From Candidatus Poribacteria bacterium (GTDB taxonomy: Bacteria; Poribacteria; DTPJ01), in assembly GCA_011334435.1 (NCBI GenBank), contig DTPJ01000363.1, forward strand, positions 1-24,467: 24,467 nt of DNA, given 5' to 3'. The notes beneath the pieces were generated by a model. That model had not been told where the DNA came from. It made no database searches and worked only from the letters and a program-made list of their open reading frames with translations. Of the stretch, positions 1 through 24,467 are shown in pieces. The position numbers and the translations under genes are program-made. The stretch's first letter is position 1. Each line of letters opens with the position of its first letter.

Positions 1-1067
1 AGTTTCAATGCAATATTCTGGGCGATTTGGCTTTTTGTAAATCCATAAGCTTGAAATTCCCCTAAAAGTGGATGTGATATTCGTCCATCAGGTTGAACGA
101 CCATATCAAAATTATACTCATTATGATCTTTAACTATCATACTCAATAAATCGCCATAATTTATTAGGAATTCTTTTTCTTCTAATTTTGGTGCTTCTTT
201 CTTTTCCTCTAACTCTTTAACTTCTTCTGCTATGGCAACTTCTTTCTCAAACGAAACGTTTACATTAGGATTGACAATATAAGGTTTTAGCAATTCCACA
301 ACTTGTTCTCTAATCATGCTGGCTGTCTTTCCAGAAACTTTGAGTTCTCCAAGAATCGGATGTATTATCTTCCCATTTTTGCCGATCTTAGACCTGTAAT
401 CATATTTGGGATTGTCTATAACGTTTAAACTGACCAAGTCTCCGGGTTTTAATATATAGTCTTCTGGGTTAGTGGAAATTGTCACTTCAGGATTTGGAAT
501 AACTTTCTTTAATTTATCCTCTATTATCTTTTTGATTTCTGATGTCTTTAATCCTCCAACTTGAATTTCACCGAAGTTTAGATAGTTTATGCGACCATCT
601 TTTTGTATTTCAACTGTTTGACTGTAATCTTCATATCCTTTCACAATAATATTAAGCATATCACCGATTTTAGCAATTGATTCCACCTTTTTAACGCTAA
701 TATCAACTTCGGGAGAACTTATATATGGCTGAATTGTATATTCTATTTTGCTTTTTAGTTGCGAAGGGGTTAATCCTTCAGCATCTAAAAATATCATTGG
801 AAGATATTGCAGTCTTCCATTATTATCTACTTTTACGGTCTTGCTAAAATCATCATATCCTTTTACAATGATAGTAACTTCATCGCCTATTCCAATTTTA
901 GTCTCTTCAATATTTTCTTCTTGCCCCTTTTTTTGATAATCGGGATTAGTCTGAGCATTGGCAGGAAATGCTTGGATTATTGTGAAAAGAATGAATGAAA
1001 TAGAGAGAAGAAAAGTTATAGACACAAGTTTAAAAATTGATTTACGTAAATTCTTATTTTTTGACAT
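1..1067 (-). CDS. Secreted polysaccharide biosynthesis/export family protein with at least 4 tandem Poly_export (Wza D1-like) domains; 5' part only, 3' end outside the window
   Basis: Manual translation gives 355 open codons from ATG at 1067 (RBS AAGGGGGA at 1080-1073) to the window edge. Signal peptide MSKNKNLRKSIFKLVSITFLLSISFILFTIIQAFPANA. Four repeats of the pattern IGxGDxLxIxV...VxxDGxIxxPxLGExxxxGxTxxEIxxxIxxxLxxYIxNPxVxVS. Confidence 0.85.
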   Translation of the reverse strand, partial: MSKNKNLRKSIFKLVSITFLLSISFILFTIIQAFPANAQTNPDYQKKGQEENIEETKIGIGDEVTIIVKGYDDFSKTVKVDNNGRLQYLPMIFLDAEGLTPSQLKSKIEYTIQPYISSPEVDISVKKVESIAKIGDMLNIIVKGYEDYSQTVEIQKDGRINYLNFGEIQVGGLKTSEIKKIIEDKLKKVIPNPEVTISTNPEDYILKPGDLVSLNVIDNPKYDYRSKIGKNGKIIHPILGELKVSGKTASMIREQVVELLKPYIVNPNVNVSFEKEVAIAEEVKELEEKKEAPKLEEKEFLINYGDLLSMIVKDHNEYNFDMVVQPDGRISHPLLGEFQAYGFTKSQIAQNIALK

Positions 1068-1160
1068 TCAAATCCCCCTTGAAATTTTATGTTATTTTCA
1101 GTTATAAAATATTGGGATAACGTTTTCTCTTGGATATTTAACATGGATATTTGACAGACA

Positions 1161-1190
1161 ATTATATCATTATAAACATTGTAATGTCAA
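1161..1190 (-). promoter_or_regulatory. Sigma70-type promoter for the Poly_export gene
   Basis: Minus-strand TTGACA (1190-1185), 18-bp spacer, TATAAT (1166-1161): a perfect consensus about 90 bp upstream of the ATG at 1067. Confidence 0.65.
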
Positions 1191-1262
1191 TAGTCTGCTT
1201 TGTTATTAACAAAACAACGACCAAATTAGCTTTTCAGTCATTTAAACAAACTCCAACATGCC

Positions 1263-1282
1263 ATTTCTGCGTAAGCAGGAAT
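1263..1282. repeat. Short GNRA-capped palindrome resembling dRS3/REP-like ATTCCC-N8-GGGAAT elements
   Basis: ATTTCTGC-GTAA-GCAGGAAT forms an 8-bp stem (one G-U pair) with a GTAA loop, flanked by GCC...CCA. Single intergenic copy. Confidence 0.4.
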
Positions 1283-1306
1283 CCATAACCAACAAGGAAA
1301 TAAAAA

Positions 1307-1873
1307 ATGAGCAAAAAAATCATTAATAATCCTTTTCGTCCAGTATTTCCTACACCTGTGGGACTCATCACAAGCATTGATGTTGACGGAAAACCTAATA
1401 TAATAACTTTGGGGGAAGTCGCTATGGTATCACTTAATCCTACCAGAGTTAGCGTTGGAATGAGACCTGCTACTTATTCTAATGGATTAGTAAAGAAATC
1501 GGGCGAATTTGTTGTGAACTTCCCAACTACTGATATTGTTGATAAGGTTGATTTTTGCGGGACTGTTTCAGGCAGAACTACCGACAAATTCAAAGAAACA
1601 GGTCTAACCCCTGAACCTGCTATTTATGTTAAACCGCCATTAATAAAGGAATGCCCTGTGAATTTGGAATGTAAGGTTATTGGAATTCTTTCTCTGGGAT
1701 CGCATGATCTTTTTATCGGCGATGTCTTAGTTATGCACGCAGAAGAGGATATAATCATTGATGAGGACAGGGGAATAATTGATCCAGCGAAGGCGAAAGG
1801 ATTAATTTTCGCTATGAATAGCTATTGGAGTTTCGGCGAAAAGATAGACGTTATCAGATTTACTAGGAAATAA
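1307..1873 (+). CDS. Flavin reductase family protein (DIM6/NTAB, COG1853-like)
   Basis: Motifs PTPVGLITS...GKPN, GEFVVNFP, ECPVNLEC, GSHDLFIG. RBS AAGGA upstream. Confidence 0.85.
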   Translation: MSKKIINNPFRPVFPTPVGLITSIDVDGKPNIITLGEVAMVSLNPTRVSVGMRPATYSNGLVKKSGEFVVNFPTTDIVDKVDFCGTVSGRTTDKFKETGLTPEPAIYVKPPLIKECPVNLECKVIGILSLGSHDLFIGDVLVMHAEEDIIIDEDRGIIDPAKAKGLIFAMNSYWSFGEKIDVIRFTRK

Positions 1874-1890
1874 CAGCGGGTGATTTTTTG

Positions 1891-2802
1891 ATGAGTTTTG
1901 AACCGAGTTATATTAAATTGTATAGGACAGGTGAACTCGCAAAACGAGTATCAAGTGCAATTGATATATTGAGAGAATGTAAGCTTTGCCCTAGGGAATG
2001 CGGAGTTAATCGGTTAGATGGCGAAAAGGGATTTTGCAGATCGGGTAGATTTGCCATGATCTCAAGTGTAGGACCTCATTTCGGCGAAGAATCACCATTA
2101 GTTGGACGTCGTGGTTCAGGGACTATATTCTTCACAAATTGCAATCTTGACTGCGTTTTTTGCCAAAATTACGATATAAGCCACTTAGGCGATGGAAGAG
2201 ATGTTGATTCTGCATACTTGGCAAATGCGATGTTGTCACTTCAAAACTACGGTTGTCATAATATTAATTTTGTCACACCAACTCATTATGCACCTCAAAT
2301 ATTGGAAGCATTGATCATCGCCATTGAAAAGGGGTTAAAGGTCCCGTTGGTCTATAACTGCGGAGGATACGAGTCGTTAGATATGATAAAATTGCTTGAT
2401 GGCATAGTTGATATATACATGCCTGATATAAAATATGGCAATAATGAGGTAGCCAAAAAATACTCAAAAGCTCCGAATTATTTTGACATTGCGAAGTCTG
2501 TCGTCACAGAAATGCACAGGCAAGTTGGCGATCTGGTTATAAATAGTCAAGGAATAGCAGAAAGAGGTCTTTTGATAAGACATCTGGTTATGCCAAATGG
2601 TATAGCTGGAACTGATAAGGTCGTTGACTTTGTGGCTAAACTATCGAAAAACACATATATTAACATTATGGCACAATATCGCCCACAATACAAAGCTAAC
2701 GATTATCCAGAGATCAATAGGCGGATCACAACAGATGAGTATATATCAGCGATATTATTGGCAGAAAAAGCAGGATTAACAAGAGGATTCCGAAATGAAT
2801 GA
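1891..2802 (+). CDS. Radical SAM protein, PflX/COG1313-like (putative activating-enzyme family); alternative start TTG at 1888
   Basis: CNLDCVFC (CxxxCxxC), N-terminal CKLCPREC...FC, HFGEESPLVG, GCHNINFVTPTH, DIYMPDIKY, RHLVMP. Confidence 0.85.
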   Translation: MSFEPSYIKLYRTGELAKRVSSAIDILRECKLCPRECGVNRLDGEKGFCRSGRFAMISSVGPHFGEESPLVGRRGSGTIFFTNCNLDCVFCQNYDISHLGDGRDVDSAYLANAMLSLQNYGCHNINFVTPTHYAPQILEALIIAIEKGLKVPLVYNCGGYESLDMIKLLDGIVDIYMPDIKYGNNEVAKKYSKAPNYFDIAKSVVTEMHRQVGDLVINSQGIAERGLLIRHLVMPNGIAGTDKVVDFVAKLSKNTYINIMAQYRPQYKANDYPEINRRITTDEYISAILLAEKAGLTRGFRNE

Positions 2803-3265
2803 TGAAAATGAGATAAAATTCATCGCTGATGAAATGCTTGGGAAATTAGCTAAGTGGCTAAGAACTATTGGTTATGATACCGTTTACTATCGCGATGGGA
2901 CAGATAGCAAACTCGTCCAACGGGCATTAGAGGAAAATAGGATAATCCTGACAAGAGACACTGAACTTGCAGAAAGGAAATTAGCCCGAAACTGCATATT
3001 CATTAAAAGCGAAAACGTTTGGGAGCAATTTAATCAAGTTGTTAATGAACTTAAATTAGATACAAAAAGTAAATTGTTGACAAGATGCCTTATATGTAAT
3101 GTCCAAATTCAATCTGTTGAGAAAGAAAGCGTAAATGGTCTTGTCCCGCCTTATACATATCAAACTCATGATGTATTTTATAGATGCCCAAGCTGTGGAA
3201 AGATATATTGGTCTGGAACGCATAAGGATAATATGATTGAGTTGATAAGTAATTTGATTAGCTGA
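2795..3265 (+). CDS. Mut7-C RNase domain protein (DUF82, PIN-like with Zn ribbon)
   Basis: FIADEMLGKLAKWLRTIGYDT, ILTRD, RCLICN...CPSCGKIYWSGTH. Overlaps the upstream stop codon. Confidence 0.88.
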   Translation: MNDENEIKFIADEMLGKLAKWLRTIGYDTVYYRDGTDSKLVQRALEENRIILTRDTELAERKLARNCIFIKSENVWEQFNQVVNELKLDTKSKLLTRCLICNVQIQSVEKESVNGLVPPYTYQTHDVFYRCPSCGKIYWSGTHKDNMIELISNLIS

Positions 3266-3272
3266 TTTTGTA

Positions 3273-3302
3273 TTGACTCTATAAAATTATATATGGTATA
3301 AT
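3273..3302 (+). promoter_or_regulatory. Strong sigma70 promoter with extended -10, driving the three-gene cassette
   Basis: TTGACT (3273-3278), 18-bp spacer, TG-g-TATAAT (3294-3302), in an AT-rich gap. Confidence 0.7.
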
Positions 3303-3369
3303 TCTTGATAAGATACAGAAAACATTTTATTTTATTAGTATTTATCTTATTTTTATTAAGGGGAATTAT

Positions 3370-4116
3370 GTGTTAAGCTTCCCACGCTACCTAAATAGCA
3401 GTTTTACAATAAATTTTGAGCGACAAATATCTATTCGTAGAAAAGATCACGACTTCGAGGATATTCTAAAAAATAAGGGTTTTTTACAACCTCAAACAAT
3501 TCAGATTCCGGATGAATTTGGTCCTGAAGTGCCTCGAATGATTTTCTATTCTTCTGACAAATCTTGTCAAATTATTATAAGTCAGATTAACATTGTGTTG
3601 AATTTGATACATCCAGATGATAGACAGGAAGATGTGAATGAATGCAAGGAGCAAATTTTATATGCAGCGCAAGTTTCTTTTGATCTGCTTAAAAAACTTG
3701 GTGAAATTAAGCCATACTTTTGCGGTTTGGTTAATACAGTCCGTTTGCATAGTAAAGAGAAAGAAAATGACGTATTAGAAATACTTACAAAATTATTATC
3801 CAAAGATAGTGGATTCAGCAGATTGCATGATATTGTTGTAAAGATTACCAATGTTGTCTCAGATCGTTTTTTCAGCAATATAACATGGAAAAACTATAGG
3901 ATATGGAAAATTCCTCAAACAACAGAACAGGATTGGCAAAGACTATCCCAAACAGAAGCTATTGAAAAAGGTATTGAAATTGTTGTTGATTTCAATGATA
4001 GATATATGTTCAATGAAAATTCTAATTATTTCTCAAGCTCAGAGATTGTGACTGAGATCGTTGAAGGAAACTTTAATGAATTAAATATGGCGATTCAAAG
4101 GTTAAAGGAATTGTAA
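3370..4116 (+). CDS. Hypothetical protein, TIGR04255-like (uncharacterised, sporadically distributed family)
   Basis: 248-aa GTG ORF with RBS AAGGGGA. The segments PDEFGPEVPRMIFYSSDKSCQIIISQ and GIEIVVDFNDR resemble TIGR04255-type proteins. Family call made by eye. Confidence 0.55.
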   Translation: MLSFPRYLNSSFTINFERQISIRRKDHDFEDILKNKGFLQPQTIQIPDEFGPEVPRMIFYSSDKSCQIIISQINIVLNLIHPDDRQEDVNECKEQILYAAQVSFDLLKKLGEIKPYFCGLVNTVRLHSKEKENDVLEILTKLLSKDSGFSRLHDIVVKITNVVSDRFFSNITWKNYRIWKIPQTTEQDWQRLSQTEAIEKGIEIVVDFNDRYMFNENSNYFSSSEIVTEIVEGNFNELNMAIQRLKEL

Positions 4117-4119
4117 AAA

Positions 4120-4632
4120 ATGATTTATTTTGACGAACAGATGGATTCTGAATCTGAATCTTTCAACAGAGTTAAATATTATTTTCCCAGCAAAACAATT
4201 GGGAATTCCAGTTCAATAATTCCAACACAAAAAGAAGTGATAAGATTTTTTCTTTATGAACCAATTGATTCTTTTACTCCAATAGATTATACTACTCAAA
4301 GTGAAGTTGAACCATCTTCTGCATTAATTGGTATGCTAAATCTTTTAATAGAAAATCAGAGGCGAGATTTATTAAATAATAATGAATTATTGCAATATAT
4401 TAACTTAATTAATGATATGATTAAAAGGAATTATCGTGGCGTCACTTTCATTGAACATAGCTTTTATAAGGATCCTGAAATTCCTAATCAAGAGCAAATA
4501 TGCTTTGAAATTCATATCACTGCTGAACCAAGTGAAATAATTGGTGACCAGAAAAAGTTTTACAAAGAATTAATAAAGTCTGTTCCTTCTGATAAACGTA
4601 AGTTCTTCACTTTCACTTACCGTGTTTCTTAA
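4120..4632 (+). CDS. Hypothetical protein, candidate antitoxin partner of the HEPN protein
   Basis: 170-aa ORF starting 3 nt after the upstream stop and ending 2 nt before the HEPN start. S/T/P-rich N-terminus; compact C-terminal alpha/beta segment with YKDPEIPNQEQICFEIHI. Confidence 0.65.
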   Translation: MIYFDEQMDSESESFNRVKYYFPSKTIGNSSSIIPTQKEVIRFFLYEPIDSFTPIDYTTQSEVEPSSALIGMLNLLIENQRRDLLNNNELLQYINLINDMIKRNYRGVTFIEHSFYKDPEIPNQEQICFEIHITAEPSEIIGDQKKFYKELIKSVPSDKRKFFTFTYRVS

Positions 4633-4634
4633 CT

Positions 4635-5045
4635 ATGCAACCTATCGAATTTTTAAATCTTGCTCACAAGTTAATAGATTCAGCCGATGAAGCCGAACTC
4701 AGGACAGCGATAAGCAGAGCATACTACTATGTTTACCATTCCATAAAAAATGATTTGGTAGGTTCTGATACTAATCTTACACATGATGTAATGATTAACT
4801 GTATCCAAGAGGCTAATATTAATGGTAACAAAGTGGCAGAATTTGAGGAATTAGGACAAACTATAAGAGATCTAAAAACTGATAGGATATTTGCTGATTA
4901 TAAAATAAATAAATCATTAAGCCAAGAAACCTGTCATACCATGATTAAGAGATGCGAGACTGCGGTAGAAGATTTTAAAGAGTGTAAGAGATTGGGAATT
5001 ATTGATGCAGCAAGAAATTATTTGAGACAATATAAATATATTTAA
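4635..5045 (+). CDS. HEPN domain protein (UPF0332/COG1895-like)
   Basis: LRTAISRAYYYVYH, a central THD, and LKTDRIFADY; 136 aa, predicted all-helical. Confidence 0.85.
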   Translation: MQPIEFLNLAHKLIDSADEAELRTAISRAYYYVYHSIKNDLVGSDTNLTHDVMINCIQEANINGNKVAEFEELGQTIRDLKTDRIFADYKINKSLSQETCHTMIKRCETAVEDFKECKRLGIIDAARNYLRQYKYI

Positions 5046-5122
5046 CCACATCTCCTCTTTACATATCCAACCTGAAAGAACATTCTAAAAATCCAAATAA
5101 TAACATAAAGTAAGGAGCAAAG

Positions 5123-6526
5123 ATGAGCCAAAAGATGAATTTCCTATTATTTATGCCTGAGCAACTTAGAGCTGATGCAGTTAGTGCAATAATAGATAAT
5201 GGAGCAAAAACACCTAATATGGAACAAATAGGTTCAGAGGGCGTTACATTCACCAACTGCTTCGTCCAACATACCGTTTGCACTCCGTCAAGATGTAGCA
5301 TGTTCACGGGTTTATATCCTCATAGCCATGCCCATAGAACATTGACATATTTGCTTAGACCTCACGAACGTAATTTGTTTCGGGAACTTAAAGAGAATGG
5401 TTATTATGTCCAATGTTTCGGTAAAAATGACATACTATCTCAGGACTCAATATCTCTTTGTTTTGATTCTGTCCAACTACGTATAAAACCAGAACATAGA
5501 GATATTAACCCATGGGACAAGGATCATAAACACTACAAATCGTTTTACTATGGTTGCAGAAAAAATACAAAGGACACTGATTGGGCGATAATTCAGAGTG
5601 CCTTAAACTTCCTTGATGACAAAAGAGATCAGCCTTTTTGCCTTTTTCTTCCGATGAGTTTTTCTCATCCACCTTATATTGTTGAAGAGCCTTATTTCTC
5701 TATGTATGATCGCTCAAAAATGCCTGAACCAATTCCCGCAAAATATGACGATAAAAGGCGATTTATGAGAATGATACACGAATCTTATGGTCTGGATAGA
5801 CTTGATGAGTTAGATTTTAGGGAGATAAAGGCGACTTATTATGGTATGACGTCTCGTATTGACGATCAACTTGGCATTTTGATAGAAAAGCTAAAATCAA
5901 TTGGACAGTATGATAATACCGCAATATTTGTATTCTCCGATCATGGCGATTATGCTGGTGATTACGGGCTGACAGAAAAATGGTGGACGGGATTTCAGGA
6001 CTGCCTAATACATACACCATTCATAGCAAAAGTCCCTGGATATAAACCAATTGGTCGTAGAGACACTTTTATAGAGATGATCGATCTTTTTCCGACAATC
6101 CTTGAGCTTGCAGGTATTGAACCAAAACATTATCATTTCGGCAAAAGCCTCATGCCTATAATAAAAGGTGAAACTTCTCATCACCGCGACTGTGTCTTCG
6201 CTGAGGGTGGACATCTTCCAGATGAAAAGCATTGTTACGAACCCTTAATTGAAGGGATATACTATGATAAAGTGCGTCTGCCTCTAAAAGACCCAAAGGT
6301 ATTCTCAAAAGCTGTCATGATAAGGAATGAGAGATATAAATATATATATTGCCCTGATGATATAGATGAATTATATGATCTGAAAACCGATCCACAAGAG
6401 ATAAATAATATCGCAAATGAATCTGGTGTTGAAGACATAAAAAGGGAACTCAGGGATCAGATCACCGCTTGGTTACTCAAAACATCTGATAGCCCGCCTT
6501 TGGAATGGGACAAACGGGGTTGGTAA
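5123..6526 (+). CDS. Cys-type formylglycine-dependent sulfatase (S1 family), no signal peptide
   Basis: VCTPSRCSMFTGLYP (CxPxR), FSDHGD, ELYDLKTDPQEINNIA. RBS AAGGAG. Confidence 0.92.
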   Translation: MSQKMNFLLFMPEQLRADAVSAIIDNGAKTPNMEQIGSEGVTFTNCFVQHTVCTPSRCSMFTGLYPHSHAHRTLTYLLRPHERNLFRELKENGYYVQCFGKNDILSQDSISLCFDSVQLRIKPEHRDINPWDKDHKHYKSFYYGCRKNTKDTDWAIIQSALNFLDDKRDQPFCLFLPMSFSHPPYIVEEPYFSMYDRSKMPEPIPAKYDDKRRFMRMIHESYGLDRLDELDFREIKATYYGMTSRIDDQLGILIEKLKSIGQYDNTAIFVFSDHGDYAGDYGLTEKWWTGFQDCLIHTPFIAKVPGYKPIGRRDTFIEMIDLFPTILELAGIEPKHYHFGKSLMPIIKGETSHHRDCVFAEGGHLPDEKHCYEPLIEGIYYDKVRLPLKDPKVFSKAVMIRNERYKYIYCPDDIDELYDLKTDPQEINNIANESGVEDIKRELRDQITAWLLKTSDSPPLEWDKRGW

Positions 6527-6593
6527 AATTTCATACTCAAAAGGCGAACTATTGCCTTAGTCACAAATACAAAGAAATTACTCATTTGGACAT

Positions 6594-7628
6594 TTATAAG
6601 AAAGATGGCACTAATAAAGCGAGGATCACCTGTGCATAAATACGATGACCGAAATCATTTGGATGATTAACACCGTTGCCAGTGAGAGAAGCATAACTTT
6701 TTCTCTTCAAAAGTTCAGTCCACATAGAAGTCATATCAGCCAAGATCACCCCATCACTGCATAAAGTCTTTAACATATCTCTATATATCGGATAAAGATC
6801 GGGGGAAGAGGCAGTCCATTCGGGATTTGCAGTCATCGTAGCAACAAGAATAAACTCCGCATTTGGATTTTTTTCTTTAACCGCTTTCATCTGCCTATAT
6901 ATATTGGTTTTGAACTGTTCAGGAGTAACCCGACCGCTAGCGTCATTCATTCCAAAGGCAATGATAACAAGGTCAGGATTTTCTTCTGCGACAACACTTA
7001 TATTTTGCAATCCCCATTCAGATGCTGTTCCGCCTACCGAATAATTTTTATATGTTATCTCTGATCCGTAATATTCCTGGAGTCCATGAACGACAAGATC
7101 GCCATAAGGAGGCATGAAAGGCTTTGCTCCTGTAAATCCAGAAGCGTTTCCTCCAGCTGAAATACTATCGCCGAATAGCACTACCTTTAATGAAAGTTTG
7201 TTTATCAGTTTGTCTTTCGTTTTTGGTAGATCATTTAAAGCAAACTCTGGTATTGGTGCTTTCCATGTCTCCTTATGCGTGTAACTAATTTCAATTTGCA
7301 TATCGTGGAAAAAATGACCTTCACCAAACAACAGATGACTTTTCCCATCACGACAAGCAGGAATTGAATTTGGCGAATTTGGAGCAGGTCTCATCTCTTC
7401 TGCTGTCTTAAATGGTATCCTTGATCCTTTGGGAAGCGATATAATTCCTTCTTGATTGATGATATAATCTTTGCCTTCATTATAAAGAATATCCCTTGAT
7501 GCACTTTTGACAGATAGAATCTTGTCAGGTATAAATAGCAGAGTATCATTAGGAAGCTCATTTTCATCCTTTTGAACAAAAAACAGACTTTCACTTTCCA
7601 TAACTTCGCTGATCCAGAATGGTTTCAT
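6594..7628 (-). CDS. SGNH/GDSL hydrolase (probable carbohydrate esterase); the ORF track start at 7694 is probably too far upstream
   Basis: Blocks LFGDSIS, SVGG, AFGMND, GVNHPND. The ATG at 7628 has an AAGAGG RBS 9 nt upstream; the ATG at 7694 lacks an SD. Confidence 0.85.
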   Translation of the reverse strand: MKPFWISEVMESESLFFVQKDENELPNDTLLFIPDKILSVKSASRDILYNEGKDYIINQEGIISLPKGSRIPFKTAEEMRPAPNSPNSIPACRDGKSHLLFGEGHFFHDMQIEISYTHKETWKAPIPEFALNDLPKTKDKLINKLSLKVVLFGDSISAGGNASGFTGAKPFMPPYGDLVVHGLQEYYGSEITYKNYSVGGTASEWGLQNISVVAEENPDLVIIAFGMNDASGRVTPEQFKTNIYRQMKAVKEKNPNAEFILVATMTANPEWTASSPDLYPIYRDMLKTLCSDGVILADMTSMWTELLKRKSYASLTGNGVNHPNDFGHRIYAQVILALLVPSFL

Positions 7629-7673
7629 ATCGTTAAACCTCTTTTCTATCTTAAAATCTACTGAAAAATTATC

Positions 7674-7719
7674 AACGCGTAACGATTTTCTCATTGTGTT
7701 TTCTTTTCCGTTACGCGTT
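7674..7719. repeat. Perfect 11-bp inverted repeat with 24-nt spacer between the rhamnosidase and SGNH genes
   Basis: AACGCGTAACG (7674-7684) and CGTTACGCGTT (7709-7719). Confidence 0.75.
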
Positions 7720-7728
7720 ATTCTTTAT

Positions 7729-10635
7729 CTATATCTGCTTAAATACGCTCACGTGTATTTTTCCGCCTTTATCAGCCTTTAATATCCAGTAATTATTTTC
7801 TTTTGTCGCTTTTATATCTCCGTCAATCTTAATATCGGAAAACTCTTCAGCATTGACAGGAAGTTTGATCACTGCATAAACATCATCAGGCAGATCAACC
7901 TGAATATCAAAGCTATTATCTGTTTTTTGCCACCAAACAGAGATATTTCCCTTAGGAGTTGGCATACGTCCCTTAGCCCAAAGAAGGTCAGCAGGTTCAG
8001 GTGCGATTAGGACTTTGGAAAATCCCGGCTCAATGGGTCTGATCCCTAATTGATATGTGCTTAAAAAATAAGTAGGTGCTGCACTCCAAGCGTGGCAATG
8101 GCTACGAGTCCAACGACTTGATGGCTCATATCCTGGGAATGTCTCCCAGCAGGTAGTAGCGTCTTTATCAAGCATAAATCCCCAATGCTTGCGTGAAAGA
8201 TCAAGTATCTTCTGAAAATCGCCTGTTTTAGCCAACGCCTCAAATGTGAAGAACATCATAAATGGGCTTCCAATCCTTACAAATCCATCAGGTGCAGAAG
8301 CTATGTATTGCTGTATTATCTCTTTTCTGTCATCAGTAGCACAGTCACAGAGAAAGACTACGGTATTGGTCTGTTGACTGACAACGGGACTGAGTGTGCC
8401 ATCTGCTCTTATACAATCTATGTAAGCCTGTCTTTCATCGCTCCAAAGCCGTTTATTTATCCCAATTTTTACTTTTTCAGCAATTTTGAGATAACGATCA
8501 GCGTCAGAATCTTTGCCGAGTATCTTTGCAACTTTGGCGGTTCTGCGATATGCCTCTACAAGCCATGCGTTTTGATGTGTTATAATACCTGATCCGGGCG
8601 TATCCATAGGTGCCCAATCAAGCATGTTCCAAGCCTCTATTTCAAGGAGATCGTCACCGTTAAGCATTTTTTCACAATTGTTAGCCTGTTTAGCCATATA
8701 TGGATATATTTCTTTTAAGAAGTCCATATCGCCTGTCATTTGATAATATTCCTCACATGCCAAAGCCCAAAGCATGCTCCATGCGGTCAATATATTTTCC
8801 CATCCGCTTGGCACTTGTGACTCTACCAATGGCGATCTGTTCAGGGACTGACCCGCAAGTATTAAGCAATGTCTTGATAATGCGTATTCTCCGAATGCGA
8901 CGTAGTTGACAGCACCTTCATTTCGCGAATCGCCTACCCAAAATGTCTGCTCATAAGTTGGGCAATCAACGTAGGTATCCTCACTACAAAGCCTTGTTGT
9001 ATATCTGCCGATACGCCATATCTGGTTAAGCAGATGATCATTACAGATGAAATCGCCACGATGGATTACAGGATAGGTATTCAGAAGCAAGCGCACTTGA
9101 CGAATCTGCATAGGCTCAGCGAGGTTTCGGATAGTCAATATGAAATATCTACCGCCTCTGCGAATAACTGAATGAAATTTTTGCCAACCAGATCGGGTTA
9201 TATATCGCATAACGTTATTCATTCCCCATGTGTAATCAAGGACGCCATCTTGATAAGATTCAAATCCGAGCCAATCCATTATAACACCTTCTGGGGCATC
9301 TACCTCAAATTCAAGGAATCCGACAGCCATTTTGCCAAAATCAAATATTATCTCAATATCTGATCCATCATCTGTGGGATATATGGTAGTGACGTTATCG
9401 TTCACGGAACACATAGCATTTAGATCATCTATTCGGGGTTTGCCCTGAGCTTGTTTTGCCCAGACAGTAAGATTAAATACATGGGCGCTATTCTCGTCAT
9501 TATGATCTATCGGCTTTAGATATTTTGTATAGGGTTTTAGGTCATCAACGGTTTTAGCGTTCCATACAGATAAGAAATCCTGATCATCGCTTGATGTGAA
9601 AGGTCCAAAAGTGGCAAAATGTGCATTACTGACGAAAGGTGCAGAGGGTTCAAGCATTATCGGCGATTCCACAGGAAAATTAGTAGACCATTCGTGATAT
9701 GTCCCTGTAACATTCCATAACAAAAGATTTTCACCGGGACGAAGCTTAAAATTTACTGTTGACCCTCCTGCCCATCTGCTAAAATAGTCAGGATTTTGTC
9801 CTATATCTTCTCCATTGACACGAAGCGTCCCTGTTGCGTTAACCCATCTGCTTTGATACTTGAATGTAACATCGGTTTCTTGGTCAACTTTTATCGTTGT
9901 GGCTATAAATCCGCAGATTGGACGAGGATTTGCGTCAATATCACCCGGAAGCAAGTTGTTACGAAGGTTCATTGCCCAAACCTGCTTCGGGGGATTGACA
10001 AGTCTGGAAGATATAACAGAAACAGGCGAAATAGGTTCTTCTGTCAGGAAAGGGATCGGTCTTGGGACAAGGTTAGTCCAAGGTTGACAGCCAACGTCGC
10101 CGATCTCTTCCGCATTTTCCCAAGATAGATCATCAAAGCATATATCTTCCCATCCAAGTGGATCAACTCTTGCGTCAAAATGCTCTACCCATGCCTGTTG
10201 ACAGGCAATTCTGGGCGTCCGTCGGTCATAAGATGGGTGTTCGCTAACCTTCCATGAACTATCAGTGATAACGGTTTCCACATCACCATCTAACATCTTT
10301 ATATCTATTTGTGCTAATAACCCTGTCGGTGCAGGGATATATTGGAACGTCCCTATTCCATAATGAGTTACCAAGACTGATATAGCATTGTCTCCAATAT
10401 AAAGCAGGTCGCTAATATCATAAGTGTCATAATGATATGCAAAATGCCAGCTTCGTATAGGACCTTGACCAAGCCTTTTTCCATTCACCCATACGACATA
10501 TCTGGAATCTGCGGTTATATGGAGTTTTGCATCTGTTATGTTTTCATTTAGATCAAACTCTTTCCTCGCACAAAACCAGAAATTCTGAGCTGATTCTTTG
10601 CCTTTAATAGTTATCCATTTTGCTTTCCAGTCCAT
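7729..10635 (-). CDS. Alpha-L-rhamnosidase, GH78 (large multidomain, cytoplasmic)
   Basis: N-terminal LHITADSRYVVWVNG...GQGP; DFGK; catalytic region DCPTYEQTFWVGD (D-x4-E-x6-D spacing as in Bacillus sp. GL1 RhaB); ATTCWE; SHCHAWSAAP; C-terminal PTPKG. RBS GAGG. Confidence 0.93.
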   Translation of the reverse strand: MDWKAKWITIKGKESAQNFWFCARKEFDLNENITDAKLHITADSRYVVWVNGKRLGQGPIRSWHFAYHYDTYDISDLLYIGDNAISVLVTHYGIGTFQYIPAPTGLLAQIDIKMLDGDVETVITDSSWKVSEHPSYDRRTPRIACQQAWVEHFDARVDPLGWEDICFDDLSWENAEEIGDVGCQPWTNLVPRPIPFLTEEPISPVSVISSRLVNPPKQVWAMNLRNNLLPGDIDANPRPICGFIATTIKVDQETDVTFKYQSRWVNATGTLRVNGEDIGQNPDYFSRWAGGSTVNFKLRPGENLLLWNVTGTYHEWSTNFPVESPIMLEPSAPFVSNAHFATFGPFTSSDDQDFLSVWNAKTVDDLKPYTKYLKPIDHNDENSAHVFNLTVWAKQAQGKPRIDDLNAMCSVNDNVTTIYPTDDGSDIEIIFDFGKMAVGFLEFEVDAPEGVIMDWLGFESYQDGVLDYTWGMNNVMRYITRSGWQKFHSVIRRGGRYFILTIRNLAEPMQIRQVRLLLNTYPVIHRGDFICNDHLLNQIWRIGRYTTRLCSEDTYVDCPTYEQTFWVGDSRNEGAVNYVAFGEYALSRHCLILAGQSLNRSPLVESQVPSGWENILTAWSMLWALACEEYYQMTGDMDFLKEIYPYMAKQANNCEKMLNGDDLLEIEAWNMLDWAPMDTPGSGIITHQNAWLVEAYRRTAKVAKILGKDSDADRYLKIAEKVKIGINKRLWSDERQAYIDCIRADGTLSPVVSQQTNTVVFLCDCATDDRKEIIQQYIASAPDGFVRIGSPFMMFFTFEALAKTGDFQKILDLSRKHWGFMLDKDATTCWETFPGYEPSSRWTRSHCHAWSAAPTYFLSTYQLGIRPIEPGFSKVLIAPEPADLLWAKGRMPTPKGNISVWWQKTDNSFDIQVDLPDDVYAVIKLPVNAEEFSDIKIDGDIKATKENNYWILKADKGGKIHVSVFKQI

Positions 10636-10667
10636 ATCTCAACCTCGCAGTAAAAGTCTTAAAAGAC

Positions 10668-10697
10668 ATTGATCTTATAAAATGATTATGATAACAT
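10668..10697 (+). promoter_or_regulatory. Candidate promoter for the GT2-ilvD transcript
   Basis: TTGATC (10668-10673), 18-bp spacer, TG-a-TAACAT (10689-10697). Confidence 0.35.
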
Positions 10698-10732
10698 ACT
10701 AATATCTTTTCTAATTGGCAATTATGATAACA
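10685..10732. repeat. 12-bp direct repeat ATTATGATAACA (two copies, 36-bp period) with a palindromic TTAT-G-ATAA core
   Basis: Exact copies at 10685-10696 and 10721-10732 in the 150-bp divergent intergenic region. Confidence 0.75.
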
Positions 10733-10752
10733 GGAATTGTGTTTAATGTCAA
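10724..10752 (-). promoter_or_regulatory. Sigma70 promoter for the rhamnosidase-SGNH transcript
   Basis: Minus-strand TTGACA (10752-10747), 17-bp spacer, TG-t-TATCAT (10732-10724). Confidence 0.6.
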
Positions 10753-10785
10753 TCATTCGTAATTGAGAAGCAGGAGAAAAGCTTT

Positions 10786-11931
10786 TTGACTCTAATATCT
10801 TATGTATTAATATCATTGACATTTGTATATTTTATTGTATCTTTAATACTATTTATCGGCACATTAATAATCAAAAAATCGACGAAAATTAATGATAATC
10901 TCCCCTATGTATCAATCATTGTGCCTGCAAAAAATGAGGAAAAAATGATCGGTAGATGTCTTGATTCACTCATAAATCAAGATTATCCTAAAAATAAATA
11001 CGAAATAGTCATCATAAATGACCGATCTACCGATAAAACACAAGAGGTAATTAAACTTTATCAAGAAAAACATTCCATTATCAAAAGTATAGAGATTAAA
11101 GAAAATTTATCAGGACTTACAGGAAAGCAAAATGCGGTCAACGAAGGTTTGAAGATATGCAGGGGCGAAATTATAATGAACATAGATGCTGATTGCATCG
11201 CGAAACCGAAATGGATAAAAAATACTGTCTCTTGCTTCACGCCAAAAACAGGGTTGGTGATGGGATTTAATATTACCTATAATGATAGAAACTCTTTGTC
11301 TGTTTTTGCTGAACTTCAGGCTCTTGACATGCTTTTTTTATTAGATTCTGCTTCTGGCTCTATCGGTGTCGGTGTTCATTCTGGATGTGCGGGAAGCAAC
11401 ATCGCATACCGCAAATCTGTCCTTGACGATGAAAATTTCCAAAAACTCGGTTTTACGATAACAGAGGATACCGCAGTTATACACGCAGTATCTAAAAATC
11501 CCAATTGGGATGTAGCCGTTATGTATGATAAAGATGCGATGGTTATGACCCCAGCAGAGGTAAGTTGGAGAAGATTCATCGCACAACGTATAAGATGGAC
11601 GCTTGGCGGATTAACTACAAAATCATGGATTCTAATTCCATTGTATTTAGCATTTCTGTATCATCTTAGCCTTATAATACTCATACCGCTTGCTTTCTTT
11701 ATAAATTCTTTACAGATAAGTGTTCTACTGTCGTTTTCTATTAAAGCATTCATTGACTTTGTCAGATGTTGGCAGGTATGTAAAAGTTTTAACAGGCTTG
11801 ATCTTTTGAAGTTTTTTATGCTATACGAATTTTTTATGATCTTTTATAGCGTTTTAATAGGTTTTATTAGTCTATTTGTCAGAGAAATTGAATGGAAAGG
11901 CGACATTTATAACATATCTAAGAAGGGATAG
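10786..11931 (+). CDS. Membrane GT2 glycosyltransferase (processive/inverting type)
   Basis: [22 protein letters not shown] (DxD), TED, QRIRW (QxxRW); N- and C-terminal TM helices. TTG start with AGGAG RBS. Confidence 0.9.
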
Positions 11932-11935
11932 GGAA

Positions 11936-13588
11936 GTGAAACTTCGTAGTAGAGGATCATTATCGGGAATAGACGGCACTTATGCTCGGTCGCTTTACCA
12001 TGCGTCTGGTTACACAAGAGATGATCTGAATAAACCATTGATCGCAATAGCGAACTCTTGGACAGAAGCTAACCCTGGTCATTATCATCTCAGAGAATTA
12101 GCTAAACATGTAAAACAAGGGATTATCTCATCTGGGGGAACGCCTGTTGAATTCAATACTATTGCTCCTTGTGATGGCATTGCACAAGGAAAAGGAATGC
12201 ACTACATTTTGCCTGCCAGAGATATAATTTCAGCATCAGTTGAGTTGATGATACAATCACATCAATTTGATGGCGTTGTGATGATCTGTTCCTGTGACAA
12301 GATAATTCCCGGAATGCTTATGTCAGCGTTAAGATGTGATATTCCAACGATATTTTTGACAGGTGGAACTATGCTTCCATACAGATCAATGGTTGCATGT
12401 GATGTCAAAGAAGCCATCGGTGCATATAAATCACAAAAAATTACAAAACAAGAGTTAGAATATATTGAGGAAAACGCCTGTGGTAGCCCGGGATTATGTA
12501 GTATGATGGGAACTGCAAGCACAATGAGTTGTATTGTTGAAGCTATGGGGCTTTCTATGCCCGGATGTGCTACTATGCCTGCGGTAAGCTCTGCCAAACT
12601 TACATCTGCAAGGCTTGTTGGCAAACAAATTATGAAAATATTGAAAAAGGATTTAACGACTACCCAGATCGTCACAAAAGCCAGTATTATCAACGCAATA
12701 AAGGTAGGAATGAGTATTGGCGGATCAACTAATATGTTGCTCCATATCCCTGCAATTGCAAGAGAAATAGGAATTGATATTCCACTGAGTTTATTTGATG
12801 AGATCAGCAGAAAAACTCCACTTTTGGCAAAATTTAAGCCCGCTTCAAATTATAATTTGCTTGATTTTCATGAAGCTGGCGGTGTTTCAGCTATTATGAA
12901 AGCTTTGGAATCCGTCCTTGACCTTGATTTGATGACTGTTACATGCAAAACTATGCGTGAAAATATAGCAAATGCGAAGATTATGAGACCTGAGGTTATC
13001 CATTCGCTTGACGATCCGATCTCATCAGAAGGCGGAATTGCTGTCCTTTTTGGCAATCTCGCTCCAAATGGTGCAGTCGTCAAACAAAGTGGAATAAACC
13101 CAAAGATGATGGTTCACTCAGGGCAAGCTAAGGTATTTGACAGCGAAGAAGAGGTCAGGGACTATCTATCATCAAAACAGGTTAAGCCCGGTGACGTGCT
13201 TGTTATAAGATATGAGGGACCAAAAGGTGGTCCTGGAATGCGCGAGTTATCCATCCCAGCAGCCTTGTTGATCGGAATGGGATTAGGTGATTCAGTCGCT
13301 ATGATCACAGATGGCAGATACTCAGGTGCATCAAGAGGTCCCTGTATCGGTCATGTCTGTCCCGAAGCAGCAGAAGGCGGAACTATTGCTTTAATTAAAG
13401 ACGGCGACATCATAGATATTGACATACCTAATAGAAAATTAAACGTAAGGTTAAGCGAATCGGAACTTCAAAGTAGAAAAGCCAATTGGAAACCAAAAGA
13501 GCCAAAAGTAAGCGGTGGATTTCTTGATATTTACCGTAAGATCGTCACTGATGCTAACAAAGGTGCAGTGCTGTCAATTGATAAATAG
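11936..13588 (+). CDS. ilvD: Dihydroxy-acid dehydratase, IlvD/Edd family (Fe-S); could be a sugar-acid dehydratase paralog
   Basis: [69 protein letters not shown] at 11936 follows the GT2 stop; the track start at 11876 overlaps GT2. Confidence 0.8.
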
Positions 13589-13596
13589 ATTAATTC

Positions 13597-13626
13597 TTGA
13601 TGAAATTGCCTGATCAATGCTATAAT
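13597..13626 (+). promoter_or_regulatory. Sigma70 promoter with extended -10 for the pentapeptide/channel gene
   Basis: TTGATG (13597-13602), 18-bp spacer, TG-c-TATAAT (13618-13626), followed by RBS AAGGAG and ATG at 13656. Confidence 0.65.
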
Positions 13627-13655
13627 ATCGCATGAGGTAAGGAGATCAGAATTCC

Positions 13656-14918
13656 ATGAATCCCAAAGTTTTTGAGCGACATGGCAATAATATAAATATT
13701 ATCCAAATCTCTGCAGATGAAATCCTTAACTGTATAGTAGAGAGATGCGATATTATAGTTGAATATTCAATAATACAAGGTGATTTGGATATAGAGAAAA
13801 TAAGAAACTTGTTAGATCAGAGCGAAGACTTAAAATCTGTTATCAATAGTAAAATAATCATAAAAAATAGCGAAATACGCGGGAATTTTGATCTATCAAA
13901 CGTTATTTTTACTAATGATGTAATATTTGATTATTGCATATTTAGAGACACTGTGCGATTTGTTTCTAACTCTTTCAATTCTAATGCAAGTTTTAGGACA
14001 GCGGTCTTTGATAGCGAAGTTGATTTTAGCTCAACGATATTTAACGATCAAATAGATTTTATATCATCAACATTTAACAATAATGTAAATTTTGACAAGG
14101 CAATATTCAACCATGATGCTATGTTCAGTGGTTCTACATTTGGATTAGAAGACTATATTACAGAAGCAAATTTCAGCCTCGCAGTCTTTAATGAATATGC
14201 GATATTCAGTTCAGCTTCCTTTAATGGCATCGCAAATTTTAATCATGCAGTTTTCAATGGTTATACACATTTTGCTGGAAGTAGCTTTAATAGAAGTGCA
14301 ACGTTCCTTTGGACAGCTATGAAGCATCCCGCAAATTTTCAAGGTGTCAGATTTTGTGAAGGCAAACTTCGTTCGTTGATCTGGAATCAGATTATCTGTC
14401 CATCTGTAAGCAAAGTAACTTTTGGCAAACTTAAACTACGTAGTTATTCAATAACGGACTTTTCAGAGTTTAACACTGCGACAATAATGGATAGCTCATC
14501 TAATCCATACCTTAAACGTTATATAGATGATGAACAATGGATACGATCATGGCGAGAGAGAAAGCACAAATTCTGGTTCATTTTATGGGAGATCACTTCA
14601 CACTGCGGGAGAAGTTTTAGTCTTTGGGCGATGTGGTCAGCTTTTTTCGCTATATTATTTGCATTTATATATTATTTTGGCTTTGGTGAACAACACTTCA
14701 GCTATAACGTCCAAAAGATGATCGCCGAGGGTAGGCATCCAAATTTTTGGAGCTATCTTTATTATAGCGTTGTAACATTCACAACATTAGGATTTGGTGA
14801 TATTGTGCCGACGACGAATATTGCCCGTCTTGTTGTCGGAACAGAAGTAATTTTAGGATATATAATGCTTGGAGGGCTTATAAGCATCTTTGCTAATAAA
14901 TTAGCAAGACGAAGTTAA
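13656..14918 (+). CDS. Pentapeptide-repeat protein fused to a C-terminal two-TM K+-channel pore (Ion_trans_2)
   Basis: About 11 copies of an 11-residue FxxxAxFxxAx repeat. C-terminal TM1, pore helix and filter YYSVVTFTTLGFGDI, then TM2. Confidence 0.85.
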   Translation: MNPKVFERHGNNINIIQISADEILNCIVERCDIIVEYSIIQGDLDIEKIRNLLDQSEDLKSVINSKIIIKNSEIRGNFDLSNVIFTNDVIFDYCIFRDTVRFVSNSFNSNASFRTAVFDSEVDFSSTIFNDQIDFISSTFNNNVNFDKAIFNHDAMFSGSTFGLEDYITEANFSLAVFNEYAIFSSASFNGIANFNHAVFNGYTHFAGSSFNRSATFLWTAMKHPANFQGVRFCEGKLRSLIWNQIICPSVSKVTFGKLKLRSYSITDFSEFNTATIMDSSSNPYLKRYIDDEQWIRSWRERKHKFWFILWEITSHCGRSFSLWAMWSAFFAILFAFIYYFGFGEQHFSYNVQKMIAEGRHPNFWSYLYYSVVTFTTLGFGDIVPTTNIARLVVGTEVILGYIMLGGLISIFANKLARRS

Positions 14919-14930
14919 TAAATGGTTTTG

Positions 14931-14969
14931 AGTTTTCAGTTGGAAAAGATCATTAAAAAACTGGAAACT
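14931..14969. repeat. 11-bp imperfect inverted repeat with 17-nt spacer upstream of the rhamnulokinase RBS
   Basis: AGTTTTCAGTT (14931-14941) and AACTGGAAACT (14959-14969); one T:G pair. Confidence 0.5.
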
Positions 14970-14984
14970 GCATAGGAGATAAAA

Positions 14985-16478
14985 ATGATAGGAGATTCAA
15001 GGTTTATAGCTTTTGACATGGGGGCAGAAAGTGGGCGTGCTGTTTTAGGCTCTTTCAATAACGATAGATTAACACTTGAAGAGATTCATCGCTTTCTTAA
15101 CACACCTGTTAAAGTCTTTGATAGTTTGCATTGGGACGTGTTACAGATGTTTCAAGAGATGAAGAAATCTCTTGACATTTGCGTCCAAAAATACGGACCA
15201 AAATTAGATGGTATCGGTTTTGATACATGGGGAGTTGATTTTGCCCTTATTGGGAGAGACGATAGCATACTCGGATACCCATATCATTATCGTGACAAAC
15301 GCACTGATGGTATGATGGAAAAGGCTTTTAGCATAGTCCCAAAAGAGGAGATATTCCGAATAACTGGTATCCAATTTATGAAGCTAAACACGCTTTATCA
15401 ATTATTAGCGATGTCACTGGCAAAATCACCTATACTTGAGTCCGCAGATAAATTGCTTATGATGCCCGATCTGTTTAACTTTTTATTCACAGGCAAAAAA
15501 GTATCGGAGTTCACTATCGCGACGACGACGCAATTTTATGATCCGATAAAGAAGAGTTGGTCCAAAGAGTTATTTGATAAGCTTGGATTACCTTTCCATA
15601 TCTTGCCTGAGATTGTATCACCGGGAACGGTTTTAGCACCTTTGTATCCATCAATAAGAGATGAGGTTGGATTAGGAGATGTGCCAGTTATCGCCCCTGC
15701 TTGTCATGATACTGGTTCTGCGGTTGCTGCTGTCCCTGCGAAAGACGACAAATGGGCATATATAAGCTCGGGGACATGGTCGCTAATGGGTGCTGAAATT
15801 CCTAAACCGATCATAAACGATTCATCGCTTAAATACAATTTCACAAATGAAGGCGGAGTCAATAATAGCATTAGGTTTTTAAAAAATATAATGGGGCTTT
15901 GGCTTGTCCAGCAATGCAGAAGCACTTGGGAAGATGAAGGACAAAGTTATTCGTATTCCGATCTTGTAAAAATGGCAGAATCAGCAAAGCCGTTGGTCTC
16001 AATTATAGAGCCAAATTACGAGCCTTTTTTAAGTCATGGAAACATGCCACTAAGAATTATTGAATTCTGCAAAAATACAGGGCAACCAGTGCCAGAAACT
16101 AAGGGAGCTATTATAAGATGCGCATTAGAAAGCCTTGCATTAAAATATAGATGGGTGCTTGAAAAGTTGGAGGAAATGCTCGGAAAGAAAATAACCACGA
16201 TTCACATAGTAGGTGGAGGATGTCAAAATCAGTTGTTATGTCAGTTTGCCGCAGATGCCACACAACGTCAGGTCATAGCAGGTCCTATTGAGGCGACAGC
16301 TATCGGAAATATCGTAATGCAGGCTATCGCAAGAGGTTATATAAAATCTATTGAAGATGGCAGAGAATTAATAAGAAGATCATTTGAGGTAAAGGTTTAT
16401 GACCCAGGATTTGGGTTAGAATGGGATTCCGCTTATAGTAGATACCTTGAAATTATGGAAAAGACCGTTGGGCTATAA
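14985..16478 (+). CDS. rhaB: Rhamnulokinase (FGGY family; RhaB/FucK-like)
   Basis: IAFDMGAESGRAV, LEEIHRF, GFDTWGVDF, YRDKRT, TGIQFM..NTLYQL, HDTGSA, YISSGTWSLMG, TNEGG, KNIMGLW, IVGGG, GPIEATAIGN. Confidence 0.88.
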   Translation: MIGDSRFIAFDMGAESGRAVLGSFNNDRLTLEEIHRFLNTPVKVFDSLHWDVLQMFQEMKKSLDICVQKYGPKLDGIGFDTWGVDFALIGRDDSILGYPYHYRDKRTDGMMEKAFSIVPKEEIFRITGIQFMKLNTLYQLLAMSLAKSPILESADKLLMMPDLFNFLFTGKKVSEFTIATTTQFYDPIKKSWSKELFDKLGLPFHILPEIVSPGTVLAPLYPSIRDEVGLGDVPVIAPACHDTGSAVAAVPAKDDKWAYISSGTWSLMGAEIPKPIINDSSLKYNFTNEGGVNNSIRFLKNIMGLWLVQQCRSTWEDEGQSYSYSDLVKMAESAKPLVSIIEPNYEPFLSHGNMPLRIIEFCKNTGQPVPETKGAIIRCALESLALKYRWVLEKLEEMLGKKITTIHIVGGGCQNQLLCQFAADATQRQVIAGPIEATAIGNIVMQAIARGYIKSIEDGRELIRRSFEVKVYDPGFGLEWDSAYSRYLEIMEKTVGL

Positions 16479-16667
16479 ATGAGGAACAATTTTGTGAAAA
16501 GTGAACTTATGTGCATTTACATTGAAACTTCAGTATTTGGTGGGAACTTTGATGATGAATTTATGGAATCTACACAAGTATTTTTTGATATGCTTCATCA
16601 AAGGCGATTTATACCTTTAATATCTGATATTTTAATTCAAGAAATTAATAAAGCACCTCAGCAATGA
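16479..16667 (+). pseudogene. Truncated PIN-domain (VapC-like) toxin remnant
   Basis: IYIETSVFGGNFDDEF...LISDILIQEINKAP matches the N-terminal third of the IYIDTSVFGGYFDEEF-type PIN family. It stops after 62 aa and the first catalytic Asp appears as Glu. Confidence 0.7.
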
Positions 16668-16855
16668 AAAAGAAAGTTAAGAATTTTGATTGTATAGAAA
16701 TGAAAAGACATATTCAAGAGAAAATATATGAAGAAACAAGGAATATGAGTAGAGAAGAATATTTAGCTTACATCAAAAAACAAGTTGATGAAAGTTACTT
16801 TGGACAATTACTCAAAAAACATGCTATCTTATATTCCTGTGATAAAAATGAATAA
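16664..16855 (+). CDS. Small putative antitoxin normally paired with the upstream PIN protein
   Basis: MKKKVKNFDCIEMKRHIQEKIYEETRNMSREE pattern; ATGA overlap with the PIN remnant. Confidence 0.65.
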   Translation: MKKKVKNFDCIEMKRHIQEKIYEETRNMSREEYLAYIKKQVDESYFGQLLKKHAILYSCDKNE

Positions 16856-16894
16856 CATACAAAGGAATAGGTTTTTGTAATTATAATGATTTCT

Positions 16895-19060
16895 ATGAAT
16901 ATACTTGATGGATTAAATGAAGTTCAGAAAAAAGCTGTCACTCACGGCGACGGACCTCTATTAATTCTTGCAGGAGCAGGAAGCGGAAAGACAAGAGTGC
17001 TTACACACCGTATAGCATATCTTATCCGAGAAAGAGGCATATCGCCGATGAATATATTAGCAGTGACATTCACAAACAAAGCGGCGGAGGAGATGAAAAA
17101 TCGCCTCAAAAACCTGATAGGTCCTATACAAAGCGGGCTACTATGGGTCAGCACTTTTCATTCCGCTTGTGTGCGATTTCTAAGAGGAGATATAGACAAA
17201 CTCGGACTAAAATATACACGGAATTTTACAATCTATGATCAAACTGATCAACTGCTTCTGATAAAACAGTGCCTAAAAGAAATGCAGATTGACGAAAAAC
17301 GCACTCCACCAGGGGCAATTTTGAATACTATAAGTAACGCAAAGAACAATCTTATAGATTTTTCTGAATATGAAAAAAAAGCTGGCAATTTCTTTGAAGA
17401 TCAAGTAGCAAAAGTATATAGGATTTATCAGTTACACTTGCGAGAAAATAACGCTCTTGATTTTGACGATCTTTTGATGTTGACCGTTCAGCTTTTTGAG
17501 GAATGCCCAGAAGTCCTTGAACTTTATCAGAACAAGTTTAATCATATACTCATAGATGAATATCAGGACACAAACCACGCTCAATATAGGATAGCTAAAC
17601 TTCTTGCCAGTAAACATAGAAATATATGTGTGGTAGGGGACGACGATCAGTCAATATATACATGGAGAGGGGCAGATATTCGCAATATCCTTGATTTTGA
17701 GAGAGATTACAAAGATGCAGTTGTCTATCGCTTAGAACAAAATTACAGGTCAACAAAAAATATATTAAACGCAGCGCATAGCGTAGTTGTCAATAATATA
17801 ATGCGAAAAGACAAAAAACTATGGACAGAAAACGAAGAAGGGAGAAAATTAATCTGCTACGAAGCCATAGACGAGAAAGGCGAGGCGGAATTTATATCAG
17901 ATATAATATCCAAGTTATGCACAGAAGGCTATGATTATAGCGATTTTGCATTATTATATAGAATGAATGCTCAATCCCGTGTCCTTGAAAACGCCTTGCG
18001 AATTGCCCGTATCCCTTATACTGTTGTCGGCGGATTGCGATTCTATGAACGTATGGAAATAAAGGATATTATCGCATACCTGCGTCTGCTTTTGAACAGG
18101 AACGACACAATAAGCCTTCAACGGATAATAAACGTCCCTGCCAGAAATATTGGAAAAGTAACTTTGGACAAGCTGAAAGAATTCGCTTATGAGCAAGGCT
18201 TTTCGCTTTATGATGCGATGATGAACGTTGATCAAGTGCCAAATATACAAAGTCGCACCCGTGAATCTATATCAAAATTCGTCCAAATTATAGAGAGCAT
18301 TGATCCAACTCAGAAGCCAACGCTTGTTATACAAGATGTCCTTGAAAAAACAGGTTACATAAAAGCTTTGGAGGAGGAAAACTCCATTGAGGCACAAAGC
18401 AGGATAGAAAATGCCAAAGAATTGCTTTCAGAGGCAAAAGAATTTGAGCAAAGGCAAGATGATCCAGAATCAGTCACATTGGCACATTTTCTTGAAGGGA
18501 TAACACTTAAAAGCGATATAGATAATTGGAATAATCAAGAAAAGAAGGTCTCATTGATGACACTTCACAGTGCCAAAGGATTGGAGTTTAGAGTTATATT
18601 TTTGACAGGTATGGATGAGGGCATATTTCCATCGTGGCGATCTCTTGAAAACGATAAAGAAATGGAAGAGGAACGTAGGCTTTGTTATGTCGGCATTACT
18701 CGTGCAAAAGAAAGGCTATATCTCACTTCTGCTTCTCAGAGGTTATTGTTTGGCAATACATCATTCTTTGAACCTTCGCGCTTCCTTGATGAGATCCCAT
18801 CTCATTTGAAAGAACAATATAACGATACCATAGCAATAAAGTCACCTGAGCGACAAGTTGTTTCACAAAGTCAGCAAACTATCATTAACAATGATAAATT
18901 TGATTTTAAGATCGGTCAGAAAGTCCGTCATAAAACTTGGGGTAAGGGCATTATAAAAGAGGTTGTCGGCAAAGGCACAAATATGATGGTAACAGTTAAT
19001 TTTGATATAGGCGTAAAAAAGACGCTTATGGTTGAATATGCTAATCTTGAAAGATTATGA
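16895..19060 (+). CDS. pcrA: ATP-dependent DNA helicase PcrA/UvrD (alternative start at 16886)
   Basis: LILAGAGSGKT, VTFTNKAA, STFHS, IDEYQD, VVGDDDQSIY, LEQNYRS, TLHSAKGLEF, EERRLCYVGITRA; C-terminal Tudor-like GQKVRHKTWGKG. Confidence 0.95.
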   Translation: MNILDGLNEVQKKAVTHGDGPLLILAGAGSGKTRVLTHRIAYLIRERGISPMNILAVTFTNKAAEEMKNRLKNLIGPIQSGLLWVSTFHSACVRFLRGDIDKLGLKYTRNFTIYDQTDQLLLIKQCLKEMQIDEKRTPPGAILNTISNAKNNLIDFSEYEKKAGNFFEDQVAKVYRIYQLHLRENNALDFDDLLMLTVQLFEECPEVLELYQNKFNHILIDEYQDTNHAQYRIAKLLASKHRNICVVGDDDQSIYTWRGADIRNILDFERDYKDAVVYRLEQNYRSTKNILNAAHSVVVNNIMRKDKKLWTENEEGRKLICYEAIDEKGEAEFISDIISKLCTEGYDYSDFALLYRMNAQSRVLENALRIARIPYTVVGGLRFYERMEIKDIIAYLRLLLNRNDTISLQRIINVPARNIGKVTLDKLKEFAYEQGFSLYDAMMNVDQVPNIQSRTRESISKFVQIIESIDPTQKPTLVIQDVLEKTGYIKALEEENSIEAQSRIENAKELLSEAKEFEQRQDDPESVTLAHFLEGITLKSDIDNWNNQEKKVSLMTLHSAKGLEFRVIFLTGMDEGIFPSWRSLENDKEMEEERRLCYVGITRAKERLYLTSASQRLLFGNTSFFEPSRFLDEIPSHLKEQYNDTIAIKSPERQVVSQSQQTIINNDKFDFKIGQKVRHKTWGKGIIKEVVGKGTNMMVTVNFDIGVKKTLMVEYANLERL

Positions 19061-19076
19061 AATTTAGGAGGAATTT

Positions 19077-19367
19077 ATGGAAAAGATAACAATAGAGCAG
19101 GTTGAGCATGTGGCTAACCTTGCCAGACTAAGATTCAACGAAGAGGAAAAACAAAGGCTTGCTATTCAACTTGAAGCAATACTTGAATATATAGAAAAGC
19201 TAAATGAGTTAGATACTGACGATGTTCCGCCGACGTCGCATGTTATACCAGTAAAAAACGTCGTCAGAGAGGACGTAGTCAAGCCATCGCTTAGCCGAGA
19301 GGAGGCATTAGCAAACGCCCCAAGTCCCGTAGATGGGCTTTTTGAAGTCCCGAAAATAATAGAATAA
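19077..19367 (+). CDS. gatC: Asp/Glu-tRNA(Asn/Gln) amidotransferase subunit C
   Basis: ITIEQVEHVANLARL...ILEYIEKLNELDT..VPPTSH...NVVRED...ALANAP....FEVPKI. RBS AGGAGG. Confidence 0.95.
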   Translation: MEKITIEQVEHVANLARLRFNEEEKQRLAIQLEAILEYIEKLNELDTDDVPPTSHVIPVKNVVREDVVKPSLSREEALANAPSPVDGLFEVPKIIE

Positions 19368-19382
19368 CTGAAAGGCGAAAGT

Positions 19383-21296
19383 ATGTTCAACCTACGGAAA
19401 TATGACCTTACACCGACAACATTGATATTTCTTGTGATACTTTTTGCTTTCTTTATTGTATTTCTCATTTATCCTATCGTCTATGTTTTCTCGCAGGCTT
19501 TTTATCTAAGCGAAGTGCGTCTTTTTAGCATAGACGAGAGGTTCAAAGACGAATTAGACAATAGTATATTCTCCGAAAGCCTTGCCTTAGAATTCTCCAA
19601 TAACGGACATGAAACTTCGCAGAATATTACGATCCTGCCAATAAAAGAGGGCAAATGGGAAATATACGATGAAGGCGGAAATTATGTCATCAAACAGGAG
19701 GAAGGCAAGCTAAACGTATATACAAAAGGCAAGTTTTCGCTTGGCTTTTTCAAGTTAATGGTGACCAATCCGCTTCAACGTGAGAGCATAATAAACAGTA
19801 TGGTCCTCGGCTTTGTCGTTACATTAGCAACTACGATATTGTCATTGCCATTAGCCTATTGCCTTGTTAGATATAACTTCCCTGGAAGGTCGTTGTTTCA
19901 AGGCTTGATCCTTGTGCCGATGGTTATGCCTCCGTTTGTCGGTGCAATAGGTATGAGACAGCTTTTTAGCAGAATGGGCAGTGTCAACCTTATATTGATG
20001 AAACTCGGGATAATAGAGCCTCAAAACGCTATTGATTGGCTTGGAACTGGATTCTGGGGAGTAGTTATTCTTGAAGTGCTTCACCTTTACCCTATAATGT
20101 ATCTTAACATTGCTGCTGCGATGGCTAATGTTGATCCGAGTTTAGAAGAAGCAGCTGAAAGTATGGGTGCTGGAAGACTGAGATTACTTAGGACGATAAC
20201 TCTACCGCTTATGGTCCCAGGATATTTTGCTGGTGCTTCTGTCGTTTTTATATGGGCTTTTACCGATCTTGGCACGCCGTTGATATTTGAATATCGTAAA
20301 GTTATACCTATTCAGATATTCAATATGGTCGCAGATATTAGAGCTAATCCTATGGGGTTTTCGCTTGTAGTCGTAGTCATATTGTTATCTTTGGGGTTTT
20401 TCTACTTGTCTAAAAAATTTATGGGAACTAAACGTTATGAGATGATGTCAAGAGGACATGTAGATATACGAGAACGAAAAGCTGGAAAAATCGGCACGAT
20501 TATAATATATATATTTATCTTGTCAGTGATATTTGTAGCGGTTTTGCCACATATAAGCGTTGTTTTGCTTTCAATAACTCAAAAATGGTCTGGAACAATA
20601 CTTCCCGAAGTCTATACATTAGATCATTTCAGGGAGATTTCCTCGCATGAATTGACACTGCCGAGCATAAAAAACAGCTTAATATACAGCACTATAAGCA
20701 CTTTTCTTGATCTATTGGTGGGCATATTGATCGCTTATATTCTCGCAAGAAGGAAAGTCCCTGGTAAAGATGCTCTGGACCTTTTATCAATGTTGCCATT
20801 GGCATTGCCCGGCTTAATATTAGCATTCGGATATGTGGCGTGTTTCTCTGGAAGTTTTATTGACCCAAGAGATAACCCAACGGTTTTATTGGTTGTGATA
20901 TATGCTGTCCGAAGACTACCTTATATGGTCCGATCTGCCTATGCAGGATTTCAACAGACAAGTATAGCTTTGGAAGAATCATCTATGAGCCTTGGCGCTT
21001 CTCCATTCAAGACTATACAGAAGATCACATTTCCGCTTATTATAGCTAACCTTGTCGCTGGCGGAATTTTGTCCTTTGCGTTTGCGATGCTTGAAGTTAG
21101 CAGTAGCCTTATACTTGCTATGAAGAAAGAATTTTTCCCGATAACCAAAGCGATATATTATGTATTCGGCAGGGTTGGTGACGGACCATACATCGCAAGT
21201 GCTATGGGCATATTAGGCATGGTTCTTTTGATAATAAGCCTTGTGCTTGCAGGGAGATTTCTTGGAAAACGTATGGGGGAATTGTTCAGAGCTTAA
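19383..21296 (+). CDS. Fe3+/thiamine-type ABC transporter permease (FbpB-like, fused double permease) with an inserted N-terminal loop domain
   Basis: Two EAA motifs (LEEAAESMGA, LEESSMSLGA), PMVMPPFVGA, PLALPGLIL; about 12 TM segments. Confidence 0.9.
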   Translation: MFNLRKYDLTPTTLIFLVILFAFFIVFLIYPIVYVFSQAFYLSEVRLFSIDERFKDELDNSIFSESLALEFSNNGHETSQNITILPIKEGKWEIYDEGGNYVIKQEEGKLNVYTKGKFSLGFFKLMVTNPLQRESIINSMVLGFVVTLATTILSLPLAYCLVRYNFPGRSLFQGLILVPMVMPPFVGAIGMRQLFSRMGSVNLILMKLGIIEPQNAIDWLGTGFWGVVILEVLHLYPIMYLNIAAAMANVDPSLEEAAESMGAGRLRLLRTITLPLMVPGYFAGASVVFIWAFTDLGTPLIFEYRKVIPIQIFNMVADIRANPMGFSLVVVVILLSLGFFYLSKKFMGTKRYEMMSRGHVDIRERKAGKIGTIIIYIFILSVIFVAVLPHISVVLLSITQKWSGTILPEVYTLDHFREISSHELTLPSIKNSLIYSTISTFLDLLVGILIAYILARRKVPGKDALDLLSMLPLALPGLILAFGYVACFSGSFIDPRDNPTVLLVVIYAVRRLPYMVRSAYAGFQQTSIALEESSMSLGASPFKTIQKITFPLIIANLVAGGILSFAFAMLEVSSSLILAMKKEFFPITKAIYYVFGRVGDGPYIASAMGILGMVLLIISLVLAGRFLGKRMGELFRA

Positions 21297-21312
21297 CATA
21301 CAGGAGGCTAAT

Positions 21313-22695
21313 ATGCGACAACCTTTGATTAACGAGACAAGATATGAACACTTTGACGTAGCAGTTGTTGGCGGTGGAATGGCAGGGATCGCCTCTGCTA
21401 TCGCTTCTGCAAGGACAGGGGCAAAGACCGTGCTTATAGAAAAAGCTGGATGGCTTGGCGGAATGGGCATAACAGGTGCAACTGGCTTACATAGCTTTTT
21501 TAATATATTTGACGCACATCCGGGAGCTGAACGCACAAGGGTTGTCGCAGGCATCGCACAAGAGCTTGTTGACATAGCAACTCAACTCGGCGGAGCAATG
21601 GGACATATCCGTATGGAGCGCGGCGGAGATTTTATCAGTATGTTTACGCCTGTTGAGCCAGAGGTTTTTAAATATGTCTCTGCTAAATTATGCCTTGATG
21701 CAGGCGTTAAAATTCTTTTTCATACTGTTCTTGATGAAGTATGGTCAAGTGATGGACACGTGGACGGAATAGTTGTATGGAACAAGGCGGGACGAAGCCT
21801 TATAAAAGCTAAAATATACGTTGATTGCACTGGCGATGGTGATTTATCTGCTTATGCTGGTGCAAAATTTGAGCACTTCAAGGCTGGTGAACATGGGGCA
21901 TACTCCGCAGGTTTCACTTTCAGGCTTTGTAATGTTGATCTTGACACTATGGAAGCTGATCTTGAAAAGAAAGGCATGATCACGCAGATTGCACATGCAA
22001 TAAAGCCCGGAATGCATCGTCCTGATGTTGTCAGATTAGGAATTAATATGGGAAAGCTAAGAGAAGCAGGCGTTAAAGATGCCCCAGGATATTTCTTGTC
22101 ATCTTCGTTAAAACCAAGAGAGATAACCTATTGTAATTGCATTAATTATGGTCCCAATGATGGCTTGGATGTTGACGCTTTATCGTCTGCGGAGACGGAT
22201 TTACGGGGCAAAATGCTCAAAGTGGCTGAAATATTCCGTGAACATATCAAAGGTTGCGAGAACTGCTATCCTGCTGGTCCTGCACCTTCTGTTGGGCAAA
22301 GACGTAGCAGGGCGATCCGTTGTGAATATGAACTTACACAAGAGGACTGCACAGAAGGAAGGCAATTTGACGATCAGGTCGGTTGTTTTTCGTTTATAGA
22401 CAATAGCAAATACTTTGTCAAAGACGCTGGAGCTTATGGAATACCATATAGGGCTTTGATACCAAAAGGCTTGGATAATGTTTTAATCGCTGGAAGGATG
22501 ATGACAGTTGATCTTGTCGCACATAATAGCACTAGGAATACTGTCTGTTGCTTAGTATGTGGTCAATCCGCAGGCACATCAGCAGGTCTGTCTGCAATAA
22601 AAGGAATAAGTCCTATTAATCTTGATGTTAATGAATTACAAGAAAAGTTATTGAACGATGGCGTTCTCCTCAAACCTAAATCAGACCCTTTATAA
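21313..22695 (+). CDS. FAD-dependent oxidoreductase (PF12831-like); the track start at 21241 is probably too long
   Basis: DVAVVGGGMAG...AARTGAKTVLIE, GWLGG, VDCTGDGDL, YGIPYRALIPK..DNVLIAGR. ATG at 21313 with AGGAGG RBS. Confidence 0.88.
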   Translation: MRQPLINETRYEHFDVAVVGGGMAGIASAIASARTGAKTVLIEKAGWLGGMGITGATGLHSFFNIFDAHPGAERTRVVAGIAQELVDIATQLGGAMGHIRMERGGDFISMFTPVEPEVFKYVSAKLCLDAGVKILFHTVLDEVWSSDGHVDGIVVWNKAGRSLIKAKIYVDCTGDGDLSAYAGAKFEHFKAGEHGAYSAGFTFRLCNVDLDTMEADLEKKGMITQIAHAIKPGMHRPDVVRLGINMGKLREAGVKDAPGYFLSSSLKPREITYCNCINYGPNDGLDVDALSSAETDLRGKMLKVAEIFREHIKGCENCYPAGPAPSVGQRRSRAIRCEYELTQEDCTEGRQFDDQVGCFSFIDNSKYFVKDAGAYGIPYRALIPKGLDNVLIAGRMMTVDLVAHNSTRNTVCCLVCGQSAGTSAGLSAIKGISPINLDVNELQEKLLNDGVLLKPKSDPL

Positions 22696-22709
22696 GAAAG
22701 AGGTTTTAA

Positions 22710-23306
22710 GTGGATCTAAATAAAAAAGCCCTATTATTGTCATATTTTACGGTTTTTTACAACATAGTTGAAGGTGTAGTCTCAATTATCGCTGGAATAT
22801 TAGCTAACAGAAGTATTGCCTTAATTGGATTTGGATTAGATAGTTTCATAGAATCGCTATCAGGTGGAATAATGATTTGGCGGTTCAGTAAACGTGGAAG
22901 AAAAGACGAAGAAAAATCCGAAAAAATGGCAACTAGATTGGTTGGAATTACTTTTTTTGTTCTTGGCATTTATGTATTATATGAATCTACTAAAAAACTA
23001 TGGCTAAGTGAAATACCAGACCCAAGCCTTTTCGGTATAATCATTGCGGTAATATCAGTTATCATTATGCCGATATTATTCTTAGCTAAATTCAGGACAG
23101 GTAAAGCCTTGAAAAGTGTCAGCCTTATAGCTGATTCAAAAGAAACGCTTGCATGTGTATTTCTGTCAATATCTTTATTGATCGGATTAGGGCTTAATTA
23201 TCTTTTTGGTCTATGGCAAGCTGATCCAGTTGTAGGGCTTATAGTAGTAGTTTTTTTGATTAAAGAAGGATTTGAAACGATAAAAGGTGAACATGAAGAG
23301 GTATAA
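22710..23306 (+). CDS. Cation diffusion facilitator-like transporter, TM domain only
   Basis: YNIVEGVVS, SIALIGFGLDSFIE, LIADSKETLAC, WQADP; six hydrophobic segments. GTG start with AGAGG RBS. Confidence 0.8.
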   Translation: MDLNKKALLLSYFTVFYNIVEGVVSIIAGILANRSIALIGFGLDSFIESLSGGIMIWRFSKRGRKDEEKSEKMATRLVGITFFVLGIYVLYESTKKLWLSEIPDPSLFGIIIAVISVIIMPILFLAKFRTGKALKSVSLIADSKETLACVFLSISLLIGLGLNYLFGLWQADPVVGLIVVVFLIKEGFETIKGEHEEV

Positions 23307-24426
23307 GGTAAAACTCTGTGGAACGACAAGTATTGAATCCGCTAAAATGGCAATAGATGCTAATGCAGATTATATCGGTGTACTTGTGAACGTCGGCATG
23401 TCGGAACGTTCGCTAAATGTTGATCAGGCAAAGGCGATTGTTGAGTTTTCTAAAATTCCAGTTATGACGCTTTTATATAATATGAGCGTTGACGAAATAT
23501 GTCATATCTACGATAAGATAAAACCTTATGGCGTCCATCTGCTTGGGAACACTCCTATTGAGAACATCGGTAAATTAAAAAATAAATTGGATTGTCAGAT
23601 ATGGCTTACTGTATATCTTCCTGCCGAAGATCAGGGCGAAGTTGACATTGAGCAGATGAAGGAATTGATAAAAAGCTATGAATCAGCAGGGGCAGACGCA
23701 ATAGTCATAGATACCGTAAGTAAAGGGCGTTACGGTGGGACAGGCAAAACTGCTAATTGGGATATAGCGAAGGATTTGGTGATGTCTGTTTGTGTCCCTG
23801 TCTTTTTGGCTGGTGGTATTAATCCTGAAAATGTCCGAGAGGCGATCCTCAAAGTTGACCCTTATGGCGTTGATTTAGCATCAGGGGTGGAGATAGAAAA
23901 AGGCAAACGAGACCCCGAAAAAGTAAAAAAGCTAATGGCAGAGATCAGAAAAGTTGAATATGAAGTAAATCATACTCTTGTTATTATGTCTGAAAGCTAT
24001 GAGGAGACAAGAAACATCGGCAAAGTCATCGGAAAGATGGCTTTTGCTGGCTCAGTGATCGCACTTTGTGGGGAACTTGGCTCTGGAAAAACTACGCTTA
24101 CACAAGGAATAGCAGAAGGACTTGATGTCCATTCTTTCGTCACTAGCCCAACTTTTGTAATCGTAAATCAATATAAGGGAAGGCTTCCGTTATATCATAT
24201 AGATACTTATCGCCTTAGATCGTTAGATGATATGTATGAACTCGGGTATGAGGAATTCTTTTATGGTGATGGTGTTACCGCTATTGAATGGGCGCAGAAG
24301 GTTGAACCACTCTTGCCAGAGGAATATTTACGGGTAGAATTAGAATATGTCAGCGAATCTGAAAGAAAAATAACAATAAAGCCTTATGGACAAAGATATG
24401 TTGATATTGTAAATCAAATAAAGTAA
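23293..24426 (+). CDS. trpF-tsaE: Fusion of phosphoribosylanthranilate isomerase (TrpF) and t6A biosynthesis ATPase TsaE; alternative start GTG at 23287
   Basis: N-terminal half: VKLCG, IVIDT, YGGTGKTANW, FLAGGINPENV, YGVDLASGVE. C-terminal half: LCGELGSGKT, VTSPTF, YHIDTYRL, AIEWA. One uninterrupted frame. Confidence 0.9.
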   Translation: MKRYKVKLCGTTSIESAKMAIDANADYIGVLVNVGMSERSLNVDQAKAIVEFSKIPVMTLLYNMSVDEICHIYDKIKPYGVHLLGNTPIENIGKLKNKLDCQIWLTVYLPAEDQGEVDIEQMKELIKSYESAGADAIVIDTVSKGRYGGTGKTANWDIAKDLVMSVCVPVFLAGGINPENVREAILKVDPYGVDLASGVEIEKGKRDPEKVKKLMAEIRKVEYEVNHTLVIMSESYEETRNIGKVIGKMAFAGSVIALCGELGSGKTTLTQGIAEGLDVHSFVTSPTFVIVNQYKGRLPLYHIDTYRLRSLDDMYELGYEEFFYGDGVTAIEWAQKVEPLLPEEYLRVELEYVSESERKITIKPYGQRYVDIVNQIK

Positions 24427-24467
24427 AGATTGATTGAGTTAGATATTTAATCTATAAAATCCCTCTA

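What the first reader, a model, noticed from the sequence alone, without database searches (positions are those of the whole stretch)
3273..5045. Self-contained AT-rich three-gene cassette (TIGR04255-like, unknown, HEPN): candidate undescribed tripartite toxin-antitoxin or anti-phage system
Seen in sequence: a dedicated near-consensus promoter (TTGACT-18-TGgTATAAT), then three ORFs separated by only 3 and 2 nt. The cassette is clearly AT-richer than the metabolic genes (hand count 15/60 GC at 4321-4380 versus 29/60 at 8761-8820; single lines only) and sits among unrelated housekeeping genes. Established: HEPN domains are RNase effectors in TA, Abi and CRISPR systems and usually pair with an MNT antitoxin. 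No MNT (GSxARG...DxD) is present here. Inference: ORF2 is a non-MNT antitoxin and the TIGR04255-like ORF1 is a sensor or chaperone, analogous in logic to toxin-antitoxin-chaperone triads. I do not recognise this triad as a named system.
Basis: partly seen in the sequence, partly recalled or inferred. Interest (0 to 1): 0.75.

Follow-up and report, generated by a model that had tools for sequence, protein, structure and literature searches.

The report
Three-gene HEPN toxin-antitoxin-like cassette
Three tightly packed, foreign-looking genes form one dispensable cassette that looks like a poison-antidote pair (a HEPN-type probable RNase and its partner) led by a conserved helper protein of unknown function. 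The same helper heads similar cassettes carrying other poisons in many bacterial phyla, and I found no published description of it.

Summary
There are three same-strand ORFs (248, 170 and 136 aa) with 3- and 2-nt gaps and a near-consensus promoter. GC is 30.3% against 37.4% for the genome, in the lowest 0.4% of same-size windows.

- **ORF3** is an AF0298/UPF0332-type HEPN.
- **ORF2** has two parts. Residues 74-170 are 63-68% identical to a ~104-aa protein that pairs with close HEPN homologs in two-gene modules lacking ORF1. Residues 1-~73 are a predicted disordered arm found only in ORF1-linked versions.
- **ORF1** belongs to an unannotated family of 572 cluster representatives. It shares the TIGR04255 fold (TM 0.57-0.72) but has no sequence-level match to that family.

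In 43 of 52 informative loci, ORF1 homologs lead the same tight trio. The third gene varies (PIN 32, HEPN 2, unknowns), and a short motif is conserved in the middle protein's arm.

Metagenome contigs from the same habitat carry a form that lacks exactly the three genes.

My best reading is a tripartite toxin-antitoxin-like module with logic similar to toxin-antitoxin-chaperone (TAC) systems. No function has been tested, and ORF1's role is inferred.

This scan has already noted TIGR04255-led trios on other DNA (460 notes). This window's leader is a sister family that differs in sequence.

The parts
3273..3302 (+). Sigma-70-type promoter TTGACT-18-(TG)TATAAT
   Evidence: 11 of 12 positions match, the best site in 2700-5400. 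The region 3266-3380 is kept in the natural variant that lacks the genes.
3308..3350 (+). Perfect 8-nt inverted repeat in the leader (ATAAGATA ... TATCTTAT, 27 nt apart). It could be an operator or an RNA element; untested.
3370..4116 (+). ORF1, 248 aa. Leader protein of an unannotated family with a duplicated beta-alpha-beta4-alpha (TIGR04255-like, TBP-like) fold. Acidic, pI 5.3.
   Evidence: Family of 572 cluster representatives. AF2 model pLDDT 87.9, pTM 0.85. TM 0.57-0.59 and 0.72 to 'TIGR04255 family protein' models. No HMM or profile match to TIGR04255. Leads trios in 43 of 52 loci.
4120..4338 (+). ORF2 residues 1-73: acidic, predicted disordered N-terminal arm, present only in ORF1-linked versions. 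Carries a degenerate copy (LLIENQR, residues 75-81, at the domain boundary) of the motif shared by middle proteins of other trios.
   Evidence: pLDDT <50 for residues 1-86. The arm is absent from stand-alone partners. Motif analysis. pI 4.25.
4339..4632 (+). ORF2 residues 74-170: compact alpha-beta-beta-alpha-beta domain, the conserved partner (putative antitoxin) of this HEPN subfamily.
   Evidence: 63-68% identical to 103-104-aa proteins encoded 2 nt upstream of HEPN homologs in two-gene pairs. pLDDT 73-87. No MNT motif or sequence match.
4635..5045 (+). ORF3, 136 aa: HEPN domain of the AF0298/UPF0332 type (putative RNase toxin). Invariant R84 (4884-4886), D88, Y89 (4899-4901), H50 (4782-4784), H35 and R28.
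   Evidence: PF05168 at 26.5 bits. Profile hits to 9xbd (E 1.7e-6) and 2hsb/AF0298 (E 1.2e-3). Invariant columns. The alternative-His active site is described in PMC3710099.
3381..5044 (.). 1,664-bp segment missing in natural variants of the same locus (presence/absence polymorphism covering ORF1 codon 4 to the ORF3 stop codon).
   Evidence: Joint 3380->5045 in run X5 (7,480-nt contig, 115 nt on the shorter side) and in X1 (119-nt contig, word depth 3.6, beside the full form at 8.19).

Best explanation
The cassette is a horizontally acquired, dispensable, three-component toxin-antitoxin-like module.

- ORF3 is a HEPN-fold protein of the AF0298/UPF0332 type. It most likely acts as an RNase toxin, using Arg84 with an alternative histidine (His50) in place of the canonical Rx4-6H.
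- The C-terminal domain of ORF2 (residues 74-170) is its cognate neutralising partner. The same two-gene pair exists on its own elsewhere.
- ORF2 also carries an acidic, disordered N-terminal arm that occurs only when ORF1 is encoded upstream.
- ORF1 is a conserved protein with the TIGR04255 fold. I infer that it binds this arm and so sets the stability or activity of the antitoxin. It would either protect the antitoxin, as SecB does in toxin-antitoxin-chaperone systems, or release the toxin when ORF1 is titrated or triggered.

Shown: the architecture, the two-part nature of ORF2, the interchangeability of toxins behind ORF1, the shared arm motif, the fold, and the natural loss of the unit.

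Inferred: toxicity, neutralisation, ORF1-arm binding, and the direction of control.
For: (1) Trio conservation. Of 78 non-redundant loci, 52 have >=1 kb downstream of ORF1. Of those, 43 have two tightly coupled downstream genes (typical junctions -4 and +2 nt) and 4 more have looser spacing.

(2) Toxin swapping. The third gene is PIN in 32 loci (two subtypes), HEPN in 2, a ~215-aa unknown in 4, and singletons in 5. On the ORF1 tree the toxin label needs at least 24 changes. The window's HEPN clade (support 98/81) is sister to a PIN clade.

(3) ORF2 is two-part. Its C-domain is 63-68% identical to stand-alone ~104-aa partners of 58-67%-identical HEPNs that have no ORF1 upstream. The arm is disordered in the model.

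(4) Shared motif. Middle proteins paired with different toxins share an N-terminal Mxx[YF]xES-like start and a central hydrophobic-hydrophobic-E-N-x-S-x-S-R-P motif, while their C-terminal halves differ by toxin type.

(5) ORF3 keeps six invariant polar residues that fit the published alternative HEPN active site.

(6) Canonical TIGR04255 genes, which share the fold, also lead two overlapping downstream genes. I saw this in 30 loci of this phylum and on contig C143 of this genome.

(7) Foreign composition, patchy spread across at least 8 phyla, and a natural variant lacking exactly the three genes.
Against: - No experiment exists for any member.
- The complex prediction for ORF1+ORF2 gave no verdict, so it counts neither for nor against.
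- The window's own ORF2 has lost the Ser-rich half of the arm motif that its relatives L031 and L022 keep. The ORF1-ORF2 link may therefore be weakened in this copy.
- ORF3 lacks the canonical Rx4-6H histidine, so RNase activity is a prediction.
- Variants that deleted the whole operon coexist with the full form. This argues against strong post-segregational killing.
- ORF1 has many invariant polar residues (R166, S169, N170, N175, R177, D207, N209, D210, R211, N215, E216). That looks more like an enzyme or a specific ligand site than a passive chaperone.
Confidence: 0.5

Rival explanations
1. Same three-part module, but its role is abortive-infection phage defence. ORF1 would sense a phage protein that displaces it from the antitoxin arm and frees the HEPN RNase, as shown for the SecB-type HigBAC system and the lambda tail protein.
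For: TAC systems work this way (cited in PMC11980606). One distant trio lies on Leptospira phage LE1. One atlas cluster of ORF1 look-alikes has phage members. The cassette has foreign composition and is lost and gained in the population.
Against: No PADLOC match. No relatives in 2.9 million viral contigs or 72,556 plasmids. The window's neighbours are metabolic genes, not defence genes. No phage data exist.
Confidence: 0.15
2. ORF1 is an enzyme rather than a binder. It would be a kinase- or ligase-like modifier that covalently marks the Ser/Arg-rich motif of the middle protein, or marks the toxin, to switch the module.
For: The best solved-structure matches include the McsB protein arginine kinase domain (Z 9.5) and arginine kinases (Z 8.0, 7.5). 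ORF1 has many invariant Arg, Asp, Asn and Glu residues. The conserved target-like motif contains S-x-S-R-P. One atlas cluster fuses this fold to a P-loop kinase-like AAA_17/18 domain.
Against: The Z values are barely above this tool's stated noise level of 7-8, and TBP scores nearly the same (8.7-8.8). Sequence identity is about 10-12%. No nucleotide-binding motif was identified. Active-site residues could not be superposed here.
Confidence: 0.12
3. The cassette is not a working poison-antidote system. It would be either a non-toxic HEPN-based RNA- or nucleotide-binding regulatory module, or a decaying remnant in this genome.
For: The HEPN motif is non-canonical. The window's ORF2 has lost part of the arm motif. 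Cells that deleted the operon persist alongside carriers. The ORF2 C-domain has no known antitoxin fold.
Against: All three frames are intact with tight coupling. Six polar HEPN residues are invariant across 10 homologs down to 31% identity. The same leader precedes bona fide PIN toxin pairs in most loci.
Confidence: 0.15
4. ORF1 is the transcriptional regulator of a three-gene toxin-antitoxin operon, as omega is in omega-epsilon-zeta or PaaR2 in PaaR2-PaaA2-ParE2. It would bind the promoter through its TBP-like sheet because the antitoxin lacks a DNA-binding domain.
For: The gene order regulator-antitoxin-toxin fits. No DNA-binding domain was found in any middle protein tested. TBP is among the best structural matches. 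The leader contains an 8-nt inverted repeat.
Against: ORF1 and 12 relatives are acidic to near-neutral, pI 5.0-6.9. A regulator role would not explain the ORF1-linked, motif-bearing arm on the antitoxin. The fold match to TBP is marginal.
Confidence: 0.08

Closest known systems
Toxin-antitoxin-chaperone (TAC) systems: M. tuberculosis HigB1-HigA1-SecB(TA), E. coli HigBAC, CmdTAC
   Same: Both have three genes. In both, an antitoxin carries an extra disordered segment tied to a dedicated third protein, and different toxin families plug into the same third component. TAC systems are known to defend against phages (PMC11980606; PMC9098466).
   Different: The third protein here is not SecB-like; it has a duplicated beta-alpha-beta4-alpha TIGR04255-type fold. 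The extra segment is N-terminal, not a C-terminal ChAD. The helper gene comes first. No binding or function has been shown.
TIGR04255-family genes and the three-gene cassettes they lead (uncharacterised; no paper found)
   Same: Same fold (TM 0.57-0.59 to AFDB clusters, 0.72 in the ESM Atlas). Same position as first gene of a tight trio. Same size, about 250 aa.
   Different: No sequence relationship is detectable. The TIGR04255 HMM gives nothing for ORF1 or for 10 distant family members, and hhalign probability is 0.9%. The two families coexist in this genome.
HEPN-MNT (type VII) toxin-antitoxin pairs, e.g. Shewanella SO_3166/SO_3165 (PMC4621449)
   Same: A small alpha/beta protein is encoded directly upstream of a ~135-aa HEPN with a 2-nt junction. 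The HEPN belongs to the nucleotidyltransferase-associated HEPN-T (PF05168) group.
   Different: The partner has no GS...DxD motif and no sequence match to MNTs, and only weak fold hints. The HEPN has R-x3-D-Y instead of Rx4HxY. A third gene is present.
AF0298 (PDB 2hsb, UPF0332) and PDB 9xbd/9xbc HEPN proteins
   Same: These are the closest solved relatives of ORF3 by profile (E 1.2e-3, 1.7e-6, 1.3e-5). They share the SRAYY helix, the insert histidine and the R...DY motif. PMC3710099 proposes the insert histidine as an alternative active site.
   Different: The function of these solved proteins is not established in the papers I could search. Identity is low.
Three-gene TA operons with a separate regulator (omega-epsilon-zeta; PaaR2-PaaA2-ParE2)
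   Same: The order is first-gene accessory, then antitoxin, then toxin.
   Different: ORF1 is a 248-aa acidic protein with no recognisable DNA-binding domain. That comparison rests on my own knowledge of those systems.
Class 8 hicBA modules (Gerdes 2024, PMC10865869)
   Same: HicB there has about 250 unexplained N-terminal residues in two domains ahead of the antitoxin fold. That is the size and position expected if a leader of this kind were fused to an antitoxin.
   Different: Homology to ORF1 or TIGR04255 was not tested here. This is a lead only.

Membership tests
TIGR04255 (NCBIfam) | Match to the TIGR04255 HMM above its 30-bit cut-off | tested here: not met
   No hit at E<=1 for ORF1 or for 10 distant members of its family. 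The same HMM finds a different gene in this genome at E 3e-35.
TIGR04255 (NCBIfam) | Profile-profile homology to canonical members | tested here: not met
   hhalign of A4 (13 sequences) against A6 (15 canonical members): probability 0.9%.
TIGR04255 (NCBIfam) | Shared three-dimensional fold | tested here: met
   Foldseek against AFDB clusters: four 'TIGR04255 family protein' models among the top five, TM 0.57-0.59, E down to 7.6e-9. ESM Atlas: TM 0.72 over 220 residues.
TIGR04255 (NCBIfam) | First gene of a tight three-gene unit. This is my own working criterion, not a curated one. | tested here: met
   Nearly all of 30 canonical loci show two overlapping downstream genes. The ORF1 family shows this in 43 of 52 loci.
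HEPN domain (Pfam PF05168, HEPN-T) | HMM match above the gathering score | tested here: met
   26.5 bits against a cut-off of 22, covering profile positions 12-114 of 117.
HEPN domain (Pfam PF05168, HEPN-T) | Catalytic Rx4-6H motif | tested here: not met
   The motif is R84-I-F-A-D88-Y89, with no His, and is invariant in 10 homologs. It fits the AF0298-like variant with an alternative conserved His (H50) from the helix-2/helix-3 insert described in PMC3710099.
HEPN-MNT type VII toxin-antitoxin | Partner is a minimal nucleotidyltransferase with GS...DxD | tested here: not met
   No Pfam or NCBIfam nucleotidyltransferase hit. No MNT in the profile search of the PDB. Several NTase-fold chains appear at Z 5-6, including MNT 1ylq at 5.4, but this is below the noise level.
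Toxin-antitoxin-chaperone (TAC) | Third component is a SecB-like chaperone | tested here: not met
   The ORF1 fold matches TIGR04255, TBP and guanidino-kinase-type sheets. No SecB appears among the matches.
Toxin-antitoxin-chaperone (TAC) | Antitoxin carries a disordered extension that makes it dependent on the third protein | tested here: inconclusive
   A disordered extension linked to ORF1's presence is shown. It is N-terminal, and dependence is untested. The complex prediction gave no verdict.
Type II toxin-antitoxin module (general) | Toxin arrests growth and the cognate antitoxin neutralises it | not testable with these tools
   Needs expression experiments.
Known anti-phage defence systems (PADLOC-DB 2.0) | Any component matches a system model | tested here: not met
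   No hit at E<=1 for any of the three proteins. DefenseFinder and TADB were not available.

The most novel reading that the evidence does not exclude
Proteins with the TIGR04255 fold, including this sequence-distinct sister family, are the common control subunit of a very widespread, undescribed class of three-component toxin modules. ORF1 would act enzymatically, with kinase- or ligase-like chemistry on the conserved Ser/Arg motif in the antitoxin's disordered arm, rather than as a passive chaperone. That would be a new way of arming and disarming PIN, HEPN and other toxins.
Probability: 0.12. Interest if true: 0.85.

Novelty: new variant of a known kind. Interest (0 to 1): 0.62.

Why it matters
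Three-component toxin-antitoxin systems with a dedicated helper are so far known mainly from the SecB-type TAC systems, which have turned out to be phage sensors.

This work shows a second, structurally unrelated helper fold with two properties:
- It leads cassettes with interchangeable PIN, HEPN and unknown toxins across at least eight phyla.
- It is always coupled to a modular middle protein whose arm carries a conserved short motif.

Neither the ORF1 family (572 cluster representatives, no Pfam or NCBIfam model) nor TIGR04255 has any literature that I could find. Large two-gene TA surveys state that they cannot see multigene systems (PMC10440598).

If the inferred logic holds, it gives a testable general rule for how ordinary two-gene toxin pairs are captured and placed under a new layer of control. 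It would also assign a role to a large family of 'hypothetical' proteins.

The stand-alone HEPN pair and the ORF1-linked version of the same pair offer a natural with/without comparison for experiments.

Tried and rejected
- **ORF1+ORF2 complex prediction:** no verdict (score 0.00, mark 0.32). It counts neither for nor against binding.
- **'ORF2 C-domain is a degenerate MNT':** a by-eye motif fit (HS..K / C.E in place of GS..R / D.D) and several NTase-fold chains at Z 5-6. No sequence support, and the Foldseek best hit is E 0.046 to unrelated alpha/beta domains. Left as inconclusive.
- **Sequence membership of ORF1 in TIGR04255:** rejected.
- **Clean insertion borders from relatives:** only the radical-SAM/Mut7-C genes are shared with two relatives, and downstream synteny is not conserved.
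- **Flanking direct repeats or att-like scars:** none convincing.
- **ORF1 relatives on mobile elements:** none in viral contigs or plasmids.
- **Literature:** 'TIGR04255' gives 0 papers. Searches for a tripartite PIN or HEPN TA with a third component found only TAC, retron and ptuXYZ systems. No paper was found for PDB 9xbd/9xbc.
- **Pfam on the genes downstream of canonical TIGR04255:** no hits.
- **Solved-structure matches for ORF1** (McsB Z 9.5, TBP Z 8.8): too close to the noise level to name a function.
Full report
**The observation**

The three ORFs are as described: 3370-4116 (248 aa, GTG start with AAGGGG 6 nt upstream), 4120-4632 (170 aa) and 4635-5045 (136 aa). All lie on the + strand, 3 and 2 nt apart.

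The promoter TTGACT-18-TATAAT with a TG extension at 3273-3302 matches 11 of 12 positions. It is the best site in the region, although promoter-like sites as a class are no more frequent there than in shuffles.

The cassette has 30.3% GC against 37.4% for the 4.6-Mb genome. Only 0.43% of same-size genome windows are as AT-rich. The flanking genes are a radical-SAM enzyme, a Mut7-C RNase and a sulfatase.

**ORF3**

ORF3 passes Pfam's HEPN model (PF05168, 26.5 bits, cut-off 22). A profile of ORF3 and nine homologs finds the solved HEPN proteins 9xbd and 9xbc (E 1.7e-6 and 1.3e-5) and AF0298/UPF0332 (2hsb, E 1.2e-3).

The canonical Rx4-6H histidine is absent. The motif is R84-I-F-A-D88-Y89, and R28, H35, H50, R84, D88 and Y89 are invariant down to 31% identity.

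This is the pattern that the HEPN survey describes for AF0298-like HEPN-T proteins. There the arginine is kept and a second conserved histidine from the helix-2/helix-3 insert is proposed as an alternative active site (PMC3710099). RNase activity is therefore plausible but not shown.

**ORF2**

ORF2 has no Pfam, NCBIfam or PADLOC match.

Close ORF3 homologs (58-67% identity) lie in two-gene pairs. Each is preceded, with the same 2-nt junction, by a 103-110-aa protein, and no ORF1 lies upstream. That small protein is 63-68% identical to ORF2 residues 74-170.

ORF2 is therefore a HEPN-partner domain plus a ~73-residue N-terminal extension. In the AlphaFold model, residues 1-86 have pLDDT below 50, while residues 87-170 form an alpha-beta-beta-alpha-beta domain at pLDDT 73-87. 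The extension is acidic (pI 4.25).

Fold and profile searches do not place the C-domain in any named family. Nucleotidyltransferase-fold chains appear only at noise level.

**ORF1**

ORF1 has no family match, but it belongs to a real family. An exhaustive profile search found 572 cluster representatives at E<=1e-3 and 380 at E<=1e-10. Conserved motifs are RFFSN.T..NYR.W and GIEI..DFNDRY.FNE.

Its model is confident (pLDDT 87.9, pTM 0.85) and is a tandem beta-alpha-beta4-alpha duplication. The nearest predicted structures are 'TIGR04255 family protein' models, with TM 0.57-0.59 in AFDB clusters and 0.72 over 220 residues in the ESM Atlas.

Among solved structures, the McsB and arginine-kinase catalytic domains (Z 9.5, 8.0) and TBP (Z 8.7-8.8) lead, only just above this tool's noise level.

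Sequence membership of TIGR04255 fails. The HMM gives nothing for ORF1 or for ten distant relatives. A profile-profile comparison with 15 canonical members gives probability 0.9%.

**What ORF1 travels with**

I fetched 93 further loci from genome and metagenome contigs and analysed them with scripts.

Of 78 non-redundant loci, 52 have at least 1 kb downstream of ORF1. Among those 52:
- 43 carry two tightly coupled same-strand genes, with modal junctions of -4 and +2 nt.
- 4 more carry two downstream genes with looser spacing.

In the 43 tight trios the third gene is:
- a PIN domain protein in 32 (two subtypes of about 133 and 151 aa; Pfam E ~1e-14);
- HEPN in 2 (the window and L031);
- a ~215-aa unknown in 4;
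- a singleton type in 5.

A maximum-likelihood tree of 62 ORF1 homologs needs at least 24 changes of toxin type. It places the window in a clade (support 98/81) with L031, L022, L028 and L043, sister to a PIN-type clade. L022, the window's nearest relative, also encodes the HEPN-partner domain.

Hosts include Bacillota, Thermodesulfobacteriota, Myxococcota, Chloroflexota, Cyanobacteriota, Actinomycetota, Armatimonadota and Geobacter.

**The middle protein is modular everywhere**

In PIN-type trios the two PIN subtypes have different C-terminal halves in the middle protein. They nevertheless share an N-terminal Mxx[YF]xES-like start and a central motif, roughly L-L-x-N-G-(I/L)-M-E-N-x-S-x-S-R-P...P-G-E.

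An HMM of that motif finds it at a similar position in middle proteins paired with other third genes:
- L009, E 7e-6;
- L017, L079, L083 and L075, weakly;
- the HEPN-type L031, 'GLNENESSSLP';
- L022, 'LTENGSLSLSP'.

The window's ORF2 aligns there with 'LLIENQR'. It keeps the E-N core but has lost the Ser-rich half and the following linker.

The motif stays constant while the toxin changes, and the arm is absent when ORF1 is absent. The simplest inference is that the arm is ORF1's handle on the antitoxin.

**Canonical TIGR04255**

The curated HMM finds genes in 67 of 151 genomes sampled from this phylum. One is on another contig of this genome (C143; E 3e-35). In nearly all of the 30 loci fetched, two overlapping genes follow it, including 167-aa and 130-aa genes on C143. 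None of those tested has a Pfam match.

So two families with the same fold but no detectable sequence relationship show the same operon logic, and both are present in this genome.

**Natural loss**

The stretch occurs in hot-spring, sediment and microbial-mat metagenomes.

When contigs from four runs were laid on 2300-6200, a joint 3380->5045 appeared, skipping 1,664 bp:
- in run X5, on a 7,480-nt contig with 115 nt on the shorter side;
- in run X1, on a 119-nt contig at word depth 3.6, beside the full-length path (a 1,783-nt contig spanning 3310-5092) at depth 8.19.

The skipped part runs from ORF1 codon 4 to the second base of the ORF3 stop codon. The variant keeps the promoter, the ribosome-binding site and the first 11 nt of ORF1. 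I therefore read it as a deletion of the cassette rather than an ancestral empty site; this is inference.

It shows that the three genes are gained or lost as one unit and are dispensable. It also argues against strong addiction. In the variant the promoter sits directly upstream of the sulfatase gene, so it need not be cassette-specific.

These are assembler contigs, not reads, so frequencies are only indicative.

**Mobility and defence context**

No relative of ORF1 was found in 2.9 million viral contigs or in 72,556 plasmids.

One distant relative (25% identity) lies on Leptospira phage LE1. There it leads a 248 + 99 + 216-aa trio annotated as hypothetical proteins.

Other loci sit beside further toxin-antitoxin genes. 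No clean insertion borders could be defined from relatives, and no flanking repeats were found.

**Mechanism**

I commit to a tripartite toxin-antitoxin-like module:
- a HEPN toxin;
- an ORF2 C-domain antitoxin;
- ORF1 acting through the ORF2 arm to set antitoxin stability or activity.

The closest analogue is the SecB-type TAC systems, where the chaperone protects the antitoxin and a phage protein can break that link (PMC11980606). My confidence is about 0.5.

The rivals are:
- the same module working as an abortive-infection sensor;
- ORF1 as an enzyme that marks the Ser/Arg motif;
- a non-toxic or decaying module;
- ORF1 as the operon's regulator, which its acidic pI of 5.0-6.9 across the family makes unlikely.

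The complex prediction gave no verdict.

**Novelty**

I found no paper that mentions TIGR04255 and none describing a PIN or HEPN toxin pair with this kind of leader.

Earlier notes of this scan describe TIGR04255-led trios on other DNA: 460 notes in at least 350 genomes. I reached the same architecture independently, for a family that the TIGR04255 model does not detect.

The kind of system (toxin-antitoxin plus helper) is known. The helper fold, the N-terminal arm and the motif are not. I class it as a new variant of a known kind.

Noticed in passing
G000 contig C143 (L120: 3-737, 734-1237, 1221-1613): The window's own genome carries a second three-gene unit on another contig. It is led by a canonical TIGR04255 gene (E 3e-35), followed by overlapping 167-aa and 130-aa genes with no Pfam match.
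   Followed up: partly
window 3266-3269: In runs X5 and X7 the sequence diverges from the window immediately after the Mut7-C stop codon; a different segment follows, beginning CTGACCC(G/A)TCCTCAG. The intergenic region upstream of the cassette promoter is therefore a second variable point between strains.
   Followed up: no
L032: 876-1622, 1619-1864, 1881-2695: This locus has an ORF1 homolog and a middle gene cut off right at the NENESS motif. A 68-aa holin-like gene and a 203-aa lysozyme-like gene follow, so this is a trio apparently broken by, or lying beside, phage lysis genes.
   Followed up: no
L136 (Leptospira phage LE1, KF114877.1 82459-84152): A phage-borne trio (248 + 99 + 216 aa, all annotated hypothetical) lies directly upstream of a His-Xaa-Ser (HxsA/D/B) radical-SAM system. 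Its third gene shares an LMQGDIL...VIxSxSCD motif with the ~215-aa third genes of L009-type loci.
   Followed up: partly
L018, L080-L085 (e.g. L018: 2667-3422): In an actinomycete-type group, the gene after ORF1 is a 251-aa protein with a PIN domain at residues 103-238. The arm and the toxin seem fused in one protein. Another unknown gene of 135 or 188 aa follows.
   Followed up: no
L043: 3617-4516: A close relative of the window's ORF1 is followed by a single 299-aa protein. It has an arm containing two S-T-L-S-(R/G)-P-E repeats and C-terminal HEAT repeats, and there is no third gene.
   Followed up: no
window 2795-2802: The Mut7-C RNase gene (2795-3265) overlaps the end of the radical-SAM gene (1888-2802) by 8 nt. 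Mut7-C is kept in both relatives, preceded by a radical-SAM-sized ORF in one (G002; G001's upstream ORF gave no match to the window). It looks resident, not part of the cassette.
   Followed up: partly
PDB 9xbd / 9xbc (external): Two recent unnamed HEPN structures are the closest solved relatives of ORF3. They differ by Y->F in the same R...DY motif, which suggests someone is studying that tyrosine. No paper was found in the library.
   Followed up: partly
ESM Atlas cluster (row 4): A 436-aa protein cluster combines an ORF1-like fold (TM 0.67) with P-loop kinase-like AAA_17/AAA_18 domains. This is a possible clue to nucleotide-dependent function.
   Followed up: no
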